This document shows, one piece after another, positions 1 to 64,000 of a stretch of 64,000 bases of DNA; position 1 is the stretch's first letter; the number at the start of each line of letters is the position of its first letter. The notes under the pieces are model-generated. The model was not told where the DNA came from, made no database searches, and saw only the letters and a list, made by a program, of their open reading frames with translations. The position numbers were made by a program, and so were the translations under genes. The DNA is from Promethearchaeati archaeon (GTDB lineage: Archaea; Asgardarchaeota; Heimdallarchaeia; Heimdallarchaeales; Heimdallarchaeaceae): positions 61,361-125,360 of the forward strand of contig JABLTJ010000014.1 in assembly GCA_013166775.1 (NCBI GenBank), written 5' to 3'.

Positions 1-45
1 CTACCTTTTTTTAGTAGCTATTTATGTTTTCCCCCTCTTGCTAGT

Positions 46-384
46 CTAAGTTAATCCAGATGCTAGAATTTCTCTCAGCTGTTGAATAGTCATATTCTCA
101 AAATTCCAGCTAAAATCATCATCTTCCCTAAAAATATCAAATAGATTTCTAATTCCAACTATATTTTCCTTTTTATCCATTAAAACCAATTGATAACTTG
201 TCCAAAAACCACACGCTGAACAAAAATATTCAGGATGTTTGTTGATATCTTTTCTCACATTTAACAAGAAATCTGCTAAATTATCGATTGTTTGTATATC
301 ATACTTTTCCACTTCTTCTTTCCTTTGCTGATTTGTTTTTGGATCAATGTAATGATCATACTCAACAATCATCATTTGCCACAT
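46..384 (-). CDS. hypothetical protein with one CxxC motif
   Basis: 112-aa ORF containing FCSACG; no family recognised; start uncertain. Confidence 0.5.
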   Translation of the reverse strand: MWQMMIVEYDHYIDPKTNQQRKEEVEKYDIQTIDNLADFLLNVRKDINKHPEYFCSACGFWTSYQLVLMDKKENIVGIRNLFDIFREDDDFSWNFENMTIQQLREILASGLT

Positions 385-505
385 AATTTCTTACCTTGTA
401 CTAGTTGTATGAAATTCCAAATCTACTTTGATTCCTTCTTACACAATACTTATCCATAAAACAGTTTATAAAATCGGGAAATTTTCTCAATATTTTCTAG
501 TAAGG

Positions 506-3500
506 TCATTCTTCCTTTGATTTATCTTTATGATTTTCCAAAACATCAAGCACATCCAGAACATCTTCAGAGCTCACTTCTATTTCTGGCATCTCTGTTT
601 TCTTTTTAGCTTTCTTTTCTTCCTTATCTTTTCTAATCGTTACTGGCTCCAATTCCTTTACAAAATCAGGTTCAGGGATTGTTTCTATTTGCTCCTCTTC
701 TTCTGTTTTCTTTTCTTTTTCTGTGATTACGATTTCTTTTATTTCAACATCCGCAGACTCTTCTCCTTCATCTACCATTTTTGGAATTCCATCTCCTAGC
801 TCATCAACTAACTCTGGTTCTGGAATTTCCTCTAGGTCAGTTTCCTTTGCAGTTTTTTTAATTTCTTCTTCTAGTTCTTCTTCAGGTTCTACTTCTAGTT
901 CCTCTTCAGGTTCTACTTCTAGTTCCTCTTCAGGTTCTACTTCTAGTTCCTCTTCAGGTTCTACTTCTAGTTCCTCTTCAGATTCCTCTTCAGGTTTCTT
1001 TTCTTCCTCTTCTTCAGGTTCCTTTTCTTCTACTTTAGGTTCTTCATCTTCAGTTTCAGGTTCTTCTTCGGGTTTTTCGTCCTTCTCTAGGGCTTCTTCA
1101 AGTTCTTCTAATTCTTCTTCAATTTCCTCTAATTCTTCAACCACATCTTCAACTAAATCTTCAAGTTTTCTAGACTGTATTTTTTCTTCAAGAAGTTCCT
1201 CTTCTTGATCTTCTAAAGCTTCTTTTAGTTCATCAAGCTCCTCAGAAAAATCTTCAACTAAATCTACAAGTTTAGATGCTTTGGGTATCTTTGGAATTTC
1301 TGAGATTTCTGAAGTTAACCTATCTGCTTCTTTCTCCTCTTCTACTGTTTCTTTCTGTTCTTCTTTTTCCTCATCAGTTCCTTCCTCAATAGCTATTAAT
1401 TCTGCTTCAACATCATCTAATATCCTATCCAAATCTTCTGGTTTTTCAGGTTCTCCCATAACTGTCTTTACAGGTAATTCAATGATTTTGGATAGATCGT
1501 CTTCTAGTAGAAAATCAGAATCAACTGTTATTTCATCTATATCTATAATTTTACTTGGTTCTGGAATAGGTTCTGCAATACCTGCTCGAAAAGTGATATC
1601 TTCAAAATATCTTGTTGTGATTTCAGTTAATATTTTATTTGTTATCTCATCTGTTTTTAGAGGCATCATTTGAGGGAGCTTAAGTTTCAATTCTGCCACA
1701 TATTTCTCAAATTGCATTTTCATACTGAAAGTCACTTTTTCAGCAATTGCAACGACAATATGGTCGTTAATTGCTTCAATCAATAATTCAGTACCCTCCT
1801 CTTTTACTTCATCAACTATCATAGCTTCTTCTAACACAGTTTTAGAGAAAAGATTGACAGCTGCGACTATAGAAGGTACTATAGAAGCTGCTTCTTCAAC
1901 TTCATGTTCAGTAATAAATCTATATTTAATTAGAGCTGTTTCAGCTTCTACAATTGCAATTCCTTGTAATCTTGTTTCTACTTGTTTAGGTGATTTAATA
2001 AATTTGAAACTTTCATATCTCTCCAAAACACCAGCCATTTTTTCTATATCTTCGAATCCTTTTTCTTCTAATTCTTTTAATTCATCATACTCTGTTTTCT
2101 TTTCTTTCTCTACTGCTTTGAGCAGATTGTTAGCTTCTTTCTGCATATGTTTATAATTGAATTTACTTGCTAAATTATAAGCTTTCAATATATCTTCTAT
2201 CGCTCTTTCTCTCTTTCCTCCTTGAGCTAGAATCATTCCTCTTAGCAAGTGCATATCGCACATTAATCGAGGAATAAACTGTTCTTGAGAGATAAAACTT
2301 AAGTTATCTAAATATCGCAAAATAGAGGAGTAATCTGCTAATTCCTTGGTTTCATTAAAACGTTGCATGAAGATATTCACTAGTTGAAACTGTGTTTTGA
2401 TTACTAACTCAATATTTCTAAATTCAGTAGCAGTTTTGTAAGCTTCTTCGAAATAATCTATTGCTGAATCAATATCACCCTTGCGTTTAGAAAGTAATCC
2501 CTTAAAGTAATTTATATTTGGTATTTTTCTAGTTTCACCTGTCTCTTCTAATCTTTTTTCGCTAGTTTTGATAAGTGAATCGGCTTCATCAAGCTCACCT
2601 CTTTCAATTGAGATCCAAGCTGATAATAGATAAGGTTCTATTAGATTTAGATCATGTCCTTTGTCTAGAAGAAGAGCAGTTTCAATCATGCTCTCCGCTG
2701 TTTCATTTTCTTTAAGAAGAATGTTTAATTCAGCGATGTTTATTGCACTAATTGCTTGAGCTCTGGGATTATGCGAAACTAATTCATAAATTTGTTCAAG
2801 TAACTTGATACTCTTTTCAAAATCTCCCCTTGCTAGTTCAAGTTTAGCAGAATTGTTTAAGAGACTAGCTCGATCAGCTGATAGTCCTGTTTTTTCTGTG
2901 GGTACAAGAGCGGCCCCCATCATTTTTTGAGCTTTTCTGAATTCTCCTTTATTGATAAGAACAGTAGTAATAAGATTCAAAGCAACAGATTGAAAATAAG
3001 GATCATCCATTTTAACTGCAGTCTGAAGTATTCTTCTTGCAAGATCATCTACTTTATCAAAATTGTTAATTTGAAGGTAAACTTGAGATCCTAAAGTGAG
3101 GATTAACAAAGTAAAAAGCTTATTCTCTAATTCATCAGAATATTTGTCAAGAAGATGTTCTACTTCAGCTAATGTTGCAATTGCCATTTGATAATTGTGT
3201 TCTCCATAGAGAAGTAAGAATTCCATACTTGTTGAAATAAATGCATTTCTGGGAAGTTCTAAAGCATCTGTATAATTTTGTTGGAATCTAAGTTTTAGAC
3301 TAACTATTTTATTTGTCATATTCAGTCTTGCATAAGCATAAGCTCTATAGAGATAAAATTCTGTTTTCTCAAAAGATTCAGTTAAAGACAAGACTGATTG
3401 AAAGTCTCTTAAGCATATAGAAGCGTCTACCGCTAAATCTCTAAATTCCTCTGTTATGTTATTATCTGAAGCAAAGGCTATACATTTTTTTGCAAAATTA

Positions 3501-3610
3501 CTTAATGCTTTCGTGTCTCTTGTATCTATATCTGCGATTAAATCTTCTATGATTTTTTCTTTGAATAAGCTTTTGTGTCTATTAGCAAAAGGTGCAAACA
3601 TTTCAATCAC
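506..3610 (-). CDS. TPR-repeat protein with central longin/roadblock-like domain and long acidic disordered C-terminal tail
   Basis: TPR-like helices (ASLLNNSAKLELARGDFEKSIKLLEQ, YFKGLLSKRKGDIDSAIDYFEEA); longin-like segment (LQGIAIV...SIVPSIVAAVNLFSKTVL...HIVVAIA); Glu-rich tail with EEELEVEP repeats. Confidence 0.75.
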   Translation of the reverse strand: MIEMFAPFANRHKSLFKEKIIEDLIADIDTRDTKALSNFAKKCIAFASDNNITEEFRDLAVDASICLRDFQSVLSLTESFEKTEFYLYRAYAYARLNMTNKIVSLKLRFQQNYTDALELPRNAFISTSMEFLLLYGEHNYQMAIATLAEVEHLLDKYSDELENKLFTLLILTLGSQVYLQINNFDKVDDLARRILQTAVKMDDPYFQSVALNLITTVLINKGEFRKAQKMMGAALVPTEKTGLSADRASLLNNSAKLELARGDFEKSIKLLEQIYELVSHNPRAQAISAINIAELNILLKENETAESMIETALLLDKGHDLNLIEPYLLSAWISIERGELDEADSLIKTSEKRLEETGETRKIPNINYFKGLLSKRKGDIDSAIDYFEEAYKTATEFRNIELVIKTQFQLVNIFMQRFNETKELADYSSILRYLDNLSFISQEQFIPRLMCDMHLLRGMILAQGGKRERAIEDILKAYNLASKFNYKHMQKEANNLLKAVEKEKKTEYDELKELEEKGFEDIEKMAGVLERYESFKFIKSPKQVETRLQGIAIVEAETALIKYRFITEHEVEEAASIVPSIVAAVNLFSKTVLEEAMIVDEVKEEGTELLIEAINDHIVVAIAEKVTFSMKMQFEKYVAELKLKLPQMMPLKTDEITNKILTEITTRYFEDITFRAGIAEPIPEPSKIIDIDEITVDSDFLLEDDLSKIIELPVKTVMGEPEKPEDLDRILDDVEAELIAIEEGTDEEKEEQKETVEEEKEADRLTSEISEIPKIPKASKLVDLVEDFSEELDELKEALEDQEEELLEEKIQSRKLEDLVEDVVEELEEIEEELEELEEALEKDEKPEEEPETEDEEPKVEEKEPEEEEEKKPEEESEEELEVEPEEELEVEPEEELEVEPEEELEVEPEEELEEEIKKTAKETDLEEIPEPELVDELGDGIPKMVDEGEESADVEIKEIVITEKEKKTEEEEQIETIPEPDFVKELEPVTIRKDKEEKKAKKKTEMPEIEVSSEDVLDVLDVLENHKDKSKEE
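881..976. repeat. 4 x 24-bp perfect tandem repeat in the coding region (encodes EEELEVEP)
   Basis: Unit TTCAGGTTCTACTTCTAGTTCCTC at 881, 905, 929 and 953. Confidence 0.95.
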
Positions 3611-3726
3611 CAGGAATTTGGTTGGAATTCTCCTCTTTTTCTTCTTAGCTCAAATTAAATTCTTAATAGTTTATAGTAGATTCTTGTTATTTAAATCTTT
3701 CAGCATTAAAGTTAAATCTTGGATGA

Positions 3727-5001
3727 TTAGATGCGTTCTCCGTTGCTAGAAAGGATTGGAGCTGTTTCACTTTCTTTCTCCTTATTTTTCAAGAATAATT
3801 GCATAATTATTGGAATCATAATTGCAATAGGATAACCTAAAGTAGCTATCGGAAAAGTCCATGCACCCAATGCAACATAAATGAATGATCCTGCTTGTGT
3901 ACCTAGAGATCTAGCTAACCTTCTTCCTGCTCCAACGAATCCAGTTGAAGTTCCCCTATATTTCGGAGGGAGCCATCCATAGAAAAACGAGTTCCATGCA
4001 GGTCTAGACATATTTGCAGCTGTACTTCTTGTAACGAAGAAAATTGATACAGTCCACAGCGTTCCACCTAGTGATATGCCTAAAGCTAAAAGTGGAACTA
4101 AGAAATGAAGAACTGCTAGAGACTTTTCATTACCAAATCGATTGCTTATCTTAACCATGAGCAAGCTACCAAGAGCAATTCCAACATTTGATGCTGCAAG
4201 AATTACACTCCAAAGAATATCACTAGTTTGAAAATCTGTAATAATGTAATATTGAACAAAGGGTATTGCTATACCAGAAGTAAAGCCTATTATTGCTTCA
4301 CAAACAAAAAAAGCTACTAACTGAAAACCGATAGGTTTTTTGTTTTTATTTTCGTATGATTTCCAAACTTCACCTTTTGCTATTTCACTCGCATCTTCTT
4401 TCGATGTTTCAGGTATTGGAAATTTAAAAGCCAATAACATCGTAAGGAACAGAAATGCAGAGACAAAGAGCATTAGTGACATGTACGATTGTTTCTGAGA
4501 TTGAAACAGATTAAATACTGTGAGGAAGGCTCCGCCTAATAAAGGGGCTATAACTCCTGCAACATTCCAGAAGAATGCCATATAACCAAAGAATCTTGTT
4601 TTCTCTTTTTTGGTAGGTGTCACGTCTGCCATAAGTGTTGTTAGAGATATTTGAGCTAATTGTCCAGATACTCCAAAGAGAGAATAAGCTGCTATCATCC
4701 ATCCCTTGATTTCTGATACACTAGAGAAATAAAATAGCAGCATTGATAAGGCTGAAATTCCAATCCCAACAATCAATGTGTATTTTCTTTTTTTCACATC
4801 TGTAATATATCCTAAACCGATAATCACTCCTGTAGCTAAGTATCCAGCAACAGAAAAAAGAAGTCCATAAAAATACTCATTCCATTCAAGGAAGATAAGA
4901 AACAAAGGTACGAGATATCGAATTAATCTTGTGTTGAAACCAACCAGAGTTCTAAATAAGATGATGGGGACAACTTTCTGATTCTTAGTATTGCTGAACA
5001 T
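3727..5001 (-). CDS. MFS transporter
   Basis: About 12 hydrophobic helices; motif-A-like GYITDVKKRK and KISNRFGNEK; PPKYRGTSTG. Confidence 0.9.
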   Translation of the reverse strand: MFSNTKNQKVVPIILFRTLVGFNTRLIRYLVPLFLIFLEWNEYFYGLLFSVAGYLATGVIIGLGYITDVKKRKYTLIVGIGISALSMLLFYFSSVSEIKGWMIAAYSLFGVSGQLAQISLTTLMADVTPTKKEKTRFFGYMAFFWNVAGVIAPLLGGAFLTVFNLFQSQKQSYMSLMLFVSAFLFLTMLLAFKFPIPETSKEDASEIAKGEVWKSYENKNKKPIGFQLVAFFVCEAIIGFTSGIAIPFVQYYIITDFQTSDILWSVILAASNVGIALGSLLMVKISNRFGNEKSLAVLHFLVPLLALGISLGGTLWTVSIFFVTRSTAANMSRPAWNSFFYGWLPPKYRGTSTGFVGAGRRLARSLGTQAGSFIYVALGAWTFPIATLGYPIAIMIPIIMQLFLKNKEKESETAPILSSNGERI

Positions 5002-5095
5002 GATTCTTAACTCGATTAAACATGAATGAAACTGATTGTTGGATGAGAAAAACTCAAATTAATTAAGCTTGTGTTAGGTAAAAGAAAGAAGATGT

Positions 5096-5929
5096 TCACT
5101 TCTTATCTCTAACTAGGATTTTCTCAATTAGTTCTACTAATGGTTCACTATGAGCTGCAACATTTGTTTCCAAATCAAAATATTCGGAATTTTTAACCGC
5201 CTTGTAGACTCTTTTTGTCCATTCAGCTTCATGAGCTTTATCTTTCTCAGCTCCGACCATTATGCATTTTGCATCAACTGTAGCTAGCTCTTCCTCTTTA
5301 ATTCGGAATTTTCTTATTTTGATTAAGGTTTTTCGGATCTTTTTAACATCATAACTGTCAAAATAGCCATAATATTTCTTCAATTGATCCTTTTGTGTTC
5401 TATCCAAATAAAAATATTTAATATAAAATTTTGCAAAAGGTTTAATGAAAAGCTTCCAGACTATTGGATAACAAATATAAACAAAAGGCCAAGACCAATC
5501 TGGGATCTCAGTTTTTTGTATAGGTCCAACTAGAAAAGTGTATGTTGGTTTCATAAGTTTCATGCTTAGGGATCTAAGAATAAAAGCAGCACCCATTGAA
5601 GAAGCTACCATGAAATACTCATCCAGCATCAGATAATCCATAATCTGAGCAATATCCTTAGCAAATCTATTAAAGGTCAAATCTGGTTTTTTCTTCAATT
5701 CTGCAGTATGTTTCTCACGACTCTCAATAATATAAATTCTATAATCATCTTTCATTCTTAAGAGGAGTTTATCCCATGCTGAGGGAAGAGAACCAAACCC
5801 TGGAATTAGGACTAAAGTCCCTTTGACTTCTTTTTCAGGTTCATATGAAAGAACACGTAAATTCTCATTCCCTTCTTCCCCTACTTGGACACGTAATACT
5901 GATGCGAATTTCTCAAATTCAGAGCTCAT
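5096..5929 (-). CDS. alpha/beta-fold hydrolase
   Basis: LIPGFGS oxyanion loop, ASSMG nucleophile elbow, GAEKD, C-terminal AAHSEP; paralog of 61716-62576. Confidence 0.85.
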   Translation of the reverse strand: MSSEFEKFASVLRVQVGEEGNENLRVLSYEPEKEVKGTLVLIPGFGSLPSAWDKLLLRMKDDYRIYIIESREKHTAELKKKPDLTFNRFAKDIAQIMDYLMLDEYFMVASSMGAAFILRSLSMKLMKPTYTFLVGPIQKTEIPDWSWPFVYICYPIVWKLFIKPFAKFYIKYFYLDRTQKDQLKKYYGYFDSYDVKKIRKTLIKIRKFRIKEEELATVDAKCIMVGAEKDKAHEAEWTKRVYKAVKNSEYFDLETNVAAHSEPLVELIEKILVRDKK

Positions 5930-6014
5930 AAGCCAAATGAAAATAAGTATTTATTAAATTTATTCCAAAAATCATTATCTAGAAAAGACTAAATATGACC
6001 AATATTCAATTCTT

Positions 6015-7178
6015 ATGAGTCAAGTGAGAGAACAATCACTCATAGATGAAGCAATATCAGAATTTAAGAAGAAAGATTCAAACATTATTTCTATTTTTGA
6101 TAATCGCATGTGCAATTATTGTGGTGCTTGTTATCTTGTTTGTCCCGTTGAAGCAATTTCTTATGAAGATGGGAACATAGAAGTAAGTGAAGATTGCATT
6201 TTTTGCGAGAAATGTCTAAATATTTGTTCTCAAAATCAAGAGCACCGATATTCCAAAGATTTTCAGTTGAGAGAAAGAAATGATTCCATTCTCAAGATTG
6301 AACCTAAAATGAATAAGATTCCTTTTGGGGAGATAATCAGTTTATACAATTGTAAATCGGGGAGAAGAGATAGGAAAGAATTTGCCATGGTTGGAGGTGC
6401 TGTTACATCGATTCTCGAATGCGCAATTAAAGAGGGAATAATTGACGGAGCTATTACCATAGATTTCAGTTCAGGAAGAATTTTTCCAAGTTCTGTTTTA
6501 ATTACTAATCCTGATGATTTACTAAGAGTAGCTGGGAGTAGATACTTACCAACTTATTCTTTGTACATACTAAAAGAACTGCATATGATGGATAATATAT
6601 CCTCTGTTGCAATCGTTACATTACCATGCCAAGCTTATGTAATTGATAAAATAAGAAAAGACAATGATACAAAAGAATTGATTAAGAAAATAAAAGTAGT
6701 TATAACCCTCTTGTGTGGAAATGGTTTACCTTCAAGAGATGAAGTTGCAGAATTTCTATCTAAACAAGGATTGAACCTCGAAAATCATAATTTTAAAGCA
6801 TATAGGGAAAAAGCAGTTTCTAAGCCTTATCTAAATCCAATGAATAAAAATAGATACGTTTATGAAGAAAACAGCGGTAAAAAGAAATCTTTTGCCTCTA
6901 AAAGGGTATTCCACACAAGAGGAGAGAAGCATTGCGGTCTAATTTGTCCAGATTATACAGGTATAGCAAGTGATATTTCAGTTGGTGGATCTGGGTTATC
7001 TAAGAATATTGTTATAACAAGATCCGATGAAGGAGAAAAATTAACAAAACTAGCAATTGATAAAGGATATTTAGTCAAACTTTCAAAATTCTCTAAATTG
7101 AACAGAATCGTTGTGAATTTTATGGGAAATCGCAAAAGAGAAAACATAAGAAAAGCATATAAGAGAACATTTACTTAA
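6015..7178 (+). CDS. F420-reducing hydrogenase/dehydrogenase beta-subunit family protein with N-terminal 2x[4Fe-4S] ferredoxin
   Basis: CNYCGACYLVCP and CIFCEKCLNIC; FrhB-type motifs GGAVTSIL, AGSRY, LPCQ, LLCG, CPDYTGIASDISVG. Confidence 0.85.
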   Translation: MSQVREQSLIDEAISEFKKKDSNIISIFDNRMCNYCGACYLVCPVEAISYEDGNIEVSEDCIFCEKCLNICSQNQEHRYSKDFQLRERNDSILKIEPKMNKIPFGEIISLYNCKSGRRDRKEFAMVGGAVTSILECAIKEGIIDGAITIDFSSGRIFPSSVLITNPDDLLRVAGSRYLPTYSLYILKELHMMDNISSVAIVTLPCQAYVIDKIRKDNDTKELIKKIKVVITLLCGNGLPSRDEVAEFLSKQGLNLENHNFKAYREKAVSKPYLNPMNKNRYVYEENSGKKKSFASKRVFHTRGEKHCGLICPDYTGIASDISVGGSGLSKNIVITRSDEGEKLTKLAIDKGYLVKLSKFSKLNRIVVNFMGNRKRENIRKAYKRTFT

Positions 7179-7234
7179 TTAAAGCCTTAATTAAAGAAAA
7201 GTTAAATAATATAGACAAACAGCTCCAATAACCA

Positions 7235-8686
7235 ATGATGCCACTAGATCAAATAGGCTACTTAATCATGTCTCTTGGAGCAATTCTAGTCGCGGGATTC
7301 ATTGGCGCTCATTTTCTGAAAAAAATACACATTCCACAAGTTTTAGGATTTATTTTGATGGGAATAATACTTGGGTTACCAAACAGATATATTAGTGAAT
7401 TTATATCTCCTACCTTAATTAATCAAATAACACCTATTTTAGTAACGGTAGCTCTTGGAATAATTGGTTTTAATATTGGAGCAGAATTATCATGGAAGGA
7501 GCTTAAAAAAATAGATCGAAAACTGTTAGTAGTTTTAATAGCTGATAGTATAGGAACATTTCTAGTTATATCTGTTCTAGTTGGGGTCATTGCAACTCGA
7601 ATTTATGGTGATCCTATATGGTGGAATTTTGCATTTATTCTCGGAGCTTTAGGTAGCGCAACTGCTCCCGCTGCAACTGCAGATGTGTTATGGGAAAACA
7701 AGTCAAAAGGGCCTCTTACACAAGCTATCCTTTTTATTTTAGCAGTTGATGATATAATTTCCATTGTACTTGTTCAAATAACATCAAATGTTACTTATGC
7801 TAAACTACCTGGTCAAAAATTAGATGCTTTACATATTTTCACTGAATTTTCCATAGAAGTCTTTGCAGCTTTAGGAATCGGAATTCTTGCAGGAATAATA
7901 ATCACGTGGGCAATAAATCGAGTCAAAGATCACGGTGAAATATTAGAGGTCATAATTGGTGCTCTTATAATTATAATTGGAACAACTTTAGCTATACATT
8001 CCTCAGCAATTTTAGGAGCAATGGCATTTGGAATAATAATAGCAACTTTCACGAAATCCAAGAAAAAAACGGATAGTGTTTTTCATGACATTTTTAAGAT
8101 TGGAAGTCCTATAGTAGCTCTATTCTTTATTATAGTTGGTTTTAATATAAATCCTGCAAATTTAAGATTAATAGGGATTTTAGGGGCTCTTTACTTAGTT
8201 GGAAGAACAATAGGCAAAGTGGGATTCGTAACCATAACAGCAAGAGCAATGAAAACAGAAAGAGTAATAAGCAAATATCTTGGTTTTACTCTTTTTTCGC
8301 AAGCAGGTGTAGCTTTAGGACTTGCAGTGAGTATAGATTCAAGATTTCGAGGTACTCTATATGAAGAACAAGCTAACCTTATACTTACAACAATTACCGG
8401 GACAATCATCATTGTTCAGATAATAGGACCTTTGCTAGTTAGGTGGGCGATACACAGAGCGGGAGAGGTAGGAGGAAAACTAGAAAAGGATCTGGTTGAG
8501 GAAGCTACAATGAGAAACAAAGACGAAGAAGTGGATGAAGAAAAGAATGATAAGGTATACATGAATGATGAAAAATCTGAAGATGATCCAGGTCTTGTCA
8601 GCATCAGTGATAGGTTTTCGAAACTAAGATTACCAAGAAAACTCAAAGAGAGAGATTATATTCGGAAGAAACGTAAAAAGCATTAA
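7235..8686 (+). CDS. cation:proton antiporter (Na+/H+ exchanger family)
   Basis: About 12 TM helices; ATAPAAT, LAVDD, QAGVALGLA, IGP motifs. Confidence 0.9.
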   Translation: MMPLDQIGYLIMSLGAILVAGFIGAHFLKKIHIPQVLGFILMGIILGLPNRYISEFISPTLINQITPILVTVALGIIGFNIGAELSWKELKKIDRKLLVVLIADSIGTFLVISVLVGVIATRIYGDPIWWNFAFILGALGSATAPAATADVLWENKSKGPLTQAILFILAVDDIISIVLVQITSNVTYAKLPGQKLDALHIFTEFSIEVFAALGIGILAGIIITWAINRVKDHGEILEVIIGALIIIIGTTLAIHSSAILGAMAFGIIIATFTKSKKKTDSVFHDIFKIGSPIVALFFIIVGFNINPANLRLIGILGALYLVGRTIGKVGFVTITARAMKTERVISKYLGFTLFSQAGVALGLAVSIDSRFRGTLYEEQANLILTTITGTIIIVQIIGPLLVRWAIHRAGEVGGKLEKDLVEEATMRNKDEEVDEEKNDKVYMNDEKSEDDPGLVSISDRFSKLRLPRKLKERDYIRKKRKKH

Positions 8687-8696
8687 TACGAATTAT

Positions 8697-9116
8697 TCAG
8701 CTATCCTCTTTTTTCATTAAGTATCGATCAGCAAAGTGTTGAATAATCTCTTTAGCGGAATCGTAATTTAGGTTAAGTTGTTCTCCCCATATACTTTTTG
8801 CTCTTTCAAGTTTATTCATCAATAAACCTAATTTCAATCCTGTTATTGTATTCCGAGTAAATAATTCACTTCCTTGGAAATTTAATACTCCATACTCCTG
8901 CATAAGTTTTCCATAATCTTGACATAACTCATTGTATTCTGCACTGATTTGATCTAGATCTGCATTCAATTTCTCTGAATCAGATAGATCTGCGTCTTCT
9001 AAATCTTGTATGTAAACATAATAATCTAATAATTGAGTTACCATATCTTCTACATCTGAAACTATGTCAATTGTTGTATCGGGGATTAGTATCCTGTATT
9101 TCTTCTTTTTGTACAT
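8697..9116 (-). CDS. hypothetical protein
   Basis: 139-aa helical ORF closely packed with upstream genes. Confidence 0.6.
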   Translation of the reverse strand: MYKKKKYRILIPDTTIDIVSDVEDMVTQLLDYYVYIQDLEDADLSDSEKLNADLDQISAEYNELCQDYGKLMQEYGVLNFQGSELFTRNTITGLKLGLLMNKLERAKSIWGEQLNLNYDSAKEIIQHFADRYLMKKEDS

Positions 9117-9124
9117 AATATTAC

Positions 9125-9493
9125 CTAATTTACTTTATTTAATGTTTCAAGTGATTGTCCAAGCTCTACAATTGTCAAATAATCATCTTCGTATTCAATA
9201 AGAAGGTCTCTCTGAAGCTTTGTTTTCTTTTTTATTTCTACAATATCATCTGAGCGTTGATTTATTTTTTGTTTTAATAATCTAACATTGAAGAAAGTAA
9301 GTATTTTCTCCCAAATTCTTTTATCTTTGTAACCAATAAAATCTTCAAAAAAACTCTCAATATCAGTCAAAATTTCTTCTGGATGTTTATTACTTCTTTC
9401 TGATAGCTTGAGTAATATCTGTTTCTGCTTATAATTGAGCTCATATTTAACGTACTTTTTTTTCTCAATATTCGTCATTGAAAATTTCACCAT
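9125..9493 (-). CDS. hypothetical protein (possible N-terminal ribbon-helix-helix, C-terminal coiled coil)
   Basis: VKYELNYKQKQILLKLSERSNKHPEEILTD has RHH-like spacing; overlaps upstream ORF by 7 nt. Confidence 0.5.
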   Translation of the reverse strand: MVKFSMTNIEKKKYVKYELNYKQKQILLKLSERSNKHPEEILTDIESFFEDFIGYKDKRIWEKILTFFNVRLLKQKINQRSDDIVEIKKKTKLQRDLLIEYEDDYLTIVELGQSLETLNKVN

Positions 9494-10002
9494 ATTTTTT
9501 GCTGGATTTTTTTCTCTATAACTAATGTATCGACAGCCGTTAAAGACATAACTTCTAAGGTTTTTGCTATTGTTACACTATCATTAAAATCTGGATCAAG
9601 ACCAGCAATTCCTACTGCATGAACAATCTCATAAATTGCCAGGTTTTCATCTCCATTATAATCTAGATGTTTTATTAATTTAGCCTCAAAAGAAACGACA
9701 GAGTGATTGTAAATAGGAGCGGAAATTTTATTTCCATTTTTTAATAATTTAGATCCCAGTTGATCCTTATTATATGCTGAAATTAAAATTCTATCTTCTC
9801 CTTTTCTAAGTAAATTCAATGAGAGTTCCTTTGGTACTCCATTCTTTGTAAGAGCTATTAAAACTCTACACTCACTGAGAGGAAAGTATTTTGTAAGTAC
9901 ATAGAGATCTTGATTTTCTATACTTCCTCCAATACCGAGTAATGGACTAATTGAAACTAAAAAATTGCATAAATCTTGAGGTAATTTTACCAGATCAAAC
10001 AT
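9487..10002 (-). CDS. flavin reductase-like (split barrel) domain protein
   Basis: SAPIYNHSVVSFEAKLIKHLDYNGDENLAIYEIV resembles the flavin reductase C-terminal motif (P...ECxV...GDH.LFIGEV) but lacks the His. Confidence 0.5.
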   Translation of the reverse strand: MFDLVKLPQDLCNFLVSISPLLGIGGSIENQDLYVLTKYFPLSECRVLIALTKNGVPKELSLNLLRKGEDRILISAYNKDQLGSKLLKNGNKISAPIYNHSVVSFEAKLIKHLDYNGDENLAIYEIVHAVGIAGLDPDFNDSVTIAKTLEVMSLTAVDTLVIEKKIQQKIW

Positions 10003-10103
10003 ACAAATATCATTTTGACTACCATTTAAGAAAGTTATCTTTATTTTTACTTTCTCACAAACTATTTCGAAGAAGTTATATTCTATAATGAAATAGATTT
10101 ATT

Positions 10104-10466
10104 ATGGAAGAGATTAATTTCAACGAATACATGGAAAAATCAAGTTTCATGCTCGAAAAATATAGAAATAATCTTGATCATCTGAGAAGAATAATACATA
10201 ATATTGAAAAAAGCTTCTTCCTGCCCATAGAAATGGTTGAGTACTTTTATAGTAATAAAAGTGAATACTATACTTGGCTTCAAACACAAGATTCGATCAT
10301 ATCATTAGAAGATGCATATAATGAATTAGTAGGGAGTATGTTAGACGCTATAGCTGCTCCAGATGATTTTAATTATTTCTTAAAAGATCAGAGAATACCA
10401 GTTCTGCAAGTTATTGAACCTGAAGAAGAAGAATCAACTGAGAATGATGAGGAATTAACTGTTTAG
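10104..10466 (+). CDS. hypothetical acidic protein
   Basis: 120-aa ORF, ATG start, fills the gap between flanking genes. Confidence 0.6.
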   Translation: MEEINFNEYMEKSSFMLEKYRNNLDHLRRIIHNIEKSFFLPIEMVEYFYSNKSEYYTWLQTQDSIISLEDAYNELVGSMLDAIAAPDDFNYFLKDQRIPVLQVIEPEEEESTENDEELTV

Positions 10467-10468
10467 AG

Positions 10469-11011
10469 TTAACTTCTTAGTCGTCTAAATAAATCAGTAA
10501 GAATACCACCTGTAACTCCCCAAATCTTGTAGCTTTTATACCTATAATATGGAAGATTTAATCCTTCAAAATCTCCCATTACGTTGTTTTCAGGTTTGAT
10601 TAATTCAGTTATGGGAGCGAGAAAATAGTGTTCAACCTCTAAATTGTTAATCCTTATCTTAGAGTTCTCCTCCACTAAACCAACAAAAGGCAACACATAA
10701 TAATTGCTAATTGTGATTGATGGATTCAAGCTACCAATTAGGTTAATTTTATCGCTACTTATTCCTACTTCTTCTAATGTTTCTCGAAGAGCTGTGGTTT
10801 GAAGGTTCATATCCTCTTCATCAAAACGACCTCCAGGAAATGAGATTTGACCTTGATGGTGTCTTACTATCTGAGTTCTAAGTGTGAATAAAATCCTTTC
10901 ACTTTCTGAAAAGATTGGGATTAAAACTGCAGCTAATTTTAAATTTTTAATTGGTTCAATAGGAGCATCTAGAGGATCAACAGTGTTTCTAATTTTTTCA
11001 AGAATGTTCAT
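10469..11011 (-). CDS. Nudix CoA pyrophosphatase (NudL/NUDT7 family)
   Basis: AAVLIP, LFTLR..HHQGQISFPGG, Nudix box ALRETLEEVG, IWGVTG. Confidence 0.93.
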   Translation of the reverse strand: MNILEKIRNTVDPLDAPIEPIKNLKLAAVLIPIFSESERILFTLRTQIVRHHQGQISFPGGRFDEEDMNLQTTALRETLEEVGISSDKINLIGSLNPSITISNYYVLPFVGLVEENSKIRINNLEVEHYFLAPITELIKPENNVMGDFEGLNLPYYRYKSYKIWGVTGGILTDLFRRLRS

Positions 11012-11045
11012 TTTACTATCACATAAAAATAAGAAAGAAAAGAAA

Positions 11046-11690
11046 TTAGCTAAAAGTAGCTTTTACATCATCATCTAATTTTGCGACAATTTCTTCTACT
11101 TCTGTAAGTTCTTCAAGTTCTTTATACATCTTCTCAGCATAATCTGCATCTTTTTTCTTAATCCATGCAAGATTGATTTCGACGTTATGAACAGCTGATT
11201 TGAGACCAGTTAAAGCACATAATGCACCGACACCGATATCAGAAAGGGCTTGAACATTTCCTTTAGTTCCTAATTCATTCAGAATATCTATGACTTCTCT
11301 ACATGCTTTTACTGTTTCTAAAGGAATTTCAGCTGCAACTTTATATTCTGCTAGAATCTTTTCTGATCTTGCAACTACTTGTTCTTCAGAATCTTTAGGC
11401 ATTCCAAAAGCAGCTATAACTCCACTGAATGCATTTGCATCCTTATCTACTAATTCAGTGAGTTCTTTGCGAAGTTCTTCTGTTCTTTTAAGTTTCTTAT
11501 TGAATAAATCTTCAACATCTTCATAACCTTCCTTTCCAATGGTAAGTCGGGCAACCATAGAACCTAAAGCAGCACCCATTGCTCCTGCAATAGCAGCAGC
11601 AGCACCACCACCTGGAGCGGGTGTGGATGATGCAAGTTCATCTAGAAAATCTATTATTTTCATATCAACGAGAATTTTGTTTTCCATCAA
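11046..11690 (-). CDS. formiminotetrahydrofolate cyclodeaminase (FTCD C-terminal domain)
   Basis: FLDELASSTPAPGGGAAAA, KGNVQALSDIGVG, NVEINL; TTG start overlaps the upstream TGA stop. Confidence 0.93.
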   Translation of the reverse strand: MMENKILVDMKIIDFLDELASSTPAPGGGAAAAIAGAMGAALGSMVARLTIGKEGYEDVEDLFNKKLKRTEELRKELTELVDKDANAFSGVIAAFGMPKDSEEQVVARSEKILAEYKVAAEIPLETVKACREVIDILNELGTKGNVQALSDIGVGALCALTGLKSAVHNVEINLAWIKKKDADYAEKMYKELEELTEVEEIVAKLDDDVKATFS

Positions 11691-12583
11691 TATAGCCTCT
11701 TTTCAATTACTTGTTTTCTATCGAATTTATTTAATTGTAAATAGTATTCTGCAGCATCAAGCAGAGCATCAATTGGTAGCATACCATAGATTTCACTTTC
11801 AGTAACATTAACACCGAAACGTTGAGCTTCACGTTTAGCCATATCAAAGACTCTATGGATTGGAGTACTTTTGAAGTCAGTAATATTCATGGAAACTTGT
11901 ACGCATCCTCTTTCTTCAATGTTCATTGCTCCTGCTTGAATATGTCTTAGTCCTCCACCACTGAAACGTATGTTTCTAGCGATTTCTTTTGCAATTTCCA
12001 TATCATCTGTATCTAGATAGATATTGTAAGCAATAAGGAATTGTCTTGCTCCAATATTAATTGCACCAGCTTTGGTTAATTCTTTAGGACCATAATCAGG
12101 TTCATAAGCTGGATCCGTACCAATAGCTTCTTTCAACTGTTCATATTGGAATGATTTGGTTCTGAACTTCTGTAATACTTCTCTCTCAGGAACCTTAGCT
12201 GCAGCTCCATAGAGATAGGTAGGTATTTTTAATTCTTTACCAATTCTTTCTGCAAGTTTATCTGCAAGTTCCACACATTCTTCCAAAGTTATATCAGAAA
12301 TAGGGATAAAGGGAACAACATCAGTTGCACCAAATCGGTTATGTTCTCCTTCATGTTCATCCATATCGATTAGCTCTGCAGCTTTTTTACATCCAGCAAA
12401 TGCAGCTTTTACACATTCTTCAGGCTCTCCTATAAATGTTATAACAGCACGATTATGATCAGGATCACATCTACTATCCAAAAGAGTAATTTTTCCTCCT
12501 TTCTCAATAGCTTTAACAATTTGGTCAACTATTTTTTGTCGTCTTCCTTCACTAAAATTGGGAACGCACTCTACTAAGGGCAT
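11687..12583 (-). CDS. ftcD: glutamate formimidoyltransferase
   Basis: LVECVPNFSEGR, DPDHNR, HEGEHNRFGATDVVPFIP, GARQFLIAYN, VQVSMN; AAGGTGA RBS. Confidence 0.95.
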   Translation of the reverse strand: MPLVECVPNFSEGRRQKIVDQIVKAIEKGGKITLLDSRCDPDHNRAVITFIGEPEECVKAAFAGCKKAAELIDMDEHEGEHNRFGATDVVPFIPISDITLEECVELADKLAERIGKELKIPTYLYGAAAKVPEREVLQKFRTKSFQYEQLKEAIGTDPAYEPDYGPKELTKAGAINIGARQFLIAYNIYLDTDDMEIAKEIARNIRFSGGGLRHIQAGAMNIEERGCVQVSMNITDFKSTPIHRVFDMAKREAQRFGVNVTESEIYGMLPIDALLDAAEYYLQLNKFDRKQVIEKRLY

Positions 12584-12679
12584 ATTTTCACCTTGCTAAC
12601 TAATCAACTTCATGTTTTAAGTTTAATCATTAGTATTATTTTTTTTATAAAAAAATAGTAAAACGGAAAAAGAGCATTA

Positions 12680-13987
12680 TTAAATCTCTCTAATAATGTC
12701 TCGTAAGATAGCGAGTCCTTCATCAATTTCGTTCTTCTGAATATTAAGAGGAGGTCGAAAACGAATTGATTTCACACCACTTGCCAGAATGAGGAGAGAT
12801 TTATCATATGCAGTTTGTTTTATTTTATCTCTAAGATCTGTTGTTTGGAGATCAAAGGCAATCATGAATCCTTTACCTCTAGCATTTGAAATCTTTTCAG
12901 GATAATCGTTTTGAATTTCGATGAGCTGGTTAAGCATATATTCACCATTCTTTGCAGTTTTATCAATGAGATTTTCCTTTTCAATTATTTCTAGATATTT
13001 TGTTGCTCGAACCATATCAACAAGATTACCTCCCCAGGTTGAGTTGATTCTAGAACTTTCTTCAAATACATTATTCTTAACTTCCTTTACTCTATCAGAA
13101 GCTAAAATTCCACAAACTTGCATCTTCTTTCCGAAACTAATAATATCGGGTTTAGCGTTTTCAAAATGCTCAAAACACCAGAATTTTCCAGTTAAACCAA
13201 CACCTGTCTGTATTTCATCATAGATTAGCATTATTTCATTCTTATCAGCTATATTACGAAGCTTTGCCATGAATTCTGTTCTGAAATGATTATCTCCTCC
13301 CTCTCCTTGTATTGGTTCTATGAGTAGAGCAGCGATATCGTTTCCATATTTGTCAATTGCTTCATCAATTTGTGAGATACTTTGCTCTTCTGATGAAATG
13401 ACTTGTTCCAAATATTCTTCGACAGGAAATTTCATGGTTGGATTAATTACTCTCGGCCAATCTTTGAACTTGGGGAAGTATTTTGTTTTTCTTGGATCAA
13501 ATGTATTAGTTAAGGATAACGTATAACCACTTCGTCCGTGGAAGCTCTGTTGAAAGTGGATAACTTTTGTTCCTAATTCACCCTCTACACCCTTAACAAA
13601 GTTCTTTCTAACCTTCCAATCAAATGAGGATTTCAAAGCATTTTCTACTGCTAAAGCTCCTCCACTGATTAGGAAAAGATTAGGAAGGAAACCAGGTATA
13701 CCAATCCTATCAAAAGTATCAACAAATTCAGCCATTTCATCAGTATAAAAATCTGAACAGCTTGGTTTGTTAACAGCTACATAAGCAAGTTTATCCAGAA
13801 ATTCTTTATTTATCATTTCAGGATGATTCATACCTACGGGAGAAGAAGCAAAAAACGAGAATAAATCTAAGAAAGACTTACCAGTTTTCTTATCAACAAT
13901 TCGACAACCTTGACTCTTTTGTAAATCAAGAATCAGCGGATATCCATCAACTAACATATGACGAGAGAGAATTTCTAAAGCACCCAT
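12680..13987 (-). CDS. lat: L-lysine 6-transaminase (class III PLP aminotransferase)
   Basis: HMLVDG, FLDLFSFFAS, NKPSCSD, GALAVENALK, EPIQGEGGDNHF, DEIQTG, FGKK, SSRINSTWGGNLVDM; AAGGTGA RBS. Confidence 0.95.
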   Translation of the reverse strand: MGALEILSRHMLVDGYPLILDLQKSQGCRIVDKKTGKSFLDLFSFFASSPVGMNHPEMINKEFLDKLAYVAVNKPSCSDFYTDEMAEFVDTFDRIGIPGFLPNLFLISGGALAVENALKSSFDWKVRKNFVKGVEGELGTKVIHFQQSFHGRSGYTLSLTNTFDPRKTKYFPKFKDWPRVINPTMKFPVEEYLEQVISSEEQSISQIDEAIDKYGNDIAALLIEPIQGEGGDNHFRTEFMAKLRNIADKNEIMLIYDEIQTGVGLTGKFWCFEHFENAKPDIISFGKKMQVCGILASDRVKEVKNNVFEESSRINSTWGGNLVDMVRATKYLEIIEKENLIDKTAKNGEYMLNQLIEIQNDYPEKISNARGKGFMIAFDLQTTDLRDKIKQTAYDKSLLILASGVKSIRFRPPLNIQKNEIDEGLAILRDIIREI

Positions 13988-14081
13988 TCATACTCACCTT
14001 ACGTTTGACAGAAACTTCATACCTTTTAAATTGAACTCAACGGACACGAAAATTATTCAAAAATTAAATAATTGAAAAAAA

Positions 14082-14201
14082 TGCCCATCAAGATAGAGGA
14101 AGAGTGTGGCGTAGCCTATATACTCAGAGCAAAGCGTAGCCACCTTAGATTCCTCAGATCAGGCAAGGGGTCTCCGTCATCTCTGACGGCGCCTATTGGC
14201 A
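14082..14201 (-). ncRNA. putative 120-nt structured non-coding RNA of unknown class
   Basis: GC-rich island in an AT-rich spacer; terminal stem UGCC/GGCA; hairpin CCGUCA-GAGA-UGACGG; nested helices GAGGAA/UUCCUC and GUGGC/GCCAC; TATA-like box about 26 nt upstream and U7 tract directly downstream on the minus strand. Confidence 0.6.
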
Positions 14202-14219
14202 TAAAAACATCAATTTTTT

Positions 14220-14227
14220 CTTTTAAA
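14220..14227 (-). promoter_or_regulatory. TATA-like box (TTTAAAAG) for the ncRNA candidate
   Basis: Begins about 26 nt upstream of the predicted 5' end at 14201, typical archaeal spacing. Confidence 0.45.
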
Positions 14228-14329
14228 TAGATTCTAATAGTTTCATCCGCAAATAATATTAAGAAATTTACAATCCTTTAAAAGTGTCCATAACAGTTTG
14301 TTAGTATCTGTCTCTAGAAGGGGAGATTA

Positions 14330-14551
14330 ATGAGAAAGATTGTTAGGATAGGATTAGCAGTTTTAGCAGTTATTGGATTAGTTCTTTCAATTCTAGTAAT
14401 TTATCAATATACCAGAGTCAGAGGAGTAGATTACCAATGGTTAGAAGGGGAACCTGAAGATTACGGATTCAAATGGAATAAAATAGCAGCTACTTATCTC
14501 GTAGCAGAAAGAATGCCTTTTCTCCGAAGTGTGCTAATAATGCTCCTATGA
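14330..14551 (+). CDS. small protein with N-terminal TM/signal anchor, possibly truncated
   Basis: GGGGAG RBS before ATG; hydrophobic N-terminus; 3' end overlaps the convergent ORF. Confidence 0.45.
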   Translation: MRKIVRIGLAVLAVIGLVLSILVIYQYTRVRGVDYQWLEGEPEDYGFKWNKIAATYLVAERMPFLRSVLIMLL

Positions 14552-14723
14552 ACCCCCCAGTAACATTGAATCTCAAGATTGGTGCTACAGCATACCATGT
14601 TCTTATAAAGAATGTAATTGCAACAGGAATCAAAAGAATAATTGCTATTAGAATGAAATATGGTTTTATAGTTGGAAGATTATTATTCAACTTAATCTTT
14701 AATTCTTTTTTCTCTACTGTCAT
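14490..14723 (-). CDS. small two-TM membrane protein
   Basis: 77 aa with two hydrophobic segments. Confidence 0.5.
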   Translation of the reverse strand: MTVEKKELKIKLNNNLPTIKPYFILIAIILLIPVAITFFIRTWYAVAPILRFNVTGGFIGALLAHFGEKAFFLLRDK

Positions 14724-14932
14724 GTTTACTCATCATCTTTGAATGAAATTTGTTCAACATATTTTATCCTTTTGCTGATTTATAAATCTGAGTTTCTGGG
14801 AAAAAATGTGCTTTAGCATTATTTTGATTTGAAACAACTACAAAGATGTCTATCTGAAAATGAAAGATTCCATTCTTCTATAGAAAGGGTTTATTAATTG
14901 TAAAGATAAAACAGTATCGATTCACGAAAGGG

Positions 14933-16282
14933 ATGTCAATGAAAAACTCAAGTTCATTCTCAAAATTAATTTTTCTTATTTTATTGTATTTTTTGTTTAT
15001 TTCTACCATTAATGCTTTGTCAGTACAAGATACTTCTCAGAGCTTCAATGACAATTCTATAAGAAGTAATCTGAATGTAAAAGAAAAAGAATCTTTTGCA
15101 TATTCCTATACTCCTCACGAACCAATTGATATCACATATGATGCAGGTTTTTCCTTCTATGGGTTTCCAGGTTCAGGGACAGAAGCTGACCCCTATATCA
15201 TTGAAGGTTATAATATTACAACAACAACTACAGAACTCCCAAGACTTGCTATATCGATAACTGATACAACAAAACACTTTGTTATTCGTAATTGTTATGT
15301 CAATACTAATGCAACTTATTGGGGTTGGGGAGGGCGTGGAATTAGAATACTCTACACGGCTTATGGAACAGTTTCTATTCTTAACAACCATATAACAGGT
15401 AATTCAGATGGCATATTCCTGAGCGGATGTGCAGGTAGCATAGTATCTAACAACTTCTGCTTAGGGAATTCTAACGCAATTGAGTTAACATCTTGCCCTC
15501 AATCAATAGTTAACAACAACACATGTAACTTCAATGGAGAGGGAATTGAATTTTCGGAATGTTCTGATACAGTAGTATTTGATAACACATGTGAGAATAA
15601 TTATGGCCCTGGAATAGAGTTATATGGAGAAATGGAGAATTGTTTGGTTTATGACAATCACATTAAAGGAAGTACACGATTTGCAATAACCATACAGATA
15701 CAATCATCAAAGAATTTTATTTTTAGGAATACGTTTATTGATAATAATATTGGAGGTACTTCGCAAGCTGAAGATAATGGAAAGAGAAACAAATGGTATA
15801 ATCCAGAAACGGAAGAAGGGAATTATTGGTCAGATTTAGGAGAGGAATGTAAGTATTCAATAGATGGATATTCCAATTCAAAAGATCTCTATCCTTTGAA
15901 TAGAGCTGAAACATGTTCAAATCCAAAAGTTGGTTCAACCCTTGCGATTGTTTTACCGATTTTAGCAGGTGCTGCTATTCTTGCATTTATTATCCCCAAG
16001 TATATTATTCCATATCATAGAGAGAAAAATCTCTGGAAGAGCTTTAAGAGATTCATCAATAAGTACAAAAAAGTGATTTATGGTTTACTAGTTATTTTAT
16101 TTATAGTTGGAGGTTTTGTTCTGTTTATAGGATTAATGAAATACTTGTGGACAGCGGATATAGATGCTGCTCTTATTACTGGAGCTACCATTTGCTCTTC
16201 AATAGTTGGTATTGTGATAAGTTTAGGGATCACTAAAGCATTAAAACCGAAAAAAGAGGTTGAGATAAAGCAAGATGAATAG
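14933..16282 (+). CDS. membrane-anchored right-handed beta-helix (NosD/CASH-like) surface protein
   Basis: Signal peptide; N-cap PHEPI...GSGTEADPYIIE; Asn-ladder repeats; C-cap GNYWSD...DLYPL; three C-terminal TM helices. Confidence 0.88.
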   Translation: MSMKNSSSFSKLIFLILLYFLFISTINALSVQDTSQSFNDNSIRSNLNVKEKESFAYSYTPHEPIDITYDAGFSFYGFPGSGTEADPYIIEGYNITTTTTELPRLAISITDTTKHFVIRNCYVNTNATYWGWGGRGIRILYTAYGTVSILNNHITGNSDGIFLSGCAGSIVSNNFCLGNSNAIELTSCPQSIVNNNTCNFNGEGIEFSECSDTVVFDNTCENNYGPGIELYGEMENCLVYDNHIKGSTRFAITIQIQSSKNFIFRNTFIDNNIGGTSQAEDNGKRNKWYNPETEEGNYWSDLGEECKYSIDGYSNSKDLYPLNRAETCSNPKVGSTLAIVLPILAGAAILAFIIPKYIIPYHREKNLWKSFKRFINKYKKVIYGLLVILFIVGGFVLFIGLMKYLWTADIDAALITGATICSSIVGIVISLGITKALKPKKEVEIKQDE

Positions 16283-16344
16283 AAATAAATCATTCTTTCC
16301 ATCATGTTTTTTTATTAAAAACTTCTAATCTAGATGATGAGAAT

Positions 16345-17199
16345 ATGACTGACACAAAAATCTATGTTGGTTGTACTGGTTTCAACTATGATGATTGGAT
16401 GGCTAACAAAGGAGGTTTTTATCCCCCCAACATAGAGAAATTTGAACTACTTGGTTTCTATTCTACAGTATTCCCCACTTGTGAAATCAATTCAACTTTC
16501 TATGCATTTCCACGTTCTACTAGTACTTCCAGATGGGCAAAATTACTCCCTGTTGATTTTGTTTTAACTGCTAAACTCCCTAAGATGATTTGTCAAGCTC
16601 CTGATATCTCTTTAGTAGAAGATAAGTTAACAGATTTTCTCAAAGTAATGAGTCCACTGAAGAAAAACTTAGGTCCTTTTGTTTGTCAGTTTGCTCCAAA
16701 TTTTGATAAGAGAGAGGAATCCCTATCTCAACTATTGAAGTTCTTAGGTTTCTTTCCATTTGGTGATTATGACATGGTAATGGAATTTAGGCATGATACT
16801 TGGTTTAATCAAGAAACCTATGATATACTCAACGATCATAATCTAGGAATGGTTAGCTCTTTCCTACCTTACATAAAATTCAACCTTTACGAAGATGTTA
16901 AGCGAGATTATTTTTACATGAGATTGATTGGTTCTCATAAACAAGAAATAGGAGATGGGAAGGAAGTTGTAGACAGAACAAGCCTAATGAAAGAAACAGC
17001 TGATACAATGGAAAAAGCTTTCAAAAATAATCCAAATAAGAAATCAGCTTATGTATTCATCAATAATCATTTCAGCGGATATGCCCCTCCTGCAGCCTCA
17101 AAATTTAAAGAAATGTTAGAGAAAAGAAGACTCCAAACAGTCACACCAGCAATTACATCTTTCAAAGGTCAACAGAAATTATCTGATTTCTTTGGATAA
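16345..17199 (+). CDS. DUF72 family protein
   Basis: IYVGCTGFNYDDW...FYP, EINSTFY, EFRH, YMRLIG, VFINNHFSGYAP. Confidence 0.92.
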   Translation: MTDTKIYVGCTGFNYDDWMANKGGFYPPNIEKFELLGFYSTVFPTCEINSTFYAFPRSTSTSRWAKLLPVDFVLTAKLPKMICQAPDISLVEDKLTDFLKVMSPLKKNLGPFVCQFAPNFDKREESLSQLLKFLGFFPFGDYDMVMEFRHDTWFNQETYDILNDHNLGMVSSFLPYIKFNLYEDVKRDYFYMRLIGSHKQEIGDGKEVVDRTSLMKETADTMEKAFKNNPNKKSAYVFINNHFSGYAPPAASKFKEMLEKRRLQTVTPAITSFKGQQKLSDFFG

Positions 17200-17566
17200 A
17201 CTAAGCGTGTTCGGTTCTTCCAGATTCAGAGTTAAAAAATAATACTTCAAACCTATGTAAGAACCAGATAGGAACATACTTAACAAAATTCCTGAAGAAA
17301 TAAAGAAAATTCGTTTTATTGGGTAATCAGTCAATAATTGTGATTTTACTTCTCTCATATTCTTCACATCAGATATTTTCTATTTATGTGTCAAATACTG
17401 ATTCTAATTTGAATTGATTTAAGAATTGTGCTTGAAAATAGTGAAAAAGTATGGATTTTAATTAGAGATCTAAGGCAGATAAAATAATGAATATCTTTAA
17501 AAAGATTAATGATGAATTCAATCAATTTCTTATGAGTAAACTAGTGCTATGAAAGGATGAATTAAT

Positions 17567-18676
17567 TTGAAGAAAAACAAGGTCTATCTCCATTCAATTG
17601 CTACAACTGTTCCAGAAACATACTATACACAAAAATTTGCTTTAAAATATATGAAAAAGATTGTCGCTGATACTCCTTATAAGAAAATATTCTTGAATAA
17701 AGTCTACAAAGGTACAGAAATCAGAAAACGACATACTATCATTGATGATTATGGGAAAAAGCCTAGTGAGTTCACTTTCTATCCCAAAAATAAAACTCTT
17801 AGACCAGAGCCTACAACTAAACAAAGAAATGATCTTTATGCGAAAGAAGCTTTAAGACTGGGAAAGCAAGCAGTTGAGAAGTTATTCAATGCAAATCCTG
17901 GGTTTGATAAGAATAAAATTACTCATATCTTGACGGTAACTTGTACTGGTTTTGATGCTCCAGGACTTGATTATTATATTGTAAAGGATTTTGAATTAAA
18001 CCCGAAAATGAATCGATACATTCTAGGATTCATGGGTTGTCAAGCTGCTATCAATGCCTTGAAATTAGCTGAGGATCTATGTCTTTCTAATCCAGAGGCA
18101 AGAGTTTTGATAGTTAATGTTGAGTTATGCTCTGTACATTTACAGCAAATATGGGAACTAGACCAAGTTATAGCAAATGCTATTTTTGCTGATGGTATTT
18201 CAGCAGCCTTGGTTTCTAGTGTTGAAAATGACTGTGATGGAAATAAATTTGTTCTACATGATTTTACTACAAATATTGTACAAGGAACAGAAGAAGATAT
18301 GGCTTGGAATATAGGTAATACAGGATTTGGAATGAAATTAACAGTAAATGTTCCAAGAGTAGTTAAAGCAAACCTTGCTAGTATTTTAGGTGAGCTTCTT
18401 GATAAAACCAATAGAACTAAAGACGAAATAAAAATATGGGCAATTCATCCTGGTGGAAAAACAATTCTAACCAAAGCAGAGCAAGCACTGGATTTAACTT
18501 CAGAGGATCTTGATTCTTCGTATCATATTATGAGAGAGTATGGAAATATGAGCTCAGCAACGATAATGTTTGTTCTTGAACATATCTTAAGAGATACTAC
18601 AAAAAAAGGTTTTACATTCGCCACATCTTTTGGTCCAGGTATGACTATTGAAGCTGCATTATTGGAGAAGATATAA
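17567..18676 (+). CDS. type III polyketide synthase (chalcone synthase-like)
   Basis: Catalytic Cys (FMGCQAA), His (AIHPGG) and Asn (YGNMSS); VTCTG, ELCS, FADG, FGPG. Confidence 0.93.
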   Translation: MKKNKVYLHSIATTVPETYYTQKFALKYMKKIVADTPYKKIFLNKVYKGTEIRKRHTIIDDYGKKPSEFTFYPKNKTLRPEPTTKQRNDLYAKEALRLGKQAVEKLFNANPGFDKNKITHILTVTCTGFDAPGLDYYIVKDFELNPKMNRYILGFMGCQAAINALKLAEDLCLSNPEARVLIVNVELCSVHLQQIWELDQVIANAIFADGISAALVSSVENDCDGNKFVLHDFTTNIVQGTEEDMAWNIGNTGFGMKLTVNVPRVVKANLASILGELLDKTNRTKDEIKIWAIHPGGKTILTKAEQALDLTSEDLDSSYHIMREYGNMSSATIMFVLEHILRDTTKKGFTFATSFGPGMTIEAALLEKI

Positions 18677-18703
18677 TATAGAAAGAGCTGAAAATGAATC
18701 TAA

Positions 18704-20134
18704 TTAGTATTTTATTTTTTTCCACATTTTCTTAGCTGATTTATTCCCTCCATAACCGAGTAATCTACCAATGTAAGGCCAAATAGGATTCAAGAAAGGA
18801 AGGTTCATAACTATCCAATTAGCGATTTTATGAGGCCATGTATACACATGATTATACTCACAATCTGAGATACAATTTGAGCAATCTCCACCATTTTCTA
18901 ACCAGAATAGATAGCAAGTTTCAACATCTATATACCACTTCTTCACTCCAGGATTGTTACTTACACTGTAGGTTTTGTAAGATGTTTTTTTATCAAATGG
19001 TATAGAAGCACTTGGACACTTATCAGCACAAGTCATGCATGTTTCGCAGAATTTCTCAACGGATTTAGCAAATTTGTAATCTGGTTTATCTGCAACTAAA
19101 GGCATGTCGGTTAGTATCTTAGCAACTCTCACTCTTGGTCCATATTTCTTTGTAATCAGCAGTCCATGTCTTCCAAATCCTCCAAGTCCTGCTTCTATAG
19201 CTAAAGGTACTGATAATCCAAGAGAATTACCTGCTGGAATTGCTTCATATCCTAGGTTCTTAATAAAACTAGCTACTAGAGTTCTAACAAAAGCTTGTTT
19301 TGAATAACCTAAACCAGTCGCTATTCCACTTGGCATTTTTGGTGAAGTATTTATCGCATTGAAATCCATTTCAACTGCAATTACAACAGCGAATTTGATA
19401 TCTTTTGAAATAACATATTCTCTGTCCATTCTATCATGAGAGTAAATCCACTTTGTGTCAAAAGGTGCAATTCCTACGAGATTAGCTCCATAAAGAATTG
19501 CTATTTTCTTAAGGAATTTGGTCATCTCTTCTGGATCTTCAACCTTGTATTTTTGTGGTTTCTGTATATCATAATTTACTAGATCCATTTCTCCTTTCTG
19601 CTGCTGCTCTCTCATCTTTTTAGAATCTTCTTTATTGAGAGTCTTGATTCGATCGGTCATAAATTCCCTCATCGAAACCATGTTTTCTATTGACCAAGCT
19701 GCATCAACAGCTGCACTTTCTAGTTCAGAGTATCCATCTAAACCTTGAGCAGCTCTTTCAGATGCTTTCTCAAAAATAGGTTTCTTGTATCCTTCAAAAT
19801 CTTCATCCCACATTCTTCTTGAAAAAATCGTTAATTTTTCATTGAAAGATTCATAAACATCTGCATTTATCTCAAAAATCTCTTTCTTTTTTTCGTTAGT
19901 TTTCAAGATCTTTGGTGTGATTCGTTTTTTATCATCTATCTCTACTTCAATTGCTTCAAAAGGGCAAACATAAACACATTGTAAACAGTTAATACAATTC
20001 TTATGATTTATTTCTGCGATTTCTTTTTCTATTTTTATCGCTATTTTTCCTTTTTTATTTTGGGGACAAACATCTACGCATTCATGTTCGCATTTATTTG
20101 GAGAACAGATTTTCTCTAAAATAAGAAGACTCAT
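18704..20134 (-). CDS. cobalamin-dependent reductive dehalogenase-family protein with N-terminal RLI-like ferredoxin
   Basis: N-terminal CSPNKCEHECVDVCP and CINCLQCVYVCP; GANLVGIA, LAIEAGLGGFGRHGLLITKKYGPRVR, LTDMPL; CETCMTCADKCP and C-x10-CSNCISDC. Confidence 0.85.
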   Translation of the reverse strand: MSLLILEKICSPNKCEHECVDVCPQNKKGKIAIKIEKEIAEINHKNCINCLQCVYVCPFEAIEVEIDDKKRITPKILKTNEKKKEIFEINADVYESFNEKLTIFSRRMWDEDFEGYKKPIFEKASERAAQGLDGYSELESAAVDAAWSIENMVSMREFMTDRIKTLNKEDSKKMREQQQKGEMDLVNYDIQKPQKYKVEDPEEMTKFLKKIAILYGANLVGIAPFDTKWIYSHDRMDREYVISKDIKFAVVIAVEMDFNAINTSPKMPSGIATGLGYSKQAFVRTLVASFIKNLGYEAIPAGNSLGLSVPLAIEAGLGGFGRHGLLITKKYGPRVRVAKILTDMPLVADKPDYKFAKSVEKFCETCMTCADKCPSASIPFDKKTSYKTYSVSNNPGVKKWYIDVETCYLFWLENGGDCSNCISDCEYNHVYTWPHKIANWIVMNLPFLNPIWPYIGRLLGYGGNKSAKKMWKKIKY

Positions 20135-20193
20135 CAGTCAAGAACAAAAATTCAGCTAAATATAAGTTTTGGTCAATTTTCGGAATATTGTTA

Positions 20194-21708
20194 TCAAGAA
20201 TTATTATTCTTTTTCCAGATGTAATCTGAACCTATTTTTGTTATTCTTCCCTTAATAACTAGGTGTTCTAAAACAGAAAGAACAATTCTTTTCATGTAAA
20301 ATCTCCATTCAACTGTATCTTTAGTTGTAATAATATCAGTTAGAGAGTCAATTTCTGATATTCCTTGTTTAAGAGCTTCTGTTAGTTTCTTTTTAATTTT
20401 CTTTATTCTCTGTTTGTTTGAAGAAAGAGTCTTATTTGCATCTGTAATAATATACCCATGTCCTGAAAGGATAAAATTTGCATTTAATTTCTTCATTTTC
20501 TTTAAACTTGATAGAAATTCAGAATATGATTCAGGATAAGAAGCATTAGTAGTTGTTAAGCCTTTATGCAAAGAAATTCCTGAAAATAATAATCCTCTAG
20601 AATCCCATAATCCTATTGATCCTTCAGAACTTCCAGGGAGATCAATTGTTTCCAGATTCCAGCTCTCTTTGTTTAATTCTGGATTGGATCCTAGATGAAT
20701 TTTAGTCCCTTCTTCTAGTATTGAATGAAAATCAAAACCTTCTTGTTCTAGTATCTTAGCATTCTTTACTGAAGTGAACATGGGTAAACCAAAAGTATCT
20801 TTAAAATAAAGTGCTTGATTACAATGATCCGGAAAAGGATTTGTTATTAGAATACCTTCCATTGTATCTTCGTTTTTTTCTATAAAAATATTCAAATCTT
20901 TAGTTGCTTCAAATTCATTAGATCCAGGATCAATTATGTATTTTTTCTCGTTCCCAATTACATAAATATTTGTTGTGTTATATGGAGGGAGTGCTGGTGA
21001 AGGAGTAGAAAATCTCCAAGTATATGGGAAAAGTTGAAAGCTAATCCTTGGAGATACTCCTTTCTTTTGTTCCATTTCTCTTGCAGCTTCAAATGGTTTC
21101 TTGTATTCTTTGGTAATCTTCTTTGTAAGAATTGCAATAGAAGGACTAAATAGTTTATCTAGATTGTGATACTGTTTTTGAATCTCCTCAGCTTCAAACC
21201 ATTTTGCTTTCTCTTCCATTAATAAACCTGGATAAACAGAAACACTTGAAGTTCTTTTCAATTTCATATTTCTAAATTTAGAATCAGAAGGAGTAATGAA
21301 AAGAAAGTAATTTGTGTTGAAGGTATTTTCCCCACTTTGTAATCTCTGAAATCCACAAGGAACCATTGAATGAAACCAAACATTTAGAATCTCTGGTTCA
21401 ATTATACTTATTAAATCATGTTCGTTATCGTGGGTTTTCAAATCGATTATTTTCTTTATATTAAAGAGATTTCTTTCAAAAACTAACCTTAAAGCAGTTA
21501 GACGGTTTAACATATCAGGAGCCATGTCACCAAATTCACCTCTGAGTACAGAACAAAGTTCTTCATCTTTAGGAGTTACTAAACTTCCAATAGGAGACCA
21601 TGAAGTGGGAAGAAAAGGCAATTCAGGACCTTTCTTAGTTAAATAGAAATGGCTTTTTCCACCTTTTATTCTGAAGAATATTACAACAACAGTTCTATAA
21701 TCTGACAT
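20194..21708 (-). CDS. Nudix-like + metallo-beta-lactamase-fold fusion (LACTB2-like) with degenerate metal ligands
   Basis: LPPYNTTNIYVIG..IIDPGS, ITNPFPDH, LPGSSEG, LSGHG and wHTH-like tail; start moved to MSDYRT (21708) because the longer ORF overlaps guaB. Confidence 0.75.
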   Translation of the reverse strand: MSDYRTVVVIFFRIKGGKSHFYLTKKGPELPFLPTSWSPIGSLVTPKDEELCSVLRGEFGDMAPDMLNRLTALRLVFERNLFNIKKIIDLKTHDNEHDLISIIEPEILNVWFHSMVPCGFQRLQSGENTFNTNYFLFITPSDSKFRNMKLKRTSSVSVYPGLLMEEKAKWFEAEEIQKQYHNLDKLFSPSIAILTKKITKEYKKPFEAAREMEQKKGVSPRISFQLFPYTWRFSTPSPALPPYNTTNIYVIGNEKKYIIDPGSNEFEATKDLNIFIEKNEDTMEGILITNPFPDHCNQALYFKDTFGLPMFTSVKNAKILEQEGFDFHSILEEGTKIHLGSNPELNKESWNLETIDLPGSSEGSIGLWDSRGLLFSGISLHKGLTTTNASYPESYSEFLSSLKKMKKLNANFILSGHGYIITDANKTLSSNKQRIKKIKKKLTEALKQGISEIDSLTDIITTKDTVEWRFYMKRIVLSVLEHLVIKGRITKIGSDYIWKKNNNS

Positions 21709-21778
21709 GGGTCTGTGATAAAACAATAATGCTTCTATATAACTTCTTTCACTCAAAGTTAGTGAAACTATTATGCAA

Positions 21779-23206
21779 CTAAATAAGTTCAACATCATGA
21801 CTAGTTGATTCTCTTCTACCAGCTGAGGTAATTCGGATAAATTCAGCTTTTTCTTGCATCTCTTTGATACTTGCAGAACCACAATAAGACATTCCAGAGC
21901 GTAATCCACCAACTAATTGGTTAAGAACCTCTGAAGTATTTCCTCTATAAGGAACCATAGCTTCAACTCCTTCAGGTACTATGGAACCAAGATCCATTTC
22001 ATCAAAAGAACCTTTCTTCTCTCTTTCTTCACGACCAAGAGTTGCGAAAGTAGAAGCCATTCCTCGTACAACTTTGAATCGCCTTCCTTGGCGGAGAATT
22101 GAGGTTCCAGGACTCTCTTCTGTACCAGCTAAAAGACCGCCAATCATGACAGTAGAGGCACCTACAGCAATTGCTTTTGCAATATCTCCAGAATTTCTAA
22201 TTCCCCCATCTGCAATTAAAGGAACTCCATGATCTTTGGAAACGGAAAGAGAGTCTTCTATAGCAGTTAATTGCGGAACACCACAACCAGTAACGATTCT
22301 TGTAATACAAATACTTCCAGGACCTACACCTACCTTAATTCCGTCTGCACCTGCGTTAATTAGATCCTTTGTCCCTTCTATTGTTGCAACATTTCCAGCA
22401 ATGAGTTCAATGTTACCAAAATTCTTTCTTATTTCCTTCATTGCATTTATTCCCAAATCACTGTGACCGTGGGCAATATCTAGAACTAGAACATCTGCAT
22501 CAACATTAATCAATTCCTCAGCCCTTCGAAGATAATCTCCACGGACTCCAATTGCTGCTCCCACAAGAAGACGACCTTTAGCATCTTTTGATGCGTTGGG
22601 AAGTATTTTGCTTTTGATAATATCTTTTGAAGTTATTAAACCTTTTAGATTTTTATTCTCATCTACGAGAGGAAGTTTTTCTATTCTATTCTTCTGAAGA
22701 ATCTTCTCAGCTTCTTCGATTGTTGTTCTAGGACTTGCAGTAATCAAATCAGTTGACATAAGTTCGGAGATTTTTTTTATTCCATCCTCCTCAAACATGA
22801 GATCTCTATTCGTCAATATTCCAACTAGTTTGTTTCCATTTTCGGTGACGAGAATGCCTGAAATACCTTTTTCCTTAATGAGATTTCTAGCATCTTCGAT
22901 TGTGTGAGAAGGAGATAAACAGTATGGATGATCTATCCTGAACATTTCAGATCGCTTAACTTTGGTTACTTCACTTACCTGATCTTCAACGGTCAGGAAA
23001 CGATGAATAATCCCTATTCCTCCTTCTTGAGCCATAACTATAGCCATGTTGCTTTCAGTTACAGTATCCATGTTAGATGAGACTATAGGTATGTTTAGTT
23101 TAATATTCCTTGAAAGATAAGTAGATGTATCTATATCCTTTCTTGAGGAAACCGATGATCTCTTAGGGACAAGAAGTACGTCATCAAAAGTGATTCCTTC
23201 ACGCAT
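21779..23206 (-). CDS. guaB: inosine-5'-monophosphate dehydrogenase with CBS pair
   Basis: [55 protein letters not shown]; start at or near MREG. Confidence 0.95.
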
Positions 23207-23376
23207 TTGAACCAATCCAACATTACAGATTTTATTCATTTAAAAATCTTGTTTACCTTTACTTCAAAACATAGTTCTTTTGCAGTATAATGAAAATCTA
23301 ATTTGAAATCTGTAAATAATTGCATAAAAATCATTGCAAGGATATACTTATATTTCGCACATTCTTCTTTAGAATT

Positions 23377-24276
23377 ATGATTCGCATAGTAACAGATAGT
23401 GCTTCAGACATTCCTTGGGATTTTGCAAAGGAAAACAAGATCAAAGTTGTTTCTTTGTATGTAATGGTTCATGATGAAGTGTTAGTGGAAGATGAAAATT
23501 TCAATCGAGAGAGCTACTATAAACTCTTCGAGGATGAAAAAGCTTTCTTTAATATTCCAAAACTAAATCTCTATTCATTTGTGCCCAAAACATCTCAACC
23601 AAATCCACAGGATTTCACAAAAGCTTATCTTGAGCTGATAGAAGAAGGAATTAAAGAAATAATCGTTATTAACGTAACAGCGGGATTAAGTGGAACAATA
23701 AATAGCTCAAATTTAGCTGCAAAACAGATAATGAGAAAGAATAAGGATGTAAAGATTCATATAATTGATGCAAAATCAGCTTCTTATCCTGAAGTTTTAC
23801 TAATTAGAATAGCTCTAAAATTAATAAAGAAAGGATATAATGGAGAGAAGATTGCAGAGATTCTTCGAGAACAAGCAATTAAAATTAAGACAGTTATTCT
23901 CTTACCCACGTTGAGATATCTCTGGAAAGGAGGAAGATTGGGAACTTCAAAATTCGTATTAGGATCGATGCTAAGAAAGAAACCAATTGTCACAATGACT
24001 GAAGAAGGAAATGTAATAACTGTAGGATCAGCTAGTGATGTAGAAAGTGGATTAAAAGAATCTTTACGATTGAGTACTGATGATTATACAAAAGAACCAA
24101 AAGCAATTACTATTGTCTATGGTAGTAGTTTAGAATACGCAAACCTATGTTCAGAAATAATCAAAGAAAAATATCCAAAGATGCCTATAGAAATTGCTCA
24201 AAGTGGAGGTTCAGTCTTATCTCATCTTGGACCTGAATCTATTGGTGTAATTTCAGATTTTACTGATGAATTCTAA
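23377..24276 (+). CDS. DegV/FakB family fatty-acid-binding protein
   Basis: IVTDSASD, PKTSQPNP, LSGTINS, IDAKSAS, LWKGGRL, KPI, HLGP; start at MIRIV. Confidence 0.92.
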   Translation: MIRIVTDSASDIPWDFAKENKIKVVSLYVMVHDEVLVEDENFNRESYYKLFEDEKAFFNIPKLNLYSFVPKTSQPNPQDFTKAYLELIEEGIKEIIVINVTAGLSGTINSSNLAAKQIMRKNKDVKIHIIDAKSASYPEVLLIRIALKLIKKGYNGEKIAEILREQAIKIKTVILLPTLRYLWKGGRLGTSKFVLGSMLRKKPIVTMTEEGNVITVGSASDVESGLKESLRLSTDDYTKEPKAITIVYGSSLEYANLCSEIIKEKYPKMPIEIAQSGGSVLSHLGPESIGVISDFTDEF

Positions 24277-24381
24277 ATAAAAATCTCTAGCATATTTAAC
24301 ATTTTCTTCTATTATTTCGCTTTTTTCTTTTTTGAATGAGTAAAACTAAAATATTGCTTTGTAATATATTATTCGTTAATA

Positions 24382-25404
24382 ATGAAAAGAGTAGGTTTAC
24401 CTCGAGCACTAATTCACTATAAGTTTTCTGAATTATGGATACCATTCTTTAAGGAACTTGGTGCTGAGGTAGTTATCTCACCTTTAACAACAAAGAAAAT
24501 AAAAGATATTGCAGTTAGGTCAGCACCAGATGAAGATTGCTATTCAACTAAACTTTATTTTGGTCATGCTTTGGTTCTAAAAGATAAAGTAGATTATTTA
24601 TTCATTCCACGTTATGGGGGTTACCATAAAAATAAGGTTGGGTGTCCTAAGTTTATTGGTTTAGCAGAAGTCTTAAAATCAATGATTCCTAATTTACCTC
24701 CTATTATTATGCCTCATTTTAATCGAGCGAAAGGTGGAGATCCAAGAAGAATTTTACTAAAACGTGCTTTTGAGGTTGGATTAATATTCACAAAGAATCC
24801 TTTCAAGATTTTTCGAGCGATTAAAAAAGCTTTCAAGGCTTTTAAGGAACACAAAAGAATTTTAATTATTGATGAAGAAACTCTTCATAAATGGGAGCTT
24901 TCAGAAATAATCCTAAATGATTTTCCTTTATACAAGGATAATGAAAGACAGCTTAAGATAGCTTTGGTTGGGCATTCTTATGTTCTGAATGACCCATATT
25001 CCTCACTAGACATAAGATCGATTCTTAAAAACCACGGTATAGATATTATTACTTCTGAACAAATGCCAAGAAGATTGATTGAAGAACAAATGGGAAAATT
25101 AGAGAGCGATCTTTATTTTGAATATGAGAGAGAAATTCTTGGGACAATAATGTATTTTCTTGAAAACAAAACTGTTGACGGAATTGTACATCTTATGATA
25201 TTCAGTTGTGGTCCTGATTCTATTGCAGGTGAACTTGCTGCAAGATTATCCAAAAGACATCCTACTATTCCTCTCTTACAATTGGTATTTGATGAGTTGA
25301 CAGGAGAAGCTGGAATGAGAACAAGAATAGAAGCGTTTGTTGATATGTTAAGAAGAAGTGAAGCAGAGCAAGCTATTCTTCTAACAACAAAAATTCACAT
25401 CTAA
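24382..25404 (+). CDS. DUF2229 / 2-hydroxyacyl-CoA dehydratase-like Fe-S subunit (PlsA/Ger reductase-domain-like)
   Basis: VGLPRAL...FFKELGAEVVISP, DEDCYSTK, GCPKF, FSCGPDS, DELTGEAGMRTRIEAF. Confidence 0.85.
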   Translation: MKRVGLPRALIHYKFSELWIPFFKELGAEVVISPLTTKKIKDIAVRSAPDEDCYSTKLYFGHALVLKDKVDYLFIPRYGGYHKNKVGCPKFIGLAEVLKSMIPNLPPIIMPHFNRAKGGDPRRILLKRAFEVGLIFTKNPFKIFRAIKKAFKAFKEHKRILIIDEETLHKWELSEIILNDFPLYKDNERQLKIALVGHSYVLNDPYSSLDIRSILKNHGIDIITSEQMPRRLIEEQMGKLESDLYFEYEREILGTIMYFLENKTVDGIVHLMIFSCGPDSIAGELAARLSKRHPTIPLLQLVFDELTGEAGMRTRIEAFVDMLRRSEAEQAILLTTKIHI

Positions 25405-25419
25405 AGGAGCAAAAAAGAA

Positions 25420-26508
25420 ATGTCACTTTCCTTTCCATATCTGGGAACCTTTAGTTACGTAGTAGAAGCAATAGCGAAAGGAATGAACAGAAAGGATATT
25501 ATTCTTCCACATGAACCTACATACAAAACCAAGCAACTAGGTTCTCGTCATGCTTCAGAGTTTGTATGTACTCCATTCAAAATGCTTCTTGGATCATTGA
25601 TTGAGGTATTAGATCGAGGAGCATATCAGATAATTTTTACTTTGTTTGTAGATTTTTGTAGATTAGGTTACTATTCTCCACTTTTCAAGTTAATTTTAGA
25701 CGATCTTGGATATGATTTTGAATTAATTGATCTAGATTGGCAGAACAAACCTGAATTCTTTAGAAATTTCAAAAAATTGACAGGAGATTTGAGTGCTTGG
25801 CAAGCTTTTCAAGCATTTCGAGTTGGTTGGATAAAGAATAGATATATCGACTATACAGAAGAATTACAATTTAGTTATGGGGCAATTGAAGTAAACAAAG
25901 GATCAACAAGAAGAGTAGCAAAAAAAGCATTTAGACTAATTGTAGAGACAGAAAGAATGAGCAATATCAGAAAACTCCCTGATGTTGTTAAAAAAATGTT
26001 TGAAAATGAAGTTGAAATTGATAAAAAAGCAAATCCACTCAAAATAGGAGTAGTAGGAGAATTATATGCAGTTGTTGAACCTGCAATAAATCTTCACATC
26101 ATGAAACGTTTGAATGATCTTGGTGTAATCACCTATACCCCAATCACTTTTACTCGATGGATAGATTTGGGAAAAAGATTGAACTTCTTCAAGAAACATC
26201 ATCATAAAGAAGCAGTAAAGAGAGCAAAACCTTACTTAGAATATCGTCTTGGAGGAAAAGCACAAGAATCTATTGGGAGTGCAATTTTGTATAAGGAAGA
26301 GGGATGGGATGGAATGATACACCTATATCCATTTACTTGCATGCCAGAAATCATCTCAAGGAGTATACTACCACAGGTTAGTAAGGAATATGATTTTCCT
26401 ATTCTATCTCTTGTATTAGATGAACACACTGGTGAAGCTGGTTTACAAACAAGATTAGAAGCTTATGTTGATTTACTTGATCGAAAGAGAAGAGGAGATT
26501 TTAAATAA
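25420..26508 (+). CDS. 2-hydroxyacyl-CoA dehydratase-like Fe-S subunit (PlsR-like)
   Basis: VCTPFK, FCRLGYY, KIGVVGELY, PFTCMPE, DEHTGEAGLQTRLEAY. Confidence 0.85.
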   Translation: MSLSFPYLGTFSYVVEAIAKGMNRKDIILPHEPTYKTKQLGSRHASEFVCTPFKMLLGSLIEVLDRGAYQIIFTLFVDFCRLGYYSPLFKLILDDLGYDFELIDLDWQNKPEFFRNFKKLTGDLSAWQAFQAFRVGWIKNRYIDYTEELQFSYGAIEVNKGSTRRVAKKAFRLIVETERMSNIRKLPDVVKKMFENEVEIDKKANPLKIGVVGELYAVVEPAINLHIMKRLNDLGVITYTPITFTRWIDLGKRLNFFKKHHHKEAVKRAKPYLEYRLGGKAQESIGSAILYKEEGWDGMIHLYPFTCMPEIISRSILPQVSKEYDFPILSLVLDEHTGEAGLQTRLEAYVDLLDRKRRGDFK

Positions 26509-26529
26509 AAAGAAGAATGAGGTTATGAA

Positions 26530-27510
26530 ATGACTCAAAGTGTAGAAAGGTATTATTTGGGAGTAGATGTTGGTTCCATCAGCACAAATTTAGCAGTGAT
26601 TGATCAATCAAAAGAATTAATAGATTCAGTCTATTTAAGAACAGAGGGTAGGCCTGTAAATTCTGTGCAAAAAGGAATAAAGTTAATGAGAGATAAAATT
26701 GGAGAGGATCTCGATATTTCTGGAGCAGGATCAACAGGAAGTGCTAGAAAATTGACCGGAGTAATTGTAGGAGCTGATATAGTAAAGAACGAAATTACCG
26801 CTCATGCGTTAGCTTCTTTGCATTACAACCCAGATATTCAGACAGTTATGGAAATAGGGGGGCAAGATAGCAAAATAATAATCATTAGGAATAGCATTGT
26901 TGTAGATTTCGCGATGAATACTGTTTGTGCAGCTGGGACAGGTTCATTCTTAGATATGCAAGCAAGTAGATTGGATATTCCAATTGAGAATTTTGGAAGA
27001 CTGGCATTAAAATCAGAAAATGCTGTTTCTATAGCTGGAAGATGTACTGTATTTGCTGAAAGTGATATGATTCATAAGCAACAACTAGGTCATCCAACAG
27101 AAGATATCATCAAAGGTTTATGCGAAGCACTTGCACGAAATTATCTAAATAATGTTGGAAAAGGAAAGGATATCAAACCACCAATCATGTTTCAAGGTGG
27201 AGTTGCTGCAAATGCTGGTATGCGAGAAGCTTTCGAAAAATATTTGGAAAAAGAGATTCTAATTCCTGAATATTATGATGTAATGGGAGCTATCGGGGCA
27301 GCAATTCTTGCACAGGAAGATAAAGAAAGAAAGAAAAAACATACAGATTCAAAATTCTTTGGATGGGACATTCCAGATATGAAGTTTAATACAACAGGAT
27401 TTGAGTGTGATGGTTGCCCTAATATCTGCGAAATTGTTGAGATTCGTAAAAATGAGGAGTTAATTGCTAGATGGGGGAGTAGATGTGGAAAATGGGATGT
27501 AGCAGATTAG
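26530..27510 (+). CDS. ATP-dependent acyl-CoA dehydratase activase (BadF/BadG/BcrA/BcrD family)
   Basis: LGVDVGSIST, EIGGQDSK, MNTVCAAGTGSFL, GRCTVFAESD, QGGVAAN; C-terminal CDGCPNIC...SRC. Confidence 0.93.
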   Translation: MTQSVERYYLGVDVGSISTNLAVIDQSKELIDSVYLRTEGRPVNSVQKGIKLMRDKIGEDLDISGAGSTGSARKLTGVIVGADIVKNEITAHALASLHYNPDIQTVMEIGGQDSKIIIIRNSIVVDFAMNTVCAAGTGSFLDMQASRLDIPIENFGRLALKSENAVSIAGRCTVFAESDMIHKQQLGHPTEDIIKGLCEALARNYLNNVGKGKDIKPPIMFQGGVAANAGMREAFEKYLEKEILIPEYYDVMGAIGAAILAQEDKERKKKHTDSKFFGWDIPDMKFNTTGFECDGCPNICEIVEIRKNEELIARWGSRCGKWDVAD

Positions 27511-27531
27511 TTTCAATTTTCATAATATTAA

Positions 27532-27557
27532 AAAAGATAAGTAGAAAATTATCTTTT
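27532..27557. terminator. AT-rich inverted repeat between convergent genes
   Basis: AAAAGATAA-N8-TTATCTTTT. Confidence 0.35.
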
Positions 27558-27568
27558 CTAGTTCTTTT

Positions 27569-28177
27569 CTACTCTTGAGATTGTAACATTTTCTGAGGAT
27601 TCCACATCCAAATTTTAAGCAACCATATTGCAGCGATAATTCCAACTAATACTAAACCAAATGCTAAGGCATAAGATTGAGCAAAGGCTACCAGCCATGC
27701 AGATTCCCATCCAGGAGCAAAATGCATGGCAAGCCAAGGAACTTTAATTAAAGATACAAGTATGGCAATTTCGACGCAGAGTAAAGCATCGACTATTAAG
27801 CCGAAACCCCAGAATTTTCCTGTGGATAGAAGTTTTTTCATTGGTTGTGTTCGCAAAGCCATAGGAAAGTCGCATTTCATTACTGATTGAGCAAAAGGAC
27901 AAATTTCTGGTAACACTGTTACTTAACCAATTTTGATTCCATTATAACCAAAATGAGCAGCAAAGAAAGCTACTGGACCAGCAGCGATTAAATTCAAGGC
28001 AAAGTTACTAGCTAAATGCTCTGTACCATAAACTATGATAGCCATGATAAGAGACATAGGTACAGCGATTAAAACAGTCATGATGATACTAATCCACCAA
28101 TGCCTGTATTTTGGATTAAGTCTCATTCCAATGAAAGGACTTTTTGTTAATTCAAATCTTGCTTGTGAAACTGTCAT
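27569..28177 (-). pseudogene. DUF2798-like membrane protein interrupted by one in-frame TAA
   Basis: ORFs 27923-28177 and 27569-27916 share a frame and read IKIG*VTVLPEICPF; AAGGTGA RBS only at the first. Confidence 0.6.
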
Positions 28178-28383
28178 TTTTTTTCACCTTTTAGTTGAAT
28201 TGATTATAGAAGAAAGAAAAGAAATAGAACCTTTGAGAGTAAAATTTTTTTCCTAAGCCAAGTCTTCATTTTCATCAAATCTTTAGTTAGCGTTATATGC
28301 TATCCCTGAATCATGTAAATTGCTTTATAAACTCGGAGAAAAAAGGAAAATAGATATTAGAAGGATTTTATTAGTTCTAGAGC

Positions 28384-29478
28384 TCATCTCCAGTCAAAAT
28401 AAAATGATTCGATTTCCTCAGGTATTGGAATATTTTTTAAGTTAAATAAATCTAAATTGACTTTGTTTTCAAAAAAGAAGAATTTAGCCTTTTTCAAAGG
28501 TTTCATATCAAAGTAAGGAATGTAAGGTGTCTGTAAACCAAACCATCCCTTTTCTTTTGATTTCTGACACAGATAATTTGATAAATTAGTAGCTTCTTTT
28601 ACATTCAACCTATGAATATGAACCATATCGAGCCAGCCATAGGGAATCTTATTTCCAAGTCCTGCAAGGAGAAATTCCCAAGCTAATATAAAACCTTGAA
28701 CCTTTCCATTTTTGTCTTCATGTACAACACAAACTACATGTGGATTTTCCAACATCCATTTTAAATCATCAAGTTCGGGAACTATAGATAATTGATTTCG
28801 TTCTACTTGCTCTTGGATAATCTCATATATGTCAGGTATGTCTTTCTCTTGAAAAGCTCTTATCTGTTTTGAATCAATGATTTTATACTTTTGAAAGAAC
28901 TTGAAAACTAGTTTTTCGTACCATCTTAGTCTGACTACTTTAGATACAGTATTTACATCAAAAGCTTTGATAACAAATTTGTTCAGAGTAACTACTCTTT
29001 GGAAAGGTAAATTCATCTCCCTGGATACGGAAGTAGAGACATCGACACCATGTTGATCTGGCTCGTGGAAAGAGAAACCTCCATGATAATCACTTGATAT
29101 TCCAATTTCCCATAGCTTTAAACCCATCCTTTTAGCAAGACCTTTTCTCTGATGATCAGAATGTACACACAACCAAGACGGAATAGCAAAATTGTAAACC
29201 TTCCCCATAATTGAGAGATTTCTAGGAATTGAGCCTAAGAATCCAACCATTTTTCCTGTTGGCTTATGGATAGCTCTAATGAAAAGATCCTTGTCAACAG
29301 AAGGAGCGCCGTACATAATGTTGAAAGTATCTTCTGAAAAAGCAACTGTCGCACCTTCTTTTAAGGCATTTTCATCATTTACAAACGCTTGAGTAATTAA
29401 TTTGGAGAATTCTTCAAATTTCTCTTTCTCAATAGTAAATTGTTCAATGAGATAATCATCAGAGTTTTTACTTATCAA
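28384..29478 (-). CDS. tandem-GNAT acyltransferase, N-myristoyltransferase-like
   Basis: GKMVGFLGSIP, WLCVHSDHQRKGLA, IRAFQEKDIP, HEDKNGKVQGFI, KEKGW, PLKKAKF, LFNLK, in the same order as remembered eukaryotic NMT motifs. Confidence 0.75.
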   Translation of the reverse strand: MISKNSDDYLIEQFTIEKEKFEEFSKLITQAFVNDENALKEGATVAFSEDTFNIMYGAPSVDKDLFIRAIHKPTGKMVGFLGSIPRNLSIMGKVYNFAIPSWLCVHSDHQRKGLAKRMGLKLWEIGISSDYHGGFSFHEPDQHGVDVSTSVSREMNLPFQRVVTLNKFVIKAFDVNTVSKVVRLRWYEKLVFKFFQKYKIIDSKQIRAFQEKDIPDIYEIIQEQVERNQLSIVPELDDLKWMLENPHVVCVVHEDKNGKVQGFILAWEFLLAGLGNKIPYGWLDMVHIHRLNVKEATNLSNYLCQKSKEKGWFGLQTPYIPYFDMKPLKKAKFFFFENKVNLDLFNLKNIPIPEEIESFYFDWR

Positions 29479-29539
29479 AACATCACTTCTCTATTCAATG
29501 TTTGAATAATTTGCTGAATTATAAAGTTTTCATCTATAA

Positions 29540-30100
29540 TTACAACTGTCTACCTGATAAGAAAATTTCATCAATGAATGATGTTATTGATCTTCTTTCT
29601 TCGAAATTTAACTGCAGATCTGTTTTACTGATAGTAACTAACTTGTTCCAGATATTACTTGTTTCACTTAAAATATTTGAAAATTCATCTAGTCTTTTTA
29701 TAGCATGAAAGGATTTTCCTACAAAGAAATAACAGAAGAACAAAGAGTCTAATTGCTTCATAATGTAAGAGTAATCATACAATTTACCACGTTTAACTAT
29801 GTCAAAATCAGTTGTAATCTCAAGATTTTCTATGATGTAGGGATCTGTTTCTTCTCCTGACCCTGTAAAATTATAGTTAAGAAAATCTTCATTAGAACCA
29901 ATTTCAATAGGTTCATGGGGTGCTAACTGCAGTAAAATACTGATTTTAGATAGGTTAATTGTGGGAAAGAAATCATTAGTTTTTGGTTGATTATAATATT
30001 GAAAAGAATCTAAACTACTATCTTCGATTTGACAGCTATTCTGAGGTAAGATTGAAGAGATTGGTATCATTATAATTAGGAATATTAAAGCAATAATCAA
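29540..30100 (-). pseudogene. chimeric, internally deleted gene: beta-helix surface-protein N-cap joined to a longin-like C-terminal fragment
   Basis: Signal peptide and PHEPIEI...GSGEETDPYIIENL (as in 14933 and 43146), then no beta-helix repeats; ends YIMKQLDSLFFCYFFVGKSFHAIKRLDEF. Confidence 0.55.
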
Positions 30101-30205
30101 AACAAAAATCTTTGAAGTAATGACTTACTCCTGATGCTTAACATTAATTTAAAGCTAAAGAAGTCTAATATAAAAGGGATGTGCTGAAATAAAAAGAAAG
30201 GGAGA

Positions 30206-31162
30206 TTAGTATGTCACGCCTAATCTTTTGCTGATGCCATCAAGCATTACTTTAACCATATCCTCAAACTCAAATTCAGGTTGCCAACCCCATTCTTCTC
30301 TAGCGACAGAATCATCTAGTGATTGTGGCCATGTTCGAGCTATCCCATCTCTGAAATCGGGTTCATAAGTAATCTCAAATTCAGGGATATATTTCTTGAT
30401 TTCATCAGCTAATTCTGCAGGAGTAAAACTCATAGCAGTAACATTGAATGCGCGATGTTTGAGTTTCTCATAAGGAGCTTCAATCAAATCAAAAGTAGAC
30501 TTCAGACAATCACTCATTAACATCATTGGTAACCTTACATCTGCTCCAAGGAAACAAGTATATTTCTTTTTCTTGAGAGCTTCATAAAAGATCCAAATAG
30601 CATAATCAGTAGTTCCTCCACCTGGTTCTTCAGGGCTTAAAACACCAGGATAGCGTAAACTCCTGAAATCCATTCCATACTTTTTATTGTAATAATTTCC
30701 CATAAGTTCAGTATAGACTTTTGATATACCATAAATAGAAGTAGGTTCCATTATTGTTGTATTGGGAGTATCCACTAAGGGAGTTGTTGGACCAAAAGCA
30801 GCTATTGAGGAAGGAGCAAAAAGTTGTTCAAGATTTAGTTCTCTTGAAGCTTCCAATGCATTATAGAATCCTTCAAAATTAATCGAATGTGCAAGTTGTG
30901 GATTCTTTTCTCCAGTTGCTGAAAGCACTGAAGCATTATGAATGAGAATATCAACATCATATTCCACTAACAATGATCTTAATCCATACTGATCTCTAAT
31001 ATCTAATCTATGATAAATAACATCCAACTCTTTGAAGAGAGGGATTCTCTTTTTCCTACCAGTTGCAATAACATTTTCTTTTCCATATTTCTTCATCATA
31101 GCAGGTATTAGTGCTTGACCGATCTGACCATATGATCCCGTAATTAAGAATCGTTTTGTCAT
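30206..31162 (-). CDS. tdh: L-threonine 3-dehydrogenase (extended SDR type)
   Basis: ITGSYGQIG, LSATGE, PSSIAAFG, YGISK, PGGGTTDYA, WPQSLDDS; AAGGTGA RBS before MTKR. Confidence 0.88.
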   Translation of the reverse strand: MTKRFLITGSYGQIGQALIPAMMKKYGKENVIATGRKKRIPLFKELDVIYHRLDIRDQYGLRSLLVEYDVDILIHNASVLSATGEKNPQLAHSINFEGFYNALEASRELNLEQLFAPSSIAAFGPTTPLVDTPNTTIMEPTSIYGISKVYTELMGNYYNKKYGMDFRSLRYPGVLSPEEPGGGTTDYAIWIFYEALKKKKYTCFLGADVRLPMMLMSDCLKSTFDLIEAPYEKLKHRAFNVTAMSFTPAELADEIKKYIPEFEITYEPDFRDGIARTWPQSLDDSVAREEWGWQPEFEFEDMVKVMLDGISKRLGVTY

Positions 31163-31401
31163 GATTTTCACCTTAAAGCTAATACCAGAATCAAATGCTT
31201 TTTTAAAAATCTATTGCAATGATATCATCAAAGATTATTTGAACACAGTTGTGCTTATCTCCTCTAGAAGTATTACATTAGGTTTTAAATTGTTCAAATT
31301 TTCATCTTTTCTTTTTGAAAAACTTTATAATAAGCAAAATTTAGCCTATAATAATTATAACAGAAGACAATGTTATAAGTATCCATACTTGGGATGGGCA
31401 A

Positions 31402-32355
31402 GTGTTGAGTATAGAAGAAAAATCAAAGGCACTAAAATTCGACAAGAAGGGTATCCCACTTGTAGTCATTGGCTTAGCTCAAGCAGGTAAAACATCCTTT
31501 GTCCAGCGAATATTAACTGGAGAATTTCAGACAACGACAACTACTATGGGTCTTCAGTTTGAAACTGCAAATGTAGGAGATGCTAGATTCGATATTTTTG
31601 ATCTTGGAGGTCATATTAGCTATCGAAAATCAATCTGGGAAACTTATGTTAAACTCGCTTTTGGTATTGTGTTTGTTATTGACTCAGCAAATCCAGATAG
31701 CTTTAATGAAGCTAAGGAAGAATTCTGGAAAAGTGTCGATCAGAAGGATACTGCAGATGAATTCCTCATTCTATTTCTGTGTAATAAAACTGATCTTGAC
31801 GATAGTGAAGATTTGGAAATGATCATCAATCACATGGAATTATTCAAATTAGCGGAAAAGGTAAATGCTTCCTATCAATTCTTCAAGACTAGTATGAAAA
31901 CAGGAGAAAACATTGATAATGCTCTGGAATGGTTGAAGAAAAATACTTCCAAACTTTCTGCAAAACGAGTTGTCGATCCGCTAATGTTTATGTTAGCAGA
32001 TTTAGAAGGATTTCCTCTCCTTGAGATAGATAAACTTGGACTAAAGGAAGACCCTACACTTCTCGCTGGTTTCCTTGCAGCAATAGAAAGTTTTGGCCAG
32101 AGGCTTTTTGGTAAAACCGGAATGTTACAGTACATGGTTTCCGGAGATCACAAGTATATAGTAAAAACAGATGAAAAATATATTTACTCTATGATTATCG
32201 CAAAGGAAGAATGCCAAGAGGAAGCAAGAAGACAAATCGATATTCTTAGTGAAGTAATAGCAGGGATGAAGGAATTTGGCATTTTAGAAGGAATTGTATT
32301 TCAAATTTTGGGTGTTAATCCTTCTGAATATGTTATGGAAAGAGGATTCAAGTAA
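31402..32355 (+). CDS. Arf/Sar1-family small GTPase fused to a C-terminal longin/roadblock-like domain
   Basis: G1 GLAQAGKTS, G2 TTMG, G3 FDLGGH, GIVFVIDSA, G4 NKTD, G5 TSMKTG; C-terminal LADLEGFPL...DPTLLAGFLAAIESFGQRLFG. Confidence 0.9.
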   Translation: MLSIEEKSKALKFDKKGIPLVVIGLAQAGKTSFVQRILTGEFQTTTTTMGLQFETANVGDARFDIFDLGGHISYRKSIWETYVKLAFGIVFVIDSANPDSFNEAKEEFWKSVDQKDTADEFLILFLCNKTDLDDSEDLEMIINHMELFKLAEKVNASYQFFKTSMKTGENIDNALEWLKKNTSKLSAKRVVDPLMFMLADLEGFPLLEIDKLGLKEDPTLLAGFLAAIESFGQRLFGKTGMLQYMVSGDHKYIVKTDEKYIYSMIIAKEECQEEARRQIDILSEVIAGMKEFGILEGIVFQILGVNPSEYVMERGFK

Positions 32356-32413
32356 CCTTCAAACATTTTTAACAACTTAAAGAAAAACATAAAAGCAAAG
32401 GTCAAACTTTGTT

Positions 32414-33793
32414 GTGAGAACAATGGTTAATCAGTTCTTTTATCCTAAAACTATTGCTGTAATTGGCGCTACTGCAGATCCCAAGAAATTTGGAAATGCT
32501 GTTACAATGAATCTTTTGGAAAACAAAAATCTGCAAAGTGAAATCTTCCCAATAAATCCTAAATCTGAATTAATCTTAGGTTTGAAAAGTTATCCGTCCA
32601 TTTTGGAGATAGAACAAAAGATTGATTTAGCTATTCTACTTGTACCTGCAAAAGCAGTTCCAATCGTAGTTGATCAGTGTGTAGAGAAGCAAGTAAAGAG
32701 AATTATCATTATCTCTGCAGGCTTTGGAGAGATTAACGAAGAGGGAAAGCAACTGGAGAGAGAGATGGTTAGAAAAGTACAAGAGGTAGGATCGAAGATA
32801 ATTGGTCCTAATTGTGTAGGTATTATGAATTTAGATATAGGATTGAATGCTTCATTTGTTCTCACACCACTCAAGGGACATGTAAGCATGGTCACACAAT
32901 CAGGAAGCTTTGGAGCAGCTTGTTTGTATGAGATGTGGTGGCAAGGTTTAGGATTTTCCAAATTTGCGAATCTTGGTAATATGGCAGATGTGAATTTAAC
33001 TAATCTTCTTGAGTATTTCAAAGATGATAAAGATACTGAAGTAGTTTGTATTTACTTGGAGAGTGTTATTGATGGTAGAGCTTTTTACAACAAAATGAAG
33101 GAAGTCGCAAACATCAAGCCGACAGTGATTCTCAAAGGTGGGAGAACTATTGCAGGAATGAAGAGCGCGAGTAGTCATACTGGATCAATAGCTACTGATT
33201 ATACTTCACTAAAAGCTGCAATCAAACAATCAGGTGCAACTTTATGTGAGAGTTTAATGGATTACATTACTGCAATCAAAGCATTCTCGTTTCTACCATT
33301 ACCTAAAGGAAAGAGAATTGGAATCTTAACTAACTCTGGAGGAAGTGCAGTTCTTTTCAGTGATAATGCGGAAGAATTTGGTCTAGAAATTGCAGAATTT
33401 TCTAAAGATTTTGAAGAAAAAATCAGTCCATTCTTAATCCCTCTTGTAAAGAAAGTTAACCCATTGGATATGATAGCTGGAGCAGATGGAGAAGCTTACT
33501 ACAACGTTACAAAAGCAATGCTTGAGAATCCAGAAATAGATATAGTTGTTCCATGTGCTGTTATTCCAACATTTCTCGAGATGAAACCAGATGAACACTT
33601 CTTAGGTGTTATCAAAGCATGGAATGAAACAGGTAGAAAGAAACCAATATTACCTATATTCATGAGTGGATCTTTGCTGAAGCATGTTAAAGGAATTGCA
33701 GAAGATGAGAAAGTTCCTATCTTTATTTCTCCAAAAGAAGCTGCTTTTGCTGCTAAGGTACTATTAGATAGAGCTAAAAAACTTCAGAAATAA
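32414..33793 (+). CDS. acdA: ADP-forming acyl/acetate-CoA ligase alpha subunit
   Basis: IAVIGAT, ISAGFGE, IIGPNCVG, TQSGS, LGNMAD, phospho-His SSHTGS, TNSGG, NPLD. Confidence 0.9.
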   Translation: MRTMVNQFFYPKTIAVIGATADPKKFGNAVTMNLLENKNLQSEIFPINPKSELILGLKSYPSILEIEQKIDLAILLVPAKAVPIVVDQCVEKQVKRIIIISAGFGEINEEGKQLEREMVRKVQEVGSKIIGPNCVGIMNLDIGLNASFVLTPLKGHVSMVTQSGSFGAACLYEMWWQGLGFSKFANLGNMADVNLTNLLEYFKDDKDTEVVCIYLESVIDGRAFYNKMKEVANIKPTVILKGGRTIAGMKSASSHTGSIATDYTSLKAAIKQSGATLCESLMDYITAIKAFSFLPLPKGKRIGILTNSGGSAVLFSDNAEEFGLEIAEFSKDFEEKISPFLIPLVKKVNPLDMIAGADGEAYYNVTKAMLENPEIDIVVPCAVIPTFLEMKPDEHFLGVIKAWNETGRKKPILPIFMSGSLLKHVKGIAEDEKVPIFISPKEAAFAAKVLLDRAKKLQK

Positions 33794-34029
33794 ATTCGAG
33801 TGATTAATTCTTTAATCTTCTCCGCATCATGCGAACGATCTGGATTTAATTCTGCTCTTCTTTTCATAAAAGAATCGAGATCTTCAACTTCTTTTATTAA
33901 TCCTCTCTCCATTAAACCTAAGGTAGACAGTAGCATGGTAATACTGATTCTTTCTTCTAAGCATTCATGTATCAAAGGTATCGAACGCTCAAAAACTTTA
34001 GTTGGGCGTTTTTTGTCGGTAGTTACCAT
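33784..34029 (-). CDS. hypothetical protein
   Basis: About 81-aa ORF convergent with acdA. Confidence 0.55.
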   Translation of the reverse strand: MVTTDKKRPTKVFERSIPLIHECLEERISITMLLSTLGLMERGLIKEVEDLDSFMKRRAELNPDRSHDAEKIKELITRIYF

Positions 34030-34154
34030 CAAGAAGATATTCAGAAAATGATATTTAAATCTGTGTCAGACTCCTTTATTACTCTCAGAACATCCAGAAT
34101 AGCAATTTCCCTTAACCGATACACGTAAAAATGTTTATCTTTTTTTTTTCTTAA

Positions 34155-34622
34155 ATGGATCAAGAATTTCGATTAGCAACGTTGGAAGAGAAAGAAATAG
34201 TTAAGCAGTTACTTATGGAATACAGCAGAGAGTTGTATAAATACGAGAGAGTACCTTCAAGTAAGTTTGCTTCTGCTCAGTGCTTTGATGATTACTGGAT
34301 CGAACACAAGAGATTTCCATTTATCGCAATTCAAAAGGAAAATGTTGCAGGTATTTGTCTTCTTAGAGATACATGTGAGAGTTATAGTATAGATGAATTC
34401 TACATAAAAACCAAATATCGTAGAATAGGTTTAGGAAGGAAATTTGTTCAGTTTATAGTTGATTTTTGTAGAAAAGATGAGAAACATAAAGAAATATATG
34501 CGAACAGCTTAGTTGATAATTTATTAGCTAAATGGTTTTGGAATTCAGCAGGTTTTAGAACCAAAGAGATTCAAGAAGCAGGAAAAGAGCGATTCTTCAT
34601 CAATATCAAAAAGATAAACTAG
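34155..34622 (+). CDS. GNAT N-acetyltransferase
   Basis: IDEFYIKTKYRRIGLGR motif A; N..AKWFW...GF. Confidence 0.9.
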   Translation: MDQEFRLATLEEKEIVKQLLMEYSRELYKYERVPSSKFASAQCFDDYWIEHKRFPFIAIQKENVAGICLLRDTCESYSIDEFYIKTKYRRIGLGRKFVQFIVDFCRKDEKHKEIYANSLVDNLLAKWFWNSAGFRTKEIQEAGKERFFINIKKIN

Positions 34623-34641
34623 AACAAAAAAACTTAGGAGA

Positions 34642-34872
34642 TTAAGTTTCAGTTCCATCAGTTTTTGCGCCATATCTTCCGAGAGACTGATATACGAAAC
34701 TGTAGATCATTACAATGAAAATTGTGACTATCCCCCATATTTCAAGAGGCCATTCACCTATAGCTCCTTTGATTGCATAAAAAACTAATAAGATTATTGC
34801 AAACACAACTATCATAATTACAGCTGATATAAGGTTTAGTTTCAAAGCTTGAAATAATTTTGTTTTATTCAT
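34642..34872 (-). CDS. small two-TM membrane protein
   Basis: Two hydrophobic helices; start at MNKTK overlaps the upstream stop. Confidence 0.6.
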   Translation of the reverse strand: MNKTKLFQALKLNLISAVIMIVVFAIILLVFYAIKGAIGEWPLEIWGIVTIFIVMIYSFVYQSLGRYGAKTDGTET

Positions 34873-35167
34873 TGATTGCACTCTCTGAAATCTGATCAAC
34901 AGTTTTGATTTCGTTTTCTTTATTGTATTCTAAAACGTCTCCCATTTTTTCAGTGATTATAACAGGTCTAAACATTTTAAGTATTGTTCGAACACCAATT
35001 GCAATAACGATTAAATCAATAGCAATAGCTACTATCCAGAAGAAAATGTCTGAAGTAATTGCTGCTAGAATTAGTATGCAAACCACTAAAGAAACAAAGA
35101 ATCCTATAATTAAGATAATGTACCATCTTGGATGTTCTTGCGGAGCTTTTATCATCATTTTATACAC
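34865..35167 (-). CDS. small two-TM membrane protein
   Basis: Two hydrophobic helices; tightly packed with neighbours. Confidence 0.6.
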   Translation of the reverse strand: MYKMMIKAPQEHPRWYIILIIGFFVSLVVCILILAAITSDIFFWIVAIAIDLIVIAIGVRTILKMFRPVIITEKMGDVLEYNKENEIKTVDQISESAINE

Positions 35168-35179
35168 GTTACACTTTGA

Positions 35180-35494
35180 TTAATCATTTTTACTTGATAA
35201 AGGTTGATTTTCACATTCTTGTTTTTCTGTTCTATTCTTGTGCATTAACAGTGAGATTAGCTTCACTGTAATGTAAACAAGAACAACAAAGAAAAACCAG
35301 CCAAACAGAACCCATATCGAATAAAGCCCTAGAGGTTTCCAACTACCTAATGAAAGAGTTAGAAAATTCATAATTATTATTGTTCCAATAACCAATACGG
35401 AAAAGATAAGAATCAGTTTACCAGCTAAGGATTGTTTCCTGAAATTAATGCTGTTTTTCCACTGTGTCCATAGATTTGGCTTATTTGAACTCAT
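35180..35494 (-). CDS. small two-TM membrane protein
   Basis: Two hydrophobic helices; tightly packed with neighbours. Confidence 0.6.
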   Translation of the reverse strand: MSSNKPNLWTQWKNSINFRKQSLAGKLILIFSVLVIGTIIIMNFLTLSLGSWKPLGLYSIWVLFGWFFFVVLVYITVKLISLLMHKNRTEKQECENQPLSSKND

Positions 35495-35554
35495 TATTCA
35501 AAATAGAATTAGTATAGATGGTTATAAGTGTTTGTAGATTAATAGAAAAGCAGT

Positions 35555-36583
35555 TTAATCTTGAATTCTTTGCAAAAGCTCGAACAGAATCATTTGTTTT
35601 TCCAAAGGTAGTGAGTCCTTAGAATGAGCACGAATCGATAATGATTTCAATGCTTTGAAAATCCAATCCAATTCTGTTCGTAGTAAACTATAAGCTTCCA
35701 TAGCATTGAGATTAGTTAATTGCTTTGAAATATCTTGGAAATAGGTAGAAGATCTTCCACCAAAAACAACTCCTTCATCAATATTCACAATTATATGGTT
35801 TGGAGAAGGCATAAGATTTTGAATATCTCTAGTACCAACTATGTCATATCCAGTTTCATATTTGAAAATCCAGGGTTTAACTTTAAGTAAGCGAGTTGGG
35901 GAAAGTAAACGAAGGGATTGAATCATAGATTCAACTATGTTTCTATTCCCCGTTACTACAATTGGGTATCCAACAATTAGGGCATAAAGAATTTTATCTA
36001 AACCTTCAGGAATTAATCTTGTAATAAGATCAAAAGAGAGGAAATCTTTAGGTCCATCAAACATTACATCCCTGGCAACATTCTTGAGTTTGATAATTGA
36101 GTCATAATCATGTAAATCTGTCTTTTCGTAGATTGAAATCATGTTTTTCTGTATATTAGAAAGATATTCAGCTAATGAAGATTTAATACTGTAAGAAATC
36201 TCTTTTTCGAATCGAATAGCTTCAAACAAATGGAATTTGTATCTTTCTTGAGCACTTCGAAATTCAGCTAGAAGTATTGGTAAAATATCTCCATTGAATG
36301 GACTATCTATATCAACTAACAAGGCAGCTATTAATTCGTTTTCAGTGTAGAAATAAAGTATCTTTCCTTCGAATTCTATTTCTCTTGGAAAAGAGCTGAT
36401 AACTTCAGAAGATAGAGCAACAATAGCACTTATGAGTCCAGTAACGAGAGCATTATCGTGAACCTGAGCTTCACTAAAACTATCGTACTGATAAAGTAGT
36501 TCCCCATATTTAGATGTAATCAGTATCTTCAAATTATCCACTCTTACATTATTAACAAGAGAGTTCTCTAACACGCTGACCAA
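35555..36583 (-). CDS. longin + DENN-like (folliculin-like) protein
   Basis: N-terminal ILITSKYGELLY...ALVTGLISAIVALSSEVI...IAALLVD; C-terminal LYALIVGYPIVVTG...VESMIQSLRLLSP...VKPW...YDIVG...IIVNID. Confidence 0.65.
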   Translation of the reverse strand: MVSVLENSLVNNVRVDNLKILITSKYGELLYQYDSFSEAQVHDNALVTGLISAIVALSSEVISSFPREIEFEGKILYFYTENELIAALLVDIDSPFNGDILPILLAEFRSAQERYKFHLFEAIRFEKEISYSIKSSLAEYLSNIQKNMISIYEKTDLHDYDSIIKLKNVARDVMFDGPKDFLSFDLITRLIPEGLDKILYALIVGYPIVVTGNRNIVESMIQSLRLLSPTRLLKVKPWIFKYETGYDIVGTRDIQNLMPSPNHIIVNIDEGVVFGGRSSTYFQDISKQLTNLNAMEAYSLLRTELDWIFKALKSLSIRAHSKDSLPLEKQMILFELLQRIQD

Positions 36584-36737
36584 CGTTTAAGACTTCTGCC
36601 TGCCTATAAAGCTAGATAGTACCCAGATATTAACCCCAATTGTTATTTTAACAGTATCATTTTCTTATTATAAATAGTATGTAGGGGGCAAGCTAGATAA
36701 AGAACAACAAAAGGCGTAAAAGTGACAATATCTTTGC

Positions 36738-37079
36738 CTAGAACCCGAATACCAATCCACTGAACACGAAGAAAATTAGGAAGAAAATAAATGGAATACC
36801 GAAGAAGAACAGAATCATTAATACCTTAACAGCAGTGGGTAAACCTTGCCTTTGAGGAGTATAAGGTTGTTGAGCTCCGGGTAATACATCATAACTTCCT
36901 GACATACTTGATCTAGAATCTTGAGAGCTTGATTGTCCATATGGAGTGAATTGTGAAGTCTGTTGTTGAGTAGGAGAGGTTGTTTTCACATCATCAAATG
37001 TTTGTCCACAATTTTCACAGAACTGATTATTATCATTATTTTTTGCACCACAATAAGTGCAGAATTTTCCATTACTCAT
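36738..37079 (-). CDS. zinc-ribbon protein with Q/S/T/P-rich linker and C-terminal TM anchor
   Basis: FCTYCG...FCENCG; hydrophobic C-terminus. Confidence 0.85.
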   Translation of the reverse strand: MSNGKFCTYCGAKNNDNNQFCENCGQTFDDVKTTSPTQQQTSQFTPYGQSSSQDSRSSMSGSYDVLPGAQQPYTPQRQGLPTAVKVLMILFFFGIPFIFFLIFFVFSGLVFGF

Positions 37080-37227
37080 CATTATCCCAAGCTAGATTCG
37101 AACTCACGAATATATAAAACAATCCTTTTAACTTCGCTTTGGAACAAATCAAGATCATTCTTAATCTCTTTCTTATCTTCCTTTAATTTGAGAACACTTA
37201 TCATAGTCTGTGCAAAAAGATGCACAC

Positions 37228-38115
37228 ATGAATGTTGAAAAATATGAAGAATCTGGATTATTACAGAAAATTTCTCGATTAAAATGGTCAATGATTTCCT
37301 CTGCAGTTAGTCTAATAATTCTTTCAGCGATTCTTCTACCTTTAGGTTTTCTAGTCAATCAGAACATCCTTCTTTTTGGATGGATACCTGTTGTTAGCTT
37401 GATAGTTATTTTTCTTGATGTGTTCATCTTCAGATATCTATTCCTAAAGAACAAACTTAAGGAAGCTAAATCAATCAGATACATAGGTAAGAAGAAAAAC
37501 CTGACATTTGTTTTGATGTTTTTATTTGCTCTATTATTAATTTATGATTTCATAATAACAATAATTAAAACTGTTGAATTTTACTCCTTCCCTGATAGCT
37601 TCTTTTATGGTTTCATTTGCGCAATTTTTATTCTAGCAATAGTTCTGTTCATAACTAGCACTGACTTCTCAGAAATACAAGCAGATTCAATTGTAGCAGG
37701 ATTTCTGCTAATTACTTATGCGATTCTATTGACCCCTCAAATACTTAGTAAATTTTCATCCCAAGTTTATCCTTATTTACCCTTCAATTTGGTTTTAAGA
37801 TCCTTGTTAACTTTAGGTTTAACTTCAACTTATTTCATTTTTCAAAGGATGAGAAAATCAAAAATCCTACCTCTTATACTAATATATGCGTGGATATTCA
37901 TTCCATTTCAAATCATCAATTGGTTTGGATTTACTTCGCACTACCCATTTGAAGCAACTATCGAACTCTTTCATACTAATCCTGTACTTCTAAGAATGAT
38001 ACAAACTTCCTCAGTAGTAATAGCTTCGTGTATGATTATAATGGTCATTGCATTAATTCTGTTCATATTGAAATTGCTTCTAAACAAATCACAAAAGTAT
38101 GAACATGATACGTAG
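37228..38115 (+). CDS. polytopic membrane protein, paralog of 38206-39132
   Basis: About 8 TM helices; shares LPF...SLL..G and SKI..LIL..W segments with the neighbour. Confidence 0.7.
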   Translation: MNVEKYEESGLLQKISRLKWSMISSAVSLIILSAILLPLGFLVNQNILLFGWIPVVSLIVIFLDVFIFRYLFLKNKLKEAKSIRYIGKKKNLTFVLMFLFALLLIYDFIITIIKTVEFYSFPDSFFYGFICAIFILAIVLFITSTDFSEIQADSIVAGFLLITYAILLTPQILSKFSSQVYPYLPFNLVLRSLLTLGLTSTYFIFQRMRKSKILPLILIYAWIFIPFQIINWFGFTSHYPFEATIELFHTNPVLLRMIQTSSVVIASCMIIMVIALILFILKLLLNKSQKYEHDT

Positions 38116-38205
38116 ATATCTAGAATTTAATATCTAGAATCTTTCAAAATTCTTATTTGAGATTTTTCAGAAACCTTTATTTAATTTCGAAATGATCTAT
38201 TCTTT

Positions 38206-39132
38206 GTGAATCTTGAAGAAAGCAAATTAGTAACTCAAAAAGATAAACAATCTCGTCTGAAAAAAAAGATAAAAATCTTAGTAATCGCTCTAATTATTTT
38301 ATCAGCAGTATTTATCCCAACTGCTTTTATTATTCTTTTTACTGTCCCATTTGATGCAGCATTAACCATATATGTAATTCTCATTGGTTTTATTTATATT
38401 CCAATTGGAGGAGTAATGGTAATTACAACGGACATTTTTATCTGGTTATATATTCATGAAAAATTTGAAACAAAAGATTACATTGGATTTAACATATTTG
38501 AAAATAAAAGAGTAATTTTATCCATAATTATACTTACAATTATCTCATGCTGGTTAGCAAGTGTTATAATAGATATTAGGATCCTAATTTCACCGGAAGA
38601 ATTTTTTGATTTAACAATAACATCAGACTATGTTTTTCTTTCAGGTATAGTGTTATTAGCATGTTTTATTTATATACTTGGAATAAATGTAAAAGAGATA
38701 AAGAAAGCATCAACTACCTCTTCTTTACTACTGTTCTTCTACTGTATAATAAAAATACCTCACTTTAGTGAGATTTTCTTGAGACGATTGAGAGGGTTTC
38801 TACCCTTTACATTTGTTGTTTATTCCTTACTAATTTTTGGAACCATATTGATTTTTTATATATTGAAAAAAGTGACTAATTCAAAAATAATCTATTTAAT
38901 TCTTGGTTTTGGATGGGTTCTAGTTTTAATTGATATAATCTATTATGTTTCAGTATATTTTGCAATAGTCAGATGGCAAGGTTATCATGTGATATTCTTA
39001 TTCGAGATTTCTTTAATCATACTTAGTATTCTAGTTTTTGTAATCTCACTCATACATATTCTATTTATACTCCTTTTCAAAAGAGAAAAAAAGTTAAGTC
39101 CTTCATTAGAGAGCCAAGTGTTAAACACATAA
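38206..39132 (+). CDS. polytopic membrane protein, paralog of 37228-38115
   Basis: About 8 TM helices. Confidence 0.7.
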   Translation: MNLEESKLVTQKDKQSRLKKKIKILVIALIILSAVFIPTAFIILFTVPFDAALTIYVILIGFIYIPIGGVMVITTDIFIWLYIHEKFETKDYIGFNIFENKRVILSIIILTIISCWLASVIIDIRILISPEEFFDLTITSDYVFLSGIVLLACFIYILGINVKEIKKASTTSSLLLFFYCIIKIPHFSEIFLRRLRGFLPFTFVVYSLLIFGTILIFYILKKVTNSKIIYLILGFGWVLVLIDIIYYVSVYFAIVRWQGYHVIFLFEISLIILSILVFVISLIHILFILLFKREKKLSPSLESQVLNT

Positions 39133-39188
39133 AGTTGGATTTTTAAAGTCTCTTTTTCTGAAAAATACAATTATAGCTGGGATTATGT

Positions 39189-40274
39189 TTGAATTGGTTT
39201 ATAATCACAAGTACAAAGTGCAATCTATTGTGCAGATACTGTATGAATGAACCTCATCCTAATCTACCCTTAGAACCAGATTGGAAGGTTAAGGAACTAC
39301 GGGAGTTTCTAGCTTCTGATGATTCTCCTACTATAGCTTTTTATGGAGGAGAGCCATTATTGAATTGGCAGTTAATACAAGATGTAATCAATCAAATTCC
39401 AGCTCAACATTTTACAATTCAATCTAATGGATTATTACTGAAGAAAATTCCTAGTGAATATCTTACTAAATTCTCTTCCATCTTAGTTTCTCTCGATGGT
39501 GATAAAGAGATAACAGACTTGAATAGAGGGAAAGGAATTTATGATAAAGTTGCTAATAACATCAAAGATATCAGAGCTAGAGGATTTAAAGGGGATTTAA
39601 TTTCTAGAATGGCAGTTTCCGAAGACTCAAATATTTTTGATGATGTTCTCCATTTACTAAACGATCCAGATTTATCATTTGATAATGTACATTGGCAGAT
39701 AGATTGTCAATGGGATGAGGGTATGAATGTTAGATGGAAAGATTTCTCAGGTTGGATCGAAAAGTATAATCAAGGAATATCGAAACTTGTAGACTATTGG
39801 CTAGAAGAAATGAAGGAGGGCATAGTGAAAGGAATTGTACCTTTTCTTGGTACCTTTAGACACATTCTCAACAAAACAAAAACAAGTTTGCCTTGTGAGG
39901 CTGGGTTAACAAGTTTTGCTATCAGAACCGACTCAAAAATTACTTTTTGTCCTTTACCGCCTGAGTATGAGGAGACAGTAATGGGAGATATTTATAATTC
40001 AACTCCAGAGAGTTTAGAAAATTCTGTTAAAGTGAAGAATCCTTGTCCTGACTGTGAAGTATTCAATCTTTGTGGAGGAAGATGTTTGTTCGCTAATCTC
40101 TACAAACTCTGGGGTGAAGAAGGATTCAGTCTTGTATGTAAAACAGTTAAACATTTAGTAAATGAGCTCCAAAGAATTGAAGGAGATGTTATAAAATTAA
40201 TTCAATTAGGAATTATTAAGAGAGAAGATTTTGATTACCCAACCTATAACAATACAACAGAAATAATTCCTTAA
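39189..40274 (+). CDS. radical SAM/SPASM protein (AF0577/TIGR04084-like)
   Basis: CNLLCRYC, FYGGEPLL, VSLDG, VHWQ, SPASM cysteines (LPC, FCP, CPDCEVFNLCGGRC), C-terminal TEIIP. Confidence 0.88.
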   Translation: MNWFIITSTKCNLLCRYCMNEPHPNLPLEPDWKVKELREFLASDDSPTIAFYGGEPLLNWQLIQDVINQIPAQHFTIQSNGLLLKKIPSEYLTKFSSILVSLDGDKEITDLNRGKGIYDKVANNIKDIRARGFKGDLISRMAVSEDSNIFDDVLHLLNDPDLSFDNVHWQIDCQWDEGMNVRWKDFSGWIEKYNQGISKLVDYWLEEMKEGIVKGIVPFLGTFRHILNKTKTSLPCEAGLTSFAIRTDSKITFCPLPPEYEETVMGDIYNSTPESLENSVKVKNPCPDCEVFNLCGGRCLFANLYKLWGEEGFSLVCKTVKHLVNELQRIEGDVIKLIQLGIIKREDFDYPTYNNTTEIIP

Positions 40275-41203
40275 ACAACCCATAAAATATCAACGATTAT
40301 CTGATCATCCTCTTCTTGTTTTCGTAATATCCCCTGTTTTACTAAACTATTCACTGTTTGCAAAACAGATTGTTTTGTCTTTTGGAGTTGTTCTGTTAGT
40401 AGGTCTAGTGATATTCCTCCACTTCTATGTTCTTTAAGAGCTACTAGAAGTATCTCTCGTTCCAAAATAGGCATTTCAAGAATAGCTTTCATCTCATAAT
40501 ACTCAGGCTCAATATTCTTTTCTAAAATTTCTTGAAGCTGAGAGGATAATTTAGAAAGAGTTTCTTTATTGAAATCACTAATATCAAAAGCCCAGTTACT
40601 TAATCGAAGAATGAGTTTTCTAATCTTCTCTTTCACATCTAAGTATTTCTGGTAATAGTCTTGTGAAAGGACTAAATAGACTACAAAAGGAATAGTAGCA
40701 CCCATTTCATCTGGGATAGGGATGTAGATGGGTATTATCCATCTTTTTTCTTCTTCATCGTAGAAAGGATCAAGGAACTGATACACTCCTTCTTTTCTAC
40801 GTTGGAAATAATCCTGGACAAAATCAGCAGTAAAAGTATCTAAACGAAATTGAATTGATGATTCCGGCTTTGCAGTAGAGAAATTCATAAGGTAGTCTCC
40901 ATTTTCAGATTGGTAGCTTACAAGATTAAAATTCAATCCTGCAGAGATAACTTTGTTTACTTTTTCTATGGTAATCTGTAAACGTGGAGGAAGTTGTTTA
41001 TCAGGAAGAGAACTTCTTACGAAACCAACAGTAATGTGCCTTGTATTAGAAACTTTCTTGATAAAGGGGAAAGTTACATCTTTACCAACAATTTGAACAT
41101 AACCTTCTACTTCATCTCCTCCTTCAATATAGGATATCCAAGTAGGTATTGTTATTCTGTTAGATGAAGTAACAGCTGCTTCAAAGGATATTGGTAGCTT
41201 AAT
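40271..41203 (-). CDS. AbrB-like N-terminal domain + central domain + C-terminal winged helix; probable ATT start
   Basis: Frame stays open from the TTG at 40936 up to TAG at 41216-41218, encoding IKLPISFEAAVTSSNRITIPTWISYIEGGDEVEGYV; GAGGCG 7 nt upstream of ATT; wHTH LEREILLVAL...ISLDLLTEQL...VNSLVKQGIL. Confidence 0.7.
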   Translation of the reverse strand: MKLPISFEAAVTSSNRITIPTWISYIEGGDEVEGYVQIVGKDVTFPFIKKVSNTRHITVGFVRSSLPDKQLPPRLQITIEKVNKVISAGLNFNLVSYQSENGDYLMNFSTAKPESSIQFRLDTFTADFVQDYFQRRKEGVYQFLDPFYDEEEKRWIIPIYIPIPDEMGATIPFVVYLVLSQDYYQKYLDVKEKIRKLILRLSNWAFDISDFNKETLSKLSSQLQEILEKNIEPEYYEMKAILEMPILEREILLVALKEHRSGGISLDLLTEQLQKTKQSVLQTVNSLVKQGILRKQEEDDQIIVDILWVV

Positions 41204-41280
41204 GTTCTTTCGCCTCTACTCTAGTTCGTTTAATAATGAAGAAGATAGTTTTTGAAGATAAAAATCTTTGTACGTAAGTA

Positions 41281-42021
41281 TCATTGGTCTGATTTTGCTT
41301 TTTCAGCATCGTAGACATCAAAACCTTCTGCAATGGGTGGAGCTCTTTTTTCGAAAAATTGTTTTTTGGCTAAGTAAATTAATACTATACAATACAGAAT
41401 GAAGTTGATGAAGGGAATCAACCATCCCCAATAACCAATAGCTACTACTAGACAGAAGACTCCTACTATTAAGAGAAAAACTAGCTCTGCATGTCGAGCT
41501 GTCAGTGTTGTGAATGGGAGCATTAAGTCAGAGAAATCTGGCATACCAAAATAAATCAGACAGAAGATTAAGTAAGCAATCATCCACTGTCCATAGATAA
41601 AATCTATCGAGATAAAGAAGTCCTTGAAATCACCGTGGAAGTTTATTAGGAGTGCAACAAAAGCGAAATTAAATAGAGGTGCTATACCGATTATAAAAGC
41701 ATGCCATACGTTCTTCAGTTCTCCTGATAGACTTTGTGAGGTGACATCCCGCAGAGCAAAACTCATATGAAAGTTTACTTTAACTTGGTAACCCAGCATT
41801 TTGATAGCTAGAGAATGGAAGAGTTGATGAAAGAAAGCACCAGGAAAAGCTAGGAGATTAAAGTATTTTTTGATATTTTTAAATAGCATATCTGTGAGTA
41901 AATCCCATAAGAATTTGGACAAGAACAATGTAAAAACAACCAATATTGTTAGTTTTACAGTTCCATTAAATATTCCTACTAAAGCTTCATACATATTTGT
42001 TAATATCGGAGGTATTGGCAT
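41281..42021 (-). CDS. membrane zincin-like (DUF3267/M50-like) protein with HQxxH in place of HExxH
   Basis: FPGAFFHQLFHSLA, IGIAPL, MPDFSDL; several TM helices; start at MPIPP. Confidence 0.7.
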   Translation of the reverse strand: MPIPPILTNMYEALVGIFNGTVKLTILVVFTLFLSKFLWDLLTDMLFKNIKKYFNLLAFPGAFFHQLFHSLAIKMLGYQVKVNFHMSFALRDVTSQSLSGELKNVWHAFIIGIAPLFNFAFVALLINFHGDFKDFFISIDFIYGQWMIAYLIFCLIYFGMPDFSDLMLPFTTLTARHAELVFLLIVGVFCLVVAIGYWGWLIPFINFILYCIVLIYLAKKQFFEKRAPPIAEGFDVYDAEKAKSDQ

Positions 42022-42868
42022 TATTTGCACTCTCTTCCATTTTACCCAAACCCAGAAGACCGGCAATATTTTTCTTGCGAATTAAACCTCTATAACGATA
42101 AACTTTCCTCTTTAGAAAATCTAATTCGATGTTGAACTCATCTTTAACAATGAGCCAAATTGTGTTGGTAACACTGCGATCAAAGATGAAAAATGGAAGT
42201 AAAGAGGACACTATAACTAATGCAGCTAATTCTATGTCAATACGAGGAACTACACGTTCGTCTATTAAGAAGAAAGCTTTATCTTGTAAACGATCTAAAT
42301 CCTCTTCGAATTCAGGGAAGAGGAGAGCGAGAACATTTATGAATTGAGAAACTCTGTCCTTAAGCAAAGGACTGTAAATATTCTTATGCTTGCGTTGAAT
42401 GTATCCAGCAGCGATAAGATCACTTTGAGTCTTTTTCACGGAAAAGAAACTGAAAATCTTAGTTTTTCTGATATCAAGCAACTCCCTTACATATTCGATA
42501 TGTTTGGGAGAAAGTTTACTACCCACAAGTGATAAGCGATAATCGAGAAGTGCTAAGTAGTGGATAGCAATATGATTCTTAGTAAAGTAACGTTTGTCAT
42601 AGTCATCAATTAAATCAGGTAAAAATCTCTGAAATTGGATTAGAACTCCAGAAACAATCTTATCAGGATAGAATTCTAAGAAGCAATTTGCAACTTTTGT
42701 AGCGAAATCCATTATTTTGTTGAAACGTTCTTCCTCAGCATCAACAAAATAACTTTTAACTATACTTGCTTTGCGCAATCCAGGGGAAAGAATTTGCGAG
42801 AGATCATGGGGAGATATATATGTCCCCAATTTCTCCTCGGCTTTTACAGCCAGTGATTCAGTTGCCAT
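41987..42868 (-). CDS. hypothetical protein, possibly a divergent TFB-like double cyclin fold
   Basis: Two helical repeats with TFB-like spacing; AAGGTG RBS; no Zn ribbon. Confidence 0.45.
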   Translation of the reverse strand: MATESLAVKAEEKLGTYISPHDLSQILSPGLRKASIVKSYFVDAEEERFNKIMDFATKVANCFLEFYPDKIVSGVLIQFQRFLPDLIDDYDKRYFTKNHIAIHYLALLDYRLSLVGSKLSPKHIEYVRELLDIRKTKIFSFFSVKKTQSDLIAAGYIQRKHKNIYSPLLKDRVSQFINVLALLFPEFEEDLDRLQDKAFFLIDERVVPRIDIELAALVIVSSLLPFFIFDRSVTNTIWLIVKDEFNIELDFLKRKVYRYRGLIRKKNIAGLLGLGKMEESANNANTSDINKYV

Positions 42869-42902
42869 CTATGGATACACCTTACCATGTCTTCAAATAA
42901 CA

Positions 42903-42919
42903 AAAAGGTACCACCTTTT
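42903..42919. promoter_or_regulatory. inverted repeat, candidate operator upstream of 41987-42868
   Basis: AAAAGGT-ACC-ACCTTTT overlapping a minus-strand TTAAAAG TATA-like box. Confidence 0.4.
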
Positions 42920-42933
42920 AAGAAACTACTTAG

Positions 42934-43133
42934 AAAAATTGCAGTTTTTTTGCAGTTTACGTCAAGAAATTTCTTGCGGGGTTTAAATACATCAGATTTT
43001 TTGAAGAATGTTTTTATAGTTTTTTCACTATCTAAAAATTGCAGTTTTTTTGCAGTTTACGTCAAGAAATTTCTTGCGGGGTTTAAATACATCAGATTTT
43101 TTGAAGAATGTTTTTATAGTTTTTTCACTATCT
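42934..43133. repeat. perfect 2 x 100-bp tandem duplication of a divergent promoter region
   Basis: 42934-43033 is identical to 43034-43133; each copy has the palindrome CAAGAAATTTCTTG and TTTAAATA. Confidence 0.95.
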
Positions 43134-43145
43134 TAACTCAACGAA

Positions 43146-44657
43146 ATGCCTGCTGATCAAAACAAGAAAAATGGTTACAAGAATAAAAAGAATATCAAGA
43201 CAAGGATTATAGGAATACTAGTTATATTAGTTATTATAATTGGAACTGTAACAATATCACATTTTTCTTCATTGGAGCCAGAAATAGAATATCCAGAAAT
43301 AAAACAAGGTGCATATTTAGAAATTGGAAATAGCAGTAATTTCACTGATTATGGATTGCTTGGCAATGGATCTCTTGAGAATCCGTATATAATAGAAAAT
43401 CTGACTATTAGTAATTATGAACAAGGGATATCTATATGGAACATCATAGAGAATGTAACTATTAGAAATTGCATCATGACTAACAATATAGTTGGTATCA
43501 ATATACATGGAGTTGAATCAAGTGTTATTAAAATCTTTAACTGCACTATTGAATCACAATGGCAGTTAAGTGATGGGATAGAACTCTGGAGTTCAAATGA
43601 ACAAATAGCGGGAAATATTATCCTAATTAACAACACTATAGATGTGGATAATAATGCTTTGAAAATTCCTGGTGGTCGTCGTTCTAAAGTTAACTCTACA
43701 ATCTTAGAGAATCAGTTCATAAATGGATATATATCTGTTGCAGGACAAGTTAATGCAAGAATATACAACAATATATTCGTACAAGGAGGTGTAAGTACTT
43801 ATCTTACTCCATATATTCATATAGAAAACAATTCCTTTGAGAATGGTACTATCTTTGTGTCGGATTCAGATTTAATAGAAATAAGAAACAACTCTTTCAT
43901 AAGAGGTGGGATTTCATTCTTTTATATCAAAGAAAATCAATTAGAGAATTGCATAGTAGAGTATAATTATGTTAACAAACGAGAAATAAAGATTTTCAGA
44001 AATTTAAATAACACAGAAATTATTGATATGAATTTTGGTGAGATTATCCTTTTTGATTGTGAAAATACTAAAATTAAAGACAATAGTATCACTCATGCAT
44101 CTGTAGGAATATCGATTCACCATAGTAAAAATATCACACTAGAGAATAATCAATTGACTGAAAATTATGAGTATGGAATTGTATTACTTGATTCTGATTC
44201 TTGCGAGATAATAAACAATGAGTTCAAATTCTGTGAGAGAGTTGGTATAGTTTTACAAAATACAAATAATACTCAAATAGTTAACAACACGTTTATAGAA
44301 AATAAATGTCATGGAATTTATTTAGTAAATTCTTTTGATTGTTTAATATATAATAATCACTTTATCGATAATAATATAGTTTGTAAAAAACAAGCTTACG
44401 ATTCCAATGGAAACAATTACTGGTATAATCCAGGAACAAAGAAAGGAAATTATTGGTCAGACTGGTCAGGAATTGGGAGTTATAGAATCAATAATTATAA
44501 AGAACATCCAAAAGATCTTTATCCCTTAAGGAATAGTCCATATGGAAAACGAAAGATGTGTTTAGGAGAATGGATGGCAATAACACTATTACCTCCAATA
44601 ATGTTGATTGCTTATTTCAGAAGAATGAGAATTATAAATAAATTTGGAAAACAGTAA
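43146..44657 (+). CDS. right-handed beta-helix (NosD-like) surface protein with N- and C-terminal TM anchors
   Basis: GNGSLENPYIIENL, Asn-ladder repeats, GNYWSDWSG...DLYPL. Confidence 0.88.
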   Translation: MPADQNKKNGYKNKKNIKTRIIGILVILVIIIGTVTISHFSSLEPEIEYPEIKQGAYLEIGNSSNFTDYGLLGNGSLENPYIIENLTISNYEQGISIWNIIENVTIRNCIMTNNIVGINIHGVESSVIKIFNCTIESQWQLSDGIELWSSNEQIAGNIILINNTIDVDNNALKIPGGRRSKVNSTILENQFINGYISVAGQVNARIYNNIFVQGGVSTYLTPYIHIENNSFENGTIFVSDSDLIEIRNNSFIRGGISFFYIKENQLENCIVEYNYVNKREIKIFRNLNNTEIIDMNFGEIILFDCENTKIKDNSITHASVGISIHHSKNITLENNQLTENYEYGIVLLDSDSCEIINNEFKFCERVGIVLQNTNNTQIVNNTFIENKCHGIYLVNSFDCLIYNNHFIDNNIVCKKQAYDSNGNNYWYNPGTKKGNYWSDWSGIGSYRINNYKEHPKDLYPLRNSPYGKRKMCLGEWMAITLLPPIMLIAYFRRMRIINKFGKQ

Positions 44658-44731
44658 AACTATTGAAATTTATTGTGGAGTTTAAATATGAATTCTTTTC
44701 TACACAGATTTTTTTATAGATTAATCCAATA

Positions 44732-46067
44732 GTGTGTAAGATTTTGATATCAAAGATTCAGAGAGAGGATATGAAGTATGTTCCCAAAAAGAGTTATATG
44801 CAAGTTTTCAAAAATAACTGTAGCTATAATTCTTATGGGATAGTTCTAGCTGACATTTCGAACTCAAATATAAACGATAATTTTTGTTTTGATAATCACA
44901 AGGGAATATATACAATCAGTTCAGAATGCATAAACATTCTTAGGAATAATTGTACTAAAAGTACTCGTTATGGAATTGAGTTAAGAGAGTAGAAATCTAC
45001 TAGTCAGAGAGAATTTTTGTAAACAGAATGAAGAAGTAGGGATAACACTTTCTCTTGGATTGGAAGATATCAAAGTACTAAACAACACTTGTTTGAGAAA
45101 CAAATGGGGTGGGATATATATTCTATCATATGAAAATGTCAGCATAGAATCTAATTATCTGATAGAAGATGGTTTTAGAGTACACTATACTAAAGGACTA
45201 GACAAATTAAGAATGAGATGGAATAGTGTCAACAATAAACCAGTTGGTTTTTTTTCAAATATTGGTGAAGAAGAGATTATTAATCGAGAATTTGGACAAT
45301 TATTTCTAGTCAGTTGTGAATCCTTAATTGTTAAGAATTTAGAATTTAGCAAAGTTCTTGTATCAATCTATGTGATTAACTGTGACTATGTAACTATTCA
45401 GAACTGTAAAGTACTAGATAATAAAGCAGACTGTATGGTTGTTCGCAATTCAAGAAACACTATTATTAAAGATAATTTATTTTGGAGTAGATATAGTTGC
45501 GATTCAATTGTCTTATTTTCATGCAAAAAGACTGTGATTAGGAATAATACATGTAAATCAAGTACAAAAAATTATGGTCCTGATGGGATTAAATTCTTTA
45601 ATTCAAATTGGACAGTTATAGAAGGAAATTGGATATTCAAAAACAGTTTTGGAATTTTTGTTGCAGAATCGTCAAATTGTACAATTACATATAATGTAAT
45701 AGAAAATAATTCTGCATATGGAATATATATGCGAGATCATTCAGACGATAATTTAATTCATCATAACTCTTTCATTCATAATAATTATGGTGGTGACTCT
45801 CAAGCACTTGATAAAGGGAGCAATAATACTTGGTTTGATCCATTGACAAAAGAAGGAAACTATTGGTCAGACTATGATGGAGAAGGAAATTATAGTATTG
45901 CAAGTTCTGCAAAATCCAAAGATCCTTATCCCCTAAACGAAGATTTAGATAGAATTCACAAAACTGATTTTCAATTTGTCATATTTCCCCTCTTTCTAAT
46001 AGTTATTTCCTTAACAATTCGAAGGAAAAAAAGGAAAGGAAAACAAATCTATCTTCAAATTCATTAA
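44732..46067 (+). pseudogene. 5'-truncated, frameshifted beta-helix surface protein
   Basis: Beta-helix repeats in 44732-44992 continue in another frame (SRNLLVRENFCKQNEEVGI) into 45060-46067; shift at AGAGAG 44984-44989; no signal peptide or N-cap. Confidence 0.75.
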
Positions 46068-46125
46068 AACCTATCATTTGTTTAATCTGATAAAGCATAT
46101 AAGTGTCCAATATTTGCCACATTCT

Positions 46126-47019
46126 ATGACAGAATATGAGATAAGAAAATATGACGAGTCATATATTGAAGACCAAGTAAGAATTGGAACTTTGTTAGCA
46201 GAAAGGACTTTCACTTATGGACAATCTTCAGTAGAACAAATAAAACAAGTTTATGCAAGGGAGGACTTCGATCCTGAAACAAGATTATATTGCTTTAAAG
46301 GAGACGAATTAGTAGGTTTTATTGGTGCTAGAGTACGAGAAGATGAAGAAGAAAAAATTAAGATTGCACAATCTCGTCTGGCAATTTGTCTTCCTGGTCA
46401 TGAAAATGCATTTGATTTACTCTATGAAAATCTGGTTGAGGTTCTCAAGAAGAAGGATGTACAAAGAATAGAGACTGGACAAACTGTTGCTGAAGGCTTT
46501 TATTATGACCTTACTAAGAAGAAGGGATTCGAGTTAGTACGAGATGGTGTATTTATTTATCAATTTGAGTTTTCCAATTTGAAAGACTTTGAGACTGATG
46601 CCGAAGTCGGAGATTTTGACAAAGAAACAGACGCGGAACAAGTTGTTAATAGGCTTTGTGAACTCTATCCCCAAATTCAAAAAGAAAATGTCCAGAATGC
46701 AGTTAATAACTATGCAGAAAACGAAAATGTTGTTGCGAATAGATCACTTCGAAAGGATGGTAAAGTCGTTGGATATGGTTGTGTAGCTAAAGGTCAACAC
46801 CCTGAGGTTGTTAATATTAGACTACTATGCAGTGACAATTCTGAGTATAAGAAACACATTACTGCTGATTTAGTAAAGAAATGCAAGGAGAAAGGTTTCG
46901 ATAAAGTGAGTGTTTTCCTTAATCCTGAAAATCCAGCTGATGTCCAAGAAGCAAAAGATGTTGAAGCAATTGGTTTTAAGAAAATTGGTTCTTTTGAAAC
47001 TTTCAGTAAAGAAATTTGA
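46126..47019 (+). CDS. tandem GNAT-fold protein
   Basis: Two GNAT-like repeats (KGDELVGFI...KKGF; KDGKVVGYG...AIGF); start at MTEYEIR. Confidence 0.75.
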   Translation: MTEYEIRKYDESYIEDQVRIGTLLAERTFTYGQSSVEQIKQVYAREDFDPETRLYCFKGDELVGFIGARVREDEEEKIKIAQSRLAICLPGHENAFDLLYENLVEVLKKKDVQRIETGQTVAEGFYYDLTKKKGFELVRDGVFIYQFEFSNLKDFETDAEVGDFDKETDAEQVVNRLCELYPQIQKENVQNAVNNYAENENVVANRSLRKDGKVVGYGCVAKGQHPEVVNIRLLCSDNSEYKKHITADLVKKCKEKGFDKVSVFLNPENPADVQEAKDVEAIGFKKIGSFETFSKEI

Positions 47020-47122
47020 GAAGGTTTCTCTTTTTTATTTTTTCTATGTAGCTTGCTCAAAAACTCGAAACTTTTTTATTTGTGAAAGAGAGCTCACAGT
47101 AATTTCGCAATGTGATGTTAAA

Positions 47123-47491
47123 ATGGTGGAAAAAAAGACAATTGGTACAATTATTAGTGTGAGTTGGCTTGTAATCTTAATTGCTTTATGGGTATCATAT
47201 CAATGGCTTCCAGGAGATATTTTCATGTGGATGTGGATAGCTATTGGTTGGTCTTTCTTAGGTGGTGTTTTTGGAGCTATTTTCTTCGCTGCAAGAAGCA
47301 AAAGAAATCTCCTTATTGTCTGTATAATATGGATAATTATCTTAGCAGTTCTGTTGACACATTGGTTTTATCCTTTTATTCCTGGAGTAGAATTACATTG
47401 GTACTGGGTTACTATTGCTTGGTTTATTTCTTGTGGAGTTGTAACAGGAGGTATACTCACACTAAAATTATTGAAAAAAACTGAATGGTAA
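47123..47491 (+). CDS. four-TM Trp-rich membrane protein with internal duplication
   Basis: WMWIAIGWSFLGGV and WYWVTIAWFISCGV halves; start at MVEKK. Confidence 0.7.
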   Translation: MVEKKTIGTIISVSWLVILIALWVSYQWLPGDIFMWMWIAIGWSFLGGVFGAIFFAARSKRNLLIVCIIWIIILAVLLTHWFYPFIPGVELHWYWVTIAWFISCGVVTGGILTLKLLKKTEW

Positions 47492-47513
47492 AAATTACCT
47501 TTTTTTTCTTTTT

Positions 47514-47912
47514 CTACGCTTTCTTTCTGATAGGTATACTCAAACCATATCCCATCAATGAGCAGACAAATCCAAAAGCAAGAACTATTGCAGGAGCGTA
47601 AGGAAGGAAGCTAAAAACCTCTGTTCCTTTGATAACTGCTAAATTTAAGAGTGCAACTATTAAAGCAAAGATAGAAGATAAAAATAACCAATCTTTTAGA
47701 TTATCATAAACAGTGAACCCTAAGATAAAACCTCCTATTACAGGAGATAAACATCCAGTGGAAACTGGGAAGAGAATTTGCCATTTGTTAGCACTGTGTG
47801 CTATTACTGCAAACAGACTATAGATGATTGCTACAGCTATTAGACTGAAAATCATTGATCTGAGATTCATTATTTTCCTTTCTAATTTTTGTTCTGATAG
47901 TTCTAAAGACAT
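47514..47912 (-). CDS. four-TM membrane protein
   Basis: Hydrophobic segments, PVIGGFILG. Confidence 0.7.
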   Translation of the reverse strand: MSLELSEQKLERKIMNLRSMIFSLIAVAIIYSLFAVIAHSANKWQILFPVSTGCLSPVIGGFILGFTVYDNLKDWLFLSSIFALIVALLNLAVIKGTEVFSFLPYAPAIVLAFGFVCSLMGYGLSIPIRKKA

Positions 47913-48025
47913 ACTCTTTGGAGTTTTTTTGGGTATTTATAAGATTTATTTAAGAATTCCATTATTTAGAAAACAATTCAAAAATAGAAAAAAAAGCTAG
48001 TCAATCTTGAAAATTTCGTAACTGA

Positions 48026-48952
48026 TTGAGTAATATTCAAAGATTAAGAAAACTATTACTGTCAGAATCAATGATAAGTGAGAAACAACAGCCTGAGCAT
48101 ATTATTCTTTTTGATGGAAGAAAAATATTCTTTAATGAATATGGGGATAGAGAAGGAACTCCTGTTTTATATTTCCATGGGTTTCCAAACTGTAGACTTG
48201 AAGCAGGCATGATCCATTCGAAAGCAGAAAGAATTGGAGTAAGGATAATTTCTATTGATCGTCCAGGAATTGGTCTATCGGATTTTCATCAAAAGAGACA
48301 GATAATAGATTGGCCTAACGACATCATTGAATTAGCTGATCAACTGGTAATTGAAAAATTCAGTGTCTTAGGTGTTTCTGCAGGGGCTCCTTATGCTTTA
48401 GCATGTGCTTCTAAATGCTCTACAAGAATAACAACTGTTGGTATTGTTTCAGCTTTAGGCTCAATTGAACATAAATACTCTCTTCGCAAAGATTATATTA
48501 TAGCTTTTAAAATTGCTGGAGTTTCTCTGAAAGCATTTCAAAGAATTTTATGGTTGAACAGATTCAGATATATCAAAAAACCAGACAAAGCACATATTTT
48601 TACAGAAAAGAAAATGAAAGAGTTAGCTGATTGCGACAGAAAAATAGCTCAGATTCAATCAGTTAATGACTATATTCAAAAGACTCAATGTGAAGCTAGC
48701 ATAAGAGGTATGAAGGGATTAGCTTACGAAGCTAAATTACTTGGTAAGCCCTGGAATATTAAACTAGAAGAGATTTCTCAAGATTTAGATATCATTATGT
48801 GGCATGGAGAGAATGATAATATTTCATCATATTTAGCTACAAAAGCTATAGGAAAAAGAATACCAAATTGTTGTGTTAATTACTATCCAAATGAAGGTCA
48901 TTATTCGTTAATTATTAACAAGACGAATGACATACTTTTGAAATTAAGATGA
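48026..48952 (+). CDS. alpha/beta-fold hydrolase
   Basis: YFHGFP, DRPGIGLS, GVSAG, WHGEND, EGH. Confidence 0.92.
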   Translation: MSNIQRLRKLLLSESMISEKQQPEHIILFDGRKIFFNEYGDREGTPVLYFHGFPNCRLEAGMIHSKAERIGVRIISIDRPGIGLSDFHQKRQIIDWPNDIIELADQLVIEKFSVLGVSAGAPYALACASKCSTRITTVGIVSALGSIEHKYSLRKDYIIAFKIAGVSLKAFQRILWLNRFRYIKKPDKAHIFTEKKMKELADCDRKIAQIQSVNDYIQKTQCEASIRGMKGLAYEAKLLGKPWNIKLEEISQDLDIIMWHGENDNISSYLATKAIGKRIPNCCVNYYPNEGHYSLIINKTNDILLKLR

Positions 48953-49034
48953 TTTAAAAAATCTAAAAGATATTTTAATAAGTTTAAAATCTGACTACGA
49001 TTAAGTTTAAGAATAAGTCGAAATTTCTTAACTT

Positions 49035-50153
49035 ATGGTATTTGCTCTAATACCTGATGTTTTATTGATTATAGAGACTGCTCTATTCTTCAGTTTCTCA
49101 ATTTTTGCATTTATTAGAGCATATATCATTACTAGAAATATCTCGTACTTTCATTTTATTGTTGGATTGTTTCTATCCTTAGCTGGATATATTTTTGCGA
49201 GTATTCCAGGATATTTTGTTCCAGAGGATAATAGATTCAATGTAGTTCTATTATTTATTATCCTCACTAACGTTTTCATAGTTTTAGCATTTCTATTATT
49301 CACTATCACATTCATAATGATACGAGAAGATAAATTACCAATTTTTGCTCATTTAATTGCTTTAGTAATAGGAGCTACAATAATATTAATCACAGATTTA
49401 GATGAATCCAAAGTGTATTACGACTACACTGCATCATTCTGGAAGGTGGATTATAGTAATCCAGTATTGTTAGGAATTGCTTCAGTAGGGATAGTTATTT
49501 TTCTTGTTTATTTTACTCTCTATCTGATTATTAAGTTCAATAAGTTCAAGAATACAAAACAAGTTGATCTTAGTTTTGTTGGATTTGCTATTTTGGCATT
49601 ATGGATGGTAACTTTCAATGTGAATGTGCTGAAGGTAGCTAGATTATTTTTCTTTCCCCTTGGAATTCTTTTATTTGGTATAGCAGTAATTATAGATCCT
49701 TTAAACTTTTTAACAACAAAAAGAATTCCAGATGAAATTATATTATTATCACGATTTGATCAACCAATTATAAAGTACAATTTCAAAGAAAAGAAAATTG
49801 AACGAGACCTTGAAGAAATTAAATTGTTCATTGCTAGCGGGAAAATCATCTCTGAAAGCATGAATTCTTACGAGAAACCAAAAGATCTGAAATTGAAGAA
49901 TATAGAGATTAGATATATCGATCTAAAAGGGTATCAATTAATTTCTATTGGAACAGAAATTGATAGAAACGCAATCGCTGCTCTTTATACAGCATTCAGA
50001 AAATTTAGAAAACTGACAGGTTTGGATTATTTTGGTGCATCAACAGTTTTAAGTGATTCAGATGAGACTGCATTTGTTGAAGTATTTACAAAATATCTAA
50101 GATGTATTAATGCAACAAAGAAAAATGAAGTTAAGAAAAAGAAAAGAGATTAG
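49035..50153 (+). CDS. seven-TM membrane protein with C-terminal cytoplasmic longin-like domain
   Basis: Seven hydrophobic helices ending at IIDP, then EIILLSRFDQPIIKYNF...KIISESM...YQLISIG...LYTAFRKF. Confidence 0.65.
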   Translation: MVFALIPDVLLIIETALFFSFSIFAFIRAYIITRNISYFHFIVGLFLSLAGYIFASIPGYFVPEDNRFNVVLLFIILTNVFIVLAFLLFTITFIMIREDKLPIFAHLIALVIGATIILITDLDESKVYYDYTASFWKVDYSNPVLLGIASVGIVIFLVYFTLYLIIKFNKFKNTKQVDLSFVGFAILALWMVTFNVNVLKVARLFFFPLGILLFGIAVIIDPLNFLTTKRIPDEIILLSRFDQPIIKYNFKEKKIERDLEEIKLFIASGKIISESMNSYEKPKDLKLKNIEIRYIDLKGYQLISIGTEIDRNAIAALYTAFRKFRKLTGLDYFGASTVLSDSDETAFVEVFTKYLRCINATKKNEVKKKKRD

Positions 50154-50169
50154 CTTCAGGTTTTATCTT

Positions 50170-52971
50170 TTAACATGCTAAGTAATCATATTCTTCTACG
50201 TCTGGAAAACCATATTTCTTACGCACAATGAATTTTCTTACTTCTTCAATGAGTGCAATTGGACTTGCTGTTGCAAAGATTATTCCCCAACCTACTCCAG
50301 AAATATTCACTGTTTGGAGGAATGGTTGAAGGAATGGTGTATAGATGGATAAGATGAGTAGGATAAATCCTACAAATATTGCACCAAATAAAGCTCTGTT
50401 ACGAAGAATTTTTTTGGAAAATATGGAGCGGTTTATGCTTGTGGATAGTGAATTCAAAAGCTGATAAATTACAAGAGCTGCAAAAACCATTGTACGAGCT
50501 AGAACAACAGTTTCTTCAGATGTATCAGCTCCCCAATCTGTGATCCAGAAGAAAATGATCATAGTACCAATACCATAGAGTAAACCTGTTAGAAAAACTT
50601 TGAAAAGCATCTCTCGATCAAGTAAAGGCTCATCGGGATTCCTAGGGGGACGCTTCATAACATTAGTCTCTGGAGCACTAACACCTAACGCTAGTGCGGG
50701 TAAAGTATCTGTTACAAGATTGATGTATAGTAATTGGATAGCGACTATTGGTAAAAGGATTTCATCACGAATGAAGATGAAAGAAAGAATTAAACCAAAG
50801 AGAACAGTAAGTATTTCTCCAGCATTAGCTGAAAGAAGATAAGCGATAAATTTCTTCATGTTATCATAAATTATTCTCCCTTCGTAAACCGATTCAATAA
50901 TATTAGCAAAATTATCATCAACAAGAACCATGTCACTAGCTTCCTTGGCAACATCAGTACCAGAAATGCCCATAGAAACTCCCACATCAGCTCGTTTTAG
51001 GGCTGGAGCATCATTAACTCCATCACCAGTCATAATCACAATTTCATGATTCTTCTTTAATGCTTCAACGATTCTTAATTTATGTGATGGGTTTACTCTT
51101 GCAAAGATTTCTGTTTCATCCACTTTTGCCTCTAATTCTTCATCACTCATTTCATCTAGTTCTTTCCCTGTAAAAGGTACCATATCTTTACATAGAGTAA
51201 TAGATTTTCCAATCGCTTTTGCAGTTTCCATGTGATCTCCTGTAATCATCATCACTTTGATACCTGCAGATCTCGCTCTTTCTATTGCTGGTCTTGATTG
51301 ATCTCTTGGTGGGTCTAACATCGCAACAAAACCTAAGAAAACTAAATTTCTCTCAACTAAATCACTATTTTTTGAGAGAATTAACTCTTCTGCTTCTTTA
51401 TTATTTAGATCTTTGTATGTTAAAGCTAAAATTCTGTATGCAAATTTAGAGGAATATTGACTACTTAAATCTAGTAATTTTTCTCTTTCAGTATCATCGA
51501 GTTCTATAATATTATTATTAATTTCTTTGTGGGTGCATAAATCCAATAAAATATCTATAGCTCCCTTAGCTAAAATCCTATAGTTTTTTGTTTCTTTATT
51601 TTGAATGATTACACTCATTCTTTTCCTATTACTGTCAAAAGGGAAAAGATATTTGATTTCATGATTCTCAATAATATCTTCCCTCAGCTTACTTTTCTCT
51701 GCTAGTATCAGAAGTGATGCTTCTGTTGGATCGCCAAATATTTCAAAGTATTCTCCATCCTCTTTGAGCTCTATTGCTGCTTCATTAGCTAAGGTGCAGA
51801 CTTCAATTGCTTTTGCAATATTATCTTCCCTTTCAAGCTCAATTTGATTTCCTGTATGCGGATCGATAATTTCTCCGTCTCTGATATATCCTGTCCCACT
51901 TATATCATAGATTTCATCACTCACCCATAGTTTCTCTACTGTCATCTCATTTTTAGTTAATGTTCCAGTTTTATCTGTACAGATAATTGTTGCTGAACCA
52001 AGTACTTCTACAGCGGGAAGTTTCCTGATTAGAGATCTCTTTTTAGCCATTCTTGTTATTCCAATAGCAAGTGTTAGAGTTAGGACCGCTGGCAATCCTT
52101 CTGGAACAGCTGCAACAGCAAGTCCAATTGAGAAGATGAATAAATCACTAATGGATTCATTCCTCATCAAGATTGAGCCAAGAACTAATATGAGAACTGA
52201 TAGAATTATAATTCCAATTGTCAGCTGTTTAGCTAATTTAGCTAATTTCTTTTGGATAGGTGTATCTTCTGATTTTATTTCCATCAGAGAGGAAGCTATC
52301 TTTCCTAACTCTGTTTCCAAACCAGTCGCTACAACGATAGCTAATCCTGAACCATTTACTACAGTTGTTCCTTTATACAGCATATTTATTCTATCAGCTA
52401 GAGCAGATGAATCAGCTAATACTTCATTATCTTTTCTTACTGGAACAGATTCTCCTGTGAGTATACTTTCTAGTGTCCTTACTTCATAACCTTCGATTAT
52501 ACGAAGATCAGCTGCAACTGTATCACCTGATTCAATAACTACGATATCTCCAGGAACAAGAAACTCAGCTTTGATCATTGTTTTCTGATTATCTCTAACT
52601 GCTATTACTTCACTAACAGCTAAGCTTCTCAGAGCCGTAATAGCTTTTTCTGCGGAATATTCTTGATAAAATCCCAAAAGAGCATTAAGGGCAACTACAA
52701 TAAAAATTGCCACTATCTCTACTATTGATCCTTTATCTTGTTCAATTATTCCAATAATAGCTGTAATAATTCCTGCTGCTACAAGTATTAGTACAAGTAA
52801 ATCTTTGAATTGATTGAGGAGTATTTTCCATGGAGAAACTGCACCCTTAGAAGGGATTTCGTTTTTACCATAGAAATTTAACCTTTTCTCAGCTTCTTCT
52901 GAACTGATTCCTCTAAAGTTAGAGTCAATTTTATCATAGATTTCATCTATTGATAGAGAATGAGCATCCAT
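50170..52971 (-). CDS. P-type cation-transporting ATPase, P2A (Ca2+, SERCA-like)
   Basis: LTGES, AVPEGL, DKTGTLT, KGA, TGD, GDGVND, SANAGE, INLVTD. Confidence 0.95.
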   Translation of the reverse strand: MDAHSLSIDEIYDKIDSNFRGISSEEAEKRLNFYGKNEIPSKGAVSPWKILLNQFKDLLVLILVAAGIITAIIGIIEQDKGSIVEIVAIFIVVALNALLGFYQEYSAEKAITALRSLAVSEVIAVRDNQKTMIKAEFLVPGDIVVIESGDTVAADLRIIEGYEVRTLESILTGESVPVRKDNEVLADSSALADRINMLYKGTTVVNGSGLAIVVATGLETELGKIASSLMEIKSEDTPIQKKLAKLAKQLTIGIIILSVLILVLGSILMRNESISDLFIFSIGLAVAAVPEGLPAVLTLTLAIGITRMAKKRSLIRKLPAVEVLGSATIICTDKTGTLTKNEMTVEKLWVSDEIYDISGTGYIRDGEIIDPHTGNQIELEREDNIAKAIEVCTLANEAAIELKEDGEYFEIFGDPTEASLLILAEKSKLREDIIENHEIKYLFPFDSNRKRMSVIIQNKETKNYRILAKGAIDILLDLCTHKEINNNIIELDDTEREKLLDLSSQYSSKFAYRILALTYKDLNNKEAEELILSKNSDLVERNLVFLGFVAMLDPPRDQSRPAIERARSAGIKVMMITGDHMETAKAIGKSITLCKDMVPFTGKELDEMSDEELEAKVDETEIFARVNPSHKLRIVEALKKNHEIVIMTGDGVNDAPALKRADVGVSMGISGTDVAKEASDMVLVDDNFANIIESVYEGRIIYDNMKKFIAYLLSANAGEILTVLFGLILSFIFIRDEILLPIVAIQLLYINLVTDTLPALALGVSAPETNVMKRPPRNPDEPLLDREMLFKVFLTGLLYGIGTMIIFFWITDWGADTSEETVVLARTMVFAALVIYQLLNSLSTSINRSIFSKKILRNRALFGAIFVGFILLILSIYTPFLQPFLQTVNISGVGWGIIFATASPIALIEEVRKFIVRKKYGFPDVEEYDYLAC

Positions 52972-53079
52972 AGTAGTCGCAATAAAAGACTCGTATCCCT
53001 TTTAATCTCTTATGCTTTTTCAAAAATTACCAATCTAGAGTTAAAACTTATATTCTTCCTCTAGTTAAATTAAAACTCA

Positions 53080-54351
53080 GTGACTTCTAAAACACCTATA
53101 AAAGAGAAATCAACCATTTATGACGTTTGTATCATTGGAGCTGGCCCTGGAGGTTCTTCAACTGCATACTACCTAGCTAAACAAGGTAAGAATGTAATTC
53201 TGTTGGAAAAAGAGAAATTCCCAAGACGGAAGATATGCGGTGATGCTGTTTCTCAAAGAGCACAAATGCATCTAGAGAGAATGGGAGTTCTTCAAGAAAT
53301 TCTTGAAGAGAAGAAAGGCAGATGGGCAGCTGTAGGAGGATTAGTTAGTCCAAGAAGGATTGAATATATAGGTAATTCAGCTGAAGAGATTGGTAGTCAT
53401 TTGATGATTTCCATCAAAAGAGAGATTCTTGACGAAAAAATAGCTCAAGCTGCAGTTAGAGAAGGAGCTGAAATGATCGAAGAGTACAATGTCAAAAGCG
53501 TTAAGTTTTCTGAGAAGATGAAGGAATGGACTGTAAAAGCTTTTGATGAAGAAAAAGGGGATGTTAAAGCTAAAGTGCTTGTTGCAGCTGATGGAGCAGT
53601 TTCAAAAATTGCGAGATCTGTTGGAGTAATTGATACTCCTCCTGATGCTGTTTGCAGTAGTGTTTATGTTGAAGCTGGTACTCATGCTTTTGAGGAAGAT
53701 GGAGTTTGTATCTATACTCGTTTTCTAGTCCCTGGTTATGCAGCTATTTTCAAGGAAGCTGATGATGATTTAGTATTTTGTTGTTATATTATTCCAGGAG
53801 GTTTTGCAAAAACAACTAATCTACAAAATATGCATATCAATCTTTTGCAGGGAGATCCATATGTAGTTAGGGCATTGGGTCCCAATGCTAAGATCGAGAA
53901 AATCAAATCTGCCCCTCTAAGACTAGGAGGAGTGAAGAAAAGTTACTCAGACCACTTTTTAGTTGTAGGAGATGCAGCAGGACATATAGATCCTTTGACA
54001 GGTGAGGGAATACAATATGCGATGGATGCTGGGGAGATAGCAGCTGATATCTTAAAAGATGCTTTCGAGCAAGGAGACTTTGGAAATGGAACTCTAAAGA
54101 ATTATCAAAAACTTTGGATGAAATCCTTTGGAAAAGATTTCAAATGGTCTGCAAGAATGGTGAAAGTTCTAGCAAGAATTCCTATTTTTCTAGATGCTTT
54201 TGCTTATCTTTGTAAGAAGAAAGGACCAAAATATCTGATAAGGTGGGCAAAGATTATGACTGGTTCTCAACCTAAATTAACTTTCTTCTTACCAAATCTA
54301 GCTTTTCCTTTATTATTTGCTGCTATTCGACTATCTTTGAAACAAAAATAG
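53080..54351 (+). CDS. geranylgeranyl reductase family FAD-dependent oxidoreductase
   Basis: IGAGPGG, FPRRKICGDA, AADG, GDAAGHIDPLTGEGI. Confidence 0.9.
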   Translation: MTSKTPIKEKSTIYDVCIIGAGPGGSSTAYYLAKQGKNVILLEKEKFPRRKICGDAVSQRAQMHLERMGVLQEILEEKKGRWAAVGGLVSPRRIEYIGNSAEEIGSHLMISIKREILDEKIAQAAVREGAEMIEEYNVKSVKFSEKMKEWTVKAFDEEKGDVKAKVLVAADGAVSKIARSVGVIDTPPDAVCSSVYVEAGTHAFEEDGVCIYTRFLVPGYAAIFKEADDDLVFCCYIIPGGFAKTTNLQNMHINLLQGDPYVVRALGPNAKIEKIKSAPLRLGGVKKSYSDHFLVVGDAAGHIDPLTGEGIQYAMDAGEIAADILKDAFEQGDFGNGTLKNYQKLWMKSFGKDFKWSARMVKVLARIPIFLDAFAYLCKKKGPKYLIRWAKIMTGSQPKLTFFLPNLAFPLLFAAIRLSLKQK

Positions 54352-54362
54352 GAAAGAGAAGT

Positions 54363-55976
54363 TTATCTCTTTCTCCTAAAAGCGAAAACTACCGTGGAAA
54401 GACAGACAACTACTGCGACAATCGATGAAGATATAGTTGTAGTTTTAGGAATTACAGTAACAAGGATAGTATCTTCTGCTTTATTACCATAAGCATCATT
54501 TACAACAATAGTATAATCATAGTCACCAATAGCAAGAAGATCAACATTTAGTACAATAGTTTCATGAGTAGACTCACTTGTATTGGAATCAACTAAGATA
54601 TCATTTCTATAGATTGAATAATTGTCTGGATAACTTTCATTAATTGTCCAATTAATATAATTTCCAAGAGAACCTTCAAAATATGTTAAAGTTTCACTAC
54701 CAAATATAGAAGGTGACACTTTATCTCCTATTATCTGTAAATTCAAGTTATAATTGAGCCTATCTATGAAGTCTGAGATCCACAATTTATGCTTATTATC
54801 TAATGTAATTGCACATGGATTGTTGATAGGTATATCAAATGAATCTACAATACTTCCATTAAATGGTGAGATTTGATAGACTTGATTTAGCGAATCATTA
54901 CAGAGTAAAATATATCCAGCATCATAGTCTAATCCAACCATACCTAAACCAGGTACTGAAAGAGTTCTTTGAAGTTCACCCGTTTCTTTGTCAATCTCGT
55001 ATAAATTATCATTTAAATGATCTCCTACCCAGAAATCATTACCATCAAATGTTAAACCTCCAATGGAAGAAACTTCCATTGTTAGACTATCAACAAGATT
55101 AAAAGAAGTATCATATTTATAGAGAGTTGGACTACCAAATTCAGATATCCAAAAATGAGAACCATCAAAAGTTATACCTGAAGGATTGAATATATCGATA
55201 CTCCAATTATTCAGAGCTAATCCTGTCATAGGATCATATTGGAAAATTCTCTTTTGATACCAACTCCCACCAGCTACTAGACTCCATAAAGAATCATCGT
55301 TCCAGACTAATCCTCTTGGAAGAGAAATTTCTGAGGGAAAGACAGTTTTAATATTATCAGTTATTAAATCATTTTTAGAAACATTATTGAAGATTTTTAG
55401 CTCTCTAAACCAGCATTCTCTTTGCCAATTAGCATCGTGCCCATCTCCATATCCTAAGAAGATTATTATGTCATTCATATCATTAAAGAGATGAGTAAAT
55501 TCAAAAAATATGAAACCAGAATCTAAAGTTCCAGTTCGCCATTTATCCCAGAAATAGATTTGTTCTTTTGTTATATTGTTGTAAATTATCATCTCAAATC
55601 CTATAGAATCTACATGATCTCCTATAGCTCTTGCTTCAAATTCAACATGGATTCCATCTCCCAGAAGAGGTACATTTGCGTATGCACCTACGTTTACTTC
55701 AAAAGTTCCTGTGGTTTCCGCAAAATGCATAACTGTATCATTAATATCATATGAATATCCACTCCCAGGAAGATAAGTCAAAGGTACAGTTGGACCTCTA
55801 GGTTGCTGACCGACCGTCCAGTTTAAATCTGCAATTGTAAAATAAGAAGAACTATATTCTCCTATGCTATTCTCTGAAAAAATTTCAGTTTGAGTAACAG
55901 TAGTCGCGTTTTTTGGAACTGTAAACAAACTGAAGGACAAGATCAATGTAATTGCGATTATTTTTTTATTTTCCAT
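54363..55976 (-). CDS. secreted protein with beta-propeller and Ig-like domains and C-terminal TM/basic sorting tail
   Basis: Signal peptide; repeats PSGITFDGSHFW and GGLTFDGNDFW; YTIVVNDAYGN; tail VAVVVCLSTVVFAFRRKR. Confidence 0.8.
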   Translation of the reverse strand: MENKKIIAITLILSFSLFTVPKNATTVTQTEIFSENSIGEYSSSYFTIADLNWTVGQQPRGPTVPLTYLPGSGYSYDINDTVMHFAETTGTFEVNVGAYANVPLLGDGIHVEFEARAIGDHVDSIGFEMIIYNNITKEQIYFWDKWRTGTLDSGFIFFEFTHLFNDMNDIIIFLGYGDGHDANWQRECWFRELKIFNNVSKNDLITDNIKTVFPSEISLPRGLVWNDDSLWSLVAGGSWYQKRIFQYDPMTGLALNNWSIDIFNPSGITFDGSHFWISEFGSPTLYKYDTSFNLVDSLTMEVSSIGGLTFDGNDFWVGDHLNDNLYEIDKETGELQRTLSVPGLGMVGLDYDAGYILLCNDSLNQVYQISPFNGSIVDSFDIPINNPCAITLDNKHKLWISDFIDRLNYNLNLQIIGDKVSPSIFGSETLTYFEGSLGNYINWTINESYPDNYSIYRNDILVDSNTSESTHETIVLNVDLLAIGDYDYTIVVNDAYGNKAEDTILVTVIPKTTTISSSIVAVVVCLSTVVFAFRRKR

Positions 55977-56095
55977 TTCATAACCTTTTAAAGACAAACA
56001 CAATTTAGGGGAATCATAATTATTTATATTTTTTGGAGAGTAAATAGCTTTGGTATTTTATCGTTCACTTTTACCATGTTTATAATGAAACATTG

Positions 56096-56596
56096 CTAAG
56101 AATCTTCTGATAATGGAATTTTTCTTGCTTTGATCCATTCAGGAATTACCTCGATAAGTACTCGAGTTTTTACTTCCTCCATAACAAATTTGAATACTTT
56201 TTCTCTAGTTTTTTTATCTAAGAAGTATTTAAGGAAAATTATCATTAGAATTTCCTCAAATTCTTCAAATTCGTTCTTTCTTCTAATCAATGCTTTTCCA
56301 CCAAAACTGATATATGGAATTTCATTTTCAGAGTAATCCGGATATTGGGATGGATCTGTAACAGAGATTCCTATTTTATCATTTCCTTTTTCAATTGACT
56401 TAGTTTTAGCCAAATAATCATCTGATTGAAAGAAATATCTTCCTCTATGAAAAATCCCCCAAACTGGGCACATGTGAGGAATTCCGCTATAAGGTGAAAC
56501 AAATGCAATCGTAGTAATATTTTCTCTTTTGTTAATATACTCAATTATCTCTTCATCTTCTAAGTCAGGTTTGTTAAACGAAAAATTTTCAGACAT
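56096..56596 (-). CDS. pyridoxamine 5'-phosphate oxidase-like split-barrel protein
   Basis: GIPHMCPVWG, KTKSI, GKA, RVLIEVIP. Confidence 0.8.
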   Translation of the reverse strand: MSENFSFNKPDLEDEEIIEYINKRENITTIAFVSPYSGIPHMCPVWGIFHRGRYFFQSDDYLAKTKSIEKGNDKIGISVTDPSQYPDYSENEIPYISFGGKALIRRKNEFEEFEEILMIIFLKYFLDKKTREKVFKFVMEEVKTRVLIEVIPEWIKARKIPLSEDS

Positions 56597-56616
56597 TTTT
56601 AATCCTCTTTTGATTT

Positions 56617-57297
56617 TTATATTTCTTCTATATTCTCTTGGAGAACACTGAATAAATCTCCTAGTTGATTTACATGTTCAGGATGAATTGAAACAATATT
56701 CTTAAGAAATTCAAATAATAGACTCAAATTCAGATTCTCCTTTTCTATTATTTCTTCATGATCAATTAACCACTTACCAAGAATTTGGTAGTTTTCTTTC
56801 TTTTTGTCACTGTATTGCTTTCCTATATCTGTAAGATTTTTTGGAACTTTAATACTAGCAAACTTAGCTAATTTTTCAAACTCTTTAAATTGCAGTTTAT
56901 AATTCTCACATTCTTCATCAATGTTGTATAAAATTAAATGACGGGAAATTCTTCCATAGTACTTTGTTTTATTACGTCCATGAGGTCCTTCATTTAATGT
57001 AACGACAACCTTAATCAAACCTAAATCGGATAGGATATCCAAATGAAAATATAAAGCAGTAATATTAGGAGTTTTATCGTATGATTTTTTAAGCTGATCT
57101 CTAATCTCTCTCACGTTTAGTGCATAGCGATTATTAAACTTACCATCAGGTGATTTTTCCTTAATCCCTTCTTTCAATAATTTTACAATTTGTCTTCTAA
57201 TAGGATGAGAAAAGTATTTCTCTTTGGGAAGCTCTTTGAAAATAAAGGAAGGAATATCTTTCCGATAATCAAAGAGAATTTGTCTGTTTTTTACCAT
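56617..57297 (-). CDS. ArsR-like winged-helix transcriptional regulator
   Basis: HPIRRQIVKLL, LNVREI, ALYFHLDILSDLGLI, TKYYGR. Confidence 0.85.
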   Translation of the reverse strand: MVKNRQILFDYRKDIPSFIFKELPKEKYFSHPIRRQIVKLLKEGIKEKSPDGKFNNRYALNVREIRDQLKKSYDKTPNITALYFHLDILSDLGLIKVVVTLNEGPHGRNKTKYYGRISRHLILYNIDEECENYKLQFKEFEKLAKFASIKVPKNLTDIGKQYSDKKKENYQILGKWLIDHEEIIEKENLNLSLLFEFLKNIVSIHPEHVNQLGDLFSVLQENIEEI

Positions 57298-57334
57298 TGG
57301 TTTTCATGCCTTATGGAATGAGTTGTTTTTGGAC

Positions 57335-58159
57335 TTATTTGATTAGATTTTGGAAAGCTTGGGATATCATATTTTTAGGTTCTGAAGTATCTCCAACAAT
57401 GTTTATTCTTTTTATATCTATCTCCCCAAGTCCTCTTTTTGCAGCTTCTTGAAGAATTGGCATTTCTGTTGGCTCAAAACCAACCAAATAAGCTCCTACA
57501 GCTTCAACAGCAAACGCATCCTTTCCAACAACAAGAATCTTTGGAGATGTTGTGGTCCTCTCAGTCTCTCTTCCTAAATATACTTGAGTTCCATCAAGAA
57601 TTGCTAAATCAATACCACCTATTGCTTCATACATGTCTAAAAGTGCATTGGGTAGTTTTTTGTGGAATCGGAATTTCTTTGTGTCAGGGATTAAACCAAG
57701 TAAATTCTTAATAATAGAACCCATATTCATCATATCCTCATCACCTGTATTCTCGTATCGTCTTGGTACATGAGTACTAATGAATACATTTGGTTTGAAA
57801 AGAACATGCGACAAAGGATTGACTTCTCCAGCTACATTAACATCTCTAGTGATCTCATCATTTGAAAGATTAAAAGGTGTAATTCGATTATTGTAACAAG
57901 CTTCCCAAATTTTCAAGCGATCAAGCCCTAGACCTGCACCACTATCTGATTCTACTACTTTGATATCTAATGCTTTGTTAAAAGATTTGATAATAGAATT
58001 CAGAGTTTTAACAGTTGTACAAATTTTAGTTTCTGTATTGTAAATACCTACTTTGATAGTGAGGTTTTTATCAGGTAAGTTAAGGTCATTAATTCCTCCT
58101 ATAATGTTAAGAGCTTCAGAGTATGAGTCAATATCTACAATTGCAACAGTTGGTTTCAT
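57335..58159 (-). CDS. DUF362 family protein
   Basis: VVESD, IKNLLGLIP, LAILDG, DAFAVE, AAKRGLG; GGAG RBS before MKPT. Confidence 0.85.
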   Translation of the reverse strand: MKPTVAIVDIDSYSEALNIIGGINDLNLPDKNLTIKVGIYNTETKICTTVKTLNSIIKSFNKALDIKVVESDSGAGLGLDRLKIWEACYNNRITPFNLSNDEITRDVNVAGEVNPLSHVLFKPNVFISTHVPRRYENTGDEDMMNMGSIIKNLLGLIPDTKKFRFHKKLPNALLDMYEAIGGIDLAILDGTQVYLGRETERTTTSPKILVVGKDAFAVEAVGAYLVGFEPTEMPILQEAAKRGLGEIDIKRINIVGDTSEPKNMISQAFQNLIK

Positions 58160-58345
58160 TAAATTAATCTCCAAGTGGTCTATTGTGAAATTTTACTTTT
58201 CAAGTTATAATTGAAACGTCAAACACTTAAAAGAGTTTTGTTTACTGAGGTAGAAAGAAGTTTCCTTTGTCTATTGATTTTTGTCGAATTTTTTTACCTA
58301 GTTTATAAAGCAATTTACTCTATTCATGGTTAGGTGAATATAAAC

Positions 58346-59500
58346 ATGGCGTCTACATCCACTGCGAAAAGTTCTGTAGCAAACAAAATCGATCAGATTG
58401 ATTTCCTTGCAGAATGTGTGAATATAGCAATAGGAGAAGAAACAGGTTCTCCTTATTTGATCAAATTAGCAAAGGAAAAGGGGATAAACAAAGGTGACAT
58501 CAACGATTGGGTTGATTTAGCAGAAAAACTAGGACCAACAGATCCAAGCGTTTTCAGAGAATTTCCCGTGAATTATACAACAACTAAATGGGCACACGAG
58601 TTTTATGCAAAAACTCCTGGAGCTGAACTACAAGTAGCTGAAACAGGAGGAACAACCGGTCTACCAAAGAAGAACATTCTCTTGGCAAATACCACTAGAA
58701 TAGATTTCGATGATATGGACTACTTTGATTTAGAAACAGATACTTTCAATGTACTTGTAAAACTCTGTTTAGATAATATCAAAGATTTCGGAATCCCAAA
58801 AGATCTTACATATCTTGCAACTGTTCCTTCAGGACCTCATACTATCGGAAAATGGACTCTCAAGTCATTTGAGAGAGATATAGCTAAATCAGTTTTCATG
58901 ATTGATTTAGATCCTCGATTCGTCAAAGTAGCTATGATGACTGATCCCAAAATTGGTGGTCTTTACATGAAGCATATGCAAGATCAAGTTCAGCATTTGG
59001 TCAAGCAAGAGTTCCCCTTTATACAAGGATTATTCATTACTGGAGTCCTAATTGAAAAGATGTTTCCACTCCTTCAGAATCTTAGAGAAAAAGGTAATCT
59101 TCAAGCGATAGTACATGGAGGAACACCTTTATCCAATGAGACACTTAAAGTCCTAACTGAAGACATGGGGCTCCCAGTTTGCGGATTTTATGGCCAAAGC
59201 TTATTTGGTACAGCTTTCCAATCTCCAGATTTCGAAGGTTATCATATCGACTACTATCCTCATCCTCGTATGAATATGTTTGTTGTAGAAAATCCTGCTG
59301 ACATAACTTCCAGGGTCAACTATGGTGAACAAGGAACAGTTGTTTCTCAAAGGATTAGTCCTGAGACAGTTATTCCAGCTTTAGTTCAAACTGGTGATAT
59401 TGCTACTTTAATCAAACCTAAAGGAAAATTCGACTATTGTGACGGAGTTAGAGACCCTCATAGAGATCTTTCTCAAGGTCAACAAATGGGTGTCTACTAA
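58346..59500 (+). CDS. EhpF-like adenylate-forming enzyme (phenazine-modification / PaaK-like family)
   Basis: AETGGTTGLPK, PSGPHTIG, IDLDPRFVK, GGT, YGQSLFG, C-terminal GVY; AGGTGA RBS. Confidence 0.8.
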   Translation: MASTSTAKSSVANKIDQIDFLAECVNIAIGEETGSPYLIKLAKEKGINKGDINDWVDLAEKLGPTDPSVFREFPVNYTTTKWAHEFYAKTPGAELQVAETGGTTGLPKKNILLANTTRIDFDDMDYFDLETDTFNVLVKLCLDNIKDFGIPKDLTYLATVPSGPHTIGKWTLKSFERDIAKSVFMIDLDPRFVKVAMMTDPKIGGLYMKHMQDQVQHLVKQEFPFIQGLFITGVLIEKMFPLLQNLREKGNLQAIVHGGTPLSNETLKVLTEDMGLPVCGFYGQSLFGTAFQSPDFEGYHIDYYPHPRMNMFVVENPADITSRVNYGEQGTVVSQRISPETVIPALVQTGDIATLIKPKGKFDYCDGVRDPHRDLSQGQQMGVY

Positions 59501-59542
59501 AAAATACTTTAATCAACTGGGAGGTTGATTTTTCTTTCTTTT
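59493..59542 (+). repeat. copy 1 of repeated gene-end + hairpin/T-tract element (terminator of the EhpF-like gene)
   Basis: TCTACTAAAAAATACTTT-AATCAACT-GGGA-GGTTGATT-TTTCTTTCTTTT. Confidence 0.85.
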
Positions 59543-59559
59543 CTTTAATAAAATTCAGC

Positions 59560-60570
59560 TTATTCTAACAAAACTTCAATTTCTGGGATTCTTATCTGTG
59601 TTCTCTCTACTAAAAATTCGTACAAATTCTCTATCCAAAATCTAAAGGAATTCAATCTTTTCTTATATTCTTCACTATCTTCCTCTAGTTTTTCAATTGA
59701 AATTACACAAAAGAAAAGAAGTTGAATTGCAGATAGAACCTCATAGAAAGATAATTCACCTATTGGTTCTCCTGATATTTCTTCATAATATTCTAAGAAC
59801 AAATTTCCAAGTTTCCCTTGCTTTTCCATATTAAAAATGCAAAATGCATTTGCTATATCCATGCGAATATCTGACACATTAGGGTAGCTCCAATCAACAA
59901 GAAACAAAGAATCATCCTCTGCTACAATAACATTAGCAAAATGAAAATCTCTATGATTCAATCCCAATCGTTTAGCAGGATAATTCTCTCTCTGTTTTTT
60001 GAGCCAATCAAGTGTAGATTTGTATAGAGTAAATCCATGTTTTCTCCAATCAGCGATATATTCGGTGATATATACATCAAATGAGAAAAATGGATTATCT
60101 AAGTTTTTTGGTGCTTTATCTATTATTATTTTCTTCCAATCTATCTGATGAAGTTTAACTAATAATTCTGCAAATCTCTTCATCCAATTTTCTTGCTGAT
60201 CTGGTGTAGTATTTATTACTTTAGTGTAAAACATTTTACTTTCAATATATTCCATCATTAAGAATGGTCCACCTAAAATCGATTTATCTTCCTCATAAAG
60301 TATGACTCTAGGAACTGGAAAACCTTCTTTGTAAAGTCTGTCCATTACAGTAAATTCATTCTTTACACCATAACTATCACAGTTTTCGGGAAACATTCTC
60401 AAAACGAATTTGTTTGCAATTGTTTTTTTATCAACAGTAGAAAGCTCAGTGAAAGAATATTTCTCTGTCTCAAAACCTAAATTGAGTTTCTCAAGATTCT
60501 CAATAGTGATATTGTTATTACCTCTCTTCTCTGAGAGATATTTCTGTAATTTGCTAACTAATTCATTCAT
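59560..60570 (-). CDS. aminoglycoside phosphotransferase / choline kinase-like family protein
   Basis: FVLR, FPVPRV, LMMEYI, KLHQI, HRDFHFANV, VDW. Confidence 0.9.
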   Translation of the reverse strand: MNELVSKLQKYLSEKRGNNNITIENLEKLNLGFETEKYSFTELSTVDKKTIANKFVLRMFPENCDSYGVKNEFTVMDRLYKEGFPVPRVILYEEDKSILGGPFLMMEYIESKMFYTKVINTTPDQQENWMKRFAELLVKLHQIDWKKIIIDKAPKNLDNPFFSFDVYITEYIADWRKHGFTLYKSTLDWLKKQRENYPAKRLGLNHRDFHFANVIVAEDDSLFLVDWSYPNVSDIRMDIANAFCIFNMEKQGKLGNLFLEYYEEISGEPIGELSFYEVLSAIQLLFFCVISIEKLEEDSEEYKKRLNSFRFWIENLYEFLVERTQIRIPEIEVLLE

Positions 60571-60710
60571 TATTTACAATTGAGTACTTAACTGAATCGA
60601 ATTAAATATCTTTCGCGATTTAACTGGTAATCAATAAATTAAGTTATATGACCAACGATCAAAAAACGTTTAATGTACCATTATTCAGGGTCTAATTTGT
60701 CCATTCAAAG

Positions 60711-61544
60711 TTATTCTGGAGGTCCTTGTTCGATTCTCTTTTGAATTTCCTTCAAAGAACATCGCTCTGACCAGAAAGCTTCTAATAACCAATTAACACC
60801 CAAGTCCATGAATTCATGGATATAGGAATCGTGCTCTTTATCTCCAACAGTAAATATGCTTTTTACAAGATCAAATGATTCCAGTGATTCTCTATACTTT
60901 CTAATATAACTCATAATTTCTTGATAATCTTGAGGATATATTGAGGGATCAGATCCAGCTTTCAATGGAAAAATTCCGTCGTATTTCGCAGCCCGTCGAA
61001 ATGGTTTTTTGTTTGGCCAATTACCTCCGACCCAGATTTTTATATTACCTGCAGGTTTAAATGTAACTGGTTCTTTTATTTTGAAGTGTTTTCCATCATA
61101 AGTAAAGGATTTTCCAGACCACAAACCTTTTAGAATCTCTAAAGATTCATCAAGCAGCTCTCCCCTAATCTTAGGGTCCACCTCTTCACCTAGAACTTTT
61201 AATTCTGCTGTACCTCCTAATCCTACACCAAGAATAAATCTTCCATTAGAAAGTCTATCTATTGTAATTGCTTGTCTTGCTATTACCATTGGCCTTCTTC
61301 GTGCTAATGGTGTTACTGTTGTACCAAGAGTGAGTTTATTCGTTTGAGTAGCTATTGCAGACAATATATTCCATGAATCTAAGACGTCCTCATCTGGTGC
61401 CCACGGTAGAAAAACGTGATCCCATAAAAAGAATCCTTCCCATCCACATTCTTCCCCAGTCTTAGCTAACTTGATGTAATCTTGTGGATTACTTGTAATT
61501 CCATGGTTAGCAATATATATGCCAAATTTTACATTGTTACTCAT
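60711..61544 (-). CDS. luciferase-like (LLM class) flavin/F420-dependent oxidoreductase
   Basis: GWEGFFLWDH, LGTTVTPLARRRP, DRLSNGRFILGVGLG, IWVGG. Confidence 0.92.
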   Translation of the reverse strand: MSNNVKFGIYIANHGITSNPQDYIKLAKTGEECGWEGFFLWDHVFLPWAPDEDVLDSWNILSAIATQTNKLTLGTTVTPLARRRPMVIARQAITIDRLSNGRFILGVGLGGTAELKVLGEEVDPKIRGELLDESLEILKGLWSGKSFTYDGKHFKIKEPVTFKPAGNIKIWVGGNWPNKKPFRRAAKYDGIFPLKAGSDPSIYPQDYQEIMSYIRKYRESLESFDLVKSIFTVGDKEHDSYIHEFMDLGVNWLLEAFWSERCSLKEIQKRIEQGPPE

Positions 61545-61669
61545 CTTATCACTTTGAATAACCAATTATTTCGCTTTAAAAAGCTGTTTCCATTCGAAAC
61601 ATGTGTAGGTTAATGATTTATTTGAAACCCATCTATAACATTAAAACTAACTCAGTTCTTAAAAAATAT

Positions 61670-61717
61670 TCTACTAAAATACTTTAATCAACAGAGAGGT
61701 TGATTTTTCTTTCTTTT
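61670..61717 (+). repeat. copy 2 of repeated gene-end + hairpin/T-tract element
   Basis: TCTACTAAAATACTTT-AATCAACA-GAGA-GGTTGATT-TTTCTTTCTTTT. Confidence 0.85.
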
Positions 61718-62576
61718 ATATTTTCTTTATTAAATCATCTATCATTCTTATAAATTCTCTTACTCTTGGTTTACTTCTCATATATTTATAATCTGGAACA
61801 TTAACTAAATGACAGTTCTTAATATGATTATTCACTTTTTCTGCTTCTTCCATTGTGTGATATTTATCAGCATCGGTTGAAAAAATAAAAACAGGACAAT
61901 TGATGTTTTTGTAATCATCTGAAGGATTCCATTTTCTAATTTTAGAACATTTTTTCCATCTTTTTACATTAATTTTCATTATTCTCTCTAAGTATACTTT
62001 TCTTTGATAATCTTCCAATACTTTGTTCTTAATATATTTTCTAGCAAGGAATATTCCTACTTTCTCAAAAAGAAAATCAGGTAGAATGAAGGCTAATTTA
62101 AATGCTATTTCAGGATAAGTAAGATCTATTGAAGGTCCAACAATAAAGCATCCTCTAGGATGTATCCATCCTTGTCCTACACAATGTGCAACATAAAACG
62201 TCCCTAAACTTGTACCAAAGAGAATAACATTCTCCTCTTTGATTTGAAGATAATTAATTACTTCCACAATGTCTAAAGAAATTCTTCGAACACTACATGC
62301 TTTGTTTTTTTCTAAATTAACTGTTGGCTTTTCTCTTGAATCTATAACAACAAGATTATATTCTTTGCATAATTCATCCCAGAAATCTGACCATGAATAG
62401 ATGCCCGGTCCTAAACCTTGTATGAAGAAGATTGTAGGCTTATCGCAATGTTCTTGTTTGATTGAATAGAAACAATAAATCAACTGCTCATCAGACATAA
62501 GAATATATTCTTTTTTCGATTCTCTAACAAAAATTAAATTCTGTTGAAATAGGTCTTCCAATTCAGTTTGATTCAT
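61716..62576 (-). CDS. alpha/beta-fold hydrolase, paralog of 5096-5929
   Basis: FIQGLG, IDSREK, GTSLG, DKYH. Confidence 0.85.
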   Translation of the reverse strand: MNQTELEDLFQQNLIFVRESKKEYILMSDEQLIYCFYSIKQEHCDKPTIFFIQGLGPGIYSWSDFWDELCKEYNLVVIDSREKPTVNLEKNKACSVRRISLDIVEVINYLQIKEENVILFGTSLGTFYVAHCVGQGWIHPRGCFIVGPSIDLTYPEIAFKLAFILPDFLFEKVGIFLARKYIKNKVLEDYQRKVYLERIMKINVKRWKKCSKIRKWNPSDDYKNINCPVFIFSTDADKYHTMEEAEKVNNHIKNCHLVNVPDYKYMRSKPRVREFIRMIDDLIKKI

Positions 62577-62699
62577 TTCAATTATCTCTAAATTACTATC
62601 TTAAAAAGTTTAAAAATATATTCCACAATTGACCTTCTTTGTATAGATGGATTTTCCTAACATAAACACTTACCGAAATTACTTTTAGGAATCCCAGGA

Positions 62700-62740
62700 C
62701 AATGGGTTTATCAACTGAGAGGTTGATTTTTCTTTGTTTC
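62700..62740 (+). repeat. copy 3 (degenerate) of repeated gene-end + hairpin/T-tract element
   Basis: CAATGGGT-TT-ATCAACT-GAGA-GGTTGAT-TTTTCTTTGTTTC. Confidence 0.75.
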
Positions 62741-62859
62741 TTGAGACGTAGTTTTTAGATTGGGATAGAACAAAATAAAACAGGATTAAATTCCATTTTT
62801 TAAAAAAAATTATCAACTCCGGATTATAGAAATTTGTATAATAGATATTAAGGTATGTT

Positions 62860-63873
62860 TCAATTTGCGTAAAGATGTACTTTTTCTATCATAACTCTAT
62901 CAAATTTCTCTTGCTCTTCATAATTTGGTGAATGAGCCGACTCTTCAAACCATATTAACTCCTTCTTAGGTGCCTCTAATTGCTCATAGAATTCTACTAC
63001 TAATTCCGAAGGAGAATTATAATCAAACCTTCCAGCAAGGAAAAAAACAGGTACTTTTACTTCCTTTATCCTTCCTATAAAACTTGATTCTTCAATTAAT
63101 GACTTCCACATGTGATTTAAAGAAAAAAGTGAGCCAAGCAATAATTTTATGCAATCTAATAGACTGTATTCAGGGCTATTAATATAATATTTCAGCAACA
63201 CCCATGAACTTGTTGAGTGATAGTACCAACCTCGGAATTTTGTTAACCATTTTCTTTGCTTTTGTGTATATCTTGAATCCCAAATTTCTTTTTCTTTTAT
63301 TCTTTCTAATTGTTTTATCGCTTTTTTGTTATTTTGTTCTCTTGCTGTTCTTAAAACAAATTCATACGATATCCTTTCCCCTTCTGCTAGATGAACAGCT
63401 TGCCCTATTCCTACATAAGCGTAAAAATGTTCAGGATGTCGATGAATAAGTTTTATCCCTAGAGCGCTCCCCCATGAATGTCCTGCAATAAAGATCTTTT
63501 CTTGGTTGAAACGTTTTTTAAGAAGAAGAACTAGTTCTAGAGCATCAGTAACAAATTGTTCAATTGTCATACTCGTTTTAGGTATTCCAAGTTTGAAAGA
63601 CTTTCCTGCACCTCTTTGATCCCAATTGACAATGGTAAATTTCTTTTCAAGATTTTTCTGATAAACATGAGCAAGAGCCATCTCGGTACTTCCTGGGCCT
63701 CCATGGAGAAATAACAAGATAGGATTAGATCTCTTTTGACCTCTGATGAGAATGGATTGCTCTAATCCTCCCAAAATAACTTTTTCTAATGAAGTTATAC
63801 TCTCAGGAACTAATTTTCCTTTTGAATCTTTGATTTTTGGTGTTCGTGAATAGAAAATTCTCAATAGAGACAT
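62860..63873 (-). CDS. alpha/beta hydrolase, proline iminopeptidase-like
   Basis: LHGGPG, WDQRGAGKS, GHSWG, GRFD, FEESAH. Confidence 0.92.
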   Translation of the reverse strand: MSLLRIFYSRTPKIKDSKGKLVPESITSLEKVILGGLEQSILIRGQKRSNPILLFLHGGPGSTEMALAHVYQKNLEKKFTIVNWDQRGAGKSFKLGIPKTSMTIEQFVTDALELVLLLKKRFNQEKIFIAGHSWGSALGIKLIHRHPEHFYAYVGIGQAVHLAEGERISYEFVLRTAREQNNKKAIKQLERIKEKEIWDSRYTQKQRKWLTKFRGWYYHSTSSWVLLKYYINSPEYSLLDCIKLLLGSLFSLNHMWKSLIEESSFIGRIKEVKVPVFFLAGRFDYNSPSELVVEFYEQLEAPKKELIWFEESAHSPNYEEQEKFDRVMIEKVHLYAN

Positions 63874-64000
63874 GAGTGGATTATATAATTGTTATAAATA
63901 AATTTTATCTTTTAAAATAGACTTCTTCTAAAAAGGAAAATTCTAGCAAGGTAGATTAAGTTATTTTCTAAAATACAAGCTCAAGAACTTGTTTCTCATT

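Follow-up and report, generated by a model that had tools for sequence, protein, structure and literature searches.

An unfused DUF2229-branch radical-enzyme cassette beside a DegV gene in a Heimdall-group archaeon belongs to a separate Asgard lineage

In a window of 64,000 nucleotides (the whole stretch of DNA analysed) from a Heimdall-group Asgard archaeon, positions 24382 to 27510 probably encode a self-contained, unfused radical enzyme of the DUF2229 branch, of an Asgard lineage called here type A, with an activase that is shared and a DegV gene that is a chance neighbour. We put the probability of this reading at roughly 55%. The original prediction had joined the DegV gene and the cassette into a candidate fatty-acyl ether-lipid synthase, a split counterpart of PlsA/PlsR and Ger.

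The plus strand carries four co-oriented open reading frames, as predicted, and profile scores confirmed what they encode: a DegV/FakB-family fatty-acid-binding protein (23377..24276; PF02645 188 bits, TIGR00762 207 bits), two Fe-S subunits, alpha (24382..25404) and beta (25420..26508), and a BcrAD-type, that is ASKHA-type, ATP-dependent activase (26530..27510). The DegV frame opens with a TTG at 23320 and has an ATG at 23377. Gaps within the enzyme trio are 15 and 21 nt, and 105 nt separate DegV from alpha. Read directly, this plus-strand spacer (24277..24381) shows oligo-T runs and then an AT-rich, TATA-like stretch, probably a DegV terminator followed by the cassette's own promoter.

Family, architecture and cofactor ligands of the cassette could be established here. 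The alpha subunit (Red1 module) matched PF09989, DUF2229, with 141 bits over profile positions 1-216 of 218, and PF06050, HGD-D, over the last 75 profile positions only (268-342, 28 bits), as a C-terminal tail. The beta subunit (Red2/PlsR-like module) is an alpha paralogue with 30% identity to it; it matched HGD-D at profile positions 278-341 only (21 bits), and its DUF2229 match was also weak. A profile search found no full-length HGD-D match anywhere in the genome. Judged by sequence, alpha and beta are of the DUF2229 class and not classical HgdAB or BcrBC subunits. Mentions of DUF2229 in the literature searched include the Ger study and an unrelated study on hydrocarbon degradation. Three cysteines per subunit (C53, C88 and C276 in alpha; C50, C80 and C307 in beta) were invariant in an alignment of split and fused forms comprising 183 alpha and 177 beta modules. 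The AlphaFold model of alpha (pLDDT 82) matched the folds of HadB/C, DCCP, BzdNO and MbdON, the top Foldseek matches being 3O3M, 7YZM, 6ENO, 8S02 and 9G87 (probability 1.00, TM about 0.5), so that alpha is predicted from its model to have the catalytic-subunit fold of HAD/BCR/DCCP enzymes. A sequence search of the PDB returned no solved DUF2229-class structure, and matches to DCCP and HadC only at the level of the tail.

The activase scored 174 bits with PF01869 and 185 bits with TIGR00241, and its C-terminus reads FECDGCPNICE...GSRC, a CxxCxNxC...C module that is also found after the second activase domain of fused PlsA/Ger-type proteins. Genome-wide, PF01869 matched only this gene and one fused protein, whose second activase domain is 36% identical to it. 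Two further type-A alpha/beta pairs, C75a and C75b, lie on contig C75 with no adjacent activase, and in other genomes at least 15 pairs whose downstream DNA is long enough to tell likewise have none beside them. Since the window gene is the sole free-standing activase in the genome, it probably also serves the two C75 pairs; the genome being 88.7% complete, a second activase could be missing from the assembly.

Fused proteins of about 1,400 residues read activase-activase-alpha-beta, and their modules are colinear with the three split genes, beta corresponding to the C-terminal module. This colinearity, the cysteine tail of the activase and the three plus three cysteines bear out the domain set that had been proposed. 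Like the cassette, PlsA/PlsR (Clostridium perfringens CPE1194/1195, with single-gene forms in Enterococcus and Lactococcus) combine a BcrAD-type activase, followed by a Cys-rich tail, with a DUF2229 Red1 and a Red2 module, each having three invariant cysteines. They differ in having two tandem activase domains, whereas the cassette has one, in a gene of its own, in the order alpha-beta-activase; no glycerolipid gene is linked to the window cassette, and its activity is a prediction. Its alpha is about 24-28% identical to fused-type alpha modules and falls in a separate clade. Ger (Thermotoga maritima Tmari_0479; Desulfatibacillum alkenivorans SHJ90043) shares the superfamily branch and the module set, but the window cassette belongs to a different, unfused clade. 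Every confirmed ether-lipid producer keeps the BBD architecture, in which two tandem activase domains are joined to the reductase (PMC13159169); the cassette lacks this fusion. A fused 1,393-residue PlsA/Ger-type gene with BBD architecture lies elsewhere in the same genome, on contig C14, and makes a better candidate for ether-lipid chemistry. "Ger homologs" in Loki- and Heimdallarchaeota are described in the Ger paper itself, from a search demanding at least 30% query coverage (PMC13159169). Its archaeal matches were probably the fused genes of 1,390-1,440 residues, because separate proteins of 326-362 residues cannot reach that coverage.

In the trees, the window alpha sits in an Asgard clade of its own, type A (support 98/94/99). 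Fused PlsA/Ger-type proteins, a clade defined by BB-alpha-beta architecture in trees that contained neither T. maritima Ger nor C. perfringens PlsA/PlsR, grouped with support 100/99/100. Their sister is a second split Asgard form, type B, and type A lies outside the clade joining the two; the branching order of type A, a Chloroflexota clade and the clade of type B plus fused proteins was left without resolution. Type B has a PF01553 (PlsC-type) acyltransferase gene directly upstream in 17/17 loci, an arrangement seen also in both cultured Lokiarchaeia. It shares with the window cassette unfused alpha, beta and activase genes, and the activases are 54-56% identical, with the same cysteine tail; however, its alpha is only 32-38% identical to the window alpha. 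A search of the window's genome found neither type B nor PF01553. Type A is present in both cultured Lokiarchaeia, and in one of them, P. syntrophicum MK-D1, it coexists with type B and the fused form. The expected grouping with the ether-lipid synthases thus held at the level of the DUF2229 branch, away from HgdAB/BcrBC, but not within it, where type A stands outside both the fused clade and its PlsC-linked sister.

The coupling to DegV did not survive the synteny comparison that the original prediction had called for. None of 48 related Asgard loci whose upstream sequence was long enough has a DegV (0/48), 69 related loci contained none (0/69), and no alpha followed the DegV orthologue in any of 11 congeneric genomes (0/11). 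In one relative, the orthologue of the window gene at 30206-31171 lies immediately next to DegV, which places the cassette in a lineage-specific block. As the genome holds about 15 DegV genes, an adjacency arising by chance is unremarkable. DegV is therefore probably not part of the cassette; the adjacency was found in this genome only. The window DegV scored 111 bits against the FakB1 equivalog, for a cut-off of 350. The fatty-acid genes expected in its company turned up in part: there are five PlsY-family genes, and a PlsY-x-DegV cluster on contig C73, but GpsA gave weak matches only, PlsC was not found, and the search for FakA returned stand-alone Dak2 proteins (218 and 227 residues) and no full FakA.

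The alpha-beta-activase unit recurs with variable flanks in 24/52 Asgard type-A loci and in 12/14 Chloroflexota loci. Clues to a substrate came from paralogous pairs. The C75a pair has a divergently oriented PatB C-S lyase gene (476 bits, cut-off 340) beside it, the C75b pair is preceded at 63 nt by an aminotransferase gene in the same orientation, and OCD-family, M1-like and DUF5700 peptidase genes are found in the vicinity; the adjacency to PLP enzymes is kept in at least six other genomes. AFOR genes occur near type-A cassettes in six loci, and the P. syntrophicum cassette has AFOR, acyl-CoA ligase and Fe-ADH genes nearby. Other recurrent neighbours (ABC exporter, NosD/beta-helix, HEAT, TPR and GNAT genes, as well as radical SAM, H+-PPase and NIPA-like transporter genes) made up no coherent pathway. 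CarS-like (CDP-archaeol synthase) genes within 3 kb of type-A cassettes were set aside as a lipid clue because only two independent lineages have them. For the window-type subclade itself, no conserved functional neighbour was found, so the amino-acid hint comes from the paralogues only.

Such neighbours would suit a dehydratase of fermentation that acts on 2-hydroxyacyl-CoA or similar compounds derived from amino acids, an Asgard counterpart of HgdAB/HadBC/FldBC in which one activase serves several pairs, each specific for its substrate. We consider this possible, though well short of probable. In clostridia, single activators serve 2-hydroxyacyl-CoA dehydratases. The best structural match of the alpha model is (R)-2-hydroxyisocaproyl-CoA dehydratase (HadBC with HadI, PDB 3O3M and 4EHT), a heterodimer in which each subunit has a [4Fe-4S] cluster held by three cysteines and which depends on an ASKHA activator that uses ATP. 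The sequence likeness to HadBC is limited to the last ~70 residues, the HGD-D match of the DUF2229-class subunits being confined to the last 65-75 profile positions, and HadI-type activators, of 260-270 residues, are without the C-terminal Cys4 module of the window activase. The usual gene partners of 2-hydroxyacyl-CoA dehydratases are a CoA-transferase and a 2-hydroxyacid dehydrogenase; neither turned up as a recurrent neighbour across 53 Asgard loci, no CoA-transferase gene is near the window cassette, and the window-type subclade is without the amino-acid neighbours of its paralogues. Cultured Asgard archaea do ferment amino acids (PMC7015854). The literature searched contains no link between Asgard archaea and 2-hydroxyacyl- or 2-hydroxyglutaryl-CoA dehydratases, and the supplements of Imachi 2020 make no mention of activase, hydroxyglutaryl, benzoyl-CoA reductase, hydroxyacyl-CoA dehydratase or DegV.

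Less likely is the split ester-to-ether lipid synthase, in which, by analogy with Ger and PlsA/PlsR, DegV would deliver fatty acids, PlsY would esterify them to glycerol phosphate and the cassette would turn the ester at sn-1 into an alkyl or vinyl ether by reduction. The domains correspond exactly to those of PlsA/PlsR/Ger, the genome has the PlsY, DegV and Dak2 genes described above, the paralogous split clade, type B, shares operons with PlsC-type acyltransferase genes in Asgard archaea, and in three Promethearchaeum genomes the type-A cassette is directly preceded by an SCP2 gene. Within the DUF2229 branch, a function has been tested only for PlsA/PlsR and Ger, which use membrane glycerolipid esters as substrates (PMC13159169, PMC9702350), so a lipid substrate could be ancestral and retained in type A. 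Against this stand the DegV adjacency limited to one genome, the position of type A outside the type B and fused clade, a genome search that found no PF01553 acyltransferase, and the fused protein on C14, which would cover the role. Moreover, P. syntrophicum MK-D1 has all three forms, yet only phytane and biphytanes were reported among its lipids after ether cleavage (PMC7015854). With paralogues beside amino-acid PLP enzymes and a fused gene that is the better candidate, the proposed ether-lipid function keeps its module set but loses the DegV linkage and the clade placement, and we regard it as weakly supported. A broader version is slightly more doubtful still: type A would be an undescribed Asgard-wide radical-enzyme family with one activase for several substrate-specific pairs, of which at least one pair, possibly the window's, would reduce acyl-glycerol esters made by DegV, Dak2 and PlsY to non-isoprenoid ether lipids. 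If true, Heimdall archaea would have a second ether-lipid route besides the fused Ger homologue.

An ATP-dependent reductase like DCCP, acting on small unsaturated molecules outside lipid and amino-acid metabolism, is very improbable: DCCP (DCCP/DCCP-R, PDB 6ENO and 7YYL) is the best PDB sequence-profile match (E 4e-4, last ~70 residues only) and among the top fold matches, and the variable gene context of type A is uninformative, but DCCP is a homodimer in which six cysteines bind a double-cubane [8Fe-9S] cluster, whereas the cassette has distinct alpha and beta subunits with three cysteines each.

For the self-contained type-A enzyme that we favour, we infer electron flow, activase sharing and substrate class. 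By analogy with HgdC/HadI, HadBC and PlsA, the activase, which carries the extra Cys4 module, presumably forms a homodimer with a [4Fe-4S] cluster as the bridge. Its hydrolysis of ATP would inject a low-potential electron into the alpha/beta heterodimer, and it probably primes the activase-less pairs on C75 as well. In both alpha and beta, three cysteines would ligate a [4Fe-4S] cluster that leaves one iron open. An acyl (thio)ester carbonyl may bind this iron and be converted to a ketyl radical, which would be reduced and/or dehydrated. As to the substrate, amino-acid-derived (2-hydroxy/oxo)acyl thioesters or esters have a sizeable minority chance and glycerolipid esters a clearly smaller one, while something else, at a little below even odds, is the likeliest.

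Among known archaea, the Asgard group is the one most closely related to eukaryotes, and whether its members can make fatty-acid-based lipids bears on the origin of the eukaryotic membrane. At least three lineages can be told apart: two of them, the fused form and the PlsC-linked type B, are candidates for lipid chemistry, and type A is separate and multi-copy, with paralogues that sit by amino-acid-catabolic genes. Type A is thereby flagged as a large family of predicted radical enzymes, present in both cultured Lokiarchaeia. Not every "split PlsA/Ger-like" gene set in Asgard genomes should count as evidence of ether lipids, and the split into lineages gives experimenters a clear order of priority.

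The window lies at positions 61361-125360 of contig C16 of its genome (G000; 3.85 Mb, 88.7% complete) and carries four ORFs in a single orientation at 23320/23377-27510. The first, with its ATG at 23377, encodes a DegV protein of 299 aa (PF02645, 188 bits; TIGR00762, 207 bits). It is followed by three genes: alpha (340 aa), which matches the whole PF09989 DUF2229 profile at 141 bits, and PF06050 (HGD-D) only for the last ~75 positions; beta (362 aa), 30% identical to alpha and with weak matches to DUF2229 and to the HGD-D tail; and the activase, a BcrAD-type ATPase of 326 aa (PF01869, 174 bits; TIGR00241, 185 bits) with the C-terminal sequence FECDGCPNICE...GSRC. Domain scores and tail sequence confirm as written the gene content of the original prediction, namely DegV, two Fe-S subunits and an activase with a cysteine tail. 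Elsewhere in the window (18704-20134, minus strand) is a reductive-dehalogenase-family protein (TIGR02486, 201 bits), whose N-terminal di-cluster ferredoxin domain resembles the Fe-S domain of RLI/ABCE1.

The three split genes are colinear with fused proteins of the order activase-activase-alpha-like-beta-like, found in database proteins of 1,350-1,490 residues and in a 1,393-residue PlsA/Ger-type protein (activase-activase-DUF2229-HGD-D) of the same genome (G000:C14:62121-66302, minus strand; locus L007:7122-11303). After their second activase domain, the fused proteins have a module FxCxxCxNxCE...G(S/G)(R/K)C that every split activase examined in Asgard archaea and Chloroflexota also has, whereas activators of the HgdC/HadI type in the PDB (260-276 residues) are too short for such a tail. 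Three cysteines per module are invariant in every group (183/183 alpha and 177/177 beta modules). The AlphaFold model of alpha (mean pLDDT 82) had HadB/C, DCCP, BzdNO and MbdON as best folds, but sequence similarity to these solved structures is limited to the last ~70 residues, and a whole-genome search found no full-length HGD-D protein in the window's genome. These features place the trio within the BCR/HAD superfamily on the DUF2229 (PlsA/PlsR/Ger) branch and not among the classical amino-acid-fermentation dehydratases; the colinear modules, shared tail and invariant cysteines bear out the PlsA/PlsR/Ger-type assignment first proposed.

Given the conserved modules and ligands, and what is established for HgdC/HadI, HadBC and PlsA, the activase would use ATP to inject a low-potential electron into the alpha/beta pair, where three-Cys [4Fe-4S] clusters would receive it. 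The carbonyl of a bound acyl group would then be converted to a ketyl radical, and reduced and/or dehydrated.

Phylogeny of the alpha module was studied in beta-rooted trees, one with FastTree (107 rows) and two with IQ-TREE under the C20 mixture (48 and 58 rows), the latter run as "quick" searches with SH-aLRT as their sole measure of support. The window alpha belongs to an Asgard clade, type A (support 98/94/99), where it is joined by sequences from Heimdall archaea, Promethearchaeum and Lokiarchaeum and by a few from MAGs that carry a Bathyarchaeia or Thorarchaeota label. Type B, another clade of split Asgard forms (support 98), is sister in the 58-row tree (SH-aLRT 94) to the clade of 1,400-residue PlsA/Ger-type fused proteins (100/99/100), which includes the C14 protein; in all three trees, that type is represented by proteins of its architecture rather than by the characterised PlsA, PlsR and Ger. 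The Chloroflexota sequences, from split genes and from alpha-beta fusions of 700 residues, formed one clade in the 58-row tree only (98), and not in the other two. The trees do not settle how type A, the Chloroflexota clade and the group of type B plus fused branch relative to one another.

Type A is represented in the genome by three complete alpha/beta pairs and, at the end of a contig, a fragment of a fourth alpha; the alphas are 60-67% and the betas 45-58% identical to one another. Two pairs, on contig C75, lack an activase (C75:59632-61717 and C75:152903-154986, loci L008 and L009), and the window's is the only free activase of the genome. Of the 52 type-A alpha genes from Asgard archaea, 24 have beta and an activase behind them, and at least 15 alpha-beta pairs lack a neighbouring activase despite ample sequence downstream; the related genomes are close kin, and these locus counts, like those below, are not independent. 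Probably, a single activase primes several alpha/beta pairs. The locus L061, from Heimdallarchaeota MAG 12F4_9, has one (apparently split) activase gene between two type-A pairs, an arrangement that fits one activase serving several pairs.

The neighbours of these paralogues bear on the substrate. A PatB-family C-S lyase gene (476 bits; cut-off 340) is divergently oriented to the first C75 pair, which also has genes for an OCD-family protein, a beta-lactamase-fold hydrolase and an M1-like peptidase among its neighbours. A co-oriented Met/Asp-type aminotransferase gene lies 63 nt upstream of the second, which a DUF5700 peptidase adjoins. Adjacency to PLP enzymes recurs in at least 6 other Heimdall genomes, and AFOR genes occur near type-A cassettes at 6 loci. 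In P. syntrophicum, a SCP2 gene is directly upstream of the type-A cassette, with Fe-ADH, AFOR and acyl-CoA ligase genes farther out. Apart from these PLP-enzyme, AFOR and SCP2 cases, even the nearest kin of the window cassette differ in their flanks. We give amino-acid-derived acyl substrates for the window enzyme a probability of about 35%.

Glycerolipid esters are an unlikely substrate of the window enzyme, but they deserve consideration because lipid-ester chemistry is the only known chemistry of the DUF2229 branch, and because DegV, SCP2 and CarS genes neighbour type-A cassettes here and there. CarS-like genes (CDP-archaeol synthase family) lie within ~3 kb of type-A cassettes in P. syntrophicum (L040:12795-13634) and on C75 (L009:3292-3861), two independent lineages, which are too few for a link. 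However, type A falls outside the lipid-linked clade of type B plus fused proteins, the conserved neighbours of its paralogues are amino-acid-catabolic, and the genome already has a fused gene. That C14 gene is the better candidate for ether-lipid synthesis in this genome; the genes next to it match no Pfam family.

The lipid link of type B is seen in its neighbours. A phylum-wide search found a PlsC-like gene directly upstream in 17/17 loci matching the window alpha at ~35% identity, and type B (L023-L039, L137, L138) is conserved in a further Asgard family and in the two cultured Lokiarchaeia; none was found in the window's genome. Both cultured species carry type A, type B and fused forms, with two split alpha genes each, plus one fused in P. 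syntrophicum and three in L. ossiferum. Their second split locus (L137, P. syntrophicum 332000-347000; L138, L. ossiferum 3417000-3432000) reads PF01553 acyltransferase(s)-alpha-beta-activase-RagA/Gtr1-like GTPase. Further evidence against lipid esters is that ether cleavage of lipids from MK-D1, which has all three forms, gave phytane and biphytanes only (PMC7015854), although according to a later paper ester lipids may have escaped this method (PMC13400652).

Linkage to DegV, on which the predicted fatty-acyl ether-lipid synthase drew, was not conserved, an outcome that the original prediction had itself listed as counting against it. No DegV gene was found in 69 related loci (flanks up to 8 kb, annotated by HMMs built from the window genome's proteins); upstream sequence exceeds 1.2 kb, enough to show one, for 48 of the 52 Asgard alpha genes. 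Orthologues of the window DegV (69-81% identity) occur in 11 congeneric genomes, in none of which alpha comes next, and 2 of which keep its divergent IMPDH neighbour. In the congeneric locus L125, the gene directly after the DegV orthologue is orthologous (82% identity) to window gene 30206-31171, so that the block 24382-~30100 sits between genes adjacent elsewhere, as a lineage-specific insertion or rearrangement. This block contains the cassette, two small ORFs, an NMT-like GNAT gene (28384-29478) and an ORF at 29540-30100. The 105 nt DegV-alpha spacer has oligo-T runs, then an AT-rich stretch, a pattern that might reflect separate transcription units. Functional coupling of the cassette to DegV is very improbable. 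For an archaeon, the genome is unusual in its set of fatty-acid-handling genes: it has ~15 for DegV, 5 of the PlsY family and 2 for stand-alone Dak2 kinase-domain proteins (218 and 227 aa), and a search for PF01553 PlsC found none. A PlsY-(514 aa)-DegV cluster (G000:C73:6539-9922, locus L134) includes the closest paralogue (45%) of the window DegV.

"Ger homologs" were already published for Loki- and Heimdallarchaeota (PMC13159169). That search kept only hits covering at least 30% of a query of ~1,400 residues, and so would have caught fused genes and not split proteins of 326-362 residues; our literature search found no published description of unfused DUF2229 systems in Asgard archaea. To the question of the lipid divide, the window cassette adds little, because its one lipid clue, DegV, fails.

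Follow-up and report, generated by a model that had tools for sequence, protein, structure and literature searches.

A gene for a probable NMT-type acyltransferase

The 64,000-nucleotide stretch of archaeal DNA analysed here, which we call the window, encodes a protein related to N-myristoyltransferase (NMT), the eukaryotic enzyme that adds a fatty chain to protein ends. The gene is an uninterrupted ORF on the minus strand, with 364 codons plus a stop codon and a TTG start, and its parts are listed in Table 1. The TTG start is credible because the homologues are of equal length and because two conserved residues, Y9 and E12, precede the first internal Met. Asgard homologues across lineages have 32-85% identity and 19 invariant positions, and judged from these values the gene is under constraint. 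We considered whether the ORF could be a pseudogene, an artefact or a chance ORF, and ruled this out based on the strong conservation, the confident fold and the existence of a second intact paralogue. The DNA datasets with the gene are marine-sediment metagenomes, three of them possibly the source sample, and no RNA datasets were listed.

Table 1. Coordinates of the NMT-like gene and its features within the window
Feature	Position	Strand	Basis
Gene for a 364-aa NMT-type double-GNAT acyltransferase	28384..29478	-	ORF, translation, Pfam NMT above cutoff, AF2 model, structural match
N-terminal GNAT lobe (~residues 5-195, approximate boundary), predicted to bind acyl-CoA	28894..29466	-	Pfam, secondary structure, HMM alignment
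Strand matching the oxyanion bulge (residues 98-116), AIPSWLCVHSDHQRKGLAK, then the GNAT pyrophosphate-binding motif Q-R-K-G-L-A	29131..29187	-	four alignment methods
C-terminal GNAT lobe (~residues 196-347), predicted to bind the acceptor	28438..28893	-	sub-threshold NMT_C, HMM alignment, invariant residues
R207...D213 motif in the C-terminal lobe, common to NMT	28840-28860	-	
C-terminal tail (residues 348-364) ending W363-R364, terminal carboxylate predicted in the active site	28387..28437	-	conservation, structural alignment
Stop codon of the NMT-like gene	28384-28386	-	

Sequence similarity to NMT

The Pfam family NMT (PF01233) matches residues 17-116 with 40.6 bits (curated cutoff 25, E 3.1e-10). 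Its partner NMT_C (PF02799) matches residues 202-264 in collinear order with 15.4 bits, i.e. below its cutoff of 27.9 (E 0.015). All 31 matches found by phmmer in the PDB are NMTs, the best one with E 3.7e-7 and spanning residues 17-277. When a profile of the family was used against the PDB, the best 35 distinct sequences were again all NMTs, with E from 1.3e-13 to 7.6e-5, and they were followed by AAC(3)-I (E 0.013) and Eis (E 0.56). The comparison of the Asgard family with a profile of true NMTs by hhalign gave a probability of 97.9% and E 3e-13. HMM alignment pairs the N-terminal lobe with yeast NMT residues 89-198 and a second stretch, residues 200-271, with yeast NMT residues 255-334. As far as sequence comparison goes, the collinearity with NMT is far above chance, at an identity of only 12-17% for this 364-aa protein.

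A number of motif pairs with human NMT1 had been proposed by eye in an earlier note on this DNA. The aligners reproduce these pairs up to about residue 290, e.g. VGFLGSIP with VGFISAIP, SWLCVH with NFLCVH, IRAFQEKDI with LRPMETKDI and HEDKNGKVQGF with VENANGEVTDF, while the KEKGW and LKKAKF...LFNLK pairs were not recovered by sequence alignment. In the oxyanion-hole strand, S101-W102-L103-C104-V105-H106 pairs with N-F-L-C-V-H of NMT by phmmer, hmmsearch, MAFFT and hhalign. P100, V105 and H109 are invariant among the 36 homologues. For Thr282 of human NMT, no conserved Thr or Ser was found at the counterpart by phmmer, MAFFT or hhalign in this low-confidence segment of the alignment; the counterpart is the variable hydrophobic position 137 according to MAFFT and hhalign, or Q142 according to phmmer.

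Fold, lobes and chain end

The AF2 model (pLDDT 93.9, pTM 0.91) consists of two lobes and a tail. The best 50 Foldseek matches of this model are all NMTs, with TM scores of 0.71-0.79. Structural alignment of the model with NMTs gives Z scores of 31-33 over 328-338 residues at 2.6-3.1 A, and the next family, a tandem GNAT, reaches Z 22.2. It had been considered beforehand that other tandem GNATs might turn out to be the best structural matches, and this is not what we observed. By its sequence and its predicted fold, the protein is an NMT-type double GNAT whose closest solved relative is NMT.

The double-GNAT fold of eukaryotic NMT (EC 2.3.1.97; PF01233 and PF02799; yeast Nmt1p 2P6E, human NMT1 5O9S) superposes on our protein over about 332-338 residues at 2.6-2.9 A, and both have the oxyanion strand (NFLCVH and SWLCVH, respectively) and an R...D motif where the second lobe begins. 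There are also differences between the two. Our model starts at about residue 151 of human NMT and has no N-terminal extension, so that it lacks the ribosome-binding region and the initial ~35 residues of the core. The CoA loop of our protein has the canonical GNAT G-x-A form. The last residue is variable in eukaryotic NMT, whereas the family of our protein ends in an invariant W-R. In the C-terminal lobe, R207, D213, W241, W267, G273, G281, W282, D284, H287, G311, W312, G314, Q316 and P318 are invariant or near-invariant among 36 homologues.

In NMT the terminal carboxylate is the catalytic base. W-R closes the chain in each of the 36 aligned Asgard homologues, with R364 as the invariant last residue. 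The query chain ends at exactly the equivalent position to that of NMT: residue 364 of the model pairs with the last residue of the human (496), yeast (455), A. fumigatus (492), L. major (421), P. vivax (410) and C. albicans (451) enzymes. As a control, human NMT1 was aligned without its last 3 residues, and the alignment then stopped at model residue 361, which pairs with NMT residue 493, confirming the register of the chain end. The earlier proposal that the two C-termini lie in the same register thus holds, as the structural alignment reaches the last residue of both proteins.

The match to Pfam Acetyltransf_9 (residues 16-118, E 1.5e-7) points to a different reading, namely that the protein is an Eis-type short-chain acetyltransferase using acetyl-CoA, which would share with NMT just the double-GNAT frame and the C-terminal carboxylate. 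Mycobacterial Eis (3SXN, 3R1K) is a tandem GNAT of this same Pfam family, its structure also aligns to residue 364, and its C-terminal carboxylate also reaches the active site. The sources label the homologues as 'GNAT family N-acetyltransferase', and the Q-R-K-G-L-A motif has the canonical GNAT form and not the variant of NMT. However, the sequence match is far better to NMT (E 1e-13) than to Eis (0.56), the structural match to NMT has Z 31-33 at rmsd 2.6-2.9 A as compared to Z 19.8 at 6.0 A for Eis, and the relatives examined adjoin genes of the fatty-acid or polyketide type, i.e. KS, KAS III, ACP and enoyl-CoA hydratase. Eis uses acetyl-CoA on aminoglycosides and proteins, and has an extra C-terminal (SCP2-like) domain whereas our 364-aa protein has no third domain. 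We consider an Eis-type acetyltransferase improbable.

Four other enzymes, MAB_4324 (7Q3A), the clavulanate-pathway GNAT (2WPW), MshD (1OZP) and HisAT/NAT16 (9EMD), are likewise built from two fused GNAT lobes that have a single acyl-CoA site, and match at Z 14.5-22.2, but their alignment stops at about residue 345-349 and no tail leads back to the active site. In HisAT a Trp on a beta-hairpin takes the place of the C-terminus of NMT (PMC12219266).

Distribution and the wider bacterial family

Nearly all homologues with a named source are from Asgard archaea (Heimdall, Loki, Thor, Gerd and Sigyn). The Asgard clade was found in 26 of the 201 sampled genomes of the phylum, covering 4 of 27 families, with 1-4 matches per genome. 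Such a patchy spread and copy number are more in keeping with an accessory enzyme than with one that processes proteins universally.

The Asgard-specific clade is part of a wider family of ~350-aa proteins, mostly from bacteria, which includes eukaryotic NMT as well. Bacterial proteins of this length were found by phmmer with E from 6e-13 to 9e-4 at 20-29% identity, BLAST between the groups of the family gives E down to 1e-24, and some homologues are on Deinococcus plasmids. In the Atlas, the nearest models come from bacterial clusters of ~350 aa and align through residue 364 with TM scores of 0.81-0.87 and rmsd 2.3-2.8 A. We divided the prokaryotic NMT-type double GNATs into groups B1-B3, e.g. 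WP_239048588.1 of Deinococcus sp. KNUC1210. Like our protein, these have ~330-410 aa and the same fold to the last residue, and many likewise end in a hydrophobic residue followed by Arg; they are 21-25% identical to the monophyletic Asgard clade, and in the databases they are simply labelled as GNAT family proteins. A profile search with the group B1 alignment gave 8 protein matches, and one with a tighter alignment found no B1 loci among the genome contigs searched. The assignment of B1 to bacteria is based on its GC content (58-63% against 30-39%), the bacterial-type neighbours, the Deinococcus plasmid matches and the taxa of the Atlas clusters.

The earlier note had raised the possibility that the protein comes from a widespread bacterial family with no more similarity to NMT than other GNATs have. 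The family does occur widely among bacteria, yet taken together its members are clearly nearer to NMT than other GNATs. The premise that NMT-type proteins are confined to eukaryotes is also outdated, as NMT-type predicted structures in archaea and bacteria were already reported in 2025 (PMC12219266). No report of an NMT homologue in Asgard archaea came up in our literature searches by term.

Origin of eukaryotic NMT

Asgard archaea are the nearest known prokaryotic relatives of eukaryotes, and our protein had been put forward as a candidate relative or ancestor of NMT. The relationship is supported by both sequence and fold, while the ancestry is not, as the bacterial group B1 is nearer to NMT. 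By profile search against the NMTs of the PDB, B1 reaches 89 bits (E 2e-24) and the Asgard clade 54 bits (E 1.3e-13). The hhalign comparison with true NMT gives E 8e-23 for B1 and 3e-13 for the Asgard clade, and pairwise BLAST gives 71 and 55 bits, respectively. In the best tree, NMT joins B1 (SH-aLRT 95) and then B2 (96), and the Asgard clade is monophyletic (100) on the other side. The Atlas comparison is in line with this, with TM scores of the Asgard model at 0.86-0.87 to the bacterial clusters and 0.80-0.81 to the eukaryotic NMT clusters. Overall, eukaryotic NMT appears to be no more distant from the bacterial members than from the Asgard clade.

The alternative is a direct, vertical descent of eukaryotic NMT from the Asgard clade, a claim about origin that does not depend on the substrate. 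The AU test does not reject a clade of Asgard and NMT (log-likelihood difference 3.56, p 0.395). NMT is represented in the tree by just two metagenomic proxies, possibly of giant-virus origin, because a search for more eukaryotic NMTs returned 2 proteins. The presence of the clade in so few families of the phylum, the placement of NMT with B1 and B2, and the better scores of B1 speak against such an ancestry. We find a vertical Asgard ancestry quite improbable.

Gene neighbourhood and a possible acceptor

The examined bacterial-type members are located within biosynthetic operons, whereas the Asgard genes stand alone. A class-III aminotransferase is present in the biosynthetic clusters of all three relatives examined, one of them from a named bacterium and the other two from metagenomic contigs of bacterial appearance. 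The Deinococcus plasmid operon encodes an NRPS condensation domain, SagB/ThcOx, a thioester reductase, the class-III aminotransferase, the NMT-type GNAT, a radical SAM protein, KAS III and ACP. On contig L003, KS, 3-hydroxyacyl-CoA dehydrogenase, enoyl-CoA hydratase, ACP and an aminotransferase fusion are near the NMT-type relative, and on contig L004 an aminotransferase fusion, MMPL, two HGD-D genes and BcrAD. This clustering with class-III aminotransferases makes a non-protein amine the better guess for the acceptor. Because the Asgard genes are outside conserved operons, the small-molecule reading is drawn mainly from these bacterial relatives, which are 21-25% identical and may differ in substrate.

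We compared 17 neighbours of the gene in the window with 17 other ortholog loci by tblastn (L002 duplicates part of L011), and the only match was a BcrAD homologue, in L006 and L016. The Pfam scan of 135 pooled Asgard neighbours gave generic families only, i.e. methyltransferases, GNATs, ABC and MFS transporters, PALP and radical SAM, and not trafficking genes. Some neighbours are related to lipids: a Pls/Ger-like reductase is found in the window and at two Loki-type loci, and a CDP-alcohol phosphatidyltransferase and an Acyl_transf_3 protein are in the vicinity of the Lokiarchaeum ossiferum orthologue. The aminotransferase genes of the genome itself are 14 and 20 kb away, and we consider this too loose to count them as partners.

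A small GTPase gene lies 1.9 kb from the NMT-like gene in the window, and another is directly upstream of the orthologue in L. ossiferum. This adjacency could be taken as a sign of a proto-NMT, i.e. a fatty-acyltransferase acting on protein N-termini (or lysines), with protein lipidation of the NMT kind already present in Asgard archaea. Such a reading also draws on NMT being the nearest characterised relative by sequence and fold, on the same catalytic chain-end geometry, and on the solitary gene, as expected for a general modifying enzyme. However, the other ortholog loci compared with the window neighbours, including one from the same genus, do not have the GTPase next to the gene, and GTPase families do not appear in the top 25 Pfam families of the 135 pooled neighbours. 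Among the 24 small-GTPase ORFs of the genome, Gly follows none of the candidate starts in 23, and the sole exception is doubtful, since it depends on an internal GTG one codon after the ATG and its N-terminus is likely M-V-G. Published Asgard Arfs likewise do not have Gly2 or a myristoylation signal (PMC11914678; bioRxiv 10.1101/2024.02.28.582541).

The link to Gly2 of Arf hinted at in the earlier note hence finds no support. The NMT_C score under the Pfam cutoff, the unconserved Thr282 counterpart in three alignment methods, the patchy spread in the phylum and the three bacterial-type relatives in biosynthetic clusters also argue against a proto-NMT, and we regard it as unlikely.

Proposed function and its implications

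Our analysis suggests that the gene very probably encodes an acyl-CoA-dependent N-acyltransferase of the NMT type. For the acceptor, a non-protein amine (a metabolite or a lipid head group, giving an N-acyl amide) and not the N-terminal glycine of a protein is our working guess, with about an even chance of being right. The complete proposal, i.e. an active N-acyltransferase that depends on acyl-CoA, has the NMT type of structure, stems from an Asgard-specific clade and uses such an amine as the acceptor, could equally well hold or fail. Two observations run counter to a non-protein acceptor: NMT, the closest characterised enzyme, modifies proteins, and the strong conservation and the elaborate conserved surface of the C-terminal lobe would also suit a peptide-binding site.

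Our data show the homology and the fold, together with the conservation of the bulge strand and of the chain end and its position; we infer that the protein is a catalyst, and likewise how long its acyl chain is and which acceptor it uses. If the enzyme works as NMT does, the N-terminal GNAT lobe would bind acyl-CoA, and the acceptor would be held in a groove made largely by the C-terminal lobe. The C-terminal tail would fold back so that the free carboxylate of R364 may act as the base deprotonating the acceptor amine, and the backbone amides at the strand bulge around W102-L103 would stabilise the tetrahedral intermediate.

N-myristoylation is regarded as a hallmark of eukaryotes and has been linked to the origin of membrane trafficking through Arf GTPases. 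A conserved Asgard enzyme with the NMT fold and the unusual C-terminal-carboxylate geometry provides a concrete protein for asking if NMT-like acylation predates eukaryotes. If the Asgard enzyme acylates proteins at their N-termini or lysines, NMT-style protein lipidation and membrane targeting would be older than eukaryotes; we find such fatty acylation of proteins rather improbable. The patchy Asgard clade, the bacterial relatives that are at least as near to NMT and the context leaning towards small-molecule or lipid acylation suggest that NMT may be a recruited metabolic N-acyltransferase of bacterial type, and not an inheritance from the archaeal host. Either outcome would inform on the rise of protein lipidation. 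The protein also offers an entry to an uncharacterised enzyme family across many bacterial phyla, and an orthologue of the gene is carried by L. ossiferum, which is in culture.

An intact NMT-type gene in an Asgard genome

The NMT-like gene is a genuine and intact gene for an uncharacterised acyltransferase of the NMT (N-myristoyltransferase) type. Its TTG start is credible since the homologues have the same length and the first internal Met comes only after the invariant Y9 and E12. The window (~33% GC) belongs to contig C16 of a 3.85 Mb assembly with 115 contigs, 88.7% complete, and the gene was found in DNA from marine-sediment metagenomes. A paralogue is encoded in the same genome. Several other genomes in the genus likewise give two matches; within the same class, one genome gives four. 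In a single-contig genome of the same family (L023), the orthologue appears to be split into an N-terminal and a C-terminal ORF, which may reflect an insertion or a broken gene.

Locations of the genes and loci discussed
Feature	Location	Strand	Remarks
NMT-like ORF	window 28384-29478	minus	uninterrupted, 364 codons, TTG start
Paralogue, same genome	G000:C107:147193-148284 (L002:760-1854)	minus	intact, 364 aa, 55% identity, ends ...EWR
DegV (fatty-acid-binding family), two DUF2229/HGD-D genes, BcrAD_BadFG activase	window 23320-27510	plus	convergent with the NMT-like gene
186-aa ORF	window 29540-30100	minus	no Pfam match; 61 bp upstream of the NMT-like gene, same strand
Arf-family GTPase, ADP-forming acyl-CoA ligase alpha subunit	window 31402-33793	plus	ligase subunit 58 bp after the GTPase
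Pls/Ger-like fusion, Loki genome	L006:148-4494		single protein of 1448 aa
Lokiarchaeum ossiferum orthologue and flanking genes	L007:6146-9156		same strand
Apparently split orthologue, L023	G074:C1:1138304-1141232		ORFs ~1.8 kb apart; residues 3-151 and 141-364
Deinococcus sp. KNUC1210 plasmid operon	NZ_CP092189.1, 110911-125873 (L010)		NRPS condensation domain, SagB/ThcOx dehydrogenase, thioester reductase, class-III aminotransferase, hypothetical protein, NMT-type GNAT, radical SAM, KAS III, ACP
High-GC, bacterial-looking locus	L004:287-11044		NMT-type gene after HGD-D x2 and BcrAD activase
High-GC, bacterial-looking locus	L003:2924-11098		NMT-type gene after KS/3HCDH/ECH/ACP

The resemblance to NMT, which the earlier note had read from the sequence by eye, is real and specific. 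The Pfam NMT N-terminal domain scores 40.6 bits against a cutoff of 25 and outscores the generic GNAT families, while NMT_C matches collinearly at a sub-threshold score. All 31 distinct PDB sequences matched by the single query sequence are NMTs. With a family profile built from 36 diverse homologues, 35 NMTs (E 1.3e-13 to 7.6e-5) rank ahead of any other GNAT, Eis having an E-value of 0.56. The AlphaFold model based on the same alignment is confident (pLDDT 93.9, pTM 0.91), and its best 50 Foldseek matches are NMTs only. A Foldseek-independent search over 48,161 representative chains gave Z 31.4 for yeast NMT and 29.5 for Cryptosporidium NMT; the next tandem GNATs were MAB_4324 with 22.2, Eis with 19.8, the clavulanate GNAT with 18.5, MshD with 15.2, HisAT with 14.5 and FemX with 13.1. 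We consider it improbable that the Asgard enzyme is an Eis-like acetyltransferase.

Among the papers covered by our literature search, none was found to describe an Asgard NMT homologue. The existence of such proteins has nevertheless been published, as 'NMT-type' double GNATs, defined by a C-terminus reaching the active site, include predicted structures from archaea and bacteria (PMC12219266, Nat Commun 2025); these contradict the eukaryote-only view of NMT on which the earlier note relied. The supplementary table of that paper has a Thorarchaeota protein and a 'Euryarchaeota archaeon' protein annotated as NMT. New here are the conserved Asgard clade with its invariant W-R terminus, its patchy distribution, paralogy and placement relative to the bacterial groups, and the negative evidence on Arf and Gly2.

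Chain end and catalytic residues

Unusually for an enzyme, the catalytic base of NMT is its own C-terminal carboxylate (PMC12219266), and the query ends in the same register, as had been noticed from the sequence. Residue 364 of the model pairs with the final NMT residue in six species: human 496, yeast 455, A. fumigatus 492, L. major 421, P. vivax 410 and C. albicans 451. The register is exact, since with a human NMT1 construct without the last three residues the alignment stops at model residue 361, i.e. NMT 493. Tandem GNATs of other types (MAB_4324, the clavulanate GNAT, MshD and HisAT), in contrast, align only to about residue 345-349. All 36 sequences of the family alignment terminate at one column; R364 is the same in all of them and W363 in nearly all. 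The NMT oxyanion-hole strand N-F-L-C-V-H pairs with S-W-L-C-V-H of the query by all alignment methods used, and a canonical GNAT CoA-binding loop comes after this strand. Together, the chain-end register, the conserved terminus, the strand and the loop support an NMT-like catalytic mechanism for the modelled protein.

The query also departs from NMT in several respects. The identity to NMTs is 12-17%, and the protein starts at the equivalent of human NMT residue ~151, so that it has no N-terminal extension and its core lacks the first part. MAFFT and hhalign put NMT Thr282 opposite the variable, hydrophobic position 137, and phmmer opposite Q142; in none of the three alignments does a conserved Thr or Ser stand at this place. 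An invariant W-R terminus is a trait of the prokaryotic proteins and not a feature of NMT; most of the more distant (tier-2) relatives also have a hydrophobic-Arg ending.

A wider, mostly bacterial family

An exhaustive phmmer search over 1.84 billion representatives gave 74 matches. The Asgard clade reaches down to about 32% identity, and beneath it lies tier 2 at 20-29%, mostly of ~330-410 aa. Homologues with a named source are almost all Asgard: Heimdallarchaeota/Heimdallarchaeaceae, Lokiarchaeota including Lokiarchaeum ossiferum, and Thor-, Gerd- and Sigynarchaeota. P0059 and P0049, two clade members with 51-54% identity to the query, bear the NCBI labels 'candidate division Zixibacteria' and 'Candidatus Bathyarchaeia'; these are probably mis-binned Asgard contigs, transfer being the other explanation.

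Pfam NMT is matched by 22 of the 33 scanned tier-2 relatives, which split into three prokaryotic groups (B1, B2 and B3) and two true NMTs, P0188 and P0175, the latter (E 1e-58 to human NMT1) perhaps of giant-virus origin. We regard B1 as bacterial because of its contig GC (58-63% versus 30-39% for Asgard loci), bacterial-type neighbouring genes (MacB/FtsX, MMPL), homologues on Deinococcus plasmids, and the closest ESM Atlas clusters by sequence features and structure, which are 87-100% Bacteria (Myxococcota, Aminicenantota, Acidobacteriota, Pseudomonadota and others). The predicted Asgard structure resembles these bacterial clusters (TM 0.86-0.87, rmsd 2.3-2.4 A) more closely than the eukaryotic NMT clusters (TM 0.80-0.81).

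The earlier note proposed a relative or ancestor of NMT; the relationship stands in sequence and fold, while ancestry is not favoured by the simplest reading. B1 is nearer to NMT than the Asgard clade is by all three sequence similarity measures: profile against PDB (89 bits, E 2e-24 versus 54 bits, E 1e-13), hhalign against a true-NMT profile (E 8e-23 over 279 columns versus E 3e-13 over 257) and best pairwise BLAST (71 versus 55 bits). An IQ-TREE analysis of 74 sequences (LG+C20) recovers a monophyletic Asgard clade with support 100 and groups NMT with B1 (SH-aLRT 95) and then B2 (96), on long branches and with two NMT proxies only. The clade is also patchy, being found in 26 of 201 sampled genomes of the phylum with 1-4 matches per genome; by family it occurs in 18/21, 3/3, 3/3 and 1/43 genomes, and was not found in the 23 other families sampled. 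These three lines make ancestry less likely, although an Asgard+NMT clade is not rejected by the AU test with the two proxies (log-likelihood difference 3.56, p 0.395).

Gene neighbourhood and possible substrates

The two DUF2229/HGD-D genes and the BcrAD_BadFG activase form a split Pls/Ger-like reductase, which in a Loki genome is a single fusion. About five such DUF2229 loci occur in the genome of the window, and the one in the window itself ends 0.9 kb away from the NMT-like gene. On the other side, beyond the 186-aa ORF, are a NAD-dependent epimerase, the Arf-family GTPase and the acyl-CoA ligase subunit. In 17 other loci, one of them in the same genus, none of the window neighbours recurs near orthologues, including the 186-aa ORF and the Arf GTPase, save one BcrAD/PlsA-like gene in one Loki-type lineage (L006, L016). 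A pooled Pfam scan of 135 neighbours from 15 loci gave generic families only (methyltransferases 7, ABC transporters 5, GNATs 5, PALP 3, radical SAM 3), with no GTPase family among the 25 commonest. In Lokiarchaeum ossiferum the orthologue has a 202-aa small GTPase ~200 bp upstream and a CDP-alcohol phosphatidyltransferase on its other side, with an Acyl_transf_3 gene just ahead; this is possibly a lipid-related unit specific to that lineage.

Acylation of proteins, as by NMT, seems unlikely for the Asgard enzyme. The Arf-family GTPase in the window (Pfam Arf E 1e-32), whose C-terminal extension of ~130 aa matches no Pfam family, has no Gly2. Among the 24 small-GTPase ORFs of this genome only one has a candidate start followed by Gly, and there the start would be an internal GTG, one codon past an ATG. 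This agrees with two reports that no myristoylation signal was found in Asgard Arfs (PMC11914678; bioRxiv 10.1101/2024.02.28.582541).

The bacterial-type relatives may point to another kind of acceptor. All three examined lie in a biosynthetic cluster with a class-III aminotransferase and with fatty-acid or polyketide-type genes, a layout suggesting that they N-acylate an amine made by their own pathway. By analogy with these clusters, a non-protein acceptor is the reading that we favour for the Asgard enzyme as well, with about an even chance. The tight Deinococcus operon seems to encode an uncharacterised pathway to an N-acyl amine or lipopeptide. L003 and L004 each encode an unusual ~850-900-aa fusion of a class-III aminotransferase and a shikimate-dehydrogenase-like domain.
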